IMG/VR virus record: IMGVR_UViG_2585427763_000002
Length of the DNA: 42,068 nt
Origin: a virus
Lineage: Duplodnaviria > Heunggongvirae > Uroviricota > Caudoviricetes
Reading direction: 5' to 3' (one strand)
Part shown: in pieces, positions 1 through 42,068 of the stretch
How the letters are laid out: the number at the start of each line of letters is the position of its first letter
Numbering within the stretch: position 1 is the first letter of the stretch
Translations under genes and position numbers: made by a program
The notes under the pieces: generated by a model
What the model saw: only the letters and a program-made list of their open reading frames with translations
Told to the model about the DNA's origin: nothing
Databases searched by the model: none

Positions 1-1284
1 CTACTTCTTCGCCTCTGCAACCACTTTGCTACCCACGCCGCGGTTATTGTATTCCCACATGCGGTTGTAGTTAGTGTCATTCAGATTGCGCTGTACTTCG
101 TCGTTATCATCAACGCTGCCGGTGTTACCCGCAAACGGACGATTAGAGATCACCGCATCAGCCCACGGTTTGGCTGTGTTAAAACCTTCGTTGATGGCGC
201 TATCACGGATCACTACCTGACCGTTGGTATTGGCATCAACATCCAGCGAGCGGCCCAGTTGCGCCACGCCATCACCGGAAGCATTGAAACGGCTGTTTAC
301 GGCGAGGAAACCGTAGTAAATGTTGGACAGCGTAGCCGGTGCAAACACATACGCTTCTTGCTGGGTACGGGAGTTCACCACGCGGAATTCGGTGTTATCG
401 AACACCACTGCGCCGCGACCAGAAACGATATCCACATCCCCTTCAATATAGCTGTTGGTCACCAGCGTACGCGGCTGGCGATTCGTTTCCAGACGGTTCT
501 GCACACCGCTGTTGGTGACAAAGAAGGTGTTCTGACGACCGAGAATGTTGACGTTATTGATCTGCACTTTGTCGCCATCAGTACGCAGTGCCACCGCCGG
601 ATGGTTACCCGCATCTACGCTATCGCCCAGCGTGTTTTCGATGGTCAGGTTTTGCAGTTGCAGGCCATTGTTTTGTGACCAGAAGACCGCAGAGCAGAGA
701 ACACCGATACTGTCGCTGCGTTTACTCTGGCAGCTATCGTACATATACCACGCCGGTTTACCTGGCATATATTTGCCGCGCGGGTTGACGTCGTGACGCC
801 AGTCGGCAGGGCTCATGCCACCATCAAGGGAAAGCCCAATCTTCACATCAATCGGTTTTTCACCTGTACCGTACAGAGTAATTCCACCCGGAGCGGCAGG
901 GACATACACCGTTCCCTGATACTCACCAGGCATCACGGCAATATACTGGCGCTTGTTGGTACGCTTGATAATTGCCGCATCTACCGCCGCCTGAATCGTG
1001 GTATGCGTTACACCTTGAGTACCCGCCGGGCCGACAACAAAGTCAGGTTGCGCAGGCAGGGTAATCGGGGAAGGATTCCACGCTGCCGCACCTGGTGTCA
1101 GGGATGCAAAATAGTGTTGAGCATCGAAATTCTGCGCTTCTTTTGCCGACAGAATCGGGCGCGAAGAGGTACCAGGCGCGGTTTGATCAGAAGGACGTTG
1201 ATCGGGCGGTGTTGAGCTACAGGCGGTCAGCGTCACGCCAAAAGCCAATGCCAGCGCCAGACGGGAAACTGAAAATGTGTTCAC
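1..1284 (-). CDS. ybhC: Outer-membrane lipoprotein YbhC (pectinesterase-fold acyl-CoA thioesterase family); host gene flanking attB-lambda
   Basis: 427-aa ORF with signal peptide and lipobox (LTAC); sequence recalled as E. coli YbhC; lies directly left of the lambda att core. Confidence 0.85.
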   Translation of the reverse strand: MNTFSVSRLALALAFGVTLTACSSTPPDQRPSDQTAPGTSSRPILSAKEAQNFDAQHYFASLTPGAAAWNPSPITLPAQPDFVVGPAGTQGVTHTTIQAAVDAAIIKRTNKRQYIAVMPGEYQGTVYVPAAPGGITLYGTGEKPIDVKIGLSLDGGMSPADWRHDVNPRGKYMPGKPAWYMYDSCQSKRSDSIGVLCSAVFWSQNNGLQLQNLTIENTLGDSVDAGNHPAVALRTDGDKVQINNVNILGRQNTFFVTNSGVQNRLETNRQPRTLVTNSYIEGDVDIVSGRGAVVFDNTEFRVVNSRTQQEAYVFAPATLSNIYYGFLAVNSRFNASGDGVAQLGRSLDVDANTNGQVVIRDSAINEGFNTAKPWADAVISNRPFAGNTGSVDDNDEVQRNLNDTNYNRMWEYNNRGVGSKVVAEAKK

Positions 1285-1330
1285 AGGTTGCTCCGGGCTA
1301 TGAAATAGAAAAATGAATCCGTTGAAGCCT

Positions 1331-1345
1331 GCTTTTTTATACTAA
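1331..1345. other. attL: attL common core (O) of lambda site-specific recombination, junction B-O-P'
   Basis: GCTTTTTTATACTAA followed by GTTGGCATTATAAAAAAGCATTGCTTATCAATTTGTTGCAACGAACAGGTCACTATCAGTCAAAATAAAATCATTATTTGATTTC, i.e. the lambda P' arm; same 15-mer repeats at 40248. Confidence 0.92.
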
Positions 1346-1418
1346 GTTGGCATTATAAAAAAGCATTGCTTATCAATTTGTTGCAACGAACAGGTCACTA
1401 TCAGTCAAAATAAAATCA

Positions 1419-2489
1419 TTATTTGATTTCAATTTTGTCCCACTCCCTGCCTCTGTCATCACGATACTGTGATGCCATGGTGTCCGACTTATGCCCGAGA
1501 AGATGTTGAGCAAACTTATCGCTTATCTGCTTCTCATAGAGTCTTGCAGACAAACTGCGCAACTCGTGAAAGGTAGGCGGATCCCCTTCGAAGGAAAGAC
1601 CTGATGCTTTTCGTGCGCGCATAAAATACCTTGATACTGTGCCGGATGAAAGCGGTTCACGACGAGTAGATGCAATTATGGTTTCTCCGCCAAGAATCTC
1701 TTTGCATTTATCAAGAGTTTCCTTCATTGATATCCCGAGAGCATCAACATGCAATGTTGTAGGGATGGCAATTTTTACACCTGTTTTGCTTTGCTCGACA
1801 TAAAGATATCCATCTACGATATCAGACCACTTCATTTCGCATAAATCACCAACTCGCTGCCCGGTAACAACAGCCAGTTCCATTGCAAGTCTGAGCCAAC
1901 ATGGTGATGATTCTGCTGCTTGATAAATTTTCAGGTATTCGTCAGCCGTAAGTCTTGATCTCCTTACCTCTGATTTTGCAGCGCGAGTGGCAGCGACCGG
2001 GTTTATTGTTATATGGCCTTCAGCTATTGCCTCTCGGAATGCATCGCTCAGTGTTGATCTGATTAACTTGGCTGACGCCGCCTTGCCCTCGTCTATGTAT
2101 CCATTGAGCATTGCCGCAATTTCTTTTGTGGTGATGTCTTCAAGTGGAACATCAGGTAGCCCCCTCCTTATTGCTTTAATTTTGCTCATGTAATTTATGA
2201 GTGTCTTCTGCTTGATTCCTCTGCTGGCGAGGATTTTTTCGTAGCGATCAAGCCATGAATGTAACGTAACAGAATTATCACTGTTGATTCTCGCTGTCAG
2301 AGGCTTGTGTTTGTGTCCTGAAAATAACTCAATGTTGGCCTGTATAGCTTCAGTGATTGCGATTCGCCTGTCTCGGCCTAATCCAAACTCTTTACCCGTC
2401 CTTGGGTCCCTGTAGCAGTAATATCCATTGTTTCTTATATAAAGGTTAGGGGGTAAATCCCGGCGCTCATGACTTCGCCTTCTTCCCAT
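1419..2489 (-). CDS. int: Tyrosine integrase, lambda Int type
   Basis: 356 aa, MGRRRSHERRDLPPNLYIRNNGYYCYRDPRTGKEF... recalled as near-identical to lambda Int; adjacent to P' arm. Confidence 0.95.
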   Translation of the reverse strand: MGRRRSHERRDLPPNLYIRNNGYYCYRDPRTGKEFGLGRDRRIAITEAIQANIELFSGHKHKPLTARINSDNSVTLHSWLDRYEKILASRGIKQKTLINYMSKIKAIRRGLPDVPLEDITTKEIAAMLNGYIDEGKAASAKLIRSTLSDAFREAIAEGHITINPVAATRAAKSEVRRSRLTADEYLKIYQAAESSPCWLRLAMELAVVTGQRVGDLCEMKWSDIVDGYLYVEQSKTGVKIAIPTTLHVDALGISMKETLDKCKEILGGETIIASTRREPLSSGTVSRYFMRARKASGLSFEGDPPTFHELRSLSARLYEKQISDKFAQHLLGHKSDTMASQYRDDRGREWDKIEIK

Positions 2490-2685
2490 TTCTGATCCTC
2501 TTCAAAAGGCTACCTGTTACTGGTCGATTTAAGTCAACCTTTACCGCTGATTCGTGGAACAGATACTCTCTTCCATCCTTAACCGGAGGAGGGAATATCC
2601 TGCATTCGCGCACCCATCGACGAACTGTTTCAAGGCTTCTTGGGCGTCGCTGGCGTGCGTTCCACTCCTGAAGTGTCAAGTACAT
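2467..2685 (-). CDS. xis: Excisionase, lambda Xis type
   Basis: 72 aa, MYLTLQEWNARQRRPRSLETVRRWVRECRIFPPP...; overlaps int start as in lambda. Confidence 0.9.
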   Translation of the reverse strand: MYLTLQEWNARQRRPRSLETVRRWVRECRIFPPPVKDGREYLFHESAVKVDLNRPVTGSLLKRIRNGKKAKS

Positions 2686-2790
2686 CGCAAAGTCTCCGCA
2701 ATTACACGCAAGAAAAGCCGCATTGATGCGGCAATGGTAGGTCTGGATATCTTGAGAAATGAACGGGCCTCATCGAGTGTGAGGCTGTGG

Positions 2791-3135
2791 TTAGTCCTTG
2801 CGTAACTCGCTAATTCTTCTGTAAGTCTCTGGTGCTTTGTTTCCGTGTATCTTCATTTCAGACTTCAACAGAGCAACGAGGGAATCCCATTCGGTGAGGA
2901 TGCCTTTGAATGCAGGAACGCGCTTTGCAACCTTGTCGAATGAATCTCTGATTTCTGGGATCTGCTCAACCAGTGCAACGCATCGTCGGAAATCGGCTGC
3001 GTCATGTGGAGCGCCGAAGTGATGACCATAGATATTCTTTTTCAGTCCACATGCGATTGAGGCAAGAGTTGCGCTACTGATGCCGACATCGCCAGTCGAT
3101 TGCCATTTCAAAACCTTCATAGCCAAATCTGACAT
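2791..3135 (-). CDS. Hypothetical early-left protein
   Basis: 114-aa ORF with GGAGA RBS; position equivalent to lambda ea genes; no family recognised. Confidence 0.55.
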   Translation of the reverse strand: MSDLAMKVLKWQSTGDVGISSATLASIACGLKKNIYGHHFGAPHDAADFRRCVALVEQIPEIRDSFDKVAKRVPAFKGILTEWDSLVALLKSEMKIHGNKAPETYRRISELRKD

Positions 3136-3235
3136 TTCTTGTCTCCATAAAACAAAACTCGCCGTAGCGAGTTCAGATAAAAGAAATACCCGCGAATGCG
3201 AGGATTGTTATTCACCTTTGACGGCAAGTTGCAGG

Positions 3236-3991
3236 TTAGCCATGGTTAACCTCCTGCGGCGGTTCTGGTAGCGGCATCCAGTGTGATGGAATCCACGACG
3301 CACCAGGAATTATCCAACCATCATTAGCGTCAGGATGTCCCGGTATGTAAGTCGCCCACTTCATTCGCCAGTCACCTTTCCCGTCAAACTCCCTGGCAAC
3401 AAGAACAGCTGTTTTGCTATCCGGCATTCGCTCACTACAGCTTATCCAACCATCCGGAGTTACCGGATAGTTGCCAGCCAGTCTACGCAACACAGCCTTA
3501 ACGGCCTCAATACGGTCATCATCAACTTTTTCTACAATATTGGAATTTAAATACTTCGAAGCCTTGCTATGCCAATCGCTGGTTTTAGGGTCTTGTCCAT
3601 CCATCAAACGCCAAGCTTCAGCGATTAACTCATAGCCAGTAACAGTGGCTTCCTGCGCATCACCAATCAGTTGTGTGATCTCTCTTTCAAGCATGCTTAG
3701 AGCGTTAGGCATTGGTTTTTCTTCCGGTACTACTGGAACGGGTGGAGCGGCGTAGACCTCAATAATTCCATTATCAATAGGCCATTCTCCATCCTTGAGG
3801 TAGTCACTTGTGCCGTCAACTTGCTGTTCTGCAATGTGGAATGCACCTATTGGTTTTGCTTCCAGCGATGCCAGAGCAATCCGTGCCAGTTCTTCCGCTT
3901 CTTCTGCTGGCAGTACAACGTTGCTACCCGGTCCGTATGTTTCGCGCCACTGCTTGATTGTCAGCAGTCGCCCTTTGGTAATAGTGATCAT
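3236..3991 (-). CDS. DUF551-domain phage protein
   Basis: 251 aa; C-terminal ...SCSERMPDS...SHWMPLPEPP typical of DUF551 proteins of lambdoid early regions; start ATGA-overlaps upstream stop. Confidence 0.65.
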   Translation of the reverse strand: MITITKGRLLTIKQWRETYGPGSNVVLPAEEAEELARIALASLEAKPIGAFHIAEQQVDGTSDYLKDGEWPIDNGIIEVYAAPPVPVVPEEKPMPNALSMLEREITQLIGDAQEATVTGYELIAEAWRLMDGQDPKTSDWHSKASKYLNSNIVEKVDDDRIEAVKAVLRRLAGNYPVTPDGWISCSERMPDSKTAVLVAREFDGKGDWRMKWATYIPGHPDANDGWIIPGASWIPSHWMPLPEPPQEVNHG

Positions 3992-4503
3992 GCCGCGTTT
4001 CCTTCTTTCTTATTAACAATCACACCGTCATATATTTCATTAAGGTGCCCTCTCAACTCCATGCGCCTTAATGCAGATAACATGTAATCGCATTCAACCT
4101 GCTTATTCCCAGTAAATGGCTTATCGTCAGGATTACCCCAACAGCAATTACCCCTGGGCCATCCATGTACTTTCCGTACTCTTCCGTTAACAACGTGAAG
4201 TAATCCCCAGCCGGGAGGTAAATCCTCAACTGAAATAATTTCCGGCTCACTAATAAAGAATCGCCAGTCGCCCATGCCAAGTGAGGGATTTTTACGGAAA
4301 CGCTTTTTTCTATCTGCCAACAAGTCAGCACGAGAACACTTCGCCTCTATCAGGCATGATGCTGAATTTCTGAATCCCATAGCATCTGGCTGTTCTCCGG
4401 TACTGGTTACAGCAACAAAGCGGTCATGAAAGCAAACCTTGAACCCGTTGCGCTTAAGGAACTTGTACGCAATCTGACAGAGTTCGTGGTGTGTTAACGC
4501 CAT
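3988..4503 (-). CDS. PD-(D/E)xK nuclease-like protein (family not identified)
   Basis: 171 aa from ATG at 4503 (TGATATG coupling to upstream gene); motif EQPDAMGF...(16 aa)...IEAKCSRADL fits PD...(D/E)xK. Confidence 0.5.
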   Translation of the reverse strand: MALTHHELCQIAYKFLKRNGFKVCFHDRFVAVTSTGEQPDAMGFRNSASCLIEAKCSRADLLADRKKRFRKNPSLGMGDWRFFISEPEIISVEDLPPGWGLLHVVNGRVRKVHGWPRGNCCWGNPDDKPFTGNKQVECDYMLSALRRMELRGHLNEIYDGVIVNKKEGNAA

Positions 4504-4504
4504 A

Positions 4505-4990
4505 TCACTCTCCTTTGATGCGAATGCCTGTTGCAATGCTGTTTATGATGCTGTCAGTGCATGGGGTAGAAAGCTGGGCATCTCCAGCAATTTTCATGAC
4601 CTCAACATCTGCATATCGAATACCGAGGTGTATCAGACCGGCTATGCCTGACTTAAGCCGAGCATTTTCCATAAATAGAACTTTTGCCCGCTGTTTTTCT
4701 GCTTCAAGCTCAACGCGCAGCTTCCCTACCGTTAGCGCAATATCCTCGTTCTCCTGATCGCGGCTTTTGATGTATTGCAGGTTTCTTTCCCGTTCATCCA
4801 GCAGTGCCAGCACGGTTTCTGGTCCGGTCAGAAATTTGAAGGCGTTGAGCGCATCAATATCCACACCGTAATCTTTAAGTTCCTGTTCACTTAACAAATC
4901 ATCATCAGCTGGCAACATTAACAGGCGTTCCATTGCTGGAATTGCACGTTCCGCCACCTCACGCAATGCCTGATAGTTAATTTGGGTCAC
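4505..4990 (-). CDS. Hypothetical protein, possibly Ead/Ea22-like
   Basis: 161-aa ORF, GTG start overlapping upstream stop (GTGA); coiled-coil-rich; family assignment from memory only. Confidence 0.5.
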   Translation of the reverse strand: MTQINYQALREVAERAIPAMERLLMLPADDDLLSEQELKDYGVDIDALNAFKFLTGPETVLALLDERERNLQYIKSRDQENEDIALTVGKLRVELEAEKQRAKVLFMENARLKSGIAGLIHLGIRYADVEVMKIAGDAQLSTPCTDSIINSIATGIRIKGE

Positions 4991-5211
4991 TCTTCATCCT
5001 CCAAGTCGGCAACGGCGTCCATCACATCAGAACCGCGAATAACCTCAAAAGCACGGCAGGCCATTTGAAATACCAGTTGCTCTTGCGGATGCGGTGATTC
5101 CCAATATTTGAATCCAGGGCGATGCGCGTACCCCATCATTGAATAAAAATCACCAGCAAGCTTAATCGCGGCATCAACAAGCTCTCTGTTAGTCATTCTT
5201 TTTCCGCTCAC
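4987..5211 (-). CDS. Hypothetical small protein
   Basis: 74-aa ORF (GTG at 5211, alternative ATG at 5196); translationally coupled within leftward operon. Confidence 0.45.
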   Translation of the reverse strand: MSGKRMTNRELVDAAIKLAGDFYSMMGYAHRPGFKYWESPHPQEQLVFQMACRAFEVIRGSDVMDAVADLEDEE

Positions 5212-5765
5212 TGGTTGCCTCCTTTGCGAAGCTGGGCGGCGATATCTTTGAGAACGCCATCAGAGAATGAGCGGTCAAAATCTCCTTCCGGCGCATTAGC
5301 CATAAACTCAGTAGAGGTAAGGATCATCCGGGCAATATCCGCGGCGTTCTTCGCAGTATCATCAATAAAACCAGCTTTCCAGGCTGCCAACATTCTGTTC
5401 GCCACAAAATAAGCGCCTTCCTTGCGTGCTTCAGTCTTCCCTTCAGCCAGAAAAGCATCGGTGGCTGGGGTTTCAGTAACATCATCTTCCCATTCGCTAA
5501 ACTCCTCACGACAAAAGTCATTAAATTCCTTCTCAGATTGCTTAAGCGAGGTATTTTCTGCAGCCATCTTCGCGCATTTAGCCTCAAGGTTATCAATCGT
5601 GATTCCAGCAGAACGACACTCCCGCAACGCCGTTTCCAGTTTTGATTCAAGTTCACCGAACTTACGGACAAGATATTCAGCGTTTGTTTCGTTAACCTTT
5701 AAATCTCGTGGTAAGCATTTACCTTTCAGAAATCCATCCATCTCAATTAGTGACATTTGTTTCAT
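5208..5765 (-). CDS. Hypothetical protein, possibly Ead/Ea22-like
   Basis: 185 aa from ATG at 5765 (RBS GGAGTGGGAAG upstream; ATGA overlap with upstream stop); acidic, coiled-coil-rich. Confidence 0.5.
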
Positions 5766-5944
5766 TTCTTCCCACTCCGCCACATCGCATTCAGATATTT
5801 GTTTTGATTTACTGAAGGAAAAGAATTTCTCTTAAGCAATTCCTCTCTCGATGGCATTGGCTTTACGCGTTGGCGAATAATCATTTCTGCCGGAAGAATG
5901 CCGGGATTGTATGCAAGTCCTCTCATGGTAAATTCCTCAGTCAT
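5762..5944 (-). CDS. Hypothetical small protein
   Basis: 60-aa ORF whose ATG overlaps stop of 5937-6233 gene. Confidence 0.35.
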
Positions 5945-6233
5945 TACTGATAGCGCCATAGCGTGAGCGGTAATTACGCAGGCGCGGGTCGATATATTCA
6001 GGGAAGTGGGTATATGTGGCTTTGCGGAATGGTCGGATTGATGTCTGGTAAATTCGCTCGCGTTCTTCTTTCTCTGCAAGCCATATACAGTGGCGAAATT
6101 CCTTTTCCTCTTTCGTTTCCTGCGGTAGAGACATTATTCGATCGTAGTTTTTTCTGAATTTATCCAGCACCTCCGATACGGAATTGCCGGAACAGCGGCG
6201 CGGGTCATCCGCACCATACAGAGGCGCTGGCAT
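5937..6233 (-). CDS. Hypothetical protein
   Basis: 98-aa ORF with GGAGA RBS (CAGGAGAAAATCATG on minus strand). Confidence 0.5.
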
Positions 6234-6246
6234 GATTTTCTCCTGA

Positions 6247-6753
6247 TTAAATTGCGTGAATAGCGTGACGAGGGAAGGGGAGAGTTACTGGTGCAAAGGG
6301 TATATCGTCGTCAAAATCCATCGGAGGTTCGTTGTGTTGTGCTGGTGATGATTGCTGCTGTGGCTTCTGTGATTGCCTGCTGGCTGCTTGTTGTTTGCTG
6401 TCGCCAATGCCGCCAAGCATTTGCATCACGCCATTAATTCCGACATGAACCTCGGTTGTGTAACGGTCTTGCCCTGACTGGTCTTTCCACTTTCTGGTTC
6501 TCAGCATTCCCTCGAAATAAATCTGATCACCTTTTTTCACATACTGCCCCACGACCTCAGCCAGTTTCCCGGATACAGCAACACGATGCCATTCAGTCAA
6601 TTCCTTTTGCTCGCCAGTATTTTTATCTCGCCATTGTTCTGAAGTGGCTATTGTCAGGTTAGCGAACGCTGTACCTGATGGTGAGTATCGAACTTCCGGG
6701 TCTTGTCCTACCCGACCAAGGATAATCACCTTATTTACGCCTCTGCTTGCCAT
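6247..6753 (-). CDS. ssb: Single-stranded DNA-binding protein (SSB)
   Basis: 168 aa; N-terminal OB-fold [44 protein letters not shown]..., Gln/Pro-rich linker and acidic C-terminal tail DFDDDIPF. Confidence 0.9.
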
Positions 6754-7461
6754 TTATGCCGCCTGTTTTAGTTCGTTAACTCTGATGTTCATTACCTGAA
6801 CGCATTTAGCCTGCGCCTCCTCGTTGCCAGCCATTAATTGCCAGTCACGCTGATAACGCTCGATGAGTTTTTTCTTGTCAGTTTCTGTTGACGCATAATC
6901 GCTGAAGTCTTTCAGGATTTGTTCGCAGTCAACCGATGGAGATTTCTGGTTGGTATTTTCTGGTGATGGTTTGTTATCTGATGCTGGGATTGCCCATCCC
7001 GGCAGCGATGGAGGGAGCCAGTAAAATCCTGTTCCATCCTTCAGTTTTGCCCTGTGCCACCCATGCTTTTTATCGAGAGATGTTTGTGCGAAACCTTCCT
7101 CAAGGTTATACAGATACCGACCGATTCCCCACTGAACGGCAGCACGCTTCATTGCACCTGAACGACCACCTTTGACAGCTTCTACCTGCGTGTTTTCAGC
7201 AGCATCCCATTTGGTTACCCATTCGGAATCAATCTTTATTGATATGCCGCATTCAACGCCGCCGTTGTTGGGAATATCGCGGTATTCATTGCGCCATCCT
7301 GCTTTGCCACAAACATCGTCAAGGCGTTTCATGATTGCCCGGTTCGTGACATAAGCCAGCACCATAGCCCACACCTTGCCATCGCGTGTTTTACCGCTTT
7401 GCTGTATTCGCCATTCGATATCTTCAGGGCAGAATGGCTCATCGAATTTGTTCAAATCCAT
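6754..7461 (-). CDS. Rad52/Sak-family single-strand annealing recombinase
   Basis: 235 aa; stop abuts ssb start; motifs recalled from phage Rad52/22 family (GKVWAMVLAYVTNRAIMKRLDDVCG). Confidence 0.7.
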   Translation of the reverse strand: MDLNKFDEPFCPEDIEWRIQQSGKTRDGKVWAMVLAYVTNRAIMKRLDDVCGKAGWRNEYRDIPNNGGVECGISIKIDSEWVTKWDAAENTQVEAVKGGRSGAMKRAAVQWGIGRYLYNLEEGFAQTSLDKKHGWHRAKLKDGTGFYWLPPSLPGWAIPASDNKPSPENTNQKSPSVDCEQILKDFSDYASTETDKKKLIERYQRDWQLMAGNEEAQAKCVQVMNIRVNELKQAA

Positions 7462-7560
7462 AATTCACCTCAGAATGGACATGGCCCAAGGAAATAACGC
7501 TGGTTTAATACTTCGACTCTGGACAAATTAAGGCATACCCGCATTCCTTCGCGGTCGCCA

Positions 7561-7719
7561 TTATGGCGATACCAGAGAGCTTTCTGCGTGTACATGCGTC
7601 TCTGTAACTTGCTCTCCTTCACTGTGGTTGCAAGTGACATGAATATCTCCTTCGTTACCGATTAATTCTTTCATCTGACGAATGAATTCTTCGTCTGACC
7701 AGTTATCTGTAAAACTCAT
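7561..7719 (-). CDS. Small protein in the kil position
   Basis: 52-aa ORF from ATG at 7719, ATGA-coupled to cIII stop; identity with Kil not verifiable. Confidence 0.35.
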   Translation of the reverse strand: MSFTDNWSDEEFIRQMKELIGNEGDIHVTCNHSEGEQVTETHVHAESSLVSP

Positions 7720-7886
7720 GGGCGGCCTTGTTGTTTCAAAATATCCCAAAGCTTTTCGAGCAAACTTTTCATTCTTGGTTGTTTAAAGTCTGCTCCGGTT
7801 AAAATATTTTTTCGTGAATGCTGTACCGATAAAATCGGGTTGAAAGGGCGAACCGATGCCGCCCCTGCAATAGCGAACTGTTGCAT
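7716..7886 (-). CDS. cIII: CIII-like protease inhibitor
   Basis: 56 aa, MQQFAIAGAASVRPFNPILSVQ...LLEKLWDILKQ resembles lambda CIII (MQYAIAG...) and sits two genes left of N. Confidence 0.65.
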   Translation of the reverse strand: MQQFAIAGAASVRPFNPILSVQHSRKNILTGADFKQPRMKSLLEKLWDILKQQGRP

Positions 7887-8105
7887 AGGATGCTCCTTCT
7901 GTTTGATTGCATAACGAAAACGCCTCGAGTGAAGCGTTATTGGTATGCATATAAAAAGGCCCTCACACTGGAGGGCAAAGAAGATTTCCAATAATCAGAA
8001 CAAGTCGGCTCCTGTTTAGTTACGAGCGACATTGCTCCGTGTATTCACTCGTTGGAATGAATACACAGTGCTTATTCGTCATGCATTTCAGGTATTTCTT
8101 CGTAT

Positions 8106-8261
8106 TCAACACCCCACATGTTTGTTACCCAGGATAGTTTTTTCGTACCGTTGACAAGATTCAGACCACATAAACTGACTTCCATGCGGGCGAGTTTCGA
8201 TATCTGTTATCTCTCCCGGCCGAACAAAACTGGTATTCGACTTCGTTATTTTTACTTTCAT
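8106..8261 (-). CDS. Small hypothetical ORF
   Basis: 51-aa ORF (MKVKITKSNTSFVRPGEITD...) whose ATG overlaps stop of the 8261-8518 gene (TAATG); below ORF-track size cutoff. Confidence 0.3.
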   Translation of the reverse strand: MKVKITKSNTSFVRPGEITDIETRPHGSQFMWSESCQRYEKTILGNKHVGC

Positions 8262-8518
8262 TACTCATCCCCAAGAGCTTTGCTGATTGCTGACTGTGCT
8301 TTCGATACTTCATCAGGATAATGGTCATTCCAGCTTTGCTTGTATGCCTTGTTTAGCATCGCTTGCAGAGCTTCAAGCAAATCAGGAGCTGCCTCCATCA
8401 ATCTCAAATCACCACGATGTATGGTTGTATCGTCAAACGTGACATAAACACCATCATCGTTGAATCCAGTGCCAACAACACTCCACGGCCTTTTCATTCT
8501 TTCTACGGTCATATTCAC
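8261..8518 (-). CDS. Hypothetical protein
   Basis: 85-aa ORF with RBS GAGGTGA 5 nt upstream. Confidence 0.5.
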   Translation of the reverse strand: MNMTVERMKRPWSVVGTGFNDDGVYVTFDDTTIHRGDLRLMEAAPDLLEALQAMLNKAYKQSWNDHYPDEVSKAQSAISKALGDE

Positions 8519-8564
8519 CTCTGTTGTTTATGCCAAAAATAAAGGCCGACTATGCGGCCTGAAA

Positions 8565-8987
8565 TTAATTAACCAATGATGCTGCATATTCAATTAGGAA
8601 TAACTTAGGTGCAAGCCAAATCTTCAACCATTCGAAATTGAAGGCAATAATTAAAACGCCAATAATTGAGCCAAATATAGGAGCAAATACAGTGCATATA
8701 TCGTAATAAAACGAAGATATAAAATATCCATCATTTGGACATCCATCGAAAGACGTCCATCTCTCGCCATTATTTCTTGCCGTTCTTGCAAAACTAGGAA
8801 GTTTCATTGCTGCAATTAAAAGCAACAACCCAGTCACTTGGAAAAGTGCGCTATGGACAAAACTCCATATTAGCAACTGACGAACAACATCAGGAATCTG
8901 TGACTGGCTAAATGAAACAGCCGCATCTATTCCATTACTGGCTTTTTGCAGTAGTTCTACGAGAATCTTGTTCGCTTGTTCTTCCAT
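8565..8987 (-). CDS. Membrane protein in the sieB position (candidate superinfection-exclusion protein)
   Basis: 140 aa with several hydrophobic helices; located between N and cIII where lambda/P22 carry sieB; RBS GAGGTGA. Confidence 0.5.
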   Translation of the reverse strand: MEEQANKILVELLQKASNGIDAAVSFSQSQIPDVVRQLLIWSFVHSALFQVTGLLLLIAAMKLPSFARTARNNGERWTSFDGCPNDGYFISSFYYDICTVFAPIFGSIIGVLIIAFNFEWLKIWLAPKLFLIEYAASLVN

Positions 8988-8995
8988 ATATCACC

Positions 8996-9322
8996 TCAAA
9001 TAAGTGGTTTGCTGCCTAATTTCATTTTCTGGCGACCAACACATGTCACACCCATTTCACTGCGTGGCTTGCTGTACCATGTGCGCTGATTCTTGCGCTC
9101 AATACGCTGCAGGTTGCTTTCAATCTGTTCGTGGTATTCAGCCAGCACCGTAAGGTCTATCGGATTCAGTGCGCTTTCTACTCGTGATTTCGGTTTGCGA
9201 TTCAGCGAGAGAATAGGGCGGTTAACTGGTTTTGCGCTTACCCCAACCAACAGGGGATTTGCTGCTTTCCATTGAGCCTGTTTCTCTGCGCGACGTTCGC
9301 GGCGGCGTGTTTGTGCATCCAT
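8996..9322 (-). CDS. N: Antitermination protein N, lambda type
   Basis: MDAQTRRRERRAEKQAQWKAANPLLVGVSAKPVNRPILSLNRKPKSRVESALNPIDLTVLAEYH... recalled as lambda N, including the arginine-rich boxB-binding motif. Confidence 0.9.
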   Translation of the reverse strand: MDAQTRRRERRAEKQAQWKAANPLLVGVSAKPVNRPILSLNRKPKSRVESALNPIDLTVLAEYHEQIESNLQRIERKNQRTWYSKPRSEMGVTCVGRQKMKLGSKPLI

Positions 9323-9494
9323 CTGGATTCTCCTGTCAGTTAGCTTTGGTGGTGTGGTAGGTGGGAGACCCATTTCGACCTGCTTCGGCCGACTTCAATT
9401 CGGCAATAGTTCCGCAGGCCTCGCCGCTTTACGTGCGACATATTCCCATCCATGAACCCTTCACCACACCCCAAAGCCTTCTGCTTTGAATGCT

Positions 9495-9525
9495 GCCCTT
9501 CTTCAGGGCTTAATTTTTAAGAGCG
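9495..9525 (-). promoter_or_regulatory. nutL: nutL (boxB GCCCTGAAGAAGGGC and boxA CGCTCTTA on the minus strand)
   Basis: Exact lambda nutL boxB/boxA sequences read on the reverse complement, upstream of N. Confidence 0.85.
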
Positions 9526-9529
9526 TCAC

Positions 9530-9655
9530 CTTCATGGTGGTCAGTGCGTCCTGCTGATGGCTAAATAGTACGATTTGTACTTTATCAAGTCAATACAAAA
9601 TGTTCTAACTATAATTAGTTTTTTATAACGCTTTGTATTTAATGGGTTTATATTT
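9530..9655 (-). promoter_or_regulatory. pL promoter / OL operator region
   Basis: AT-rich interval between repressor gene end and nutL containing inverted repeat ATACAAAATG...CTTTGTAT; exact operator and -10/-35 not resolved by eye. Confidence 0.45.
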
Positions 9656-9688
9656 TGGAAAAAGAAAACCCGACGCTAAGGTCGGGTT
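9655..9688 (-). terminator. Rho-independent terminator downstream of repressor gene
   Basis: Hairpin AACCCGAC-GCTAAG-GTCGGGTT followed on minus strand by TTTTCTTTTT. Confidence 0.5.
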
Positions 9689-9718
9689 ATTGTTGTGTGT
9701 TTTAGAGTTGTGAGGCTG

Positions 9719-10378
9719 TTAACTAAATGTCTCTTCAGGCCACTGGCTGGCGATAACTTTCCCTACTACGGAACAGCTATCATTGCATGGAATCATTGGA
9801 TATTGCGGGTTTAGTGGCTGTAGGAACACCTGACCGCTATCCCTGATCAGTTTCTTGAAGGTAAACTCGTCACCACCAAGTCTGGCTATGCAGAAATCAC
9901 CTGGCTCAACAGCCTGCTCAGGGTCAACGAGAATTAACATCCCGTCAGGAAAGCTTGGCTTGGATCCTGTTGGCGCGGTCATGGAATTACCTTCAACTTC
10001 AAGCCAGAACGCACAATCACTGGCTTTTTTGGTTGTGCTGACCCATCTCTCCGCATCACCTTTGGTAAAGGTTCTAAGCTCAGGCGAGAACATCCCGGCC
10101 TGAACATGAGAAAAAACAGGGTACTCATATTGTTTTTTTAACGGGGCAGATGAGTATTCGCCAACAGGTGAAAATGTACCGTCGTGGTTGAATGAGACGT
10201 TATCAATACCAAGGTATTTAAACACCACACCAATCTCGTCAAGAGATGGATGACGAGATCCGCGCAACCAGTGACCAATTCCACCCTGCGTCATACCAAG
10301 CTCTTCAGCTAACTTCTCTTGAGTTATGCCGAGTTCTTTCATTCTGGATCTAGCCAGTTCATACCATTTCATTTTCAT
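9719..10378 (-). CDS. cI: CI-type immunity repressor (HTH domain + S24 LexA-like autopeptidase domain); hybrid with lambda-like C-terminal domain
   Basis: C-terminal ~140 aa ([35 protein letters not shown]...[24 protein letters not shown]...) recalled as near-identical to lambda CI; N-terminal HTH differs (start chosen at [17 protein letters not shown]; 10453 ORF start unlikely). Confidence 0.85.
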
Positions 10379-10489
10379 ATCCTTATTATTACGCTCTGTA
10401 CTAAAACCATCCATGCACAAGATGTATTTTTTGTTTGCATTCCAAAAGTACATATCGTATTATTGTTTCATGGTTACTATGGAGGGCAT
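10379..10489. promoter_or_regulatory. OR operator region with divergent pRM/pR promoters
   Basis: 111-bp AT-rich divergent interval between cI and cro starts; operator half-sites not confidently resolved. Confidence 0.55.
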
Positions 10490-10705
10490 ATGAGCAACCT
10501 ACGAAAATATCGAGAGTCACTGAATATCTCTCAAACAACACTTGCTAAGGCGGTTGGATGCACACAGGGAGCTATCGGACATTGGGAATCTGGTCGTCGC
10601 TTCCCAGACCTTAAAACATGCCGTGCTCTTGTTGCGTGCCTAAACAAGTTAGGCGCAAAAGTCAGTCTTGATGACGTGTTCCCACCGGAACACAAAGCCG
10701 CTTAA
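10490..10705 (+). CDS. cro: Cro-like repressor (XRE-family HTH)
   Basis: 71 aa from ATG at 10490 preceded by GGAGGG; helix-turn-helix ISQTTLAKAVGCTQGAIGHWESG; divergent from cI. Confidence 0.75.
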   Translation: MSNLRKYRESLNISQTTLAKAVGCTQGAIGHWESGRRFPDLKTCRALVACLNKLGAKVSLDDVFPPEHKAA

Positions 10706-10713
10706 GACATTCC

Positions 10714-10745
10714 CGCTCTTACACATCCCAGCCCTGAAAAAGGGC
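10714..10745 (+). promoter_or_regulatory. nutR: nutR (boxA CGCTCTTA, boxB GCCCTGAAAAAGGGC)
   Basis: Exact lambda nutR boxA/boxB sequences immediately downstream of cro. Confidence 0.88.
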
Positions 10746-10821
10746 ATTACCAGAAACAAATCTCTATGGTTTTGCGTTTCTTTGCGAAGCCAACTCTATC
10801 TAATCATTAAGGAAATTATCT

Positions 10822-11103
10822 ATGGGTACTATTGCAACTAAAAGCAAGAAAGCGGCTCGCATCGAGTCAGCCTTGCTGAACAAACTGGCACTGATTGGGC
10901 AGAAGACATTCGCTCGCGCGATGGGGGTTCCTGAATACCAGGTAAGCCGATGGAAGAATGGTTTCTTCTCGCAGGTAAGCATGATGCTGGCTGTTCTGGA
11001 ATACGGAATCGAAGACGATGAAATGGCTGAATTGACTAAGCGGCTTGCCGATTACCTGACAAAAGAAAAAGCCCCGAAGAACGGCGAATTCTTCGAGGCC
11101 TGA
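10822..11103 (+). CDS. cII: CII transcriptional activator
   Basis: 93 aa; RIESALLNKLALIG...SRWK...FSMMLAVLEYG... resembles lambda CII; RBS AAGGA. Confidence 0.85.
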   Translation: MGTIATKSKKAARIESALLNKLALIGQKTFARAMGVPEYQVSRWKNGFFSQVSMMLAVLEYGIEDDEMAELTKRLADYLTKEKAPKNGEFFEA

Positions 11104-11137
11104 TGTAGAAAGACTGGATCAATCAACAGGAGTCATT

Positions 11138-11983
11138 ATGACAAATACAGCAAAAATACTCAACTTCGGCAGAGGTAACTTTGCCGAACAGGAGCTAAGA
11201 GTGGCTGATATCGATGATGGTTACACCAGATTCGCTAACGAGCTGCTGGAAGCTATCGCAAGTGCCGATTTAACCGCTCGCCAGTTGAAAGTTATGCTGG
11301 CCTACGTCCGGAAAACATATGGCTTCAATAAGAAAACAGATCGAATAGCCGATGAGCAAATTGCTCAGTTAACAGGACTGTCAAGGCAGAATGTTAACAA
11401 GGCTAAAAAAGAACTGATTTCAATGAATTGCCTGTTTATGGATGGAAATAAAATCGGTGTAAATAGGGAGGTATCTGCGTGGCAATTCAGCAAGTGTCTC
11501 CAAGTTAGCAACTTTGTCTCGAAGTTAGAGACAAAAAATGTCTCCAAATTAGAGACACTCAATGTCTCGAAGTTAGAGACACACAAAAGACATTCTTTAA
11601 AGACAAAAGAAAATATTAATAAACCCCCTATATCCCCCAAAAAAGTTTCTCAGAAGTTCGACCCGCTAGAAACAGAGTTGCCTGATTGGTTATCAGCAGA
11701 AACATGGTTGTCGTGGGTTACCTATCGCAAGGAGATAGGTAAGTCGATCAAGTCTAAGCAAAGTGTCACTCAGGCTATCAACGTTCTAAGCAGAAGCCTG
11801 GAGAAGGGATATACACCTGAAGAAATTATAAACCAGAGCATCGCCAGTGGTTGGCAGGGGATTTTTGAACCCAAGACTCCAAAGGGGAAATCTCAACCGA
11901 GGCCGCAGCAGCGAGCTATGCAGGAAAACTTTGCCGCCAAAGATTACGGGCAAACTGAAATGCCTTCATGGGCGCAGGAGTGA
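11138..11983 (+). CDS. O: Replication initiator O, lambda type
   Basis: 281 aa; N-terminus MTNTAKILNFGRGNFA... as in lambda O; iterons embedded mid-gene. Confidence 0.9.
   Translation: MTNTAKILNFGRGNFAEQELRVADIDDGYTRFANELLEAIASADLTARQLKVMLAYVRKTYGFNKKTDRIADEQIAQLTGLSRQNVNKAKKELISMNCLFMDGNKIGVNREVSAWQFSKCLQVSNFVSKLETKNVSKLETLNVSKLETHKRHSLKTKENINKPPISPKKVSQKFDPLETELPDWLSAETWLSWVTYRKEIGKSIKSKQSVTQAINVLSRSLEKGYTPEEIINQSIASGWQGIFEPKTPKGKSQPRPQQRAMQENFAAKDYGQTEMPSWAQE
11495..11581 (+). repeat. ori: Replication origin iterons (four ~19-bp direct repeats TGTCTC(C/G)AA(G/A)TTAGAGACA) followed by AT-rich stretch
   Basis: Repeats start near 11495, 11516, 11539 and 11563, then AAAAGACATTCTTTAAAGACAAAAGAAAATATTAATAAA; inside O as in ori-lambda. 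Confidence 0.8.
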
Positions 11984-11985
11984 AT

Positions 11986-12879
11986 ATGAATACGACAAAT
12001 GGTTACAATCTGGCACTGCAAAGGCAACTTGTAGACTCAAAAATCAATGACATTTCTGATCTGAAACAGAAACTTGAGTTTAGCAAAATTGGATCAGCAT
12101 CAGATGGAATGTCAGTTACCAGCACAGTGGAAGAGTGCGAGAAACACGGTAAATATACTTCCTATGAGAAATATCTGACCATCTCAGGAAAAAGAATTAC
12201 TTCAAGTAAATCTGAGTGCCCACAGTGCCTTGAGGAGAAAATTCGTAAGAAAGAGATTGAACGTGAGCAGGCAGAACAAAGAGCAAGACAATCAAAAATT
12301 GAATATTTGTTGAATTCTCTCAATATTCCAGAGAGGTTCAAAAATTGCACTCTTCAGAATTATGAGCCTGTTAACGATGATGCAAAGCGAGTTCTTAAGG
12401 TTTGCCAGGCATATGCCAGTAAGTGGCCTGAACGCCTTCAAAAAGGTGGCGGACTGGTCATGTGTGGTAAGCCTGGAACTGGAAAGAACCACCTTGCACT
12501 GGCTATCGCTAGGCACGCCATTATCGAGCATCAAAGCTCTGTGATATTTACCACTGCGTTGAAAATTGCCAGAGAGTACAAATCAACATGGTCTAAGGCC
12601 GCAACCAGAACTGAAGAAGAAGTCATTAGGCAATTTACGCATCCTGACTTGTTAATAATCGATGAGGTTGGCGTGCAGTTCGGCAGTGATGCTGAAAAGC
12701 TAATCATGTTCGAAATTATCAACACCAGATATGAATACATGAAGCCAACAATCCTGATTAGTAATCAGAGCAAAGATGAACTTTCGGCATTCATTGGTGA
12801 GCGTGTTATTGACAGGATGAATGATGGCGGAGGGTGCACTCTTGCGTTTACATGGGATAGTTACAGGAGCAGATCGTGA
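11986..12879 (+). CDS. DnaC-type helicase loader (IstB-like AAA+ ATPase), functional analogue of lambda P
   Basis: Walker A GKPGTGKNHLA, Walker B LLIIDEVG; start ATG 11986 after GGAG, 3 nt after O stop. Confidence 0.85.
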   Translation: MNTTNGYNLALQRQLVDSKINDISDLKQKLEFSKIGSASDGMSVTSTVEECEKHGKYTSYEKYLTISGKRITSSKSECPQCLEEKIRKKEIEREQAEQRARQSKIEYLLNSLNIPERFKNCTLQNYEPVNDDAKRVLKVCQAYASKWPERLQKGGGLVMCGKPGTGKNHLALAIARHAIIEHQSSVIFTTALKIAREYKSTWSKAATRTEEEVIRQFTHPDLLIIDEVGVQFGSDAEKLIMFEIINTRYEYMKPTILISNQSKDELSAFIGERVIDRMNDGGGCTLAFTWDSYRSRS

Positions 12880-13166
12880 CTGGAAAAGAAATCATCCTGG
12901 AATATCTGAAAACTCATGAACAATTCTCCCCACATGAATTAGCTCTGATCACCGGAATACCAAATAACAGAATCGCTCAAGCAGCAAGGCATATGGTGAA
13001 ACAAGGGCATTTGAGTGTTGTTGAGCGTAAGTGGAAGACGGTTATTTATGCAAAGCGCAAAGTGAAGAAGGAGCCAATTAAAAGAAATCCAGATGGTACG
13101 GGGTGGGGATGTGCAAATCCAATGACGGCGTTTATTAATAGGGCGCTTATGGAGGTAAGGCAATGA
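12876..13166 (+). CDS. Hypothetical protein
   Basis: 96-aa ORF with GTG start overlapping helicase-loader stop (GTGA). Confidence 0.45.
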   Translation: MTGKEIILEYLKTHEQFSPHELALITGIPNNRIAQAARHMVKQGHLSVVERKWKTVIYAKRKVKKEPIKRNPDGTGWGCANPMTAFINRALMEVRQ

Positions 13167-13191
13167 CCATCTACATCACTGATCTGATAGC

Positions 13192-13223
13192 AGGCCTGCT
13201 GGTAATCGCAGGCCTTTTTATTT
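13192..13223 (+). terminator. Putative rho-independent terminator
   Basis: Hairpin AGGCCTGC-TGGTAATC-GCAGGCCT followed by TTTTATTT. Confidence 0.5.
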
Positions 13224-13234
13224 GGGGGGGGGGG
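13224..13234. repeat. Homopolymeric G tract (11 G)
   Basis: GGGGGGGGGGG read directly, between the terminator hairpin and the RBS (GGAGG) of the next ORF. Confidence 0.9.
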
Positions 13235-13252
13235 AATTGGAGGCTTTAAGAA

Positions 13253-13468
13253 ATGAGTACGATAGCTGAGCTTGTCAGGGCTAATTTTCGTGAAGAGTTG
13301 GTGCGTTGGTATCGGTATCGTTCATCGTCCAGTTTGCCGATTGATGAGTTGTATGAGCATTCACCTGCTGCACGACGCTATCCGCGTGACCGTGTTCTTC
13401 GACGGTTGTTCAAACTCAACAATGAGTTTCAGCGCAACAGAATAATCCGGAGTCTGGATTTAAAGTAA
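13253..13468 (+). CDS. Hypothetical small protein
   Basis: 71-aa ORF preceded by GGAGG. Confidence 0.5.
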   Translation: MSTIAELVRANFREELVRWYRYRSSSSLPIDELYEHSPAARRYPRDRVLRRLFKLNNEFQRNRIIRSLDLK

Positions 13469-13478
13469 AGGAGTGAGC

Positions 13479-13634
13479 ATGACAAATCAGCAGCAAATAG
13501 AGTTCATCCTTGAGCAGATTCGAAAAATGCGAGAAAAGAACCAGCCAGACATGATGGAACTATGGAGACGGCAGCGGGAAGAATGGCACAGGCATATTTT
13601 GGGTGAGAGAAAATGGGATGGATGGAGCCTATAA
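13479..13634 (+). CDS. Hypothetical small protein
   Basis: 51-aa ORF (MTNQQQIEFILEQIRKMREKNQPDMMELWRRQREEWHRHILGERKWDGWSL) with RBS AAGGAG; below ORF-track cutoff. Confidence 0.4.
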   Translation: MTNQQQIEFILEQIRKMREKNQPDMMELWRRQREEWHRHILGERKWDGWSL

Positions 13635-13666
13635 AATGGCGTGGCGTTTTGTTAGTTGAGGTGACA

Positions 13667-14134
13667 ATGAAGCAAATATACATGCTTCGCAACGAAGCAA
13701 TCAGAAACAACGCCATAGACGCAATACTCTCACTTCCGATCGACGACAAGTCACCTCACGAAGTCCACATTAAAGAACCAAAGCGGAGCAATCCTCAAAA
13801 CCGCCTTATGTGGGCGTTATTGCAGGACGTATCACGTCAGGTGCTTTGGCATGGAAAGAGACTTGCGCCGGAGGACTGGAAAGATCTGTTCACTGCCCTG
13901 TGGCTTAAGACCAAAAAACTGGAGCAACGAAGTGCGCCTGGTATCGACGGTGGCGTTGTTATGCTTGGTGTGCGTACCAGCAAAATGCGAAAGGCCAGCA
14001 TGACTGAGCTTATCGAAATCATGTTTTGGTTCGGCTCAGAGCGCAACGTGCGGTGGAGTGATGACTCCCGGCGAGAGTATGAATGGTCACAACGGAAAGG
14101 TAACACGGACAATATGCGAGGGTTGAATGATTAA
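13667..14134 (+). CDS. ninB: NinB (Orf-family recombination mediator)
   Basis: Start ATG 13667 after GAGGTGA; ...NPQNRLMWALLQDVSRQVLWHGKRL...WSD... resembles lambda NinB. Confidence 0.8.
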   Translation: MKQIYMLRNEAIRNNAIDAILSLPIDDKSPHEVHIKEPKRSNPQNRLMWALLQDVSRQVLWHGKRLAPEDWKDLFTALWLKTKKLEQRSAPGIDGGVVMLGVRTSKMRKASMTELIEIMFWFGSERNVRWSDDSRREYEWSQRKGNTDNMRGLND

Positions 14135-14657
14135 GCATAAATCAGAAACACCAAAAGAAGTTAGAGACTGCTGGCAAACGCCGCTTTGGCTTTTTGATGC
14201 ACTGGATATTGAGTTTGGATTCTGGCTGGATTCGGCAGCGAGCGACAAAAATGCTCTGTGTGCTCACTGGCTAACTGAGTCCGACGACGCGCTCAATTCT
14301 GAGTGGATAAGCTACGGTGCAATCTGGAATAACCCACCGTACAGCAATATCAGACCGTGGGTGGAAAAAGCCGCTGAGCAGTGCATACAACAGCGACAGA
14401 CGGTAGTTATGCTTGTGCCAGAGGATATGTCAGTCGGATGGTTCAGCAAGGCTCTGGAGAGTGTCGACGAAGTTCGCATTATCACTGATGGACGGATTAA
14501 TTTTATCGAACCATCGACAGGGTTGGAGAAGAAGGGAAACAGCAAAGGCTCCATGCTGCTGATTTGGCGACCGTTCATCAGTCCTCGACGGATGTTTACT
14601 ACCGTATCCAAAGCGGCATTGATGGCGATCGGGCAGGGCGTCAGGAGGGCGGCATGA
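14127..14657 (+). CDS. Phage DNA N6-adenine methyltransferase (Dam-type)
   Basis: 176 aa with catalytic NPPY motif ([10 protein letters not shown]); overlaps ninB stop. Confidence 0.85.
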
Positions 14658-14830
14658 GGCGACAGCGACGAAGTTTCACCGACATCATCTGCGAAAACTG
14701 CAAATACCTTCCAACGAAACGCTCCAGAAATAAACGCAAGCCAATCCCAAAAGAATCTGACGTAAAAACCTTCAATTACACGGCTCACCTGTGGGATATC
14801 CGGTGGCTAAGACATCGTGCGAGGAAATGA
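14654..14830 (+). CDS. ninE: NinE
   Basis: 58 aa, [52 protein letters not shown]... recalled as lambda NinE; ATGA overlap with methyltransferase stop. Confidence 0.7.
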
Positions 14831-15192
14831 CAATGGATTATTCACAGTTAAGTGATTTTGAAATTAACGTGGCGGTATTCGAAGCCATTCATAACGGATC
14901 ACCGGATTACAAAGAAGGTGAGAATGGCGCGATGGTGTTTATCTCATTTGAGGGAGACATTGTAAACGGAGACGCAGTTGAAGTAGAAGTTGAGCGCGGA
15001 TCCTTTAACCCATGCGCAAACCCAGCAGACGCATGGCCGATTATTGAAAAATACAGGATTAGCATTATCAATCTCGATGAAGACGAGTGGGGTGCACGCG
15101 GTGTGGCCTACTGTAAATCTAAGCGAGCTATACATGAAAATCCCCTCCGCGCCGCCATGATTGTCTTTCTCATGATGCAGAGAATCCAATAA
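14827..15192 (+). CDS. Hypothetical nin-region protein (NinX/DUF2591-like?)
   Basis: ~121 aa from ATG 14827 (or 14833); family from memory only. Confidence 0.5.
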
Positions 15193-15368
15193 TGCTTAGC
15201 CCATCCCAATCCATTCAATACCAGAAAGAAAGCGTCGAGCGAGCTTTAACGTGCGCTAACTGCGGTCAGAAGCTGCATGTGCTGGAAGTTCACGTGTGCT
15301 CAGATTGCTGCGCAGAACTGATGAGCGATCCGAATAGCTCAATGTACGAGGAAGAAGACGATGAATGA
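15192..15368 (+). CDS. ninF: NinF (Cys-rich small protein)
   Basis: 58 aa, [58 protein letters not shown] recalled as lambda NinF; TAATG coupling; not in ORF track (<60 aa). Confidence 0.65.
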   Translation: MLSPSQSIQYQKESVERALTCANCGQKLHVLEVHVCSDCCAELMSDPNSSMYEEEDDE

Positions 15369-16083
15369 GTTAATAAATGGCAATGCTATCAAAATGACAA
15401 GCATTGAAATCGCTGAGTTGGTGGGTAAGCGTCAAGACAATGTGAAACGTACCATCGAAACGCTGGCTAAAAATGGTGTTATCCGGCTTCCTCAAATTGA
15501 GGTTTCCGAAAGAATCAATAACTTAGGGTTCAATGTTCAGTACGAGCATTACGTCTTCGAAGGCGAACAAGGTAAGCGAGACAGTATTGTCGTTGTTGCC
15601 CAGTTGTCGCCGGAATTCACCGCTCGTCTTGTTGACCGTTGGCGAGAGCTTGAGGAAACTGCGGTTAATATCCCCAAAACGCTACCAGAAGCGTTGCGCC
15701 TTGCTGCTGATCTTGCTGAGCAGAAAATGCAACTGGAAAACCAGCTCGCAATTGCCGCACCTAAAGTTGAGTTTGCCGATCGCGTTGGCGAGGCCAGCGG
15801 AATTTTGATTGGAAACTTTGCAAAGGTTGTCGGTATTGGTCCAAACAAACTGTTTGCGTGGATGCGTGATCACAAAATCCTTATTGCTTCAGGTTCCCGG
15901 CGCAATGTGCCAATGCAGGAATATATGGATCGCGGCTATTTCACAGTGAAAGAAACAGCGGTCAACACAAATCACGGAATACAGATATCGTTCACCACAA
16001 AAATCACCGGGCGTGGTCAACAGTGGCTGACCAGAAAGCTGCTCGATAACGGAATGCTGAAAGTAACAGGGGAGGCTGCTTAA
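15361..16083 (+). CDS. Roi/Rha-like DNA-binding protein with KilA-C-type antirepressor domain
   Basis: 240 aa; position between ninF and ybcO-like/rusA as for roi of HK022-like phages. Confidence 0.65.
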   Translation: MNELINGNAIKMTSIEIAELVGKRQDNVKRTIETLAKNGVIRLPQIEVSERINNLGFNVQYEHYVFEGEQGKRDSIVVVAQLSPEFTARLVDRWRELEETAVNIPKTLPEALRLAADLAEQKMQLENQLAIAAPKVEFADRVGEASGILIGNFAKVVGIGPNKLFAWMRDHKILIASGSRRNVPMQEYMDRGYFTVKETAVNTNHGIQISFTTKITGRGQQWLTRKLLDNGMLKVTGEAA

Positions 16084-16373
16084 TGGCTAACCTACGCAAA
16101 GAAGCGCGCAACAGAGAATGCCAGGTACGTATTTACGGCGTATGCAATGGCAATCCTGAAACTACAGTTCTGGCACATTACCGGATGGCTGGAATTTGCG
16201 GAACGGGAATGAAACCTGACGACCTGATCGGCGCATGGGCTTGTAGTGACTGCCACGCGGAGATCGACCGACGCACAAGGATTCTCGACAACAAAGACGC
16301 CAGACTTTACCACCTCGAAGGCGTGATAAGGACGCAGGCGATACTGCTGAAGGAGGGGAAGATTAAGCCATGA
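16083..16373 (+). CDS. YbcO-like (DUF1364) putative nuclease
   Basis: 96 aa with conserved Cys/His pattern (RECQVRIYGVCNGNPETTVLAHYR...CSDCHAEID) recalled from DLP12 YbcO. Confidence 0.7.
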   Translation: MANLRKEARNRECQVRIYGVCNGNPETTVLAHYRMAGICGTGMKPDDLIGAWACSDCHAEIDRRTRILDNKDARLYHLEGVIRTQAILLKEGKIKP

Positions 16374-16732
16374 ACGAATATCAGTTTGTGCTTCCATACC
16401 CGCCGTCGCTGAACACCTACTGGCGAAGACGGGGGAGTCAATACTACATCAGCGATAAAGGCCAGAAATACCGAAAAGACGTTCAGCAAATCATCCGCCA
16501 ACTTAAGTTAGACATTTTCACCAAATCACGACTCCGCATCAAAGTCATCGCAGACGTTCCAGACTCCCGCCGCCGCGACCTCGATAACATCCTGAAAGGT
16601 TTACTCGACTCCCTTATCCACGCCGGATTTGCGGAAGACGACGAGCAATTCGATGACATTCGCGTAATTCGTGGTGTGAAAGTACCAGGCGGACGGCTTG
16701 GAATAAAAATCACCGAACTGGAGAACGCATGA
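16370..16732 (+). CDS. rusA: RusA Holliday-junction resolvase
   Basis: 120 aa; PPSLNTYWRRRG...RRRDLDNILKGLLDSL...DD..F matches RusA family. Confidence 0.85.
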   Translation: MNEYQFVLPYPPSLNTYWRRRGSQYYISDKGQKYRKDVQQIIRQLKLDIFTKSRLRIKVIADVPDSRRRDLDNILKGLLDSLIHAGFAEDDEQFDDIRVIRGVKVPGGRLGIKITELENA

Positions 16733-16917
16733 ACGCCACAATTCAAACGATACCAGAGCTTCTTATCCAGACACGAGGCAATCAGACCGAAGTGGCAAGG
16801 ATGCTTTCCTGCGCAAGAGGAACAGTGCTCAAGTACAACCGAGACAGCAAAGGCGAGCGTCACGTAATAGTTAACGGCGTCCTGATGGTCAAACAGGGCA
16901 AGAGGGGAAGACGATGA
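16729..16917 (+). CDS. ninH: NinH-like protein
   Basis: 62 aa; ...GNQTEVARMLSCARGTVLKY... resembles lambda NinH HTH. Confidence 0.6.
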   Translation: MNATIQTIPELLIQTRGNQTEVARMLSCARGTVLKYNRDSKGERHVIVNGVLMVKQGKRGRR

Positions 16918-17402
16918 GCATAAGAGAATTAAACCTCACCAAAGAACAGCATGAGTGGCTGAATGGCTGGCTTGAACTGTGGGGCGCATGGGTTTATTCA
17001 GGTCGTCTGGAAAAGCGCATGAGCAGCGTAATAGCGAAGTTCATGGAGAGCGTAGACCCGGGAAGAGTTATGACAAGGCCAATGTGCAATGATGATGATG
17101 GAATGTTGATTTCTCAGGTCGTCGATTCCGTCATGTACATTGACAAGAAAGCCTTTGGCATCCTCCTCAGCTACTACGCCCATGGATCTTCCAAGCACGC
17201 CATTGCATCTTACTATCATCGCGTCGCAAGACCTCGCAAGATGTTATGCCGTGGCGGCGGGCGCATTCAAAAACCATCGCTCGCAACCTGTCGACGGGAA
17301 GTTGACGAAATCCTTAATGCCTCGTTGTTTATGATTTATCCGGTTCTGGATAGTGCGTTTAAAAACCGGAAACGTGTAGAGAAAATTAAACATGTAGCAT
17401 AG
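16914..17402 (+). CDS. Q: Late-gene antiterminator Q (non-lambda Q type, phage 82/21-like size class)
   Basis: 162 aa immediately upstream of a TTGACA promoter/terminator unit and the lysis cassette. Confidence 0.75.
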   Translation: MSIRELNLTKEQHEWLNGWLELWGAWVYSGRLEKRMSSVIAKFMESVDPGRVMTRPMCNDDDGMLISQVVDSVMYIDKKAFGILLSYYAHGSSKHAIASYYHRVARPRKMLCRGGGRIQKPSLATCRREVDEILNASLFMIYPVLDSAFKNRKRVEKIKHVA

Positions 17403-17404
17403 AA

Positions 17405-17495
17405 CGTGTTGACATCATTGAGCAAATGAGCAACACTATTCACATAAGCTGCCGTTAGTGACTCTTAAGTTGCAACGGTGGCTTTTTTTGTTTGC
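17405..17495 (+). promoter_or_regulatory. Late promoter pR' with qut region and tR' terminator
   Basis: TTGACA at 17409-17414; hairpin GCCGTTAGTGACTCTTAAGTTGCAACGGTGGC followed by TTTTTTTGTTTG at 17451-17495. Confidence 0.5.
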
Positions 17496-17941
17496 ACAAC
17501 AGGTAAGAGCATTGAACCCGCAGACCTCGCGGAATTGGTGAAAGGTGCCGCGCAGTGCTCTTATCGTTGTGGTGAAGCTCAATGGCGAGCTAGCAGATAG
17601 GCGACAGTGAAAATACTAGTCATGTAGCTGACCGCCGCGCGTACTGCAATCGGCAGCGCACCGATGGAAGCCGGTTCGATTCCGGCCGCCACAACCCAAA
17701 CTGAGCCGTAGCCACTGGCTATCCTGAATTCATCAGTGATAGTTACGCTGCGGCCTTCTACATATGATCTTCGTGAAAGCGGGTGGAAGGAGGTCGCGCT
17801 AACAACCTCCTGCCGTTTTGCCCGTGCATATCGGTCACGAACAAATCTGATTACTAAACACAGTAGCCTGGATTTGTTCTATCAGTAATCGACCTTATTC
17901 CTAATTAAATAGAGCAAATCCCCTCAATGAAGGGGTAGAGC

Positions 17942-18145
17942 ATGTACCGTATGGACAAAATCAGAGAATGGTTCAGTTACAGCTTCGGAGGACTGACTGC
18001 GATGGGTGGCATTCTCTCCCTGAATGACTGGGCTGTCATCATTGGTATTCTTTGTACTGTCGGCACATTTGGCATCAACTGGTACTACAAGCGCAAAGAG
18101 CGCGAGGACAGATTGAATGGCAATGTCACCGGCACTACGAAATAG
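17942..18145 (+). CDS. Holin (pinholin-like)
   Basis: 67 aa, two hydrophobic segments and charged C-terminus; Met1 and Met4 as possible dual starts; precedes SAR endolysin. Confidence 0.7.
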
Positions 18146-18620
18146 CGTAATAGCGGCGATAAGTGGCGGGGCTATTGCTATAGCATCTGTGTTAATCACT
18201 GGACCGAGTGGTAACTATGGTCTGGAAGGTGTCAGCTACATACCATACAAAGATATTGTTGGTGTATGGACTGTATGCCACGGGCACACCGGAAAAGACA
18301 TCATGCTCGGTAAAACGTATACCGAAGCAGAATGCAAAGCCCTCCTGAATAAAGACCTTGCCACGGTCGCCAGACAAATTAACCCGTACATCAAAGTCGA
18401 TATACCGGAAACAACGCGCGGCGCTCTTTACTCATTCGTTTACAACGTGGGTGCTGGCAATTTCAGAACATCGACGCTTCTTCGCAAAATAAACCAGGGC
18501 GATATCAAAGGCGCATGTGATCAGCTACGGCGCTGGACATACGCTGGCGGTAAGCAATGGAAAGGGCTGATGACTCGCCGTGAGATTGAGCGTGAAGTCT
18601 GTTTGTGGGGGCAACAATGA
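18123..18620 (+). CDS. R: SAR endolysin (T4-lysozyme-fold muramidase, phage 21 R-like)
   Basis: N-terminal Gly/Ala-rich signal-arrest-release helix [19 protein letters not shown]; catalytic E-x8-D-x5-T motif ([17 protein letters not shown]). Confidence 0.88.
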
Positions 18621-18712
18621 GCATGATTTGCTTTTTCATGGCAGCGTTGCTCGCATTGAATGGCAACGATGCGTGGCCGTGGTTTCTGGCCGTTGGGGTG
18701 TTGATGTCATGA
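18617..18712 (+). CDS. Small hydrophobic ORF between endolysin and Rz
   Basis: 31-aa [38 protein letters not shown]-coupled to endolysin stop and overlapping Rz start. Confidence 0.3.
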
Positions 18713-19146
18713 GTCGGTTAACCGCGATTATCTCCGCTCTGATTATCTGCATCGTCGTCTGTCTGTCATGGGCGGTCAATCATTACCGTGATAACGCCAT
18801 GACCTACAAAGAGCAGCGCGATAAGGCCGCATCCACAATCGCTGACATGCAGAAGCGTCAACGTGATGTAGCAGAACTTGACGCCAGATACACAAAGGAG
18901 CTTGCTGATGCTAATGCGACTATCGAAAGTCTCCGTGCTGATGTTTCTGCTGGTCGTAAGCGCCTGCAAGTCGCCGCCACCTGTGCAAAGTCAACGACCG
19001 GAGCCAGCAGCATGGGCGATGGAGAAAGCCCAAGACTTACAGCAGATGCTGAACTCAATTATTACCGTCTCCGAAGTGGAATCGACAGGATAACCGCGCA
19101 GGTTAACTACCTGCAGGAATACATCAGGACGCAATGCCTTCGATGA
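18709..19146 (+). CDS. Rz: Rz i-spanin
   Basis: Start ATG 18709 after GGGGTG; N-terminal TM helix then coiled-coil periplasmic domain; Rz1 embedded in +1 frame. Confidence 0.8.
18914..19093 (+). CDS. Rz1: Rz1 o-spanin lipoprotein (embedded in Rz)
   Basis: [34 protein letters not shown]...: lipobox LVVSAC followed by Pro-rich segment. Confidence 0.7.
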
Positions 19147-19319
19147 TAGCGATAATTTTACTCATCATCCTTCACATCTGGCTCTGTAGACAGGGTGATG
19201 ATCACTTCTGGAGTGAATCCAGATTAAACATCTCATTGCTGATGCTTGATATTGAGCATCTGGCGCGCGGTAAGGGGCTGCGTTGAGATAAGAGCCAGTC
19301 ATTACAAATACCAGGATTT

Positions 19320-19345
19320 AGCCTCGCATTTGCGGGGCTTTTTTA
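19320..19345 (+). terminator. Rho-independent terminator after lysis cassette
   Basis: AGCCTCGCA-TT-TGCGGGGCT followed by TTTTTT. Confidence 0.5.
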
Positions 19346-19492
19346 CATCTGCAGTAAACCGCGCATCGCAGCGCGTAACAATCCCGAGTCTTTCAGAAAG
19401 CTGAGCCTGAGAATTGCCGTATATGGTGGCGACCATCTCGGGGACGGCTTTTCTGTGCGAACAGGCTCATCTTTCTAAAAGGTAAAGACGCA

Positions 19493-20035
19493 ATGAACTA
19501 CCCAACCGTTGTTAACGATATAGATTTCAGAGACCTAATTTTTGTAGCAAACAACGATCCGGTTACAGATTCTTTTATGGTGGCAAAAGCATTTGGAAAG
19601 CTGCCGAAGAACGTGGTTCGTGACATTGAACGAACCATAGAAGCTTGCCCTCCTGAGTTTGATACAAAGCTCAACTTTGAGCTTTGCTATAAAAACAATG
19701 AGTTACAGAATGGTAAGCCGCAAAAATTCTACCGTCTCCGCAAGGATGGGTTGATGCTTTTGGTTATGTCCTACACCAAAAAAGAAGCAATGCGTATCAA
19801 AATTGCTTACATCAACGCATTCAACTGGATGTACGCCATGCTTCAGGTTGGTCATCGTCAATTTGAAGAAGAGAGAAATGCCGTAATGCTGGAGTACATG
19901 AAAGAGAAGGATGTTGCCAGCATGTCAGGTCGCCTGCTAAATCGCTGGGGAAAAATTAAGAAGCCTCAGCTACTGGCGAGAATTGAACGCCTTGAACAGC
20001 ACGGGCAAACCGTAATCCCCGGACTCACTAATTAA
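19493..20035 (+). CDS. Rha-family phage regulatory protein
   Basis: 180 aa; N-terminal ...DLIFVANNDPVTDSFMVAKAFGKLPKNVVRDIERTIE... typical of Phage_pRha. Confidence 0.7.
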   Translation: MNYPTVVNDIDFRDLIFVANNDPVTDSFMVAKAFGKLPKNVVRDIERTIEACPPEFDTKLNFELCYKNNELQNGKPQKFYRLRKDGLMLLVMSYTKKEAMRIKIAYINAFNWMYAMLQVGHRQFEEERNAVMLEYMKEKDVASMSGRLLNRWGKIKKPQLLARIERLEQHGQTVIPGLTN

Positions 20036-20262
20036 CGGCAGTACAGCGAAACAACCCAAGCCAGAAAGTGGGGAAATAACACTGGCAGCCACTGAAAGAT
20101 GAACCTCCAGCCTTATGGCAAAAAAGATTCTTTGTGGTGGCGGACTGATGGAAAGACATCGGTTATTGCAGAGACCATTCAATGAGTGGTCTCGACAATG
20201 GCTTATACCCTACACGGGATAACTTAACTGATATCCCTTTTAACGGATAAACGGAGCCAACA

Positions 20263-20505
20263 ATGGCAGAGATTATTCCCATGACTGAAGAACAGAAATT
20301 CCAGTTAGAGATTTACAAGCTGGTCATGAACCAGAACGCAGCTGCAGAGGAAGCATTTCAGTTCATTGGCACTGACGAGCTGAAGCTTGAGCTATTCAAA
20401 ATTCACTTCCAGTCAGGTGGCGCTAATTCAGATATCACGACCCGAACTATCGAAGCGGTGCGTAAATCGAAGGAAGCGTTAGACCTGTTCACTACCGGAG
20501 CATAA
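20263..20505 (+). CDS. Hypothetical protein upstream of terminase
   Basis: 80-aa ORF ending 3 nt before terminase small subunit. Confidence 0.5.
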   Translation: MAEIIPMTEEQKFQLEIYKLVMNQNAAAEEAFQFIGTDELKLELFKIHFQSGGANSDITTRTIEAVRKSKEALDLFTTGA

Positions 20506-20507
20506 AC

Positions 20508-20948
20508 ATGGCGCGCCCAACAAAGTATCAAGAGGCGTATGCCGAACAGGCACGCAAACTGTGCTTGCTGGGCTACACCGATGCAGAACTTGCTGATTTC
20601 TTTGAAGTCAGTGAGTCAACTATTAACAAGTGGAAGCTTGATTATCCTAAGTTTTCGGAGTCCATAAAAAAGGGTAAGGCCGTCGCTGATGCAGAAGTTA
20701 GTGACCGTCTTTATCAACGCGCTATGGGCTTCGTGGCTCCAGACATCGATATTCGTGTTATTGAAAACAGAATTGTCGAAACTCCGCTTGAGAAGTATTA
20801 CCCGCCTGATACAACCGCCGCCATCTTCTGGCTTAAGAACCGACAGAAGGATAAATGGCGCGACAAGGTTGATCACGAATTAACAGGCAAAGACGGCGGC
20901 GCAATCCAGATTGAAACATCACCGATGAGCACTCTATTCGGAAAATGA
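20508..20948 (+). CDS. Terminase small subunit
   Basis: 146 aa with N-terminal HTH-like segment; overlaps start of large terminase. Confidence 0.7.
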   Translation: MARPTKYQEAYAEQARKLCLLGYTDAELADFFEVSESTINKWKLDYPKFSESIKKGKAVADAEVSDRLYQRAMGFVAPDIDIRVIENRIVETPLEKYYPPDTTAAIFWLKNRQKDKWRDKVDHELTGKDGGAIQIETSPMSTLFGK

Positions 20949-22357
20949 CCTCGATTAATCCTATCTTTGAACCGTTTATTGAGGCGCATCGCTACAAAGT
21001 CGCCAAAGGCGGTCGAGGTAGCGGTAAGTCATGGGCAATTGCGAGACTGCTTGTTGAAGCGGCGCGTCGGCAGCCAGTGCGTATTCTCTGCGCTCGTGAA
21101 CTGCAAAACAGTATCAGCGATTCGGTAATCCGGTTGCTTGAAGATACCATCGAGCGTGAAGGGTATTCGGCTGAGTTTGAAATTCAGCGTTCAATGATTC
21201 GTCATCTCGGAACGAATGCTGAATTCATGTTCTACGGCATCAAAAACAACCCGACGAAGATTAAATCGCTCGAAGGTATTGATATCTGCTGGGTGGAAGA
21301 AGCGGAAGCGGTAACGAAGGAATCATGGGATATCCTGATTCCAACCATCCGTAAGCCGTTCTCTGAAATATGGGTGAGCTTCAACCCTAAGAACATCCTC
21401 GACGATACCTATCAGCGATTCGTCGTAAATCCTCCCGATGATATTTGTCTGCTGACGGTGAACTACACCGACAACCCGCATTTTCCTGAAGTTCTCCGTC
21501 TGGAGATGGAAGAGTGTAGACGCAGAAATCCGACACTGTATCGTCACATCTGGCTTGGTGAGCCGGTAAGCGCAAGTGATATGGCAATCATCAAACGTGA
21601 ATGGCTTGAAGCCGCAACCGATGCGCACAAGAAACTCGGATGGAAAGCGAAAGGCGCTGTTGTCTCTGCGCATGATCCATCAGATACAGGGCCGGATGCT
21701 AAAGGTTATGCATCGCGTCACGGTTCGGTAGTTAAGCGCATTGCCGAAGGTCTGCTGATGGACATCAACGAGGGTGCTGACTGGGCTACTTCGCTGGCTA
21801 TTGAAGACGGCGCTGACCATTACCTGTGGGATGGTGATGGTGTTGGTGCAGGTCTACGCAGACAGACAACGGAAGCGTTCTCCGGTAAGAAAATCACCGC
21901 CACGATGTTCAAGGGCAGCGAATCGCCATTCGATGAAGATGCTCCGTATCAGGCCGGAGCATGGGCTGATGAAGTCGTACAGGGCGACAACGTTCGCACT
22001 ATTGGCGATGTATTCCGCAATAAGCGAGCGCAATTCTATTACGCGCTGGCTGACAGGCTGTATCTGACATATCGGGCGGTTGTTCACGGTGAGTATGCAG
22101 ACCCCGACGACATGCTGAGTTTCGACAAAGAAGCGATAGGCGAGAAGATGCTGGAGAAGCTGTTTGCAGAACTTACGCAGATTCAGCGCAAATTCAATAA
22201 CAACGGGAAGCTGGAGCTTATGACTAAGGTCGAAATGAAGCAGAAGCTCGGTATTCCATCTCCTAACCTGGCTGATGCGCTGATGATGTGTATGCATTGC
22301 CCGGCATTGGTCCGCGAAGAAACAGAAATATACGTTCCCTCATCCTCCGGTTGGTAA
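20945..22357 (+). CDS. Terminase large subunit (ATPase/nuclease)
   Basis: 470 aa; Walker A-like VAKGGRGSGKS and Walker B/acidic ICWVEEAE. Confidence 0.9.
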   Translation: MTSINPIFEPFIEAHRYKVAKGGRGSGKSWAIARLLVEAARRQPVRILCARELQNSISDSVIRLLEDTIEREGYSAEFEIQRSMIRHLGTNAEFMFYGIKNNPTKIKSLEGIDICWVEEAEAVTKESWDILIPTIRKPFSEIWVSFNPKNILDDTYQRFVVNPPDDICLLTVNYTDNPHFPEVLRLEMEECRRRNPTLYRHIWLGEPVSASDMAIIKREWLEAATDAHKKLGWKAKGAVVSAHDPSDTGPDAKGYASRHGSVVKRIAEGLLMDINEGADWATSLAIEDGADHYLWDGDGVGAGLRRQTTEAFSGKKITATMFKGSESPFDEDAPYQAGAWADEVVQGDNVRTIGDVFRNKRAQFYYALADRLYLTYRAVVHGEYADPDDMLSFDKEAIGEKMLEKLFAELTQIQRKFNNNGKLELMTKVEMKQKLGIPSPNLADALMMCMHCPALVREETEIYVPSSSGW

Positions 22358-22359
22358 AC

Positions 22360-24486
22360 ATGGCAGAGACATTAGAGAAAAAACATGAGCGGATCATGCT
22401 CAGGTTTGACCGCGCCTATTCTCCACAGCAGGAAGTGCGCGAAAAGTGCATTGAAGCTACGAGGTTTGCTCGTGTCCCCGGAGGTCAATGGGAAGGAGCA
22501 ACGGCGGCTGGAACTAAGCTTGATGAGCAGTTCGAGAAGTATCCTAAGTTTGAAATCAATAAGGTAGCAACTGAACTTAACCGCATCATTGCAGAATACC
22601 GCAATAACAGAATCACCGTTAAGTTTCGTCCTGGTGACAGAGAGGCAAGCGAAGAGTTAGCCAATAAATTAAATGGTCTGTTCCGTGCTGACTACGAAGA
22701 AACTGATGGTGGTGAGGCTTGCGATAATGCATTTGACGACGCTGCTACTGGTGGTTTCGGTTGCTTCCGTTTGACGTCTATGCTGGTCAATGAATACGAC
22801 CCCATGGACGATCGTCAGCGCATTGCTATTGAACCAATATACGACCCGTCGCGCTCTGTGTGGTTTGACCCTGACGCTAAGAAGTACGACAAATCTGACG
22901 CGTTGTGGGCGTTCTGCATGTATTCGTTGTCACCTGAAAAATATGAGGCTGAATACGGAAAGAAACCTCCTGCTTCTCTGGACGTAACGTCTATGACCAG
23001 TTGGGAATATGACTGGTTTGATGCAGATGTTATTTACATAGCGAAGTATTACGAAGTTCGTAAAGAGTCTGTTGATGTTATCAGTTATCGACATCCAATC
23101 ACTGGAGAGATTGCAACATATGACAGTGATCAGGTCGAAGATATTGAAGATGAACTGGCAATAGCTGGATTTCAGGAAGTTGCAAGGCGCTCAGTGAAGC
23201 GCCGTCGTGTGTATGTATCAGTAGTGGATGGTGATGGTTTCCTTGAGAAACCTAGACGTATCCCTGGTGAGCATATCCCCCTCATCCCGGTTTATGGAAA
23301 ACGCTGGTTCATTGATGACATTGAGCGTGTCGAAGGGCACATTGCAAAAGCAATGGATCCACAGCGTTTGTACAACCTTCAGGTTTCAATGCTGGCTGAT
23401 ACTGCAGCGCAAGACCCCGGTCAGATACCTATAGTTGGCATGGAGCAAATTCGTGGACTTGAGAAGCACTGGGAGGCTCGCAACAAGAAACGCCCAGCGT
23501 TCTTGCCGTTGCGCGAAGTGAGAGATAAATCTGGCAACATTATCGCTGGAGCTACCCCGGCAGGATATACACAGCCTGCGGTTATGAATCAGGCATTGGC
23601 TGCATTACTACAGCAAACCAGTGCAGATATTCAGGAGGTTACAGGCGGCAGTCAGGCCATGCAGCAGATGCCAAGTAATATTGCTCAGGAAACGGTTAAC
23701 AACTTGATGAACAGAGCAGATATGGCTTCGTTTATCTATCTGGACAATATGGCGAAAAGTCTTAAACGCGCTGGTGAAGTATGGCTGTCAATGGCGCGTG
23801 AAGTGTACGGTTCAGAACGTGAAGTGCGCATCGTTAACGAAGATGGAAGTGATGATATCGCTGTCATGAGCGCACAGGTTGTTGACAGGCAAACAGGGGC
23901 TGTTGTTGCGTTAAATGACCTTTCTGTCGGTCGATACGATGTGACGGTTGATGTTGGACCAAGCTACACAGCACGACGTGATGCAACGGTTTCTGTACTG
24001 ACAAATGTCCTTAGCTCTATGCTTCCAACAGACCCAATGCGCCCGGCAATTCAGGGTATTATTCTGGACAATATCGATGGCGAAGGCCTTGATGACTTCA
24101 AAGAGTACAACCGAAACCAACTGCTGATATCTGGTATTGTAAAACCACGCAATGAGAAAGAGCAGCAGATTGTTCAACAGGCGCAAATGGCAGCACAAAG
24201 CCAGCCAAATCCTGAAATGGTTCTCGCTCAGGCGCAAATGGTAGCAGCGCAGGCAGAAGCGCAAAAAGCAACTAACGAAACTGCTCAAACTCAAATCAAA
24301 GCATTTACTGCCCAGCAGGATGCGATGGAGAGTCAGGCAAACACTGTCTATAAACTGGCTCAAGCCAGAAACATCGATGACAAAGCAGTGATGGAGGCAA
24401 TACGCCTTCTGAAAGATGTCGCTGAGTCACAACAACAGCAATTCCAGTCACCACCACAGTCACCGGCAGACTTAATGCCGAGTTAA
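22360..24486 (+). CDS. Portal protein, P22/Sf6 type
   Basis: 708 aa from ATG 22360 directly after terminase stop; long Gln/Ala-rich helical C-terminal barrel. Confidence 0.85.
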   Translation: MAETLEKKHERIMLRFDRAYSPQQEVREKCIEATRFARVPGGQWEGATAAGTKLDEQFEKYPKFEINKVATELNRIIAEYRNNRITVKFRPGDREASEELANKLNGLFRADYEETDGGEACDNAFDDAATGGFGCFRLTSMLVNEYDPMDDRQRIAIEPIYDPSRSVWFDPDAKKYDKSDALWAFCMYSLSPEKYEAEYGKKPPASLDVTSMTSWEYDWFDADVIYIAKYYEVRKESVDVISYRHPITGEIATYDSDQVEDIEDELAIAGFQEVARRSVKRRRVYVSVVDGDGFLEKPRRIPGEHIPLIPVYGKRWFIDDIERVEGHIAKAMDPQRLYNLQVSMLADTAAQDPGQIPIVGMEQIRGLEKHWEARNKKRPAFLPLREVRDKSGNIIAGATPAGYTQPAVMNQALAALLQQTSADIQEVTGGSQAMQQMPSNIAQETVNNLMNRADMASFIYLDNMAKSLKRAGEVWLSMAREVYGSEREVRIVNEDGSDDIAVMSAQVVDRQTGAVVALNDLSVGRYDVTVDVGPSYTARRDATVSVLTNVLSSMLPTDPMRPAIQGIILDNIDGEGLDDFKEYNRNQLLISGIVKPRNEKEQQIVQQAQMAAQSQPNPEMVLAQAQMVAAQAEAQKATNETAQTQIKAFTAQQDAMESQANTVYKLAQARNIDDKAVMEAIRLLKDVAESQQQQFQSPPQSPADLMPS

Positions 24487-24499
24487 CCAGGAGTAATCA

Positions 24500-25384
24500 A
24501 TGGAAAACGAACTGATCATCGACGGTCAGGTTATTGACCTGTCTGAAACACAGGAAAATGCAGAAGAAACCATCATCCAAACAGAGTCACAGCCTGAGAA
24601 TGAAAGCCAGGATGACAACGGAAAAGAGATGGCAACTGATCCTGAAAAAACCGAAGAGACACCAGAAGATTACGCCTTGCGTATTGGTGATGAAGAAATT
24701 CAGCTTAACGCTGACGATGATGATCACATTGACGGGCAACCTGCACCGCAATGGGTGAAAGATCTTCGCAAAGGCTTCAAAGAAACACAGAAAGAAAACC
24801 GTGAGTTGCGCCGCCAGCTTGAGGAAGCGTTAGCCAAGCCTGCGGAACATCAGCAACCACAACCAGACGCTATTCCACCAAAACCGACTCTTGAGTCGTG
24901 TGATTATGACGAACAGGCGTTTGAACAGGCATTGACTGATTGGCATGAGAAAAAAGGCCGTGTCGAACAGCAGCAGCAACAAAAAATACGTCAGCAACAG
25001 GAATACCAACAGCGTTTCCAGCAAAGGGTAGAAGCGCATAAACAACGGGCAGCCAAACTTCCTGTGAAAGATTATCAGGAAATGGAGGCCATTGTTCTTA
25101 GTGAGCTACCACCAATTCAGCAGGAAATCATCATTCACTGTGCAGACGAAGGCTCTGAACTACTCGCCTATGGATTAGGTAAGAGCCAGCAATTACGCCA
25201 GCGTGTAGCCGCTGAGACAGATCCAATTCGCGCAGCATTCCTCTTGGGGCAGATTAGCAAACAGGTAAGCCTTGCCCCAAAACCAAAGAAAGCCATCAAG
25301 CCAGAGCCGGAAGTACGCGGTGGCGGTGCTGATGCGAAACAAGACGAATTCAACAAATTATGCCCCGGCGCAAAAATCGAATAA
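24500..25384 (+). CDS. Scaffolding protein
   Basis: 294 aa, highly charged and helical, between portal and coat as for P22 gp8. Confidence 0.7.
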   Translation: MENELIIDGQVIDLSETQENAEETIIQTESQPENESQDDNGKEMATDPEKTEETPEDYALRIGDEEIQLNADDDDHIDGQPAPQWVKDLRKGFKETQKENRELRRQLEEALAKPAEHQQPQPDAIPPKPTLESCDYDEQAFEQALTDWHEKKGRVEQQQQQKIRQQQEYQQRFQQRVEAHKQRAAKLPVKDYQEMEAIVLSELPPIQQEIIIHCADEGSELLAYGLGKSQQLRQRVAAETDPIRAAFLLGQISKQVSLAPKPKKAIKPEPEVRGGGADAKQDEFNKLCPGAKIE

Positions 25385-25395
25385 GGAAAAGATAA

Positions 25396-26667
25396 ATGCC
25401 TAACAATCTCGACAGTAACGTCAGTCAAATCGTTCTGAAAAAATTCCTCCCGGGTTTTATGTCAGATTTAGTTCTGGCGAAAACCGTAGACCGTCAGTTG
25501 CTGGCAGGTGAAATCAACTCCAGCACTGGCGATAGCGTTAGCTTTAAACGTCCGCATCAATTCTCATCCCTCCGTACTCCCACTGGTGATATTTCAGGGC
25601 AAAATAAAAACAACCTGATCTCAGGTAAAGCTACGGGGCGTGTAGGTAACTACATCACTGTTGCTGTTGAATATCAGCAACTGGAGGAAGCGATCAAGCT
25701 TAACCAACTGGAAGAAATTCTCGCGCCGGTTCGCCAGCGAATCGTTACCGACCTTGAAACAGAGCTTGCTCACTTCATGATGAATAACGGTGCGTTGTCA
25801 CTTGGTAGCCCCAATACTCCAATCACCAAATGGTCTGATGTTGCGCAGACGGCATCTTTCCTGAAAGACCTCGGCGTTAATGAAGGTGAAAACTATGCTG
25901 TAATGGATCCATGGTCTGCACAGCGACTTGCTGATGCGCAGACTGGTTTGCGCGCTTCAGATCAATTGGTTCGTACTGCATGGGAGAATGCACAGATCCC
26001 AACCAATTTTGGCGGCATTCGCGCACTGATGTCTAATGGGCTTGCCTCTCGTACGCAGGGGGCATTTGGCGGAACACTGACAGTCAAAACACAGCCAACT
26101 GTTACCTATAACGCAGTTAAAGACTCATACCAGTTCACTGTAACATTGACCGGAGCGACAGCCAGCGTTACAGGTTTTCTGAAAGCTGGTGATCAGGTTA
26201 AATTCACCAATACCTACTGGCTGCAACAGCAGACCAAACAGGCGTTGTATAACGGAGCCACACCAATTAGCTTCACTGCAACGGTTACTGCTGATGCTAA
26301 TTCAGACAGCAGTGGCAATGTGACGGTTACGCTTTCTGGTGTTCCGATTTATGACACTACAAACCCGCAGTACAACTCTGTAAGTCGTCAGGTAGCGGCA
26401 AACGATGCCGTATCTGTAGTAGGCACTGCTAGCCAGACAATGAAGCCAAACCTGTTCTATAACAAGTTCTTCTGTGGACTTGGCTCTATCCCACTGCCGA
26501 AACTGCACAGTATTGATTCTGCTGTTGCAACATATGAAGGTTTCTCCATCCGCGTACATAAATACGCAGATGGCGATGCCAACGTGCAAAAAATGCGCTT
26601 TGACTTACTGCCTGCATATGTGTGCTTTAACCCTCACATGGGCGGTCAGTTCTTCGGTAATCCGTAA
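25396..26667 (+). CDS. Major coat protein, P22/Sf6 type
   Basis: 423 aa (size recalled for Sf6 coat); position after scaffold; strong terminator follows. Confidence 0.8.
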   Translation: MPNNLDSNVSQIVLKKFLPGFMSDLVLAKTVDRQLLAGEINSSTGDSVSFKRPHQFSSLRTPTGDISGQNKNNLISGKATGRVGNYITVAVEYQQLEEAIKLNQLEEILAPVRQRIVTDLETELAHFMMNNGALSLGSPNTPITKWSDVAQTASFLKDLGVNEGENYAVMDPWSAQRLADAQTGLRASDQLVRTAWENAQIPTNFGGIRALMSNGLASRTQGAFGGTLTVKTQPTVTYNAVKDSYQFTVTLTGATASVTGFLKAGDQVKFTNTYWLQQQTKQALYNGATPISFTATVTADANSDSSGNVTVTLSGVPIYDTTNPQYNSVSRQVAANDAVSVVGTASQTMKPNLFYNKFFCGLGSIPLPKLHSIDSAVATYEGFSIRVHKYADGDANVQKMRFDLLPAYVCFNPHMGGQFFGNP

Positions 26668-26671
26668 TAAC

Positions 26672-26698
26672 AAGGGGCTTCCGCCCCTTTTATGTTTT
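26672..26698 (+). terminator. Rho-independent terminator after coat gene
   Basis: GGGGC-TTCC-GCCCC followed by TTTTATGTTTT. Confidence 0.6.
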
Positions 26699-26709
26699 AA
26701 GGAAACAAT

Positions 26710-26895
26710 ATGGATCGCATGAGTGTATTCCTTGCCGCAGATAACGAATCCGGACATGTACAGGCCGTTATCGCAGAAAAAGACTTCCAGTTTTTCGAAA
26801 AGTTGGGCTTTGTTGCCTCAGTTGATGAATTGAAACCGACCAGTAAGCGAGGTCGTAAGGCGGCAGACAATGGCAACAGTACTGACAAAGGGTGA
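26710..26895 (+). CDS. Hypothetical small protein
   Basis: 61-aa ORF with RBS AAGGAAACAATATG. Confidence 0.45.
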   Translation: MDRMSVFLAADNESGHVQAVIAEKDFQFFEKLGFVASVDELKPTSKRGRKAADNGNSTDKG

Positions 26896-27352
26896 GATCG
26901 TCCTTTTTGCGCTTCGTAAGTTTGCTATTGCTTCTAACGCATCGCTGACTGATGTTGAGCCGCAATCAATTGAAGATGGTGTAAATGATCTGGAAGATAT
27001 GATGTCCGAGTGGATGATTAACCCCGGCGACATTGGTTACGCTTTCGCAACTGGAGATGATCAGCCATTACCAGATGATGAGTCAGGCCTTCCAAGAAAA
27101 TACAAACACGCAGTAGGCTATCAGTTATTGCTGAGAATGCTATCTGATTACAGTCTTGAGCCAACTCCACAAGTTCTCAGTAACGCCCAACGCTCATATG
27201 ATGCCTTGATGACCGACACTCTGGTTGTTCCTTCAATGCGACGACGTGGAGATTTTCCTGTAGGACAGGGTAATAAATATGACGTGTTCACATCTGACCG
27301 ATATTATCCAGGCGATCTCCCTCTGATTGATGGCGATATCCCAAACGCATAG
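26870..27352 (+). CDS. Head-to-tail adaptor, P22 gp4-like
   Basis: 160 aa; N-terminal ...FALRKFAIASNASLTDVEPQS... resembles P22 gp4. Confidence 0.7.
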   Translation: MATVLTKGEIVLFALRKFAIASNASLTDVEPQSIEDGVNDLEDMMSEWMINPGDIGYAFATGDDQPLPDDESGLPRKYKHAVGYQLLLRMLSDYSLEPTPQVLSNAQRSYDALMTDTLVVPSMRRRGDFPVGQGNKYDVFTSDRYYPGDLPLIDGDIPNA

Positions 27353-27360
27353 GTGAATAA

Positions 27361-28779
27361 ATGCCGATTCAGCAACTTCCGCTCATGAAAGGTGTCGGCA
27401 AAGACTTCCGAAATGCCGACTATATCGACTATCTGCCAGTGAATATGTTGGCTACAGCCAAAGAAATACTCAACAGCAGAGGATATCTTCGCTCATTCCC
27501 GGGTATTGCCAAACGTTCCGACGTGAACGGCGTATCGCGGGGCGTCGAGTACAACATGGCGCAGAATGCTGTTTATCGCGTATGTGGTGGCAAGCTGTAT
27601 AAGGGCGAAAGTGAAGTCGGTGATGTTGCCGGAAGTGGTCGTGTATCAATGGCGCATGGTCGGACATCACAGGCGGTAGGCGTTAATGGTCAACTGGTCG
27701 AGTATCGCTATGATGGCACGGTTAAAACCGTCTCAAACTGGCCTACAGACAGCGGATTCACGCAGTATGAGTTAGGCTCAGTCCGCGATATTACGCGCTT
27801 ACGTGGGCGTTATGCGTGGTCAAAAGACGGCACTGATTCATGGTTTATCACTGACCTTGAAGACGAATCACATCCTGACCGATACAGCGCACAATATCGC
27901 GCAGAATCGCAGCCTGACGGCATCATCGGCATCGGAACATGGCGAGACTTCATCGTCTGCTTTGGTTCATCGACGATTGAATATTTTTCCCTGACTGGTG
28001 CAACCACCGTTGGTGCCGCTTTGTATGTCGCCCAGCCATCACTGATGGTGCAGAAAGGCATTGCCGGAACCTACTGCAAAACGCCGTTTGCTGACTCGTA
28101 TGCGTTCATCAGCAATCCGGCAACAGGCGCGCCGTCTGTGTACATCATCGGCTCCGGTCAGGTATCACCAATCGCCAGCGCGAGCATTGAGAAAATCCTC
28201 CGCTCCTACACTGCTGATGAACTGGCTGATGGCGTGATGGAGTCTCTGCGATTTGATGCGCATGAGCTGCTGATTATCCACCTTCCTCGCCATGTTCTCG
28301 TGTACGACGCATCTTCAAGCGCCAATGGTCCGCAATGGTGTGTGTTGAAAACGGGCCTGTATAACGATGTGTACCGCGCTATCGACTTCATTTACGAAGG
28401 CAATCAGATAACGTGCGGCGATAAGCTGGAGTCCGTGACCGGGAAATTGCAGTTCGATATCAGCAGCCAGTATGGGCTACAGCAAGAACACCTGCTGTTT
28501 ACTCCACTCTTCAAAGCAGATAACGCCAGATGCTTTGATCTGGAGGTGGAATCATCGACGGGTGTTGCTCAGTACGCTGATCGCCTTTTTCTCTCTGCAA
28601 CCACTGACGGCATAAATTACGGTCGTGAGCAGATGATTGAGCAGAATGAACCGTTCGTTTACGACAAACGCGTTTTGTGGAAGCGAGTCGGGCGCATCAG
28701 GAAAAATGTCGGCTTCAAATTGCGCGTTATCACGAAGTCACCTGTCACTCTGTCAGGCTGCCAGATAAGGATTGAGTAA
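27361..28779 (+). CDS. Tail hub/head-completion protein, P22 gp10-like
   Basis: 472 aa, same length and position as P22 gp10. Confidence 0.75.
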
Positions 28780-29480
28780 TGGTTGATTCATCACTGAATG
28801 ATCCTGTCGTGGTTCAGGCTACGCGCCTTGATGCTTCAATTTTGCCACGCAATATATTCAGCCAGTCTTACCTGCTGTATGTCATAAATCAGGGGGCTGA
28901 TGTCGGCGCAATTGCCGGGAAGGCAAATCAGGCTGGTCAGGGCGCTTACGATGCCCAGGTAAAAAACGATGAACAGGACGTCGAACTGGCAGATCACGAT
29001 TCAAGAATCACCGCAAACACAAAAGCGATAAATCTACTTGAGGTCAGGTTAACAACTGCCGAAGGGAAGATAGTCGTACTGCGTAGCGATGTTGATTACT
29101 TGCTGGATGAGGTTATCGATATTCAGGCGCATCTGGTCACTGTTGACAAAAGACTGGATGGCGTAGAAAGCGATGTATCTGACATTAAGAGTGATTACGT
29201 ATCGAAAACCGTAACCGAATTGCAGTCTCTTGAGTCACCGCTGGATGTAAAAACATCATATTCAGTTGATGGAATTCAGGTTGTTGGAGCAAGAAATACC
29301 GGATGGACTGCAGCCACGGGTACGCCACTTCTTGGCTCATTCAACGCTAACCAGTCATACGCTGTCGGCAATACGTACACACAATCCGAAGTCGCAGCAC
29401 TCGCTACAGGTTTGCAGCAGGCGCGGCAGCGTATTCTGGCGCTTGAAACGGCACTTAGATTACATGGGCTGATTGACTGA
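28779..29480 (+). CDS. Tail needle protein, P22 gp26-like
   Basis: 233 aa; N-terminus ...[45 protein letters not shown]... and C-terminus ...[13 protein letters not shown] recalled from P22 gp26. Confidence 0.85.
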
Positions 29481-29935
29481 TGATTACATTCAAACCAACG
29501 CGAAACATCGACCTGATAGAAGCTGTCGGAAATCACCCTGACATTATTGCCGGGAGCAACAACGGTGATGGATACGACTACAAGCCTGAATGCCGTTACT
29601 TTGAGGTTAACGTGCACGGTCAGTTCGGCGGCATTGTTTACTATCAGGAGATTCAGCCGCTGACATTCGATTGCCACGCCATGTACCTGCCAGAGATTCG
29701 GGGATTCAGCAAGGAAATCGGGCTGGCGTTCTGGCGATACATTCTGACTAACACCACCGTTCAGTGCGTCACATCGTTCGCTGCACGCAAATTCCGCCAC
29801 GGGCAGATGTACTGCGCAATTATTGGCCTTAAGCGTGTAGGAACCATCAAGAAATACTTCAAAGGCGTGGATGACGTGACTTTTTACAGCGCCACACGCG
29901 AAGAACTAATCGACTTCCTGAATCACGGGAGATAG
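29480..29935 (+). CDS. Virion assembly/ejection-associated protein (P22 gp14 position)
   Basis: 151-aa ORF, TGATG-coupled to needle gene. Confidence 0.5.
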   Translation: MITFKPTRNIDLIEAVGNHPDIIAGSNNGDGYDYKPECRYFEVNVHGQFGGIVYYQEIQPLTFDCHAMYLPEIRGFSKEIGLAFWRYILTNTTVQCVTSFAARKFRHGQMYCAIIGLKRVGTIKKYFKGVDDVTFYSATREELIDFLNHGR

Positions 29936-29937
29936 CC

Positions 29938-30630
29938 ATGTTATATGCATTTAAGCTGGGCAGAAAACTGCGCGGCGAGGAACCGTATTGCCCTGAAAAA
30001 GGCGGGAAAGGTGGCAGTTCTGATAAAAGTGCAAAGTATGCCGCAGAAGCTCAGAAGTATGCCGCAGACCTGCAAAATCAGCAGTTCAACACCATCATGA
30101 ACAACCTGAAGCCGTTTACTCCTCTGGCTGGGAAGTATGTCGGCAGCCTTGAGAACTTATCGTCTCTGGAAGGGCAAGGTCAGGCACTTAACCAGTATTA
30201 CAACTCTCAGCAGTATAAAGACCTTGCAGGTCAGGCTCGCTATCAGAGTCTGGCGGCAGCGGAAGCAACAGGTGGATTGGGTTCCACCGCAACCAGTAAT
30301 CAGTTAGCAACAATCGCACCAACGCTTGGTCAGCAATGGCTGTCTGGACAAATGAACAATTACAACAACCTGGCAAATATCGGTCTTGGCGCTCTTCAGG
30401 GGCAGGCAAACGCCGGGCAGACATATGCCAACAACATGAGCCAGATTTCACAGCAAAGCGCGGCTCTTGCAGCGGCAAACGCCAACCGACCGTCAGCATT
30501 GCGGCAGGGTGTTAGTGGTGCTGCATCCGGTGCGCTTTTGGGTGGTGGCATAGCCAGTGCTCTCGAGCTATCAACTCCGTGGGGTGCTGGTATCGGTGCT
30601 GGTCTTGGTCTGCTTGGCTCGTTGTTTTAA
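29938..30630 (+). CDS. Ejection (internal virion) protein, P22 gp7-like
   Basis: 230 aa; N-terminus MLYAFKLGRKLRGEEPYCPEKGGKGGSSDKS...; Gly/Ala-rich C-terminus. Confidence 0.7.
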   Translation: MLYAFKLGRKLRGEEPYCPEKGGKGGSSDKSAKYAAEAQKYAADLQNQQFNTIMNNLKPFTPLAGKYVGSLENLSSLEGQGQALNQYYNSQQYKDLAGQARYQSLAAAEATGGLGSTATSNQLATIAPTLGQQWLSGQMNNYNNLANIGLGALQGQANAGQTYANNMSQISQQSAALAAANANRPSALRQGVSGAASGALLGGGIASALELSTPWGAGIGAGLGLLGSLF

Positions 30631-30640
30631 GGGGTAATCA

Positions 30641-31990
30641 ATGGCTACGTGGCAACAGGGTATTAATTCTGGTGGTTTTCTGGCTGGAATTGGTGCGCAA
30701 AATGAGAATGCGCCAAAGGCAAGCGACATTAACGCAACGCTTGGTCTGATCCGCGAAAACAATGAACTGGCTCGATCAGGTGCAAATAACGTTGGTCTGA
30801 CCGCGTTACGTGGTCTGGCTGGAGTTGCTGATATTTATAAGCAGGAACAGCAACAGAAAGCGATTAATGCGTTCAATAAGGTTCATGCTGATGCATGGGC
30901 TTCTGGTGATCCATCGGGACTATTTAAGTTTGCCCAGGAAAATCCAGCGTTTGTTGCACAGGCACAACAGGCGTTTTCCGGTCTTAATGAGCAGCAACGC
31001 AACGATATGGGCGATTTAGCCATGAGGGCTAACGTCGCTCTTTCCCAGGGACCGGAAGCCTACAGTAAATTCATTACTGACAACAAGGACAGGTTAAATC
31101 GCGTTGGTGCTAATGCTGACTGGATGATTCAGACAGGTATCCAGAATCCAGAGCAGCTATCACACATGCTGACTACTATGTCTCTCGGTGCACTTGGGCC
31201 AGAAAAGGCGTTTGCTGTTCAGGATAAGATGGTTGGTCGCCAGCAGGAGCAGCAAAGAATTAACGAAACCATTCGCAATAATGACATGACGAATGCGAGG
31301 GCTATTAGGGGGCAGGATCTTTCCTATAAGGCTCAAATGGCAAGACTGAATCACGACAAGTATGTGTTTAAGCAGTCACAGGCGGCCCTTGAAAGAGCAG
31401 GACAACTTCAGGATATGGATGTTTTGTCTCTTAACTCACAGATAGCAGCGACGGGAATTGATCCGCTAACCGGTAAAGCTGCAACGTCAGCCAGAATGTC
31501 TCAGGCTAAGAGATGGCTTGATGGCAACAATAATTACAACAATGCGTTGATTACTGGTGAGCGAGGGATAGAGAAAATAGATTCTTTGCTTGGTAAGAAG
31601 GAGCTTGAAGGTATCGGTCGCTTCGAAGGAAGAAATATAGATGGCTTCACAAGTGCTGAAGGGCTTGCAAACCGTAATGCGATAGAAGAATTAAAGTCGG
31701 GTGCGTTTGTCCAGAACGTGCAGACTATGCGAGGTATGGGTAGCCTCTCCAATGCTGAAGGACAAAAACTGGAAAACCTTATCGCGAAACTCGATATAAC
31801 ACAGCCTGAAGAGGTCGTCAGAAAACAGTTATCTGAAATCCGATCGCAATATTCTGTATTTCAAAAGGTTGCAGCAAGGGAGGCTGAATCAATGGGATAT
31901 AGTTCATCAGGTTATGACACATATGTTAGTGAGCGAAAATCAGGAAGCGACAGCAATAAGTCCGGTTTCTCGTCTTTATGGGGTGATTAA
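30641..31990 (+). CDS. Ejection protein, P22 gp20-like
   Basis: 449 aa in conserved order after gp7-like gene. Confidence 0.65.
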
Positions 31991-34158
31991 TGGCTAAAGC
32001 ATGGAAAGATGTTATCGCTTCTCCACAGTATCAGGCGTTAACTGAAGAACAGAAAGCACAGGCTCAAGCGCAATATTTTGATGAGGTTGTTGCCCCTAAG
32101 GCTGGTGACAAATGGGCTGAAGCAAGAGATCAGTTTTATGCAGCATACCCTCCACCTCAGCAGCAGAAAGAAGAACCATCATTGATGCAACAAGCTGGTG
32201 ATTGGCTCACAGGTGGTCAAAGTGCAGGGCAAATTGCAGAACAGGCTGGTCGTGGTCTGGTAAACATACCATTTGACGTATTGCAGGGTGGCGCAAGTCT
32301 GATTAATGCAATCAGCCAGGGGCTTGGTGGCCCAAAGGTTTTGGATGATGTCTATCGTCCAGTCGATCGACCGACAGACCCTTATGCGCAAGCCGGTGAA
32401 ACAATTGGTGGGTATCTCCTGCCAATTGGCACAGCGGCAAAAGCTGCTGGAGCGCCAGCAAAGCTCGCTGGAGATATCGGTTCCGCAGGAAACATGATTG
32501 CAGGTTCTCTTGCTGATGCTGCAAATCAGGAGGGCGACTTTGCACAAAATGCTGCCATTAACGGTGGTATCAATATTGGTGCTCAGGGGATACTTTCTGG
32601 GGCTGGAAGGATCTTAACCTCTAAATCACCTCAAGTTCTTGGTGGCGGGGCAATAAATTCCGCTGCTGATGTTTCGAAAATGGCAAAGTCTGGTACAGGA
32701 AGAGAGATTATTGCCAGACAGTCAGCTAATGTGTCAGACGAAATAGCAAAAGCAGCAGATACTGCTGGAATAGATATCAACGCATTAACTCCTGGCATGA
32801 GATCAGGTAGTCGTGGTCTTGCTCAGGCGGAGGGGATTCTGGCGTCAAAGCCCGGAATTACACAGGATGCACACACCAAAGCATTCAGTGAAATAGAGTC
32901 GAAATTTAACTCAGCATTGGATGAGTTTGGGGCTGAAGCAGGAACTGCATCAGAAAAAAGTGCAGCCATAAAACAAAGGGTTTTGGCAAGTATTGATAAA
33001 ATGAAAAATTCAGAAAAGGCTGCATGGGATAGCGTCCGCTCCACGATGCCTGACGCAAAGGCCAGAATGTCAAACCTGAATGCTACAATTCAGGGTGATA
33101 TTTTGGCTGGCATGCCGCTAACTCCTGAGATGAAACAATTCGCATCTGCTTATGCTAAAACTGGTAAAAAAGGAATCACGTTTGATGCCATGAAGGCATG
33201 GCGAAGTAAACTTGCTGACGCAGAGCAGAAGTATATAAGGTCTGGTGAGGCAAATACGGCAAGGCGCATGGCGGAGCTTCGTGATGCAGCAACGGAAGAT
33301 ATGCGCATAATGGCTCAAAATGGCGGTTTTCTTGATGACTGGCAAAAAGCTAATGATCTGTCAAAGGCAAGATTTACAGCACAAGAACAGGCTGAAGCAG
33401 CGTTTGGTAGAGACCTTGCAACTGATCAGTTGGTAACTAATGGATCTAAGGCGTTACAGGGTTCAGCAAAAAGTGGAACAGGTCAGTTCCATAAAATAAT
33501 AAGCGCCCTACCTGAGTCGGAACGCGCGCCAGCAATTGCATCAATATTACAAGATGCAATGTCGCAAGGGGTACGCGGAGGTAAGTCTGAAGAGGCTGGA
33601 ATTAAGCATATCGCGACTATTCTTACCCCACAAAACGTGAAGGCAATTAGTCGATATTCTCCAGAACTTGGCAGGATTACAAGTTCATACGGAGAACTTG
33701 CACGAGCAGCAACAAAGCCACTTCGATATATTGAACAGACAGGGCGATCTATGCCAGCCATTAGCACTCTTGAGAATGGCCTTCATCCAGTTTTAGAGAG
33801 CGCATTGTCTGGCGCTTTTAGAACTACTGGCACTATCGCAGGGTTCTCTGGAGGAGGCGTTATTGGAGCAATAGCGGGTGGCGCTGCAGGTGGGGCAATT
33901 GATGCAATGGCAAAAGGAGCGATAGCGAAATTATCCGCAACTAGAAGCGGTCGTTACGCTATTGAAAAGGCTGTTCAAGAGGCAACAAAGGCAGTTAAGG
34001 TTGGGGCAAGTGATGGTGCATTAGCGGCGGCGGAACGCAGATTTATGGCAAATAAGGCCGCCGTAAAAGCAATACGCGAGGCACTAGGAAACGAAGAGTT
34101 CCAGCGTTTAGCAAGAGCTGGAATTGTGGCATCGCTAAGCGGAATGGCACAGGAGTAA
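31990..34158 (+). CDS. Ejection protein, P22 gp16-like
   Basis: 722 aa, Ala/Gly-rich; last gene of rightward virion operon before the accessory island. Confidence 0.65.
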
Positions 34159-34488
34159 TTAGTCATCCATGGATGGATTGAGCTTATCTCGTGTTGATGT
34201 GGCAATTTTCCCAACATTTTTCAACCAAGATTTTAAGAAGGATATGTCGTCCTTAATATCATGAATATCCTCATTCTTTATACGATCAACCTTATCCTCT
34301 AAGCTCTCTATAGAACGCTCAATGCTAGACAGAGAGATTTTTAAGTCCCCTTGCTCACGTTCCAGTGAGGATTTGAGAGCACAATATTCGTTTTCTAGAA
34401 TTCCTATTTTTTTTGTTAGAGAGTGCATTCGATACTCATACACCAAACCAGAAACGACTAATGCAGCCAACAGAAACCATTCAAGCAC
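34159..34488 (-). CDS. Small membrane-anchored coiled-coil protein (accessory; function unknown)
   Basis: 109 aa; N-terminal TM helix MLEWFLLAALVVSGLVYEY then heptad-like charged repeats; divergent from Panacea-like gene across AT-rich promoter region. Confidence 0.5.
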   Translation of the reverse strand: MLEWFLLAALVVSGLVYEYRMHSLTKKIGILENEYCALKSSLEREQGDLKISLSSIERSIESLEDKVDRIKNEDIHDIKDDISFLKSWLKNVGKIATSTRDKLNPSMDD

Positions 34489-34856
34489 ACCAACCTCCTT
34501 AGTTTTGCTCAGGATACCAGATGATACTTTATTGGTGGAGTGGTGTGTGAAAACGTGTCAACGACAAACCATCCACAACTTGGACGAATGATTTAGCAAA
34601 AAGTGCTATTTTTGGTGTTTGGTGTCATAGAAAAGTGAATAGCTCACTTTTCAACATTGCATGAAACTTGCAGGAAATGTGACATTACCTTATAGGTAAC
34701 TTCGGCGAAAATGCAGTAAATGTGAAACGTAATGGTTTAAACATGTCGCTAAAGTGGTTGTAAGTTAGCCTCCGAAGGATTGCTGATAGCTTTGTTATAG
34801 TATTAAATGACATTTGACATAGTTGGATACTTAGCTGTGGCTATCAAGATGGAGGT

Positions 34857-35306
34857 GTGTTCATGCTTACTTGTTTTGATGTCGCCGACTACTTCCTGTC
34901 GCGGTGTGACGAGGATAGCGGTGACGCAATCTCTAATTTAAAATTACAAAAGCTTGTTTACTATGCTCAGGGTTTTTCATTGGCGTTGCTTGGCGAGCCT
35001 CTTTTTCAGAATAAGATGGAAGCTTGGATGCATGGCCCTGTTGTCCCTGAGCTTTATCACCGTTATAAACAATATGGTAATGGTGCTATCCCTTCTCCAG
35101 AGTCTTTTGATGCTGAAAAATTCAGCGAAGAACAGTTAGAGCTATTAGAAGAAGTCTGGGATGTTTTTGGGCAATTTTCTGCCTGGAAACTGAGGAACAT
35201 GACACACGAAGAGTCACCATGGAGATCAAACTATATTGAGGGTGTTGGTGGTTCTGAAATTAGTTCTAAGGAGATGGCAGAGTACTTTGCAACTCGGATT
35301 AACTAA
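34857..35306 (+). CDS. Panacea (DUF4065; SocA/GepA-type) domain protein, candidate antitoxin
   Basis: 149 aa; ISNLKLQKLVYYAQGFSLALLGEPLFQNKMEAWMHGPVVPELY matches the Panacea consensus as recalled. Confidence 0.6.
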   Translation: MFMLTCFDVADYFLSRCDEDSGDAISNLKLQKLVYYAQGFSLALLGEPLFQNKMEAWMHGPVVPELYHRYKQYGNGAIPSPESFDAEKFSEEQLELLEEVWDVFGQFSAWKLRNMTHEESPWRSNYIEGVGGSEISSKEMAEYFATRIN

Positions 35307-35310
35307 CGAG

Positions 35311-35730
35311 ATGGCAAGAAAATCTAAAAGGATTATCCCCCCTGCTGAATCTACAGGTAAGTTAAAGTTAGGGCCGCAGTCAGGGGGGAATTCAGATCAA
35401 AAGAAACCGAAATTTTCATTCTGTTACATCCAAAGCTCTCACTGCATAACGAAATGCCAAAAAGATGAGAAAGCTGGCTTAGCTGATAAATTATACAGAT
35501 TAAGTCAACTAACATGGGCAGATATTAAGCAGCAAGGTAGGCATAAGCTTGGATTTGAGAAGATTGCAAGGGGTGCAATTAAAGCAGGTATCCCCAGTCA
35601 TATAACGGAAGACGTAGATCATTTCTTGGCTTTTAGATTTGATGATTTGAAAGCCATGGTTGGTTATCGTCTTGGATCGACATTTTTTGTTATATGGCTT
35701 GATAGAGAGTTCAACCTATACAAGCACTAA
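35311..35730 (+). CDS. Unknown protein coupled to Panacea-like gene (candidate toxin/effector)
   Basis: 139 aa from ATG 35311, 4 nt after upstream stop; basic N-terminus; no recognised family. Confidence 0.5.
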   Translation: MARKSKRIIPPAESTGKLKLGPQSGGNSDQKKPKFSFCYIQSSHCITKCQKDEKAGLADKLYRLSQLTWADIKQQGRHKLGFEKIARGAIKAGIPSHITEDVDHFLAFRFDDLKAMVGYRLGSTFFVIWLDREFNLYKH

Positions 35731-35731
35731 T

Positions 35732-35757
35732 AAAACCCCCCGTCAGGTGGGTTTTTT
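35732..35757. terminator. Putative bidirectional terminator between convergent genes
   Basis: AAAACCC-(10 nt loop)-GGGTTTT with T-run, between 35730 (+ gene end) and 35743 (- gene end). Confidence 0.4.
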
Positions 35758-35994
35758 GTACAAATCCTTCAGCGTATCAAACACCATCTTCCTAACAAGT
35801 TCGGACTGCTCATCAGCGATGCGTTCTGCATCGTCTCGATAGCCTGCAATTGGTGATGGTTTTGATAGCGCATCCTGAACGATTTGTAATAACTCTGAGT
35901 TCATTGACCTTCCGTTAGCCTCTGCTCTTAATTTCAATTTTTCTCTTACTTCCAAAGGCATACGGAAGTTAAAGTGCGGATCGTCTCTAGCCAT
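35743..35994 (-). CDS. mnt: Mnt repressor (Arc/MetJ ribbon-helix-helix), P22 immI type
   Basis: 83 aa, MARDDPHFNFRMPLEVREKLKLRAEANGRSMNSELLQIVQDALSKPSP... recalled as near-identical to P22 Mnt. Confidence 0.8.
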   Translation of the reverse strand: MARDDPHFNFRMPLEVREKLKLRAEANGRSMNSELLQIVQDALSKPSPIAGYRDDAERIADEQSELVRKMVFDTLKDLYKKPT

Positions 35995-36017
35995 GCCATC
36001 ACTCCAAGTTAGTATCT

Positions 36018-36281
36018 CTAACTTTCGTCTTTATTGTTGCTATACATGCATTTCAACTTCTCAACATCATGTTCAAGATCTATCAATCGTGATGCTATAG
36101 TTGCAAGGTCTAGTGCTTGAATGTGTTTATTTTTTTCGGTCCATGCTTCAAGTGCCGCGACCATCTCAGCATTTAATGAACGAGAATTAGCCTCAGCCAG
36201 TTCAATAAGACGTTCCTTTATCTCTACAGGAAGCCTCAGATTCACTTGAGGGTTTTTGTACTTACGATCAGACATCGGCAC
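36018..36281 (-). CDS. Second ribbon-helix-helix (Arc/Mnt-like) protein
   Basis: 87 aa; PQVNLRLPVEIKERLIELAEANSRSLNAEMVAALEA RHH signature plus C-terminal extension. Confidence 0.6.
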   Translation of the reverse strand: MPMSDRKYKNPQVNLRLPVEIKERLIELAEANSRSLNAEMVAALEAWTEKNKHIQALDLATIASRLIDLEHDVEKLKCMYSNNKDES

Positions 36282-36380
36282 ATCCTGAATAATTTTTTAC
36301 CACAGGATATGTAGGTATCTATTGACTATCAATGCGTACCTAAATACTATGTATGCGTACCACATACAACGGAGGATGCA
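36282..36380. promoter_or_regulatory. Divergent immI-like promoter/operator region
   Basis: AT-rich interval with direct repeats ATGCGTACC (x2) between leftward RHH genes and rightward arc-like gene. Confidence 0.45.
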
Positions 36381-36521
36381 ATGAAGGTAAAAACACTGCG
36401 TATGCCAGAGAAGTTAGAAAAAATCCTTGAAGAGAAAGCAAAGGAAGAGTGTCGCTCATTTAGTGCAGAAGTAATTAAACGGGTGATGGACAGCCTGAAG
36501 AGAGAGGGGATAACGGTATGA
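36381..36521 (+). CDS. Arc-like ribbon-helix-helix repressor
   Basis: 46-aa ORF (MKVKTLRMPEKLEKILEEKAKEECRSFSAEVIKRVMDSLKREGITV) after GGAGGA; below ORF-track cutoff. Confidence 0.5.
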   Translation: MKVKTLRMPEKLEKILEEKAKEECRSFSAEVIKRVMDSLKREGITV

Positions 36522-36721
36522 GTAAAGAATGTTGTTTCTGCGGCATTAGCGAATCAGACGCTGATCAAACATACATTTACTCTAAAGAAACAGGTCGGAT
36601 GCTGTGTAGTGACTGCGTGTTGGACATCATAAGATACAAGCATCTTGGATGTTCTGCCAGCATTAGCAATATAGGTGAAGTATATGAAGGGAAAGATATA
36701 ACTGATAGAGCAGAAAGTTGA
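36518..36721 (+). CDS. Small zinc-ribbon-like protein
   Basis: 67 aa with CxxC...CxxC pattern (CCFCG ... CSDC); ATGA-coupled to arc-like stop. Confidence 0.45.
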   Translation: MSKECCFCGISESDADQTYIYSKETGRMLCSDCVLDIIRYKHLGCSASISNIGEVYEGKDITDRAES

Positions 36722-36784
36722 AGCCCCAACTGCGGTAACAGTCAGGGCTTCGGTATCGTAAAACCACGCATAGGAATTAACGAC

Positions 36785-37708
36785 ATGAAAAGTATAGCAA
36801 CAGCAGTATCTACTATCAATGTACCATTCCACGGCGCAGAGCTTTATGTTGTCAATCACAACGGTGAGCCGTACACCCCAATGAAACCTATCGTTGAGGG
36901 AATGGGTATGGATTGGGCTTCACAGTTTACAAAGTTAAAACAAAGATTTGCTAAAGGTATTGTGGAAATCGCAATACCTTCAGTTGGCGGTGTGCAGAAC
37001 ATGATTTGCCTTGCTTTACGTAAACTTAATGGCTGGTTGCAAACCATCAGTCCTAACAAAGTCCGCCCTGAAATCCGCGACAATGTAATCCAGTATCAAG
37101 AAGAGTGTGACGATGTGCTATACGAGTACTGGACTAAAGGCCATGTAGTTAACCCACGCAAAGCTAAAAAGGCGTTGCCGGGTAAAATCACCACTGAGCA
37201 GCAGGAAGCCATTAAACAACTCGTCATGAGTCGCGGTCAGTCTCTGCCAAAAGAAAAACAGGCTAAGGCGATGATCACCATGTGGTCGTCACTGAAATCC
37301 CATTTTGGATGTTCGTACAAAGAAATCAGTGAGGAGCAGTTTACCGAAGCACTATCGCTTGCAGCTCGAGTTCCACTTGAAGGTGAGTTCATTGGCAAAC
37401 AAGAGAAGAAAACCAACGAGCTTTCTGCAAAAGAAGCAAACAGCCTTGTATGGCTATGGGATTATGCCAACCGCTCACAGGCATTATTCCGCGAATTGTA
37501 TCCGGCGCTAAAACAAATTCAATCGAACTATTCAGGCAGATGCTACGACTACGGTCATGAGTTCTCGTATGTTATCGGAATGGCGAGAGATGTTTTAATT
37601 AATCACACACGAGATGTTGATATCAATGAGCCAGACGGACCAACGAATCTTTCTGCATGGATAAGACTTAAGAACAAAGAATTACCTCCTTCAGTACATA
37701 ACTACTGA
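36785..37708 (+). CDS. ant: Antirepressor (Ant-like)
   Basis: 307 aa downstream of arc-like gene as in P22 immI; followed by strong terminator. Confidence 0.65.
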   Translation: MKSIATAVSTINVPFHGAELYVVNHNGEPYTPMKPIVEGMGMDWASQFTKLKQRFAKGIVEIAIPSVGGVQNMICLALRKLNGWLQTISPNKVRPEIRDNVIQYQEECDDVLYEYWTKGHVVNPRKAKKALPGKITTEQQEAIKQLVMSRGQSLPKEKQAKAMITMWSSLKSHFGCSYKEISEEQFTEALSLAARVPLEGEFIGKQEKKTNELSAKEANSLVWLWDYANRSQALFRELYPALKQIQSNYSGRCYDYGHEFSYVIGMARDVLINHTRDVDINEPDGPTNLSAWIRLKNKELPPSVHNY

Positions 37709-37727
37709 CAGATAAACAACGCAACGA

Positions 37728-37750
37728 CCCAGCTTCGGCTGGGTTTTTTT
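37728..37750 (+). terminator. Rho-independent terminator after ant
   Basis: CCCAGC-TTCG-GCTGGG followed by TTTTTTT. Confidence 0.7.
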
Positions 37751-37808
37751 ATGCCCAAAATTCACCGTAGCCCCGCTGCGGAGATTCCTTGTATCTGGAG
37801 CAAATTAA

Positions 37809-39881
37809 ATGACAGACATTACAGCCAATGTTGTAGTGAGTATGCCTTCGCAACTCTTCACTATGGCGCGTTCTTTTAAAGCCGTAGCCAATGGCAAAAT
37901 TTATATCGGTAAAATTGACACTGACCCGGTAAATCCTGAAAACCAGATTCAGGTTTATGTGGAGAACGAAGATGGTTCTCACGTTCCTGTTGCACAGCCA
38001 ATCATCATTAACGCTGCTGGTTACCCGGTATATAACGGACAGATTGCCAAGTTCGTAACTGTGCAAGGCCATTCTATGGCTGTTTATGATGCATACGGTG
38101 TGCAGCAGTTCTATTTTCCTAATGTGCTGAAGTATGACCCGGATCAGTTGCGACAGCAATTATTAAACCCTGACACTGGCCTAGGAGATGCGCTTGTTAT
38201 TGTTAAACAGCCATATGCTGGTTCTGTACCTATTACTCAACATCAGCACAACACCTATCTCCTTACCCCTTACCACTTCGCAGCAAAGGGAGATGGTATT
38301 ACAGATGACACTCTTGCCCTAAACCGCTGGTCCAATTGCGGAGCTAAGGTACTCTATTGGCCAGCAGGAAAATATCTGGTGAGCCCTACAAATGGTGTTT
38401 CTCTGGATATGGATAACTACCATACAGGGGATTCCGCACTAACGGCGTGCGTAACCGTTCCCTATGGCGTGAAAATTTATACGGCTGGGACAGAAACCCA
38501 GTTATGCGTGAAGGATGCTGACTCAGCATCGACCGTAGGTCTGGCCGTTAGCTACCCGGAGTCAAGTTATTCCCAGGGAGAAACCGACATCGGAAAATTC
38601 ATGATTCGCCTGGAAAACGGAAATGGTCGGTACGGTATTCTTACTCCACTCAGGGGGGAAATGTTCACTGCGCACCGGGCGAAGTTCAAATTAGGAGCGC
38701 ATTTCGGTCCTCAACAGGGGCGTGATGACCTGACGGTGCTACAGTATTCGTGGGTAAATGGCATGCTGATTGGCGACGCTTTTAGCGGCTCAGTGCATGT
38801 CACTGGATACGGCAGCTATAACGTACAGCAGGTTGAAGGTACGCAATTCCAGTGCGTGGCCGTTAAGATGAAGTCCGTTCGAGGTAACGTAGGTGTAGAC
38901 ATCAGATTCAACACAAACAACTGGTGGAAGTTTGTCGAACTGAGTGACGGCGTTGAAGGGTTTGTTGTCAAGGACAGCGAAGGGCTTGGGGCATTTGTTG
39001 GAATCGACCTAACCAACCCAGCCAGCGAGCCAGGTGGATTTATCGATAACGTACACGTCAACGTTAAGCAAAACGGAGTACGAGCCAGAAACAGGCCATC
39101 CCTGCAAATCGGAAACATTGAAGTCTATAAAAGTGATGGATTTGCCACTGACCTTGTTTACGATGCGGTGCTTCTGGTTGACTGCCAGGAAGTGACTATC
39201 AACTCTATTCACGCAATCGTCGGCAACTCAATCACAAATGCTCAGTCAGTAGTTAACTCGACAAACAGCACATTCCGCCTGAACTCATACTTTGCGCAAA
39301 ACATCAGGTTCGTCGATTTTGTGGTTAATAGCCCTGACTGCTATGTCGGAGAGGGGACAATTAACCAGGTCGAGGCAGTTCACTCACTTTCTGGATCACA
39401 AAGCAACGACTTCCACGGTAGTGATGTTCTGGTTAGATCCTACAGAAACAACGTTCGCCCACTTTACGCAGTGATGGATTCCGCTTTCAACAGGGCAAGG
39501 GCGAGGTTTCCACAAAATACAAGCCTCCAGGTGAGAACCTTTCTCGACTACACTGTGGCAGCAGCTGGGACTTTAACAATAGAACCAAGGCTTGACCCAT
39601 CCAGGTACTACATCATCATGAGTGCTGGTACAGGTGCCTTCACCTATTCAATTGAGCTGGATAAAGTGTCTGCCGTAGTTGGTGATATTGTTTACATAAA
39701 GATAGCCGGGTCATCATCTGCTAACCCAACAGTTTTGGTTAAAAATGGTATTGGTGGGACAACGCTCAGCACATTCAATAATATCGGTCCGATTCGTTTG
39801 AATTGTGCTTACAGATTTAATGAGTCAGGTAACTGGGTGGCCTACTACATTACCCAAAGCGTTGAAACCACTTATGGCTAA
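37809..39881 (+). CDS. Tailspike protein (P22 gp9-type head-binding domain with a different receptor-binding domain)
   Basis: 690 aa; N-terminus [59 protein letters not shown]... recalled from P22 tailspike; remainder diverges. Confidence 0.85.
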
Positions 39882-40247
39882 TAGTCATTATCAATATCCT
39901 GCAGATGTGACCTAACGACAAGCGTCGCCACGATGACAACCACGGAAAGGATGCCGATAACCCACCACATAACTTACCCGCGCAAAATGAATGGACAAAA
40001 ATCATCCGCAGATTAACCCTAAGCTTTGCATATTTTTTGAAGATGTGACTGTTGTGTGGCAAAAAATTAGCGCAAGAGGACAAAAAATCACCTTGCGCTA
40101 ATGCTCTGTTACAGGTCACTAATACCATCTAAGTGGTTGATTCATAGTGACTGGATATGTTGTGTTTTGTAGCATTATGTAGTCTATTTTTTAGACTACA
40201 GATGCTGTAACACATTGATATTAATGGTTTTTAATGTTTCACGTTCA

Positions 40248-40262
40248 GCTTTTTTATACTAA
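40248..40262. other. attR: attR common core (O), junction P-O-B'
   Basis: GCTTTTTTATACTAA preceded by lambda P-arm-like sequence (CTGTTACAGGTCACTAATACCATCTAAGT...) and followed by CTTGAGCG (B'). Confidence 0.9.
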
Positions 40263-40352
40263 CTTGAGCGAAACGGGAAGGTAAAAAGACAAAAAGTTGT
40301 TTTTAATACCTTTAAGTGATACCAGATGGCATTGCGCCATCTGGCAGAGTGA

Positions 40353-40829
40353 TTAACTAAACATCGCAGTAATCGAGGCACTCGCCAGAGAGTGAAAATG
40401 AACGTTAAACCCGACCATCGCGCCGCTGGCACCTTCATCGACATCAATACGTTCTACATCCAGCGCGTGAACGGTAAAAATGTAGCGATGGGTTTCGCCT
40501 TTCGGCGGCGCTGCGCCATCGTACCCGGTTTTACCAAAGTCGGTACGCGTCTGCAAAACGCCGTCTGGCATAGCTACCAGACCAGAGCCAAACCCTTGCG
40601 GTAATACGCGGGTATCAGCGGGTAAATTAACAACTACCCAGTGCCACCAGCCGGAGCCGGTTGGCGCATCCGGGTCATAGCAGGTGACAACAAAACTTTT
40701 CGTTCCCACAGGAACATCATCCCACGCCAGATGCGGTGAAATATTATCGCCATCGTAACCCATGCCGTTAAAGACATGACGATGCGGCAGCTTATCGCCA
40801 TCGCGCAGATCGTTACTGATGAGTTTCAT
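40353..40829 (-). CDS. ybhB: YbhB (PEBP/Raf-kinase-inhibitor-like protein); host gene right of attB-lambda
   Basis: 158 aa recalled as E. coli YbhB; adjacent to B' arm. Confidence 0.85.
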   Translation of the reverse strand: MKLISNDLRDGDKLPHRHVFNGMGYDGDNISPHLAWDDVPVGTKSFVVTCYDPDAPTGSGWWHWVVVNLPADTRVLPQGFGSGLVAMPDGVLQTRTDFGKTGYDGAAPPKGETHRYIFTVHALDVERIDVDEGASGAMVGFNVHFHSLASASITAMFS

Positions 40830-40839
40830 TAGAATGCCT

Positions 40840-42068
40840 CCGGGAAACCTCGGCCTTCAGACCGGGGAGGAAAGGAGGCGGTTTTCCGACTAACTGTACT
40901 TTGCATAATCACATTTTCCTCTTTAGTATGTGAACACATGAAACGCGCATATAAATACCGGTTTTACCCGACAACTGAGCAGGCTGAGCTTTTAGCTCAG
41001 ACGTTTGGCTGTGTGCGCTTCGTCTACAATTCCATCCTTCGTTGGCGTACCGATGCGTACTACGAGCGAAAAGAAAAGATCGGTTATCTACAGGCCAACG
41101 CTCGCCTTACGGCGCTCAAAAAAGAGCCTGAATACATATGGCTGAATGATGTTTCCTGCGTTCCCCTCCAGCAGTCGTTGCGCCACCAACAAGCCGCCTT
41201 TGCTAACTTCTTTGCCGGACGAGCTGCATATCCGGCTTTCAAAAGCAAACGGCACAAACAGGTGGCTGAGTTCACTGCCAGCGCGTTTAAACACCGTGAC
41301 GGCGAGTTGTATATAGCAAAGAGCAAGTCGCCGCTGGATGTTCGCTGGAGTCGAGAATTACCATCTGCGCCGTCAACCGTTACCATTTCCAGAGATAGCG
41401 CTGGCAGGTACTTTGTTTCCTGCCTGTGTGAGTTTGAACCTGTATCAATGCCTGTTACCGCTAAAACGGTCGGCATTGATGTGGGCTTAAAAGATTTATT
41501 CGTCACCGATACCGGATTCAAAACCGACAATCCCCGCCACACCGCTAAATATGCGAAGCGATTAACGCTGCTACAGCGACGTTTAAGCAGGAAGCAAAAA
41601 GGCTCAAGAAACCGTATTAAAGCCCGCTTAAAGGTCGCCCGACTCCACGCGAAAATCGCCGATTGCCGGATGGACAATCTGCACAAGTTGTCCCGCAAAC
41701 TGATTAACGAAAACCAAGTTGTTTGCGTCGAATCCCTCAAGGTGAAAAACATGATCCGCAACCCGAAGCTGTCTAAAGCAATAGCTGACGCAGGCTGGAG
41801 CGAACTTGTTCGCCAGCTCCAGTACAAAGGCAAATGGGCCGGGCGGTCAGTGGTCGCCATTGACCAGTATTTACCGTCCTCAAAATGCTGTAGTTGCTGC
41901 GGTTTCACCATGCAAAAAATGCCTCTTAATGTTCGTAAATGGCACTGCCCTGAATGCGGCGCAGACCATGATCGCGACATTAACGCGGCACGTAATATTA
42001 AAGCTGCCGGGCTGGCAGTGTTAGCCCACGGAGAGCCTGTAAACCCTGAATCGCAGCACGCGGCTTAG
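40840..42068 (+). mobile_element. tnpB-only IS200/IS605-family element (left end and tnpB; right end lies beyond window)
   Basis: Imperfect palindromes (CCTCCGGGAAACCTCGGCC...CCGGGGAGG) upstream of tnpB, consistent with a subterminal hairpin; no tnpA in window. Confidence 0.45.
40938..42068 (+). CDS. tnpB: TnpB (IS200/IS605-family OrfB, RuvC-like RNA-guided endonuclease)
   Basis: 376 aa; C-terminal zinc finger CCSCCG...CPECG; typical N-terminus MKRAYKYRFYPTTEQAELLAQTFGCVRFVYNS; stop at window end. Confidence 0.85.
   Translation: MKRAYKYRFYPTTEQAELLAQTFGCVRFVYNSILRWRTDAYYERKEKIGYLQANARLTALKKEPEYIWLNDVSCVPLQQSLRHQQAAFANFFAGRAAYPAFKSKRHKQVAEFTASAFKHRDGELYIAKSKSPLDVRWSRELPSAPSTVTISRDSAGRYFVSCLCEFEPVSMPVTAKTVGIDVGLKDLFVTDTGFKTDNPRHTAKYAKRLTLLQRRLSRKQKGSRNRIKARLKVARLHAKIADCRMDNLHKLSRKLINENQVVCVESLKVKNMIRNPKLSKAIADAGWSELVRQLQYKGKWAGRSVVAIDQYLPSSKCCSCCGFTMQKMPLNVRKWHCPECGADHDRDINAARNIKAAGLAVLAHGEPVNPESQHAA

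Follow-up and report, generated by a model that had tools for sequence, protein, structure and literature searches.

A hairpin in the position of lambda sdi at the Shine-Dalgarno sequence of an HP1-family holin gene with two start codons

The timing of lysis is a central fitness trait of phages, and the dual-start genes lambda S and S21 are the textbook cases of its tuning. In phage 21 a dual start is annotated that gives the antipinholin S21-71 and the pinholin S21-68, and Barenboim et al. are said to have described in 1999 that S21 is regulated by a stem-loop. In lambda a GGGGG Shine-Dalgarno (SD) sequence at -12 to -7 serves Met1, the start of antiholin S107, and an unusual UAAG SD sequence at -6 to -3 serves Met3, the start of holin S105. 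A stem-loop at -21 to -7 controls the access of ribosomes to the GGGGG sequence, a second stem-loop lies downstream within the gene (nt 31 to 47), and the lysis time of lambda can be set by the rate of holin translation alone (bioRxiv 10.1101/2025.05.14.654169). The part played by the additional positive charge at the N-termini of S107 and S21-71 has also been described (PMC9636201). The holin of Haemophilus phage HP1 was found experimentally to be a pinholin that works with a SAR endolysin, and the HP1 hol gene was reported to have neither a dual-start motif nor an antiholin (PMC7312051).

The window analysed here is a stretch of viral DNA of 42,068 nt. The original prediction for this window was that a hairpin sequesters the ribosome-binding site of a holin gene with two possible start codons, resembling the sdi structure and the holin/antiholin arrangement of lambda S. 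The locus is a new example of this known lysis-timing device in front of another holin family, PF16080. No description of a dual start or of a hairpin for this family was found in the literature, in a search whose reach ended short of key subscription papers. With this example the design of a hairpin and two starts is found before a third holin family, one without sequence relationship to the first two, which makes the mechanism more general. Holins of the PF16080 type are widespread in Salmonella and E. coli among P22-like and lambdoid phages (BTP1, SPN9CC, ST104 and prophages). Specialists in phage lysis are not expected to be surprised by it.

Lysis cassette and late leader

The designation of the gene as a holin gene was borne out. 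Its product matched PF16080 with an E value of 4e-21 (75.1 bits, against a curated cut-off of 28.8), and the gene is part of a holin / SAR endolysin / Rz-Rz1 cassette (Table 1). The hydropathy profile showed two transmembrane domains (TMDs) and a charged C-tail with 6 K/R and 3 D/E. In TMD1, 9 of 18 residues are G, A, S or T, and the mean hydropathy of this segment is about 1.0, compared with about 2.0 for TMD2. The endolysin matched the structures of phage 21 R (PDB 3hde) and RrrD (4zpu) with E values of about 1e-105, and the match included the N-terminal region. The SAR endolysin partner, together with the richness of TMD1 in small residues, indicates that the holin probably acts as a pinholin. 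The start of Rz is ambiguous, being either GTG 18580 or ATG 18709; the RefSeq annotation of E. coli 55989 takes the equivalent of 18709.

Table 1. Features of the late leader and the lysis cassette; positions are those of the window, and positions in parentheses are relative to AUG1.
Feature	Position	Strand	Remarks
Q antiterminator gene	16914-17402		Upstream of the late promoter
Phage-21-type late promoter pR' with Q-binding elements and first terminator	17409-17493	+	Base-for-base as in phage 21 record OL657228
Lambda-type tR' terminator	17786-17820	+	Identity to lambda; inside the late leader of the holin gene
Hairpin, 5' arm CCCCU	17920-17924	+	Last stretch identical to the lambda late leader
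Hairpin, loop CAAUGA	17925-17930	+	Close identity to lambda S-type phages stops inside the loop
Hairpin, 3' arm AGGGG	17931-17935	+	GGGG (17932-17935; -10 to -7) is the SD sequence of AUG1 and the counterpart of lambda GGGGG (-12 to -7)
Purine-rich spacer UAGAGC	17936-17941 (-6 to -1)	+	Candidate weak second SD sequence, at the place of lambda UAAG (-6 to -3)
Holin gene, HP1 family (PF16080, class II), 67 codons	17942-18145	+	Profile match; two TMDs
AUG1	17942-17944	+	Start of the 67-aa form (M-Y-R-M...), predicted antiholin
Arg3 codon CGU	17948-17950	+	Extra positive charge of the long form
AUG2 (Met4)	17951-17953	+	Start of the 64-aa form (MDKIRE...), predicted active holin
SAR endolysin gene	18117-18620	+	Near-identical to phage 21 R / RrrD; overlaps the 3' end of the holin gene
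Rz gene with embedded Rz1 lipoprotein gene (+1 frame)	Rz 18580-19146; Rz1 18878-19093		

The late promoter consists of a -35 element TTGACA (17409-17414), Q-binding elements (17417-17432) and a -10 element (17432-17437), and the transcription start lies near 17444. The lambda tR' terminator (of the 6S RNA), GGAGGTCGCGCTAACAACCTCCTGCCGTTTT at 17786-17820, was missed by a simple terminator scan. Since Q, pR' and the terminators all lie upstream, the template for holin translation is a long late mRNA that depends on Q and has a leader of about 500 nt. A pR' like that of phage 21 is thus followed by a lambda-type tR' and leader, so that the window combines Q21 and pR'21, the lambda-type tR' and leader, a holin of the HP1 family and an endolysin of the R21 type.

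The closest match among E. coli genomes was a prophage of E. coli 55989 (99.4% identity). Compared with window positions 17402-17942, it has about 250 nt more between Q and the holin gene, which marks the spacer between Q and S as an indel hotspot. Positions 17639-17697 resemble the 3' part of a tRNA, with T-arm and acceptor end, and gave a partial Rfam match to tmRNA with an E value of 5e-6; ARAGORN detected no tRNA anywhere in the window. In phage 21 and BTP1 this site is occupied by intact genes for tRNA-Asn and tRNA-Thr, and HK75 has the tRNA-less version found in the window.

The hairpin and its counterparts in lambda and phage 21

Positions 17910-17959 read UAGAGCAAAU-CCCCU-CAAUGA-AGGGG-UAGAGC-AUG-UAC-CGU-AUG-GAC. 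The hairpin at 17920-17935 is formed by the pairs C17920-G17935, C17921-G17934, C17922-G17933, C17923-G17932 and U17924-A17931, i.e. by 5 bp with a loop of 6 nt. As the original prediction had it, the positions of the hairpin, of the SD sequence, of ATG 17942 and of the second in-frame ATG (17951, codon 4 of the 67-codon ORF 17942-18145) were all correct. The predicted pairing, CCCCTC-AATGA-AGGGG, stood as far as the arms are concerned, but its split into 6, 5 and 5 nt needed a small correction because C17925 has no partner. Folding with RNAfold gave the predicted hairpin both as the minimum free energy (MFE) structure and as the centroid, with -7.5 kcal/mol when the element was folded alone and -10.0 kcal/mol in a context of 52 nt. 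Six nucleotides separate the GGGG sequence from ATG 17942.

Taken alone, the hairpin is unremarkable. Compared with dinucleotide shuffles its z-score was only -0.6 to -1.7, and 46 perfect GC-rich hairpins of 5 bp occur in the window (about 1 per 915 nt), compared with 31 +/- 7 in shuffles. Rfam covariance models (cmscan, positions 17300-18200, E <= 1) gave no match over 17900-17960. A simple scan listed the site as a terminator-like structure of the minus strand, as would be expected if the element acted at the level of DNA or of the transcript, be it as a minus-strand terminator, as a hairpin for RNase processing or stabilisation, or as a binding site for a protein. Such a role is extremely improbable. 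The T tract on the minus strand is poor (ATTTGCTCTA), the number of terminator-like matches was 1 compared with 1.1 in shuffles, and the only ORF nearby on the minus strand is antisense to the holin gene. With a poor T tract, matches at the shuffle expectation and no gene to terminate, the minus-strand terminator was rejected. What homologs conserve, moreover, is a plus-strand feature, namely the inclusion of the SD sequence at a constant spacing to AUG1, and the missing Rfam match speaks in the same direction.

Comparison with lambda was made with the lambda prophage of BL21(DE3) and with HK75. Over about 235 nt (17690-17924), of which the 5' arm forms the end, the window hardly differs from the late leader of lambda (tR' to S). 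The sdi stem-loop of lambda, CCCCUUAUUGGGGG, occupies -21 to -7, and the hairpin of the window occupies -22 to -7 relative to AUG1. After the 5' arm lambda continues with CCCCUUAUUGGGGGUAAGACAUGAAGAUG and the window with CCCCUCAAUGAAGGGGUAGAGCAUGUACCGUAUG; beyond the loop, matches between the two are limited to the G run, the UA after it and CAUG (GGGGUA..CAUG). The same joint was seen in a set of 125 sequences, made up of the window, the loci already collected and matches of viral contigs to a 16-nt search pattern from the leader and 5' arm. Downstream of the shared 5' arm, about 95 loci of this set have lambda S (CCCCTTATTGGGGGTAAGACATGAAGATG) and about 27 have a holin of the HP1 type; the 3' arm, the spacer and the start codons differ with the type of holin. 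Natural variants of the allele in the window differ only by changed loop bases or an added G (CUAUGA, CAAUAA). By position the hairpin is the counterpart of lambda sdi, and at the level of the leader it is a sequence homolog. The relation to lambda is therefore closer than the resemblance originally proposed: the leader is near-identical, and the hairpin lies at the position of sdi. Divergent homologs, too, have both the hairpin and the dual start.

The predicted stabilities of the elements are similar. In windows of 49 to 52 nt the values were -10.0 kcal/mol for the window, -9.7 kcal/mol for lambda sdi and -11.4 kcal/mol for S21 of phage 21. Like lambda S, the gene has a G-run SD sequence in the 3' arm, a purine-rich spacer and two AUG codons with a basic residue between them. 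The differences concern the protein, which has 67 aa and two TMDs (class II, PF16080) instead of 107 aa and three TMDs (class I), and the details of the start region. The extension is M-Y-R, with two codons between the AUGs, compared with M-K in lambda (Met1-Lys2-Met3); the loop is CAAUGA (6 nt) compared with UUAUU (5 nt), and the spacer is UAGAGC (UAGAG at -6 to -2) compared with UAAGAC. The endolysin partner is of the SAR type, whereas lambda R is a cytoplasmic transglycosylase.

S21 resembles the holin of the window in other respects. Both are class II holins with two TMDs, of which TMD1 is weakly hydrophobic, and the N-terminus M-K-S-M-D-K-I of S21 compares with M-Y-R-M-D-K-I in the window. 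Folding placed the SD sequence GGAGG of S21 in a hairpin as well (-11.4 kcal/mol, as above), on its 3' strand; the downstream SAR endolysins are nearly identical, and the upstream pR' is of the Q21 type. Unlike these parts, the immediate leader and the hairpin sequences differ. No significant similarity was detected between the two holin proteins (BLASTP E 0.27; PF04971 19.5 bits, below the cut-off of 26), so that the holin of the window is classed as working like S21 but outside the S21 family. With HP1, which gave its name to PF16080, the window shares the Pfam family and the logic of a holin / SAR endolysin cassette; unlike HP1, the enterobacterial branch examined here almost always has the dual start and the hairpin. 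HolA of Yersinia entomophaga (preprint) was considered as a parallel and dismissed, as it is a different holin without a dual start.

Conservation of the hairpin in HP1-family holin leaders

Homologs with about 40 to 100% protein identity were collected from genomes and viral contigs and gave 69 distinct leaders. The genera sampled were Citrobacter, Raoultella, Klebsiella, Kluyvera, Serratia, Pectobacterium, Yersinia, Erwinia, Providencia, Morganella, Xenorhabdus, Arsenophonus and Vibrio. An MFE hairpin with a G-rich SD sequence in its 3' strand was present in 67 of the 69 leaders, and the end of the whole helix was 2 to 6 nt from AUG1. The arms themselves changed: 30 distinct pairs were found, e.g. 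CCCCA/UGGGG, CACUCC/GGGGUG, CACUC/GAGUG, CCCUC/GAGGG, UCCGA/UCGGA and UCCGU/ACGGA. The closest relative with a different leader, whose holin is 93% identical, has an A-U pair instead of the closing U-A pair of the window. The design is thus kept across genera with changing stem sequences.

The probability of SD pairing discriminated poorly, being 0.70 for native leaders and 0.60 and 0.58 when the upstream segment was shuffled or swapped. The region upstream is C-rich everywhere, which explains this result and means that part of the signal is compositional. The metric was therefore replaced by MFE, z-score and chimera tests and by a control set of other gene starts. Over positions -34 to -1 the mean MFE was -10.2 kcal/mol for the holin leaders and -4.0 kcal/mol for 57 other ORF starts of the window (Mann-Whitney p = 2e-20), and the mean z-score against shuffles was -2.1 for the holin leaders and -0.11 for the 57 other starts. 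In 62 of 69 cases the native hairpin was more stable than chimeras with the 5' half of another homolog, with means of -10.1 and -7.9 kcal/mol.

These values bear on the explanation that mosaic recombination brought in the 5' arm as a passenger of the lambda-like leader, and that it pairs by chance with a G-rich SD sequence, without a function for this holin. The end of close lambda identity inside the loop fits such an origin. So does the ease with which any G-rich SD sequence pairs with a run of C, as shuffled upstream segments still did, and the single hairpin is not significant at a background of about 1 per 900 nt. Nevertheless, a functionless hairpin is very unlikely, as a hairpin with other arms occupies the corresponding place in unrelated leaders, both those of holins 79 to 93% identical and those of more distant holins, the energies of the leaders are sharply unlike those of other genes, and the polymorphisms in the allele of the window fall in the loop and not in the stem. 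The placement of the hairpin on the SD sequence and its conservation in lambda and in the holin family, where it accompanies the double start, are far beyond chance.

Covariation was examined in 24 leaders of the clade with GGAGGUG, aligned on sequence alone. Here 85.6% of the cells could pair, compared with 35 to 59% with slid partners, and the covariation score was 0.175 compared with a shuffle mean of 0.101; none of 500 shuffles reached 0.175. Swaps of GC to CG and between AU, CG and UA occurred at two inner pairs, and the outer pairs were invariant because they consist of the SD sequence and its complement. Formal covariation is limited to these two inner pairs in this one clade. In the clade of Providencia and Arsenophonus covariation was weak, because two sub-clades are shifted by one column. 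RNAalifold found no consensus pairs in a global MAFFT alignment of 70 leaders; the stems are probably out of register in an alignment of this kind, and the result is not evidence against the structure.

Leaders from Candidatus Arsenophonus triatominarum and other Arsenophonus contigs included those of one symbiont genome with more than 20 copies of the holin family, several of them frameshifted or truncated. Four disrupted copies were inspected, two from this symbiont genome and two from Morganella morganii. The hairpin and an M-R-M or M-S-M start could still be recognised upstream in them, with the arms CCCUC/GAGGG or CACUC(C)/G(G)GGUG.

Double start and proposed mechanism

The two start codons were compared in 78 unique homologous proteins with an ATG pair. 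In 76 of them the extension of one or two residues contains K or R. The N-terminus was M-R-M in 37 proteins, M-x-R-M or M-x-K-M in about 35 and M-K-M in 3. Six codons (CGT, CGC, CGA, AGA, AAA and AAG) are used for the basic residue that directly precedes AUG2, and the other residue of the extension varies freely (Y, Q, H, T, K, N or A). The basic residue is therefore conserved at the level of the protein, an argument for translation from AUG1. AUG2 never varies, and the few homologs with a single start have that start exactly at its position (MDKY..., MEKY...), an argument that the short form is a holin complete in itself. Two single-start homologs had leaders without any hairpin, an anecdotal number.

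The spacer between the hairpin and AUG1 is the candidate for a second SD sequence. In UAGAGC only GAG is complementary to the anti-SD sequence, and the spacing to AUG2 is 10 nt. Purine-rich spacers before AUG1 recur among the homologs, which carry GAGG, GUGG or GAGA at this place. A downstream stem-loop within the gene, as in lambda, was sought in +1 to +89 and nothing stable or distinctive was detected there (z -0.33), in a test that also misses the known one of lambda.

The most probable reading, to which we assign a probability of about 0.7, is that the hairpin at 17920-17935 controls the translation of a dual-start holin gene in the manner of sdi, on the late, Q-antiterminated mRNA from pR', and that its stability sets the holin:antiholin ratio and thereby the time of lysis. 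With the hairpin closed, the strong SD sequence GGGG would be buried, and 30S subunits would start mainly at AUG2 by way of the weak UAGAG site and give the 64-aa holin. With the hairpin open, GGGG would steer initiation to AUG1, giving the 67-aa form with its M-Y-R extension. The additional Arg3 may hold the N-terminus and TMD1 in a cytoplasmic or membrane-inserted state and hinder the change in topology; the long form would then act as an antiholin until the membrane depolarises. From the examples of lambda S and S21, both starts are probably used, with the hairpin setting their ratio, and the same examples make opposing functions of the 67-aa and 64-aa forms probable.

A simpler explanation is a general throttle on translation, in which the hairpin masks the only functional SD sequence, lowers holin synthesis and delays lysis, only one start being functional and the other Met being a conserved residue or an unused codon. 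It would agree with the finding that the hairpin masks the only strong SD sequence, with the weakness of the candidate for AUG2 (GAG at a spacing of 10), with the control of lambda lysis time by translation rate (bioRxiv 10.1101/2025.05.14.654169), and with the existence of homologs that get by with one start and of HP1 hol, which has no dual start. Nevertheless, this explanation is rather unlikely: 76 of 78 proteins begin with M-(x)-[K/R]-M, and six codons encode the conserved basic residue, next to a residue that is free to vary. The invariance of AUG2, at which single-start homologs begin, also speaks for two functional starts, and the signatures of the starts are the same as in the experimentally proven dual starts of lambda S and S21. 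Use of both starts under control of the hairpin is thus preferred to the throttle.

More broadly, the hairpin that sequesters the SD sequence could, together with the start M-(x)-[K/R]-M, form an ancient, portable cassette shared by unrelated holin families (lambda S of class I, S21 and HP1), which is maintained by covariation in the Enterobacterales and serves as a recombination joint between late leader and lysis module. The idea of a joint comes from the lambda-type and HP1-type alleles, which share the 5' arm and have each their own 3' arm. As the helix is short and masks an SD sequence, it might also sense temperature or the physiological state and tune the antiholin:holin ratio, and with it the moment of lysis, to the conditions in the host. 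This wider proposal is doubtful and is put forward only tentatively.

For annotation, both the 67-aa and the 64-aa product should be listed. The homologous leaders provide a natural allelic series of hairpins that is easy to test. One natural allele, L238 (IMGVR_UViG_2609459845_000023, about 1441-1530), encodes a holin that is 100% identical from Met4 on, and the sequence upstream is replaced exactly at AUG2. It has no AUG1, Arg3 or hairpin, and its frame is open upstream (86-aa ORF). It may represent a fusion or a holin-only allele of natural origin.

Elsewhere in the window a homopolymer of 11 G was observed at 13224-13234, just 5' of a small ORF (13253-13468). Shuffles gave 0.05 such matches, and the run could be a slippage-prone tract.

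Follow-up and report, generated by a model that had tools for sequence, protein, structure and literature searches.

HK97 gp15 and T4 Imm are small inner-membrane proteins, with one or two membrane passes, that block the entry of phage DNA; the C-terminus of HK97 gp15 is thought to be periplasmic, and neither protein has a long coiled coil. In the P22-like phages, SieA, of which types A, B and C have been described (Leavitt et al., 2024; PMC10883804), is encoded by 22 of the 66 sequenced genomes. The conserved motif of SieA is cytoplasmic, its escape mutations map to the C-terminal regions of gp16 and gp20, and the ejection proteins of HK620 are partly resistant to P22 SieA, the HK620 version of the conduit being blocked weakly (PMC10883804). 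The phage BTP1 produces in the lysogen a transcript, STnc6030, that confers phage-specific exclusion and acts against infection while leaving induction unaffected (Owen et al., 2020; PMC7067206); the changes by which phages escape it alter the C-terminus of gp16 (PMC7067206).

Here we analyze a small gene, hkcB, located beside gene 16 in a stretch of viral DNA of 42,068 nucleotides (IMG/VR record IMGVR_UViG_2585427763_000002; hereafter, the window).

The hkcB gene and its product

The features of hkcB and of the adjoining ejection gene are the following (coordinates in the window):

31990..34158, plus strand: gene 16, encoding an ejection / DNA-transfer protein of the HK620 type, 95% identical to HK620 gp16
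34159..34488, minus strand: hkcB coding sequence, 109 aa, with a GTG start and a TAA stop that abuts the TAA of gene 16
34162..34293, minus strand: conserved C-terminal domain, codons 66-109 (KVDRIKNEDIHDIKDDISFLKSWLKNVGKIATSTRDKLNPSMDD), near-invariant in the alignment
34261..34428, minus strand: heptad-repeat (coiled-coil) region, codons 21-76, the sequence of which varies between subfamilies
34438..34485, minus strand: N-terminal hydrophobic (predicted TM) helix, codons 2-17, from the Kyte-Doolittle profile
34486-34488, minus strand: GTG start of hkcB, within the 34-nt block
34494-34500, minus strand: Shine-Dalgarno sequence of hkcB, within the 34-nt block
34511-34519, minus strand: candidate extended -10 element TGGTATCCT (TGnTATCCT), 20 nt upstream of the start
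34486..34519, minus strand: conserved 34-nt block TGGTATCCTGagCAAAACTAAGGAGGTTGGTGTG with the candidate expression signals, at the left mosaic junction of the cassette

The ORF is not new: it is hkcB of phage HK620, which was named in 2001 and is still annotated as hypothetical, and we found no report of its expression or of an exclusion phenotype in the literature. The product is 98.2% identical to HK620 HkcB by tblastn (about 99% in the MAFFT alignment) and 99.1% identical to the protein of 611R6. The GTG codon has AAGGAGG 5 nt upstream, and no earlier in-frame start precedes it before the upstream stop codon. The protein matches phrog_5962 over residues 2-109 (E=1.9e-61); relatives with identity down to about 50% are encoded in eps34, CUS-3 and SEN22, and two members, P0030 and P0032, are more distant. 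The GC content of hkcB is 37.9%, compared with 47% for the window and 47.7% for gene 16, and the gene is carried by about 2% of complete E. coli genomes, which come from many different hosts.

An exhaustive hmmsearch with HkcB recovered 11 clusters among 1.84 billion representatives; every informative match represents this one slot gene, and the lowest-ranking hits are long coiled-coil proteins. Together with the inspection of loci, this search indicates that members of the family occur solely in the slot adjoining gene 16 in P22-like prophages. Searches of Pfam, NCBIfam and PADLOC returned only sub-threshold coiled-coil noise (FlaC_arch, BicD, ASRP, DpdH), with no passing stretch in the match to PADLOC DpdH (E=0.002). 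In a scan of the HkcB alignment across genome contigs, 0 of 31 pattern matches were confirmed, a count that reflects the limit of the pattern method and not absence of the gene. Comparison of HkcB with gp7, gp20, gp16 and the other products of the window, which would have revealed mimicry or paralogy, gave a best match at only E=0.06, and BLASTP detected no homology to cc109 (phrog_8100), the other slot family that combines a TM helix with a coiled coil.

In the Kyte-Doolittle profile of HkcB, the best 15-residue segment spans residues 2-16 (mean 2.16), and a single hydrophobic segment, residues 1-19, passes the threshold of 1.6. There is no lysine or arginine before this helix, whereas R20, K26 and K27 follow it, and positive charges ahead of the helix are absent in all HkcB subfamilies; by the positive-inside rule, the predicted topology is N-out/C-in. 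Over residues 19-76, 75-88% of the heptad a and d positions are hydrophobic, AlphaFold2 predicts one helix encompassing residues 2-103 (mean pLDDT 84), and a profile search of the PDB with HkcB retrieved the coiled coils of GCN4, keratin and vimentin alone. Foldseek found no match for HkcB in BFVD, a comparison for which a single helix is uninformative in any case. In the C-terminal domain, the W-x-x-NVG motif persists even among the most divergent members, taking the form W(L/V/I)xNVG in P0030 and P0032. The earlier note on this DNA had described a minus-strand protein of 109 residues with an N-terminal TM helix and heptads, and the ORF list, the hydropathy profile and the heptad count agree with that description; homology to a structural or assembly protein, which the note had named as grounds for rejecting its proposal, was sought and none was found. 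Judging from its sequence, hkcB is a real gene, the product of which is predicted to be a membrane-anchored coiled coil.

The slot beside gene 16 and its candidate expression signals

The gene is convergent with gene 16, with a gap of 0 nt, in the window, HK620, 611R6, eps34 and CUS-3; in the distant members of the family the gap is 3-4 nt (prophages L008 and L009/L010). In position, strand and convergence with gene 16, hkcB of HK620, 611R6, eps34, CUS-3 and the distant prophage L008 equals P22 sieA, and the new observation, made from gene order, is that hkcB occupies precisely the slot of P22 sieA, in the same orientation. The placement of the gene directly after the last ejection gene, proposed previously, is thus borne out to the nucleotide, the two stop codons being adjacent. 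The two genes were not found together (sieA is present at 0 of 40 hkcB loci), and the content of the slot varies among related phages. In BTP1, a mere 155 bp separate gene 16 from the tailspike gene, and in this space neither hkcB nor the conserved block is present; a putative hydrophobic micro-ORF of 23 aa (LT714109, 14082-14011, minus strand) lies there. In all 18 loci with a gap of 0, HkcB is found only beside a gp16 with a C-terminus of the ...GIVASLSG[MI]AQE type, to which gp16 of the window also belongs, and the subtypes of HkcB follow the subtypes of the gp16 C-terminus. Because such linkage is expected from the physical distance of 0 nt, co-adaptation of the two proteins is not proven. 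Among the traits of morons, hkcB displays a deviating GC content and presence or absence among relatives; a terminator of its own was not detected, there being no terminator-like site after the stop codon that abuts gene 16.

The block TGGTATCCTGnnCAAAACTAAGGAGGTTGGTGTG, which includes the candidate extended -10 element, the Shine-Dalgarno sequence and the GTG codon, is common to P22 sieA, HK620 hkcB, gene 14 of eps34 and orf129 of Emek, and the DNA that precedes hkcB in HK620 shows homology to the PsieA region of P22. In IMG/VR, the 34-nt block precedes 12 unrelated families of small ORFs, including SieA and HkcB, and 11 of these 12 have a TM helix or a signal peptide. It is identical, except for 2 nt, behind all eight unrelated upstream contexts that were compared. 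The two variable nucleotides would fall between the -10 element and the start of the transcript, which is predicted near 34504-34506 on the minus strand, about 6-8 nt past TATCCT. We infer that the block may have promoter activity; it could also be a mere 5' UTR with a ribosome-binding site and a recombination joint. Upstream of hkcB, the -10-like element is accompanied by no conserved -35 element, and the consensus scan gives no call. In CUS-3 and L008, hkcB is located downstream of mnt, on the same strand and with short gaps. In P22 biology, mnt is established as a repressor gene expressed in the lysogen.

On its other side, hkcB faces the following features:

34520..34856, no strand: variable portion of the interval between the divergent genes, with 100% identity to phage Emek
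34857-35306, plus strand: gene with a Panacea (SocA-like) domain (SocA_Panacea, PF13274, E=8e-25)
35311-35730, plus strand: 139-aa partner of the Panacea gene, divergent from hkcB
35743..37708, both strands: rest of the 'ant moron' (immI), the genes beyond the Panacea pair
35743-35994, minus strand: mnt
36018-36281, minus strand: second Arc/Mnt-like gene
36381-36521, plus strand: arc-like gene
36716-36783, minus strand: sar RNA (Rfam)
36785-37708, plus strand: ant

The interval between hkcB and the Panacea gene comprises 368 bp with 38.3% GC, compared with 47% in the window, in keeping with the AT-rich divergent region of about 370 bp that had been noted, and the Panacea assignment of the divergent pair, also made at that time, is upheld by the domain match; phrog_1281 and phrog_8366 match the two genes. 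The TTGACA-like elements, which had been noted in what was taken for a promoter region, are not convincing as promoters: a perfect TTGACA occurs once on each strand (34814-34819, plus; 34561-34556, minus), but neither copy is paired with a suitable -10 element. The consensus promoter scan yielded 5 sites against 5.3 expected from shuffles, and it detected no site on the interval's minus strand. The conserved TGnTATCCT block appears to be the likeliest start signal for hkcB. In Emek, the same interval lies between the unrelated slot gene orf129 and the same Panacea gene. The interval also contains a direct repeat (TGCAGGAAATGTGA at 34669 and TGCAGTAAATGTGA at 34712), and an Rfam search for non-coding RNAs detected none in it, sar being the only one found.

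A functional link between hkcB and the Panacea pair was considered and rejected: hkcB follows at least nine unrelated upstream contexts, which makes its proximity to the Panacea genes incidental, and the pair is absent at most loci. The transcriptome of the LF82 prophage 'Gally' was likewise set aside as evidence of hkcB expression, the slot gene of Gally being a different one that encodes a lipoprotein of 161 aa.

A possible exclusion cassette and the alternatives

The explanation that we favor, tentatively and with slightly less than even confidence, is that HkcB is an inner-membrane protein expressed from the prophage that excludes P22-like phages, possibly by interference with the gp16/gp20 conduit. 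Under this scenario, hkcB would be one of many interchangeable cassettes for small envelope proteins that occupy the sieA slot, flanked by ejection gene 16 on one side and the immI/tailspike region on the other, in P22-like (Lederbergvirus) prophages. It would be transcribed against the late operon from the short block with its extended -10-like element, strong Shine-Dalgarno sequence and GTG codon or, in some relatives, be read from the mnt operon instead; given that the same block precedes sieA, and given the possible reading from the mnt operon, hkcB is probably expressed at a low level in the lysogen. The N-terminal helix would insert in the inner membrane, and the coiled-coil stalk with the 44-residue C-terminal domain would most likely be cytoplasmic, as no positive charge precedes the helix and lysine and arginine follow it. 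In a manner similar to SieA, HkcB would then exclude superinfecting P22-like phages by disturbing the gp16/gp20 DNA-delivery conduit at the inner membrane, an action that may be tuned to the linked gp16 C-terminus of the HK620/CUS-3 type. The earlier note had guessed at lysogen-expressed cargo, possibly an injection blocker, and this guess gains strong circumstantial support from the sieA slot, the shared 5' block and the position downstream of mnt. Guilt by position is weak in this case, given that the other cassette families likewise have no known function; nevertheless, HkcB appears to be a good candidate for a new kind of superinfection-exclusion protein.

A broader proposal, which we consider rather unlikely, is that the gene-16-proximal end of the ant moron is a dedicated hypervariable locus of exclusion cassettes. 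The invariant 34-nt block would be a portable expression signal and the left recombination joint; small envelope proteins of at least twelve or so unrelated kinds (SieA, HkcB, orf129, micro-proteins with two TM segments and others) would be swapped there; the adjoining C-terminal module of gp16 would be inherited together with each cassette, which would be matched to it; HkcB would act by a new mechanism, as a coiled-coil plug that faces the cytoplasm and closes the HK620-type conduit, which SieA is unable to close; and, as a corollary, STnc6030 of BTP1 may work through the 23-aa hydrophobic peptide in the same slot.

HkcB might alternatively be an anti-phage factor of another type, for example, a sensor or effector tethered to the membrane and aborting infection once the DNA has entered, similar to SieB or Rex, or a defense against unrelated phages. 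The expression context is the same as for an injection blocker, the toxin-antitoxin-like Panacea pair in the island suggests a defense hotspot, and a coiled coil facing the cytoplasm, as the predicted topology has it, would suit the sensing of an intracellular phage product. We nevertheless consider this alternative improbable because PADLOC yielded nothing beyond noise, HkcB is a single predicted helix with no enzymatic or pore-forming domain, and the sole characterized slot gene and the BTP1 transcript both act at entry.

There is, in our estimate, also little chance that HkcB is a lysogenic-conversion factor acting on the host envelope (in division, envelope stress or gut fitness) as an adaptor of the PspB, ZapG, YhcB or FtsB kind. 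Several host membrane adaptors do resemble HkcB in having a short N-terminal anchor and a coiled coil of about 100 residues, and both the moron-like low GC content and the carriage of hkcB in E. coli genomes from many hosts fit such a role. However, Pfam contains no match to DivIC, PspB or DUF1043 even at E<=0.1, and the confinement of so small a family to one slot suggests a phage-specific partner rather than a general host target.

Still less probable is a main role in cis, with the peptide being secondary. Antisense transcription into the 3' end of gene 16 would, in this case, alter late-operon read-through and the expression of gene 16 or the tailspike, or else hkcB would specify an antisense exclusion RNA similar to STnc6030. 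The 0-nt gap devoid of a terminator-like site is compatible with such transcription, the slot transcript of BTP1 has been interpreted as an asRNA (PMC7067206), and an effect of the ant moron on read-through into gene 9 has been suggested (PMC2629481). The substitution pattern, however, points to selection on the protein. Between hkcB and gene 14 of eps34, dN/dS is 0.24 overall, and in the C-terminal 44 residues a dN of 0.17 stands against a dS of 1.19 (dN/dS about 0.15), which indicates constraint on the protein and not on the DNA; synonymous sites are near saturation (pS 0.6-0.7), with dN/dS of 0.15-0.26. Furthermore, the TM helix, the coiled coil and the W-x-x-NVG motif are kept in members with unrelated DNA, and the strong Shine-Dalgarno sequence and the start codon are conserved.

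That hkcB is a decaying or functionless ORF hitch-hiking beside gene 16 has a nearly negligible probability: although type-1 alleles have a high pN/pS (0.71, from 25 changes) and truncated or chimeric versions exist (P0011-P0016, P0019, P0022-P0026, P0031), the frame of 104-109 aa is intact at almost all loci and across five diverged subfamilies, constraint on the C-terminal domain is strong and the initiation signals do not vary.

If exclusion is indeed the function of HkcB and its sister cassettes, as we tentatively propose, the slot would represent a compact library, assembled by nature, of small membrane proteins, each jamming the same three-protein conduit in a different way and, as such, a source of tools for studying how gp7, gp20 and gp16 cross the envelope. 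This would also explain why, among the virion genes, only that for the tailspike is more variable than those for gp16 and gp20, and would aid the prediction of cross-resistance between the P22-like phages and prophages found in E. coli and Salmonella.

Comparison with known systems

Rz-type i-spanins, FtsB/DivIC, PspB and ZapG share with HkcB the architecture alone, that is, an N-terminal anchor followed by a coiled coil of about 80-100 residues, and HkcB has no Pfam match to any of the spanin, FtsB/DivIC, PspB or ZapG families. The similarity of HkcB to the Rz-like phrog_739 is weak (E=0.07). A spanin function was rejected: hkcB lies outside the lysis cassette, and the window has its own Rz/Rz1 genes at 18763-19143. 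No alternative-frame ORF that could encode an o-spanin was found inside hkcB and, unlike i-spanins, HkcB lacks the positive N-terminus for an N-in/C-out topology.

HkcB resembles HK97 gp15 and T4 Imm in being a small, predicted inner-membrane protein, the candidate product of a moron, that would be produced apart from the structural operon; in sequence, as compared through family-library searches, it is unrelated to either. The BTP1 transcript STnc6030 has the same place and strand as hkcB and is complementary to the 3' end of the homologue of gene 16 but, unlike hkcB, has been described as a non-coding antisense RNA (PMC7067206).

The closest counterpart is P22 SieA, for which, alone of the two, an exclusion phenotype has been demonstrated, HkcB being a candidate. 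HkcB was rejected as a homologue of SieA since BLASTP produced no alignment at E<=100. The FxRYPxEAxxFNK motif of P22 SieA is absent from HkcB, which has one Kyte-Doolittle hydrophobic segment and a coiled coil, whereas P22 SieA has three such segments, and the SieA family 3-4 TMs; HkcB is associated with gp16 of the HK620/CUS-3 type, and SieA with the P22 type. At the same time, the two genes have in common the slot after gene 16, the strand, the convergence with gene 16 and the 34-nt upstream block, their products are small predicted inner-membrane proteins in which the most conserved part is predicted to be cytoplasmic, and the two are mutually exclusive within a prophage.

The hkcB gene and its product

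The window is an E. coli prophage of the P22-like (Lederbergvirus) group; its segment 34100-34900 (801 bp searched) matches strain XJ23PTE1 at 100% identity, and the same locus recurs on a 42,067-bp IMG/VR contig. The features at and beside hkcB are as follows.

34159-34488, minus strand: hkcB, 109 codons with a GTG start (ORF listing)
34486-34519, minus strand: 34-nt conserved block TGGTATCCTGnnCAAAACTAAGGAGGTTGGTGTG (upstream alignment, IMG/VR loci)
34857-35730, plus strand: Panacea (SocA-like) protein of 149 aa and its 139-aa partner (phrog_8366), the genes overlapping or abutting

The hkcB ORF has been known since 2001. Its product here is 98.2% identical to HkcB of coliphage HK620 and 99.1% identical to a protein of phage vB_EcoP-611R6; a second subtype, ~50% identical, includes gene 14 of Salmonella phage eps34 and hkcB of CUS-3 and SEN22. 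The homology and similar position were already noted in the eps34 genome paper, where the function was called unknown (PMC2629481). HkcB belongs to phrog_5962 ('unknown function') and is labeled 'hypothetical protein' by RefSeq in every E. coli genome; of 5426 complete E. coli genomes, 82 carry type 1 and ~35 others the diverged type. The family is very small: searched exhaustively by HMM, 1.84 billion cluster representatives yielded 11 matches at E<=1e-3. Of the real members, the two most distant are P0030 (104 aa) and P0032 (96 aa); both retain the anchor at the N-terminus, the coiled coil and a W-x-x-NVG motif, and 3-4 nt separate their genes from a convergent homologue of gene 16.

The earlier note had described a minus-strand ORF with an N-terminal hydrophobic helix and a heptad region, placed just after the last ejection gene and divergent from a Panacea-like pair across an AT-rich interval of ~370 bp, and the measurements confirm this description. 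AAGGAGG precedes the GTG by 5 nt, and no earlier in-frame start occurs between the preceding stop and this codon. Residues 2-16 form the best 15-residue hydrophobic window (Kyte-Doolittle mean 2.16; thresholded segment, residues 1-19), heptad a/d positions are 75-88% hydrophobic over residues 19-76, and the AlphaFold2 model is one helix spanning residues 2-103 (mean pLDDT 84). The TAA stop adjoins that of convergent gene 16 (31990-34158) with no gap, and 368 bp of 38.3% GC (47% for the window) separate hkcB from the divergent SocA/Panacea-domain gene (PF13274, E=8e-25). The argument for a promoter from TTGACA elements in this interval fails: the two perfect hexamers, at 34814 (plus strand) and 34561-34556 (minus strand), both lack a usable -10 partner, and a consensus scan found promoter-like sites no more numerous than in shuffled sequence.

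Comparison of hkcB with eps34 gene 14 gives a dN/dS of 0.24. The N-terminal two-thirds drop to 50% DNA identity, and over codons 66-109 the protein is near-invariant (dN 0.17, dS 1.19); because synonymous sites are almost saturated, the constraint is on the C-terminal 44 residues (KVDRIKNEDIHDIKDDISFLKSWLKNVGKIATSTRDKLNPSMDD) of the protein rather than on the DNA. A pN/pS of 0.71 among near-identical type-1 alleles comes from just 25 changes. hkcB is a real, selected protein gene.

Three identities for HkcB were rejected: a spanin (Rz/Rz1 of the window are at 18763-19143, and no ORF is embedded in hkcB), a SieA homologue (by sequence comparison) and a mimic of a window protein (by comparison with the window products). 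Two metagenome contigs of 1.3-1.7 kb encode chimeric ORFs (P0022, P0023), in which an unrelated non-hydrophobic N-terminal half (~60 aa) is joined to the intact conserved C-terminal domain, which suggests intragenic recombination or modular use of this domain.

The sieA slot and its initiation block

In P22, gene 16 is followed on the opposite strand by sieA, and in all genomes examined hkcB has exactly this position and orientation; in Emek this slot holds orf129, encoding a signal-peptide protein. The 34-nt block, which ends in the GTG start, is common to P22 sieA, hkcB of HK620, 611R6 and the window, eps34 gene 14 and Emek orf129, and the HK620 DNA upstream of hkcB shows >100 bp of homology to the P22 PsieA region. 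Among 36 type-1 IMG/VR loci, retrieved via the protein and not via the block, at least nine unrelated contexts lie upstream of hkcB; eight of the nine converge on the block, which is 100% conserved apart from two 'nn' positions, and the ninth, CUS-3-like (4 loci), retains the Shine-Dalgarno sequence (SD) alone, its upstream genes sharing the strand of hkcB. Within the block, TGGTATCCT agrees with the extended -10 pattern TGnTATAAT at T-12, A-11 and T-7, its critical positions; the two variable bases would be at the discriminator position, and the block would suit a weak promoter independent of a -35 element. The block is also a mosaic junction, the window being 100% Emek-like to its left and HK620-like to its right.

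In two IMG/VR loci (L043, L044), a 7-nt duplication in the SD region just upstream of hkcB (CTAAGGAGGTTGGAGGTTGGTGTG) yields two tandem SD copies. Many database entries extend hkcB N-terminally to 134-179 aa (P0005, P0027, P0028, P0024), as does the 611R6 annotation (L003, 4001-4405); the extended calls begin at an upstream ATG, read through the block and SD, and are almost certainly gene-calling artefacts.

A scan of IMG/VR for the block gave >120 matches, of which 80 loci (L051-L130) were listed. Among the matches listed, the ORFs starting at the block GTG fall into 12 families mutually unrelated by BLAST.

HkcB: 19 loci
orf129: 11 loci
75-aa 2-TM protein: 9 loci
62-aa 2-TM protein: 8 loci
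second 109-aa TM and coiled-coil family (phrog_8100): 7 loci
SieA: 6 loci
six rarer families: 2-4 loci each

Among these listed matches, a hydrophobic helix or signal peptide occurs in 11 of the 12 families (chance ~1.5e-5 if 30% were expected), and SieA alone has a known function. On one contig, two such genes follow the block SD in tandem; prophage Gally of LF82 has a 161-aa slot lipoprotein (L172, 34855-35340, minus strand; lipobox LLAGC) without the block; and sieA is absent from all 40 hkcB loci. Variability of the slot is known as the 'ant moron', with ten types in sixteen genomes (PMC2629481); a literature search did not find descriptions of the block shared among slot families, the breadth of families behind it or their envelope bias. 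If confirmed, this reading of the slot as a cassette locus would be of wider interest.

Each cassette family accompanies a particular gp16 C-terminus. HkcB is found solely with gp16 ending in ...GIVASLSG[MI]AQE (18 of 18 loci, gap 0), a type that also occurs with a few other cassettes; subtype 1 goes with the HK620-type C-terminal 150 residues and subtype 2 with the CUS-3/eps34 type, the two being 64% identical. Given the gap of 0 nt, this linkage is expected and alone does not demonstrate co-adaptation.

Predicted lysogen expression and the immI region

In CUS-3, mnt-mnt-orf-orf-hkcB lie on one strand with short gaps, and in the distant-member locus L008 hkcB begins 36 nt after mnt; Mnt is the lysogen-expressed repressor of ant in P22. 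Upstream signals are common to hkcB and sieA; prophage expression of sieA is low, and the gene works when 85 bp of its upstream DNA are present (PMC10883804). An abundant lysogen transcript arises from the same place and strand in BTP1 (PMC7067206). By these parallels, hkcB would be expressed at a low level in the lysogen. Strong expression in lysogens is not a property of every slot gene, since the LF82 transcriptome paper lists no Gally moron that exceeds background by >5-fold.

The Panacea-domain gene is preceded by a direct repeat (TGCAGGAAATGTGA / TGCAGTAAATGTGA; 34669-34682 and 34712-34725, 43 bp apart), which could be an operator pair autoregulating the toxin-antitoxin-like Panacea pair. 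The same pair is present in phages Emek and phiv205-1, and the sole further match of the 139-aa partner is weak (PADLOC NsnC, E=4e-6). The adjoining immI region (35743-37708) looks complete, with an extra repressor.

35739-35751: terminator-like hairpin between the Panacea partner gene and mnt
within 35743-37708: mnt, 83 aa, Arc and Repressor_Mnt domains
within 35743-37708: ant
36018-36281, minus strand: second Arc/Mnt-like gene, 87 aa
36381-36521, plus strand: short Arc-like gene, 46 aa
36518-36721: Cys-rich ORF, 67 aa (phrog_7150)
36716-36783: sar RNA, 85.7 bits

Possible role of HkcB

HkcB, a small conserved protein, combines an N-terminal anchor and a coiled coil with a C-terminal domain under constraint, and is encoded in the sieA slot behind the sieA initiation block. 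K/R residues precede the helix in none of the subfamilies and follow it directly in all, a placement that predicts insertion in the inner membrane with N-out/C-in topology, so that the conserved domain would face the cytoplasm. By analogy, HkcB may exclude superinfecting P22-like phages at the DNA-entry step. SieA escape mutations map to the C-terminal regions of gp16 and gp20 (PMC10883804), and the BTP1 slot transcript blocks infection and leaves induction unblocked, the changes that confer escape being in the gp16 C-terminus (PMC7067206). Phages with HK620 ejection proteins are excluded only ~3-10-fold by P22 and HS1 SieA (PMC10883804); since the window gp16 is 95% identical to that of HK620, a different blocker in HK620-type phages is plausible. 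The guess of exclusion in the earlier note is reasonable and now better grounded, and we tentatively regard HkcB as a possible exclusion factor for P22-like phages; that it would act by interference with the DNA-delivery conduit is a more doubtful proposition.

Among the alternatives, a defence of another kind, acting after phage DNA entry, is unlikely. The same holds for a host-directed conversion factor, a role for which the architecture has PspB-, ZapG- or FtsB-like counterparts, whereas the family is confined to this slot and has no Pfam match. A mainly antisense or regulatory role is less probable still, given that selection acts at the protein level, and a functionless ORF is highly improbable.

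Two observations concern related phages. The exclusion 'asRNA' STnc6030 of BTP1 is transcribed from the sieA/hkcB slot (PMC7067206), and its region includes a 23-aa hydrophobic micro-ORF (MERDLLNFVFLIFGLVVGKLLFA; LT714109, 14011-14082, minus strand) that has a GGAGGG SD 5 nt upstream of its ATG and overlaps the gene 16 stop by 12 nt. Because infection rather than induction is blocked and the escape SNPs in the gp16 C-terminus are non-synonymous (PMC7067206), a SieA-like protein block would fit the phenotype better than an antisense mechanism. Second, gp16 of CUS-3 (L007, CP000711, 3822-5981) and HK620 (L001, 1832-4000) are 78% identical by global alignment, a comparison given elsewhere as 26% (PMC10883804); if the 78% figure is right, the determinant of the partial SieA resistance of HK620 narrows to the C-terminal third of gp16.

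In the predicted N-out/C-in topology, the conserved part of HkcB would lie on the cytoplasmic side, as predicted for the conserved motif of SieA. As an exclusion factor, HkcB would belong to a known kind, the prophage inner-membrane superinfection-exclusion proteins such as SieA, HK97 gp15 and T4 Imm, as a new representative structurally unrelated to them.

Follow-up and report, generated by a model that had tools for sequence, protein, structure and literature searches.

A Panacea-domain gene and its putative RelE-fold partner as a cargo cassette in a P22-like prophage of Escherichia coli

Locus and cassette layout

The DNA analyzed here, in the following called the window, is a stretch of 42,068 nucleotides from a virus of the Caudoviricetes (IMG/VR record IMGVR_UViG_2585427763_000002). 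It represents a P22-like prophage in E. coli, with the backbone of an HK620-like Lederbergvirus. Within this prophage, a self-contained cargo cassette is present, which consists of a non-coding leader with a probable promoter (34489–34862, plus strand, recognized by its conservation across loci), the gene panA (34863–35306, plus strand), a second gene coding for a protein of 139 amino acids, here termed B (35311–35730, plus strand), and an intrinsic terminator, whose hairpin is flanked by runs of A and T (35732–35757).

On the left side, the cassette adjoins an hkcB-like gene on the minus strand (34159–34488), which is preceded by the gene of a gene-16-like DNA transfer protein (31990–34158). 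On the right side, mnt is located on the minus strand (35743–35994), its product harboring Arc and Repressor_Mnt domains. According to the ORF table and a domain search, more Arc-family genes, Ant and the tailspike follow beyond Mnt. This arrangement corresponds to the sieA/hkc cargo slot, in which a preliminary description of the locus had already placed the pair. Weak coiled-coil and DpdH matches of the hkcB-like neighbor were regarded as noise.

The stop codon of panA (TAA, 35304–35306) is separated by a gap of 4 nt from the ATG at 35311, which opens the B reading frame of 139 codons, exactly as previously described. This reading frame lacks a good Shine-Dalgarno sequence of its own and closes at 35730 with a tandem TAA TAA. 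Thus, panA and B are translationally coupled. The operon does not exceed three genes, since both flanking genes lie on the opposite strand and the terminator follows directly 3' of B. The hairpin in which the pair was said to end is present as well; it is G+C-rich, is followed by a U-tract and has a minimum free energy of -10.9 kcal/mol (z -1.9) at approximately 35732–35757. In phage Emek, a rho-independent terminator is annotated at the same feature. It is common to the PanA-B unit and the convergent mnt, whose stop codon lies inside the hairpin, and it forms the right boundary of the block that is 99.9% identical to Emek (window 34486–35757). An Rfam scan of 34000–36600 revealed nothing besides a minus-strand match to STnc420 at the terminator, which was rejected as sub-threshold (21 bits vs. 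a gathering score of 70).

The preliminary description also spoke of an AT-rich island. Here, the GC content of the cassette (0.404) lies indeed under that of the window (0.470) and of the structural genes (0.483), but these values make the cassette only modestly AT-rich.

The PanA protein

The longest open reading frame of the first gene (34857–35306, plus strand) starts from GTG, encodes 149 amino acids and carries the motif NLKLQKLVYYAQGFSLALLGEPLF...EAWMHGPVVPELY, from which a Panacea/DUF4065 domain had been proposed. This assignment is clearly confirmed by a match to Pfam PF13274 (SocA_Panacea) with an E-value of 8.1e-25 and 88.4 bits (cutoff 25.7), covering residues 30–122, as well as by a match to phrog_1281 (E 7e-61). 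PanA is therefore a stand-alone Panacea (DUF4065/SocA-like) protein. For the NCBIfam model SocA_antitoxin, a score of 70.4 bits was obtained, which is under the cutoff of 190, and no solved structure related to PanA by sequence was found.

The true start of panA is probably the ATG at 34863, resulting in a protein of 147 amino acids, because a Shine-Dalgarno sequence (GGAGG, 34851–34855) sits 7 nt upstream of it and RefSeq annotates the 147-residue form, named "Panacea domain-containing protein". The exact PanA sequence is present on 974 contigs.

The partner protein B

For the downstream protein no family could be assigned in the preliminary description. This has to be revised, since B belongs to PHROG 8366 (phrog_8366, E 5e-66) and to the PanT cluster T1, displays a RelE-like fold and is homologous to NsnC. 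Against Pfam, no family was obtained at E 1 or better. The 180 close homologues have lengths of 134–146 amino acids. A search of 1.84 billion representatives with the family profile yielded 1,514 clusters (50% identity), and its top 150 matches are exclusively stand-alone proteins of 94–158 amino acids. In the alignment M1 is invariant, as are P33, F35, W69, G81, E83, P95, A107, R109, V117, G118, W129, D131, L136, Y137 and H139, and the nearly invariant residues include H78, K84, R120 and K54.

An AlphaFold model calculated on the family alignment is confident (pLDDT 84, pTM 0.72). In this model, a disordered basic tail (residues 1–33, pLDDT below 55) precedes one strand, two helices and a sheet of three to four strands. 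The two helices pack on the antiparallel sheet, which is the arrangement of the RelE-type alpha/beta fold. Among the structural matches, all of them weak when taken singly (Foldseek E 0.09 or worse), RelE, HigB, YoeB and YafQ rank above ParE, and Cami1 is found as well; matches in BFVD are weak or unnamed only. On sequence level, the family profile has no match among PDB sequences at E 10 or better, and the curated family models of RelE, ParE, HigB, YoeB and YafQ do not match B. The comparison of the B family with E. coli YafQ by hhalign yielded a probability of 0.7% and no usable alignment; therefore, catalytic residues were not transferred from YafQ.

A sequence relationship was found to NsnC, the effector of the defense system Menshen. 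B matches the PADLOC profile of NsnC with an E-value of 4e-6 at positions 178–279 of 284, and all of the 30 aligned homologues match about the same segment (178–279 of 284), with a best E-value of 1.9e-10. Furthermore, 28 of these 30 homologues match the NCBIfam family MAG6450_fam. Taken together, we conclude that B is a divergent putative endoribonuclease with a basic tail and a RelE/BECR-fold core. Judged from the alignment, its His/Arg/Glu/Tyr/His residue set is typical of RelE-type endoribonucleases, and H78, R109 and H139 may represent the candidate catalytic set.

Conservation of the PanA-B pairing

To distant B homologues (43–55% identity), a Panacea gene coding for 143–147 amino acids is located immediately upstream in six out of six genomic contexts. 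These comprise Acidobacteria, a cyanobacterium, in which the pair adjoins the type I restriction gene hsdR, and an Aeromonas P2-like prophage, in which it is located between the tail gene S and the baseplate gene V, as well as Solidesulfovibrio, adjoining a P22-type portal gene, a metagenome contig and Pantoea. The pair is also found on chromosomes outside prophages.

Viral loci were obtained by a scan of IMG/VR, followed by ORF and HMM analysis. Out of 62 loci, 57 harbor PanA directly upstream of B on the same strand, or 58 if locus L065 is counted, which contains a divergent PanA and also a further PanA, whose partner is RelE-like. The other four loci are without such a PanA. In three of them B is truncated or frameshifted. 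In the fourth (L027) the Panacea core is missing, and B, which is intact, lies behind a chimeric ORF that joins the N-terminal part of lambda tail protein I to the last ~23 residues of PanA. Within 16 pairs, the identity of PanA (48–69%) tracks the identity of B (37–55%), PanA being the better conserved protein in every case.

Since the pairing recurs across phyla, a chance adjacency of panA and B is ruled out. The PanA-B pairing is obligate, and the tightly coupled, toxin-antitoxin-like pair of the preliminary description is borne out by the short gap together with the viral (58/62) and genomic (6/6) counts.

Leader and allele turnover

The 374-nt leader is 94–100% identical in, for example, phage E212 and the loci L035–L045 and L048/49. 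These loci have an unrelated left flank, and their nucleotide identity amounts to only 63–75% for panA and only 43–60% for panT (the B gene). Over its full length, the leader is present in 82 E. coli genomes, which is about as many as carry the PanA-B cassette, and was not found in HK620.

In the diverged leaders of L032 and L034, only three blocks are kept. These are a palindrome TAGCA-N5-TGCTA (~34595–34609), a candidate promoter TTGCTG ... TATTAAAT (34780–34808) and a second palindrome, TAGC-TGTG-GCTA (TAGC-N4-GCTA, 34832–34843), located directly 5' of the Shine-Dalgarno sequence of panA. The candidate promoter consists of a -35 box TTGCTG (34780–34785) and a -10 box TATTAA(AT) (34801–34808), matches the consensus at 7 of 12 positions and shows an extended TGn in three out of five sequences. 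Neither the promoter scan nor a relaxed scan revealed a sigma-70 site with at least 9 of 12 matches upstream of panA, and the promoter at 34780–34808 is considered a weak candidate. A structured leader RNA in the 5' UTR (34812–34875) was rejected because this region folds no better than shuffled sequence.

The presence of diverged panA and panT genes behind a near-invariant leader implies that PanA-B alleles are exchanged at one prophage slot. Judged by these sequence comparisons, at least two diverged alleles have been exchanged behind a single leader. Such a pattern is typical of prophage defense cargo, and the conserved leader offers a handle for studies on regulation.

Earlier records of the pair and the start codon of B

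The block 34486–35757 recurs in Salmonella phage vB_SemP_Emek (99.9% identity) and in Escherichia phage phiv205-1 (99.2%). With at least 99% identity, it is also present in 48 complete genomes of E. coli, in which RefSeq labels the two genes "Panacea domain-containing protein" and "hypothetical protein". The exact B sequence is present on 331 contigs. B of Emek is 100% identical to B of the window over 139 amino acids, and the latter falls into the same 90% cluster as YP_006560566.1.

The Emek pair has been listed in the study on Panacea toxin-antitoxin systems as PanA YP_006560565.1 ("noNTD") and PanT YP_006560566.1 of cluster T1, with the order A|T, a gap of -62, the label "mRNase" and the laboratory result "not toxic" (Kurata et al., 2022; PMC8832971). 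A second T1 pair, from E. coli MOD1 (WP_077635758.1 and WP_089622957.1, gap -20), was also "not toxic", both T1 PanTs having been expressed from pBAD33 in E. coli (PMC8832971). According to the supplement rows of the same study, the 1,268 predicted pairs include approximately 217 of T1, apparently more than of any other PanT cluster. The Emek pair is absent from the NetFlax 2023 supplements. The pair is hence already known, and the suggestion that the downstream gene is a new effector does not stand, because the identical Emek protein was catalogued, assigned a fold class and assayed in 2022.

A caveat concerns the start codon. In Emek, B is annotated as orf161 with a start 62 nt inside panA, so that YP_006560566.1 comprises 161 amino acids; PanA is annotated at 149 amino acids in the published entry. 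The 20-nt overlap of the E. coli pair fits a start at TTG 35287, leading to a B product of 147 amino acids, and such forms are abundant in databases. B homologues across phyla, however, start at the methionine equivalent to ATG 35311, in distant homologues the gene start ranges from 8 nt before the end of panA to 35 nt beyond it, and RefSeq now uses the 139-residue form. [quoted passage not shown] Since the ORFs were made as deposited with upstream annotated starts, the Emek test protein carried 22 non-native N-terminal residues, and the E. coli T1 test protein probably carried 8, if its allele is of the window type. A growth defect caused by the downstream gene alone, as it had been anticipated, was not seen in the published assays, in which one protein certainly and the other probably had an extended N-terminus.

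Comparison with known systems

PanAT systems were defined by a Panacea gene with a partner within 100 nt or less on the same strand, an architecture found in at least two species and an operon of no more than three genes (Kurata et al., 2022). The cassette displays PF13274, a 4-nt gap, a pairing across phyla and an operon of this length. Its sequence and architecture place the pair in PanAT cluster T1. On the functional side, toxicity of the partner has so far not been seen in the published tests, which consequently did not extend to a rescue of growth by PanA and to which the start-codon caveat applies. The closest relative is the Emek PanAT, which resembles the window in B (100%), cassette DNA (99.9%), architecture, terminator and genome slot. 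In contrast, the flanking genes differ, the window containing an hkcB-like gene and an HK620-like backbone.

With RelBE, YefM-YoeB, DinJ-YafQ and HigBA, B has the fold in common, without a match to their Pfam families or solved structures. Unlike RelE-family toxins, B harbors an extra basic N-terminal tail of 33 residues and was not toxic in the published tests. Furthermore, the antitoxins of the RelE family are RHH, Phd or HTH DNA-binding proteins, whereas the partner of B is a Panacea domain.

Within Menshen, NsnC is the defense effector and contains a C-terminal YafQ-like BECR RNase domain, "PB-BECR1", with an H-R-H triad (PMC12065111). B shares with NsnC a homologous RNase-type domain and the conserved His-Arg-His-type set. 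However, B matches the C-terminal third of the NsnC model and does not possess the N-terminal inactive-PIN domain. The regulator in Menshen is an ATPase, whereas in the cassette PanA would be the regulator of B. Neither NsnA (ParB-DUF262) nor NsnB (ABC ATPase) is encoded near the cassette, the neighbors being PanA, the hkcB-like gene and mnt. Due to the missing inactive-PIN domain and the missing NsnA and NsnB, B was rejected as a Menshen component.

The type VI system SocAB of Caulobacter has a Panacea domain in its first gene, as is the case for PanA. In contrast, PanA scores under the SocA equivalog cutoff (70.4 vs. 190 bits), and B was rejected as SocB because it is RelE-like. Other PanAs act by direct binding and not as ClpXP adaptors (PMC8832971). 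Cami1, a CARF-RelE protein of type III CRISPR systems and one of the structural matches of B, is a latent RelE-fold RNase that is activated by its sensor in an immune context. In Cami1, a single fused protein contains the sensor and the effector and responds to cA4, and no sequence relationship to PanA is present. Finally, the cargo of P22 (sieA) and HK620 (hkc) lies, as the cassette does, between gene 16 and mnt, without homology to the cassette; PanA and B are soluble proteins, in contrast to the membrane exclusion protein SieA.

Possible function of the cassette

The explanation that fits best is that the cassette is a prophage cargo encoding a latent RNase under the control of PanA, possibly used for defense; taken as a whole, this reading has about an even chance of being right. 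The identity of the two proteins is the part that is held with high confidence. The data show the domains, the fold, the layout of the operon, the conserved pairing, the mobility of the cassette and the turnover of its alleles, and the lack of toxicity of N-terminally extended forms is published. What we infer beyond this is that PanA and B form a complex, that B is active as an RNase on some target RNA, that a trigger exists and that the pair has a role in defense. In a lysogen, PanA and B would associate, with PanA directly restraining or regulating the RNase. B would then be latent rather than constitutively lethal. A cue, which might be the infection by another phage or the loss or turnover of PanA, would switch B on, and the active enzyme would cut RNA, either mRNA on the ribosome or tRNA or rRNA, leading to an arrest of translation. 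The gain for the prophage might be an abortive-infection-type defense or its own maintenance.

Several observations are in line with this. The acidic PanA (pI 4.6) and the basic B (pI 9.7) fit such a pair, as do the obligate pairing, the catalytic-looking set of conserved residues in B and its homology to the effector domain of a validated defense system. The sieA/hkc slot, the site in the tail region of a P2-like prophage, the neighboring hsdR and the exchange of alleles support a cargo or defense function. Latency is supported by the lack of toxicity of N-terminally extended B forms and by L027, where B is intact although the Panacea core is missing. A sensor role of Panacea has been put forward, and stand-alone Panacea proteins bind toxins directly (Ernits et al., 2023; PMC10440598). 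Against this reading stands that the only toxicity tests reported for T1 gave the result "not toxic" (PMC8832971), that the structural matches of B are weak one by one and that the sigma-70 scans revealed no convincing promoter. PADLOC contains no model for the PanA-B pair as a defense system, a literature search found no paper in which any T1 pair was tested against phages, and preprints on modularity-based defense discovery do not mention Panacea or NsnC.

Three other explanations have to be weighed against this. In a classical type II toxin-antitoxin system, native B would be a constitutively toxic RelE-type mRNase neutralized by a labile PanA, and the "not toxic" results would be an artefact of the start codon. 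The antitoxin-first order, the coupling and the charge pattern are all classical, and the history of the constructs would fit as well: the Emek ORF of 161 amino acids (YP_006560566.1) that was tested begins 62 nt inside panA, the 20-nt overlap of the E. coli ORF suits the 147-residue TTG 35287 form, the ORFs were made as deposited apart from one corrected PanA start, and both the homologues and RefSeq begin at the ATG equivalent to 35311. Moreover, B is disrupted in the three viral loci without PanA, as would follow from selection against an unguarded toxin. On the contrary, an extension of eight residues on a disordered tail of 33 residues would be no obvious cause of lost activity, and both constructs were non-toxic. 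In addition, L027 keeps an intact B without the Panacea core, and PanA ("noNTD") lacks a DNA-binding domain for classical autoregulation. A classical system is regarded as improbable. Still further off is a ParE-like gyrase poison instead of an RNase, which appears very improbable given that RelE, HigB, YoeB and YafQ rank higher structurally, that B keeps His, Arg, Glu and Tyr together with a C-terminal Y-x-H as found in the RNase members, and that its sequence is homologous to the RNase-type domain of NsnC.

The pair might also be a module without any toxin, which serves the phage itself in RNA processing or regulation or counteracts host defense, B being a specific RNA-binding protein or an RNase of narrow specificity. 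This would be consistent with the two negative toxicity tests in E. coli, with the viable transposon insertions in M. agalactiae MAG6450, the namesake of the related NCBIfam family, with the family being very large (1,514 clusters at 50% identity) and uniform in protein size, and with the fact that the pair is missing from defense catalogues. However, chromosomal copies of the pair exist outside prophages, its domain is the effector domain of the validated defense system Menshen, and the other partners of Panacea are mostly proven toxins, so that such a module is regarded as unlikely.

The latent RNase controlled by PanA can be taken one step further. T1 might not be a classical toxin-antitoxin class at all but an immune module of two components, namely an RNase without activity by itself and PanA, the sensor that activates it after a phage cue. 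The RNase has a common ancestry with the Menshen effector domain. This proposal is tentative and at present rather doubtful. If it applies, the negative toxicity tests would be expected results and not failures, and the rapid turnover of PanA-B alleles behind the near-invariant leader in P22-like prophages would reflect an arms race.

Significance

Since the pair is annotated in RefSeq and has been listed and assayed in the Panacea paper, its finding in the window adds little. What is left as residual value is the start-codon caveat, the link to Menshen and the conserved leader. The T1 toxin domain is the RNase-type domain that the validated defense system Menshen uses as its effector, which connects two literatures and supports an immune-effector reading of T1. 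The published T1 negatives were obtained with N-terminally extended ORFs, in one case probably, and what appears to be the most common PanT class would be cheap to re-test.

The Leader and its Surroundings

The 374-nt non-coding leader of the cassette (34489-34862) is 94-100% identical between cassettes in which the PanA proteins share only ~69% and the B proteins ~51% identity. The sequences on the left of these nearly identical leaders are unrelated, and at the other end identity falls sharply at the first codons of panA. In the more diverged leaders only three short blocks are retained, of which two are palindromic.

A part of the leader also occurs without the cassette genes. In the P22-like prophage of E. 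coli O139:H1 P15-25 (NZ_CP080233.1; locus L076, 3501-3729), only the initial 229 nt of the leader are present (99% identity), and the genes of PanA and B are absent. This suggests that the cassette was lost from this prophage or, alternatively, that a boundary sequence of the phage backbone forms the left part of the leader.

Directly left of the cassette, the window encodes an hkcB-like protein of 109 aa (phrog_5962; 34159-34488, minus strand) with a hydrophobic segment at the N-terminus and a long coiled coil, whereas in the Salmonella phage Emek this position is occupied by a gene similar to gene 38 of Sf6.

The B Protein and its Partners

Public databases disagree on the start of B, with entries of 139, 147, 160 or 161 aa (region 35236-35730), and all forms longer than 139 aa overlap panA. 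In the published toxicity assays, such longer, overlapping forms were used for Emek and probably also for the E. coli protein (Kurata et al., 2022; PMC8832971).

An intact B homologue of 143 aa is present without a Panacea gene in IMGVR_UViG_2639762749_000019 (L027, 2688-3423). The ORF upstream of it is chimeric and joins the N-terminus of the lambda tail assembly protein I to the final ~23 residues of PanA (IEGVGYQVISHNELKDYFLTRIN). A gene just downstream (3744-4385) encodes a product that has a Tad2-like (Thoeris anti-defence) domain. Two adjacent Panacea modules are found in IMGVR_UViG_3300008121_000004 (L065, 2462-4386). In the first, PanA adjoins a B homologue in divergent orientation; in the second, a PanA of 157 aa is followed by a 147-aa protein different from B, which has no Pfam match and displays a similar basic tail and RelE-like C-terminal pattern.

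The Right Boundary

At the shared terminator, Rfam gave a sub-threshold match to the Salmonella sRNA STnc420 (35724-35779, minus strand), which scored 21 bits (E-value 0.62) where the gathering score is 70. It probably reflects no more than the terminator hairpin and was rejected.

Further right, the immI region (35743-36721) contains three Arc/Mnt-type ribbon-helix-helix genes, namely mnt (35743-35994, minus strand), an Arc-family gene of 87 aa (36018-36281, minus strand) and an Arc-like gene of 46 aa (36381-36521, plus strand). A Cys-rich ORF of 67 aa (36518-36721), which is not annotated in RefSeq, overlaps the latter by 4 nt.

Follow-up and report, generated by a model that had tools for sequence, protein, structure and literature searches.

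In phage P22, the classic Mnt/Arc system of the immI region follows the layout mnt–arc–ant. The Oarc operator sits between the −35 and −10 boxes of Pant, and Omnt is located at Pant. A related form occurs in phage CUS-3 (CP000711), whose region is presented as an 'ant moron' in Villafane et al. 2008 (figure 3; PMC2629481); the same paper holds that CUS-3 apparently has no arc and that ant morons of this type must hence regulate ant in another way. Furthermore, orphan mnt-like genes have been described in phages L and ST64T (PMC8022706).

The window analysed here is a 42,068-nt stretch of viral DNA. Gene predictions and sequence comparisons identify the region as a CUS-3-type mosaic form of immI (the 'ant moron'), carried by a P22-like prophage of E. 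coli.

Layout of the region and its closest relatives

The block is located between the DNA-transfer protein gene (31990–34158, homologue of gene 16) and the head-binding tailspike gene (37809–39881), as is a P22-type immI, and comprises the other components of such a region: a Mnt protein with both domains, an Arc-family protein encoded by the first rightward gene, Ant and sar. All four small ORFs listed in a preliminary description of the locus are present, and its proposal of an immI-type switch with three ribbon-helix-helix (RHH) proteins and a four-cysteine (Cys4) protein was borne out, the RHH proteins by Pfam searches. On the minus strand, the P22-type mnt gene (35743–35994) encodes 83 amino acids, matching the Pfam families Arc (1e-27) and Repressor_Mnt (1.6e-17, about 2e-17). 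A 23-bp spacer (35995–36017, minus strand), bearing the mnt Shine-Dalgarno sequence GGAG, separates it from the second leftward RHH gene, RHH2 (ORF 36018–36281, likely 36018–36275, minus strand; Pfam Arc 3e-10). On the plus strand, the gene of an Arc-like repressor (36381–36521, 46 aa; Pfam Arc 2.9e-9) precedes the Cys4 ORF, referred to as type A (36518–36721, 67 aa, with Cys5/8 and Cys30/33), and the antirepressor gene ant (36785–37708, 307 aa; Pfam P22_AR_N 3e-44 and P22_AR_C 6e-30). Scanning predicted two terminator-like hairpins on the plus strand. One of them, followed by a T-run (35739–35751), lies where the accessory island meets the 3´ end of mnt and is also found in P22 by sequence comparison; the other (37726–37745) lies between ant and the tailspike gene.

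The sar antisense RNA (36716–36783, minus strand; Rfam RF00262, E 6.5e-18) scores 85.7 bits against a gathering score of 43. It is complementary to the ribosome-binding-site region of ant, and its 3´ end, which forms the terminator stem, extends over the Cys4 stop codon. A Psar-like promoter (TTGATA, 17 bp, TATACT, with TG) was predicted by scanning on the minus strand (36819..36791), inside the 5´ end of ant. The preliminary description had missed sar, this promoter and an 18-nt inverted repeat in the control region.

The layout had been contrasted with the canonical mnt–arc–ant order of P22, with a standard layout in a described relative named as the finding that would speak against it. The difference from P22 is real, but the arrangement is not unusual: it is the standard one of CUS-3, with 98.1% DNA identity over 731 bp (RHH2, the arc-like gene and the Cys4 ORF), and occurs in many E. 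coli prophages, so that it is not a one-off by sequence comparison. Of 5,426 complete E. coli genomes, 56 contain the block over its full length; it is 100% identical to a prophage of E. coli STEC346, and the four genes recur across eight different tailspike and ant contexts. CUS-3 shares with the window the tandem mnt-family genes, ant, and the place between the DNA-transfer and tailspike genes. It differs in its tailspike and in its left accessory genes, which are a YafO-like gene and hypothetical genes instead of the Panacea pair of the window. In the CUS-3 record, annotation is missing for both the Arc-like gene, named 'Arc family DNA-binding protein' by PGAP, and the Cys4 gene; the reported lack of arc in CUS-3 is an annotation gap rather than a real difference.

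In comparison with the immI of P22, the region shares its genome position, the DNA-reading N-terminus of Mnt, sar, the domains of Ant, the divergent-promoter logic and an Arc-family first gene. In contrast, Omnt and Oarc are missing, arc and the control region have given way to other sequences, and mnt is demoted to the second gene of the leftward operon. The RHH2 (Mnt-family) and Cys4 genes are extra in the window and absent from P22.

The repressor pair, its operator core and the orphan mnt

The likely start of RHH2 is the ATG at 36275, giving 85 amino acids, with an AGGA Shine-Dalgarno sequence 7 nt upstream; this is also the start in CUS-3 and in the PGAP annotation, whereas the GTG at 36281 is less likely. 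The protein consists of an RHH domain, with the reading strand Q-x-N-x-R as in Arc, and a C-terminal helical extension, in agreement with the extension noted earlier. It matches phrog_795, the family of Mnt, over its full length (2e-25, residues 1–82), and its best PDB match is 1MNT (1.7e-5, residues 8–72); the Pfam search gave no Repressor_Mnt match in RHH2. These family matches classify RHH2 as a second Mnt-family repressor. Its dN/dS is 0.03–0.09. The Arc-like protein is 38% identical to P22 Arc (BLASTP E 7e-10).

Phage SEN22 and E. coli FDAARGOS_772 carry the RHH2/Arc-like pair without a downstream P22-type mnt and without the type-A Cys4 gene. RHH2 is 84% identical in amino acids to the sole Mnt-like protein of SEN22, and the Arc-like orthologue has an identical N-terminal strand (MKVKTLRMPE); the reading strand of RHH2 is likewise invariant. 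Because the pair stands alone in SEN22 and FDAARGOS_772, RHH2 and the Arc-like repressor, together with their own operator core, are assigned as a complete, self-contained Mnt/Arc module. RHH2 is likely to be the working maintenance repressor of the switch.

The operator core of about 65 bp (36303–36368) lies within the 105-bp divergent interval between RHH2 and the Arc-like gene (36276–36380). It is nearly identical in SEN22, with only two substitutions, compared with about 79% identity in the flanks. The predicted rightward promoter (TTGACT 36322–36327, TACTAT 36345–36350, plus strand) and leftward promoter (TTGATA 36332..36327, TATCCT 36309..36304, minus strand) overlap at their −35 boxes, and the 18-nt inverted repeat (36308–36325/36329–36346) is centred on these overlapping boxes. 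The direct repeats reported for this interval are present as ATGCGTACC at 36332–36340 and 36353–36361, 21 bp apart. These are the only two exact copies in the 42-kb window, against a chance expectation of about 0.21; a count of two was reached in 1 of 100 shuffles. An imperfect palindrome, TGTATGCGTACCACATACA (36350–36368), occupies the position of Omnt in P22.

The P22-type Mnt is about 90% identical to P22 Mnt, and its N-terminal DNA-reading residues are identical. The alignment with P22 that had been proposed as a check thus has two outcomes: the Mnt and Arc-like proteins align, but the P22 operators are absent. Neither Omnt (AGGTCCACGGTGGACCT) nor Oarc (ATGATAGAAGCACTCTACTAT) matches anywhere in the window with up to three mismatches. 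The Omnt core CCACGGTGG is absent from the divergent interval and from all tandem-layout loci, which likewise have no Oarc, and comparison of Oarc with the interval by eye gave no convincing register. An Omnt-type palindrome is found at the equivalent position in P22, L022 and Emek. Since both operators are absent from the window, the P22-type mnt appears as an operator-less passenger, and Mnt is classed from this arrangement as an orphan repressor encoded by the downstream gene of the leftward operon. The boxes AGGTAT and (on the other strand) AGGTAC match the Omnt half-site AGGTCCAC at four to six of eight bases, and Mnt may therefore bind weakly in cis at these local boxes.

The junctions with P22 delimit the exchanged segment. 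The left one (35995–36013, GCCATCACTCCAAGTTAGT) comprises the last bases common with P22, immediately upstream of the mnt Shine-Dalgarno sequence, and the right one, according to the P22 alignment, corresponds to the sar terminator. Between them, the 90-bp Pmnt/Oarc/Omnt/Pant region and arc of P22 would have been swapped for a cassette of about 700 bp, containing RHH2, a new divergent promoter/operator core, the Arc-like repressor and the small Cys4 gene. The sar and ant of P22 were retained, and its operators were lost.

Such an exchange could also have left debris, with mnt as a functionless remnant, the 67-aa ORF as an unexpressed or dispensable filler, and RHH2, the Arc-like repressor, sar and ant as the working switch. 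This explanation is unlikely. It is consistent with mnt being carried along by a junction upstream of it and having no operator, as well as with phage Kapi1, whose single mnt is not detectably expressed in lysogens (PMC12922286). (Kapi1 was also considered as a tandem-mnt phage with expression data and was ruled out, having a single mnt only.) However, four diverged mnt alleles from tandem-layout loci are all intact, with a dN/dS of 0.05–0.13 and an invariant reading head, a pattern of substitutions indicating purifying selection. The low dN/dS may date from canonical P22-type contexts before the recombination. The P22-type control region was found in 173 of the 5,426 E. coli genomes, and targets for Mnt in trans therefore exist.

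The Cys4 protein between the arc-like gene and sar

The debris explanation also has to account for the 67-aa ORF. In its favour, the ORF carries a frameshift in the O157 lambdoid prophages of hundreds of O157 genomes, it is skipped by PGAP, and the arc-to-sar slot of other phages holds unrelated fillers or is empty. The type-B gene has a dN/dS of about 1.2, with no support for coding constraint; the type-A ORF has too few substitutions for a dN/dS coding test. Against it, the start of the ORF overlaps the stop codon of the Arc-like gene (ATGA), with the Shine-Dalgarno sequence GAGGGG upstream, an arrangement that marks the ORF as translationally coupled to that gene. Moreover, the protein belongs to a PHROG family (phrog_7150, 3e-50), and all four cysteines are kept across relatives of about 35% identity that occupy the same arc-coupled slot.

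A word-indexed search for homologues retrieved only relatives at least 85% identical, and an exhaustive search of representatives gave 13 matches with a single small homologue (P0015). The other 12 (501–2,382 aa, mostly matching in several stretches) were rejected as compositional artefacts, P0008 and P0011 being Ig-repeat proteins. The homologues P0015 and P0020, as well as a clear ClpX-domain homologue (P0006), occupy the arc-coupled slot of other prophages.

The Cys4 protein probably represents a diverged zinc-binding domain of the ClpX type that stands on its own, followed by a disordered C-terminal tail. Its sequence follows the CxxCG ... CxxC(V/I) pattern of the ClpX domain (PF06689; PDB 1OVX, 2DS5-8), and C5/C8 and C30/C33 are invariant in types A, B and C and in E. 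coli ClpX. In profile comparisons, phrog_5259 matches both the Cys4 protein (6.7e-5) and the bona fide ClpX-domain protein P0006 (9e-8), and hhalign of the Cys4 profile against ClpX zinc-binding domains gave a probability of 89% (E 2e-6), with thin profiles. A combined profile of types A and B recovered ClpX from the PDB only at E 1.9. The type-B relative reaches 13.2 bits (E 0.086) against PF06689, and UniRef names the type-B homologue a ClpX-type ZB domain protein. The AlphaFold2 model (pLDDT 72–76 for residues 1–40, from an alignment that included a ClpX-domain homologue) has the beta-hairpins-then-helix topology of ClpX as a prediction. Foldseek placed ClpX first for this model (2DS5, TM 0.68, rmsd 2.1), with all E-values at least 0.1 and RING fingers interspersed; the single-sequence model (pLDDT 56) gave no usable match.

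The likeness has its limits. The Cys4 protein has three extra residues between the knuckles and lacks the conserved cysteine found in ClpX and P0006 three residues past the second CxxC knuckle. Unlike ClpX, it has a 25-residue disordered tail and no AAA+ module, and it falls below Pfam detection, with no match to zf-C4_ClpX (PF06689) even at E ≤10 and no Pfam match of its own. Its comparison with Pfam and PDB sequences gave only non-significant matches, to the RNF4 RING and UPF0167.

An alternative, rather improbable in our view, is a zinc ribbon unrelated to ClpX that binds nucleic acid or a partner within the switch, acting as a co-repressor alongside the Arc-like protein or modulating Ant or the translation of ant. 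The coupling to the Arc-like gene, directly upstream of sar and ant, would suit this role, as would the missing zf-C4_ClpX match and the RING and treble-clef fingers among the best matches at similar non-significant scores. However, the profile links to ClpX, the phrog_5259 match common to a true ClpX-domain protein and the UniRef name of the type-B homologue argue against it, together with the presence of a clear ClpX-domain homologue as an allelic replacement and the fact that the switch works without the Cys4 protein in P22 and SEN22.

In sister prophages, arc-coupled genes similar to the ClpX zinc-binding domain are accompanied by a ClpP-like gene within the mnt operon. A gene of 193–199 aa that follows mnt in CUS-3-type loci was also considered as ClpP-like and was ruled out. 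PADLOC gave no match for the Cys4, ClpP-like and RHH2 proteins, and a literature search on phage ClpX-zinc-finger proteins returned nothing relevant.

Proposed working of the switch and its meaning

The least probable reading is that of the preliminary description, in which a P22-type mnt–arc–ant core is supplemented by RHH2 and the zinc-ribbon protein as a regulatory layer or as control of the accessory island: it fits the at least 87% DNA identity of mnt, sar and ant to P22 and the absence of RHH2 and the Cys4 gene from P22, but the P22 operators are missing, the promoters adjoin RHH2 rather than mnt, RHH2/Arc-like serves as the only pair of SEN22 and FDAARGOS_772, the ATGCGTACC repeat is confined to the divergent interval, and the island genes (34857–35730), on the opposite (plus) strand, converge on mnt and end at the terminator-like hairpin in between. 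The relation between core and addition is reversed, RHH2 and the Arc-like repressor being the complete module.

The preferred reading, with a probability of about 60%, is that of a CUS-3-type mosaic with RHH2 and the Arc-like repressor as the working pair, an orphan Mnt acting in trans and a ClpX-like Cys4 protein. In the lysogen, the leftward promoter would produce RHH2 and the P22-type Mnt from one transcript, with RHH2 silencing the arc-like gene, the Cys4 gene and ant by occupying the repeat boxes, which cover the spacer and +1 of the rightward promoter. Once a cell is infected, this promoter would be active until the accumulating Arc-like repressor closes the switch; by analogy with P22, sar would dampen the translation of ant. 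Having no site in cis, the P22-type Mnt would most likely act in trans on the P22-type Pant/Omnt of co-resident or superinfecting phages, which would add a second specificity to the immI immunity of the prophage. The Cys4 protein, as a relative of the ClpX zinc-binding domain, would be made in the early Pant burst, where it most likely binds the ClpX N-domain or a partner of this domain and changes how ClpXP deals with a protein of the phage or the host.

A more tentative extension takes the tandem Mnt paralogues as two immI specificities and the small arc-coupled genes as free mimics of the ClpX zinc-binding domain. RHH2 would silence the prophage's own ant and the P22-type Mnt would silence foreign P22-type ant genes, shielding the lysogen from trans-induction, and the mimics would retune the substrate or adaptor choice of ClpXP during the early Pant burst.

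The region is a modestly interesting variant of a class of system that is already well known. It corrects the literature in that CUS-3-type ant morons do have an Arc-family gene and sar, and it represents a natural case in which the classic Mnt/Arc system has changed its repressor–operator specificity by exchange of a whole module. With one repressor conserved despite having no site, it offers a test case for trans-acting immunity between prophages. Furthermore, small ClpX-zinc-finger-like genes, mostly unannotated in RefSeq, occupy a fixed arc-coupled slot in P22-like prophages of E. coli and Salmonella, some of which have a ClpP-like gene as well; if functional, the small genes would tie antirepressor control to ClpXP proteolysis.

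Gene content and mosaic boundaries of the region

By sequence comparison, the antirepressor-control region at 35743–36721 is a mosaic variant of the well-known immI system, one already present in a described phage. The four small ORFs reported in the preliminary description were all recovered with the same coordinates, ahead of ant, and Pfam Arc matches confirmed three ribbon-helix-helix (RHH) proteins. The minus strand carries the P22-type mnt (35743–35994, 83 aa; Arc 1e-27, Repressor_Mnt 1.6e-17) and a second RHH ORF, RHH2 (36018–36281; Arc 3.4e-10). RHH2 translation most likely begins at 36275 (ATG; 85 aa); an AGGA Shine–Dalgarno lies 7 nt 5′ of it, and the same start is chosen in the CUS-3 record and by PGAP. 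On the plus strand, a 46-aa Arc-like ORF (36381–36521; Arc 2.9e-9) is followed by the 67-aa Cys4 ORF (36518–36721; Cys5/Cys8 and Cys30/Cys33), which had no match in the Pfam search, and by ant (36785–37708), with both P22 antirepressor domains. The Cys4 start, preceded by GAGGGG, overlaps the Arc-like stop codon (ATGA). Three features had been overlooked: the antisense RNA sar over the ant ribosome-binding site (36716–36783, minus strand; Rfam RF00262, 85.7 bits against a gathering score of 43), a Psar-like promoter from the promoter scan (36819..36791, minus strand), and an inverted repeat of 18 nt whose centre falls on the overlapping −35 boxes of both divergent promoters.

When the window was aligned with P22 by eye, homology on the left covered mnt plus a 19-bp stretch of its leader (GCCATCACTCCAAGTTAGT) before ending; on the right it restarted precisely at the sar terminator (AGTTGAAGCCCCAACTGCGG). 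The DNA enclosed by the two junctions is, in P22, a 90-bp Pmnt/Oarc/Omnt/Pant segment plus arc, whereas in the window it is ~700 bp long and comprises RHH2, a new divergent interval, the Arc-like gene and the Cys4 gene. The P22 operators Omnt and Oarc had no match in the whole window at up to three mismatches. The Omnt core CCACGGTGG is found in P22 and the P22-like locus L022, and is missing from all fetched loci in which RHH2 and a P22-type mnt stand in tandem. A clean palindrome occupies the Omnt position in P22, L022 and Emek, unlike the window interval, which has none such.

The layout had initially been taken as unusual, a view that the census does not bear out. The RHH2/Arc-like/Cys4 block matches phage CUS-3 at 98.1% identity and an E. 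coli STEC346 prophage at 100%; among 5,426 complete genomes of E. coli, 537 have at least part of it and 56 have it in full. The same four-gene set occurs in eight further assemblies with other tailspikes and other Ant N-domains. In the CUS-3 record, two "mnt" genes and ant are annotated, while the Arc-like and Cys4 genes fall within a "boundary sequence" feature. It has been stated that arc is apparently missing from ant morons of the CUS-3 type, so that ant control must differ (Villafane et al. 2008, PMC2629481), a statement explained by the unannotated Arc-like gene. Since both an Arc-like gene and sar are found, the reported absence of arc was a matter of missing annotation. The three RHH genes are all called by PGAP today, and the Cys4 ORF is still skipped.

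RHH2, the Arc-like protein and the operator core

RHH2 is, on sequence grounds, a full-length Mnt-family protein: it matches phrog_795 over its full length (2e-25), a family that Mnt also hits (7e-35), and its closest solved structure is 1MNT. In Salmonella phage SEN22 and E. coli FDAARGOS_772, both without P22-type mnt, RHH2 and the Arc-like protein form the sole repressor pair. The main evidence for their role comes from joint conservation. The window and SEN22 share ~79% overall DNA identity, yet just two substitutions separate them in a ~65-bp core (36303–36368); likewise, RHH2 and the Arc-like protein have each kept an identical N-terminal DNA-reading strand, while the remainder of the Arc-like protein has diverged (dN 0.36). 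Values of dN/dS are 0.03–0.09 for RHH2 and ~0.08 for the Arc-like gene. From this conservation of proteins and sites, we infer that the divergent interval has RHH2 and the Arc-like protein as its cognate regulators. The idea of an expanded immI stands, but not that of RHH2 as an extra on a P22-like core, given the sole pair in SEN22 and FDAARGOS_772 and the missing P22 operators.

The core holds back-to-back promoters with overlapping −35 boxes. The direct repeats noticed previously are indeed there: ATGCGTACC occurs twice in the whole 42 kb (chance expectation ~0.21 copies), at 36332 and 36353, 21 bp apart and both inside the interval. The first copy lies in the rightward promoter, between its −35 and −10 boxes, and the second at its +1, within an imperfect palindrome where P22 has Omnt; a mirror-image box lies in the leftward promoter spacer. 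Individual boxes could be assigned to particular proteins by inference only.

The orphan P22-type Mnt and its neighbourhood

Residues 1–13 of the window Mnt equal those of P22 Mnt, with only two differences within the first 47. Its gene follows RHH2 after a 23-bp spacer and has a Shine–Dalgarno of its own, and this spacing, with no terminator between, makes co-transcription likely. Across the tandem-layout loci, mnt is intact in four diverged alleles (pairwise dN/dS 0.05–0.13, dS up to ~1.5), although some of this history of purifying selection may be older than the recombination. Targets in trans exist, since 173 of the 5,426 E. coli genomes contain a control region of the P22 type (99% identity to P22). 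Phages L and ST64T have been described as carrying orphan mnt-like genes, without an explanation (PMC8022706). We prefer the reading that P22-type Mnt would provide trans-immunity against the antirepressor of phages carrying a P22-type immI; the rival is that mnt is a hitch-hiking remnant.

The neighbouring accessory island (34857–35730, plus strand; Pfam and ORF calls) encodes a 149-aa Panacea/SocA-like protein (Pfam 8e-25) and a 139-aa partner (phrog_8366; weak PADLOC NsnC match, 4e-6), probably a PanA-type toxin–antitoxin or defence pair, which Emek also carries. No basis was found for the suggestion that the switch controls this island: its genes converge on mnt, a terminator-like hairpin closes it, and the whole-window search placed no ATGCGTACC copy within it. 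Further left, a 109-aa hkcB homologue (34159–34488, minus strand; phrog_5962, predicted coiled coil) is kept beside the DNA-transfer gene, as in CUS-3 and HK620-type phages. Some P22-like prophages have an HNH endonuclease gene between ant and tailspike (L017 4256–4756, L024 4291–4749, Kapi1 (L023) 4054–4554).

The arc-coupled slot and ClpX-like zinc fingers

Loci differ strongly in what lies between arc and sar/ant, a hypervariable slot. It is empty in P22 and SEN22, holds a coupled 73-aa ORF without Cys (phrog_11805) in Emek (L007 1842–2063) and 611R6 (L008 1884–2105), and a 57-aa GTG ORF in FDAARGOS_772 (L010 2297–2470). In E. coli O157:H7 EDL933 (L003 2525–4180) and L011, an immI-like module lies within a lambdoid prophage tail operon beside nleL; it consists of a Mnt-like gene (84 aa), Arc, a Cys4 ORF of the window's type (type A) broken by a frameshift, sar and Ant. 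The Cys4 region of this module shares 97% identity with the window and is left unannotated by PGAP in hundreds of O157 genomes. One assembly (a Logan contig) encodes a 112-aa Arc-like/Cys4 fusion, P0001, presumably arisen via an indel at the ATGA overlap.

Word-indexed searches with the Cys4 protein, a full-length phrog_7150 member (3e-50), returned near-identical relatives only, and among 50,697 phage records its gene occurs in CUS-3 alone, unannotated. An exhaustive search reached P0015 (68 aa, 37% identity), and a profile search added P0020, named "ClpX-type ZB domain-containing protein" in UniRef; both fill this slot in P22-like prophages of Salmonella and E. coli, with overlapping starts that couple them to arc. 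A third occupant, P0006 (60 aa; Pfam zf-C4_ClpX 4e-11, 1OVX 5e-8), is unambiguously a ClpX zinc-binding-domain homologue by these matches. The Cys4 protein aligns in register with P0006 (BLASTP E 0.025), hhalign pairs it with ClpX domains (probability 89%, E 2e-6), and the Cys4 protein and P0006 both match phrog_5259 (6.7e-5 and 9e-8, respectively). Its AlphaFold2 model, from a five-sequence alignment including a ClpX-domain homologue, has pLDDT 72–76 over residues 1–40; Foldseek ranks ClpX first (2DS5, TM 0.68), with all E values at least 0.1 and RING fingers interleaved. These links are mutually consistent, each weak alone, and make homology to the ClpX domain fairly probable. Several observations speak against function: O157 lambdoid prophages carry the ORF in frameshifted form, the P0020-type (type-B) genes have dN/dS ~1.2, and other phages leave the slot empty or fill it with unrelated genes. 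A ClpX-related function seems less likely than not.

Related genes occur elsewhere. L004 carries a P0006-type (type-C) gene (3025–3206) with an in-frame TGA at P0006 Gly13, a nonsense allele, and an ant interrupted by IS2. A 178-aa ClpP-like gene (PF00574, 1.2e-12; minus strand), absent from the window, overlaps the mnt stop in P22-like prophages (L013 1953–2489, L022 1968–2504, L024–L027 ~1967–2503), in which a type-B or type-C gene comes directly after arc in the slot. Stand-alone ORFs resembling the ClpX zinc-binding domain, mostly annotated as hypothetical, are found in the unrelated phages Cr30, Bacillus phage G (gp258), P88 and PhiR44_2.

Two leads of modest novelty emerge: a Mnt without its operator that is nonetheless conserved, and a family of ClpX-zinc-finger-like genes that recurs in coupling with arc.

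Follow-up and report, generated by a model that had tools for sequence, protein, structure and literature searches.

ISEc42, an element of the IS1341 group, is 1294-1295 bp long, encodes a TnpB of 376 aa, and has TCAT as its left-end site and TCAA as its right-end site; 165 copies are tabulated from 164 E. coli genomes (PMC9956272 Table S1). In ST1193 typing it is a routine entry, sharing contigs with mdf(A), and typing papers place it in B2 lineages. As for the RNAs that guide such nucleases, RAGATH-18-derived RNAs have been documented as TnpB guides (PMC11061315). The element described here lies at the right-hand end of a window of 42,068 nucleotides, by which we mean the whole stretch of DNA that was analyzed. 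With a probability of roughly 0.88, judged from sequence comparison, we read it as a tnpB-only insertion sequence, 1291 bp long, of the IS1341 group in the IS200/IS605 family, one that matches the published description of ISEc42 and for which omega-RNA-directed homing would be expected by homology.

The tnpB gene occupies positions 40938-42068 on the plus strand, as an open reading frame of 376 aa that starts with ATG and ends with a TAG formed by the last bases of the window; PGAP names it "RNA-guided endonuclease InsQ/TnpB family protein." Upstream, separated from it by a gap of 108 nt, is the host gene ybhB (40353-40829, minus strand), a member of the kinase-inhibitor/PEBP family (NF007609, 343 bits). 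Three Pfam domains were found above their cut-offs in the tnpB product, namely HTH_OrfB_IS605 (PF12323, residues 1-45), OrfB_IS605 (PF01385, residues 172-274), and Cas12f1-like_TNB (PF07282, residues 287-354), and the NCBIfam model guided_TnpB (NF040570) scored 369.5 bits against a cut-off of 100. By these matches, the predicted architecture is that of a TnpB, with an N-terminal HTH/WED-REC region, a split RuvC domain (OrfB_IS605), and a zinc-ribbon TNB, the last carrying the zinc-finger motifs CCSCC at residue 317 and CPEC at residue 337. The initial annotation had called a full-length TnpB of 376 aa some 110 bp from the start of ybhB, and both statements hold: the reading frame is free of frameshifts and truncation, in the window and in the strains that are 100% identical to it.

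The best solved natural relative of the protein is ISDra2 TnpB (8bf8; E 8.8e-75, residues 3-369). The RuvC residues assigned from sequence, D181 (41478-41480), E265 (41730-41732), and D347 (41976-41978), all on the plus strand, sit in the motifs GIDVG, CVESL, and HDRD, each of which aligns with its counterpart in ISDra2 TnpB. D347 was matched to ISDra2 D361 by residue counting in the alignment; D181 and E265 presumably correspond to ISDra2 D191 and E278, an assignment based on the motif alignment. Thus, TnpB is intact, with a complete catalytic triad, and is a predicted RNA-guided nuclease. The dN/dS ratio was 0.07-0.19 in comparisons with relatives, and 0.14 against the closest Escherichia paralogous copy, which shows past purifying selection on the protein. 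A promoter and terminator scan gave no sigma-70 promoter above chance for either tnpB or the omega RNA. Two motifs were considered as promoters and are not claimed: TTGCAT-N17-TAGTAT upstream of tnpB, which was noticed by eye and scores only 7/12, and an outward, minus-strand motif directed toward ybhB within the left end (TTCACA-N18-TG-GATTAT, 40934-40905), which is not above chance and does not occur in all relatives.

The boundaries of the element were established by comparing occupied with empty alleles in K-12 and UTI89, together with about 40 relatives, which gave a length of 1291 bp. With junctions marked by slashes, the occupied allele reads TTTCAT/TAGAATGCC...GCCGTCAA/GAGCCCTCC, and the empty site in both K-12 and UTI89 reads TTTCAT/GAACCC. 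Conservation across relatives starts exactly at the first base of the left end (40830-40937, plus strand, 108 nt), and the right end (...GTCAA) falls at window-equivalent position 42120. When 17 enterobacterial relatives from unrelated loci were aligned, similarity started after NTCAT (TTTAT or TTTAC in other subgroups) and stopped at GTCAA; both boundaries are thus independently confirmed. The insertion is clean, without target duplication, and follows the target or TAM-like pentamer TTCAT (40825-40829, plus strand), which the empty-site comparison shows to abut the left end. There are no terminal inverted repeats, and both ends carry subterminal hairpins. The target's CAT (40827-40829) serves as the ybhB start codon on the minus strand, and the element lies between this codon and, on its other side, the bioA stop codon.

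Imperfect palindromes had been noted at the left end, and covariation confirms that they form a hairpin. Its outer stem pairs CCTCC (40837-40841) with GGAGG (40874-40878), and its inner stem pairs CCTCGGCC (40848-40855) with GACCGGGG (40860-40867); the core layout is CCTCC...GGAGG around CCTCGGCC-TTCA-GGCCGGGG. Over 24 relatives, the hairpin is 92% paired, with 33 compensatory cells compared with 11.9 ± 2.6 in shuffled alignments (0/500) and at most 8 in slid controls. Folding the left and right ends alone as single-stranded DNA gave z-scores of -0.5 to -1.1, which are not significant; as single-sequence scores were uninformative, comparative covariation was used instead.

A longer conserved fold comprises the last ~120 nt of tnpB and the 52-nt right end. 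RNAalifold and pair counts over 23 relatives support 38 pairs, with 95% pairing across the relatives, and compensatory change was seen at 21 of the 38, compared with 10.6 ± 2 in shuffles (0/500) and 7-12 in slid controls; the right-end hairpin is helix 8 of this covarying scaffold. In addition, 11 of 12 comparisons show lowered dS at codons 331-376, the expected effect of an RNA that overlaps the gene. These data point to a structured omega RNA (reRNA), predicted to be encoded by the 3' end of tnpB and the right end, up to the transposon boundary. Within the window, the scaffold covers 42003-42068 (plus strand), where its covarying helices overlap the end of tnpB. It then runs 52 nt past the window to ...GCCGTCAA, and the flank that follows is the candidate guide, GAGCCCTCCTTTCTTG..., with TTCAT as the candidate TAM. 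The guide RNA had originally been derived from an element right end lying just beyond the window. That right end was indeed found 52 nt downstream when the sequence was extended, and the last 52 nt of the scaffold and the guide do lie outside; the scaffold helices, however, begin at about 42003, inside tnpB. The accompanying Rfam search produced nothing above threshold, only a sub-threshold RAGATH-18 match at window-equivalent 42025-42090 (29 bits; gathering threshold 44.9) and a spurious snoRNA match. The guide had no match at three or fewer mismatches elsewhere in the window, including the neighboring prophage.

A phmmer search of all frames of the window with IS200C TnpA revealed no Y1 transposase gene (tnpA), giving no match at E<=10. 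The left end runs straight into the tnpB ATG, so that no tnpA lies between the ends, as in the IS1341 group. A search of 86 loci, including CFT073, K-12, and 80 relatives, returned only two Y1 matches. One is an unrelated IS200C about 1.2 kb upstream of a plasmid copy (L006). The other (L082, 2024-3097), in an Endozoicomonadaceae MAG, is a 137-aa Y1 gene that immediately precedes a 5'-truncated tnpB relative, and a transposase of this type is a possible source of mobilizing TnpA. Endozoicomonas genomes carry many copies of the family. Given the lack of tnpA in the window and beside every enterobacterial relative, the ybhB-site copy is non-autonomous. Domains, ends, and the lack of tnpA all agree with the tnpB-only IS200/IS605-type identity proposed in the initial annotation.

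A working model can be drawn from the biology of better-studied relatives. As in ISDra2 and IS605, insertion would be carried out by a Y1 transposase (TnpA), here supplied in trans, by "peel and paste" 3' of TTCAT. Judged from the homologous ISDra2 and Geobacillus IS605, transcription of the omega RNA would run from the 3' end of tnpB through the right end into the flank, so that its guide would be about 16-20 nt of flanking sequence (GAGCCCTCCTTTCTTG...). TnpB and the omega RNA would then cut TTCAT followed by the guide sequence, that is, the empty site remade when the element excises, and repair of the break from the sister copy would restore the element.

To place the element in its population, the site was compared across E. 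coli genomes and proved to be polymorphic rather than fixed: 342 of 5426 complete genomes (about 6%) hold the element between ybhB and bioA, the listed examples all being well-known B2 strains, and each genome carries it in at most two places. From 40300 to 42068, the window is 100% identical to CFT073, Nissle 1917, ATCC 25922, LF82, NU14, and many other strains. In K-12 and UTI89 the site is empty, and ybhB and bioA are adjacent; the ybhB protein accession is the same in the occupied strains CFT073 and NU14 and in the empty strain UTI89. Copies with 97% and 93% amino acid identity are found in Escherichia at kdpC/kdpD and yciI/cls, with the same junctions; thus, the family has moved within the genus in the past. 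One further locus (L089) was left out because it is a chimeric metagenome contig, joining the left flank of the yci site to the right flank of the kdp site, and a metagenome scan with the left-end pattern recovered only six loci. About 45 additional copies, with ~81% identity, are carried on E. coli plasmids of ~97-100 kb (L140, L141, and L149 among them). The one annotated plasmid copy (L006, 4003-5133, NZ_CP027133.1) is inserted at the start codon of a head-processing gene; its plasmid carries phage-type genes and looks P1-like.

The near-isogenic strains NU14 (occupied) and UTI89 (empty) have flanks that are identical over 3300 and 2948 nt but for one base. This base lies 3 nt beyond the right end (L001 7824; window-equivalent 42123) and is G in the occupied and A in the empty allele. 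G is present in every occupied allele examined, and in only 1 of about 4450 empty alleles. We considered empty alleles as scars of excision and rejected this, because the sole G-bearing empty allele (strain 18KM2445) belongs to a diverged sequence background, whose left flank shows 26 differences per 1500 nt, and so reflects natural polymorphism rather than recent precise excision. The association of the base with the element is best read as linkage, with presence and absence apparently swapped by homologous recombination. As a consequence of the G/A difference, the resident guide (GAG...) mismatches the common empty allele (GAA...) at position 3. Homing at the ybhB site may therefore be moot, since the mismatch extends to nearly all empty alleles.

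The ybhB-site copy also has private changes at functionally critical positions of both ends. In the left end, base 1 (40830) is T instead of C, and a GGCC in the stem has become GACC (40861), giving a C-A mismatch; in the right end, A has been replaced by C 6 nt from the tip (L001 7816). These substitutions may impair transposition or the scaffold, and they suggest that the ends of this copy are decaying faster than its nuclease gene, whose reading frame is still intact. Being single-copy and bearing such changes, the ybhB-site copy is apparently immobile in E. coli, and its TnpB-omega RNA system is probably idle in this genome.

Three other accounts of the locus were weighed against the reading as an ISEc42-like, natively tnpB-only transposon, and the setting of the element bears on the least probable of them, that the neighboring lambda-type prophage carries it as cargo. 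This prophage, complete and about 38.9 kb long with lambda att sites, occupies window positions 1331-40262. Its att core, GCTTTTTTATACTAA, occurs at 1331 and again at 40248, the latter being attR (40248-40262, plus strand), which lies outside the element, about 570 nt to its left, with ybhB in between, just as the initial annotation had located the element outside attR and beside ybhB. From 40248 rightward, the window has the same sequence as the prophage-free attB of CFT073, and the element is thus host DNA outside attR. Proximity, within about 600 nt of attR, would favor prophage cargo, as would the IMG/VR provirus calls, which include the element and end at its stop codon: 19 such records (L099-L117) stop exactly at the stop codon of tnpB, as the window itself does. 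The element is nonetheless outside the att core, and it occupies the same site in two strains without the prophage, CFT073 and NU14, in which ybhC lies next to ybhB; in CFT073, the order is ybhC, ybhB, tnpB, bioA. Occupied alleles without a prophage already refute the cargo account, which we regard as practically eliminated, and the window is probably a provirus call that overshoots into host DNA by about 1.8 kb. A decayed IS605, from which tnpA was deleted recently in E. coli, is somewhat more credible and still highly improbable. Elements of the IS605 type with their own tnpA do exist in this species (IS609, ISEc41, ISEc46; PMC9956272 Table S1), and the distant L082 has a Y1 gene directly upstream of its truncated tnpB. 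None of the E. coli IS605 elements in that published table, however, has TCAT as its left site, and relatives from Serratia, Citrobacter, Salmonella, and Klebsiella, as well as those from prophages and P1-like plasmids, share the compact left end and have no remnant of a Y1 gene in it. In these relatives, the distance from the first base of the left end to the tnpB ATG is 105-108 nt (124 nt in L010), and this shared compactness indicates that the tnpB-only layout is ancestral to the subfamily.

The remaining account, that TnpB has been exapted or domesticated to serve the host, is the least improbable of the three, and we nevertheless consider it very unlikely. Such a protein might be an RNA-guided regulator of bioA/ybhB, like TldR, or a barrier to incoming DNA. 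The element is single-copy and stable in several well-known B2 strains, and the tnpB frame is intact, with the dN/dS of 0.14 given above for the closest paralogous copy, despite the private substitutions in the ends. TldR-type exapted proteins, however, typically have lost RuvC catalytic residues or are truncated at the C terminus, and their transposon ends are gone. Here the triad is intact, the protein is not truncated, and the full left and right ends are kept; moreover, the guide fits only the element's own disrupted site, with no other match in the window. The element is also absent from most E. coli, including one member of the NU14/UTI89 pair, and is thus dispensable. A literature search for TnpB together with ybhB found nothing relevant. 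We retain the reading of the locus as a natively tnpB-only, ISEc42-like transposon.

The position of the target in ybhB turned out to be shared by many members of the TCAT-type subfamily. Of 23 independent insertions, 16-17 have a target whose CAT serves as the start codon of the neighboring gene on the opposite strand, on which NTCAT reads ATGAN. Examples are ybhB, kdpD, and the plasmid head-processing gene (L006 3885-3905), which we take to be P1 pro, and the pattern is also seen at L087 2387-2404; further targets are open reading frames of 77-797 aa in Serratia, Citrobacter, Salmonella, prophages, and metagenomes. Reconstructed empty sites have an in-frame stop 6-156 nt upstream, and Shine-Dalgarno-like motifs are present in many of the displaced flanks. 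By comparison, 9% of the ATGA sites in the same flanks are comparable (74/813), which gives a binomial P of about 1e-11. With the start codon lying within the target, the element sits exactly between the Shine-Dalgarno sequence and the ATG, and the native Shine-Dalgarno sequence of ybhB has been displaced by the insertion. On the minus strand, the left end reads GGAGG-N7-ATG before ybhB (left-end bases 8-12; window 40825-40841), and the spacing in the subfamily is 7-8 nt. The subfamilies with TTTAT or TTTAC targets have GCGCG in place of GGAGG at the same position of the stem.

These observations raise the possibility, which we put at slightly below even odds, that the TCAT subfamily is adapted to insert between the Shine-Dalgarno sequence and the ATG, with the GGAGG of the outer left-end stem as a replacement that would leave the host gene translatable. 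The GGAGG carried by the left end is a candidate Shine-Dalgarno sequence; it may instead be sequestered by its hairpin partner, CCUCC. Part of the start-codon pattern is explained by survivorship, in that other insertions are lethal or costly. A literature search for a link to start codons or Shine-Dalgarno sequences found no paper describing the pattern. If adaptive, it would amount to a way of inserting at low cost, with a loose parallel in the self-splicing of IStrons, and would show how a transposon that cannot splice can make its arrival in an operon less costly. The pattern would then also have a bearing on the persistence of tnpB-only, IS1341-type elements, which have no transposase of their own. 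The element itself is ordinary and catalogued, and the start-codon pattern is a modestly interesting lead. The locus is, at the same time, a clean natural example, in which an intact TnpB, a scaffold supported by covariation, the candidate TAM TTCAT, and a natural guide occur together in the widely used strains CFT073, Nissle 1917, and ATCC 25922, and it should be easy to test.

Compared with ISDra2, the element shares the TnpB fold and the catalytic residues, by homology, as well as a right end that terminates in TCAA, a guide RNA predicted to overlap the 3' end of tnpB and the right end, and a T-rich TAM of 5 nt identical to the transposon target (TTGAT in ISDra2, TTCAT here). It differs from ISDra2, which has its own tnpA and is multi-copy, in being without tnpA and single-copy, and its TnpB is shorter, at 376 aa with a reduced C-terminal tail, compared with 408 aa. 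The predicted scaffold resembles the RAGATH-18 guide RNAs of IS607 TnpBs (PMC11061315) in its core, CC..GGAG.G.C ... G.C.CG.UGAA...GGAA, in its position relative to the tnpB stop codon, and in helices that covary; unlike in those systems, the match of 29 bits is below the gathering threshold of 44.9, and the element is of IS605/IS1341 type, whereas theirs are IS607. With ISEc42, to which the element is likened by tabulated properties, all of these properties agree, including length (1291 bp here plus the 4-nt target), single-copy occurrence, and the TCAT and TCAA sites. The element is thus of a kind already known, and ISEc42 is very probably its name.
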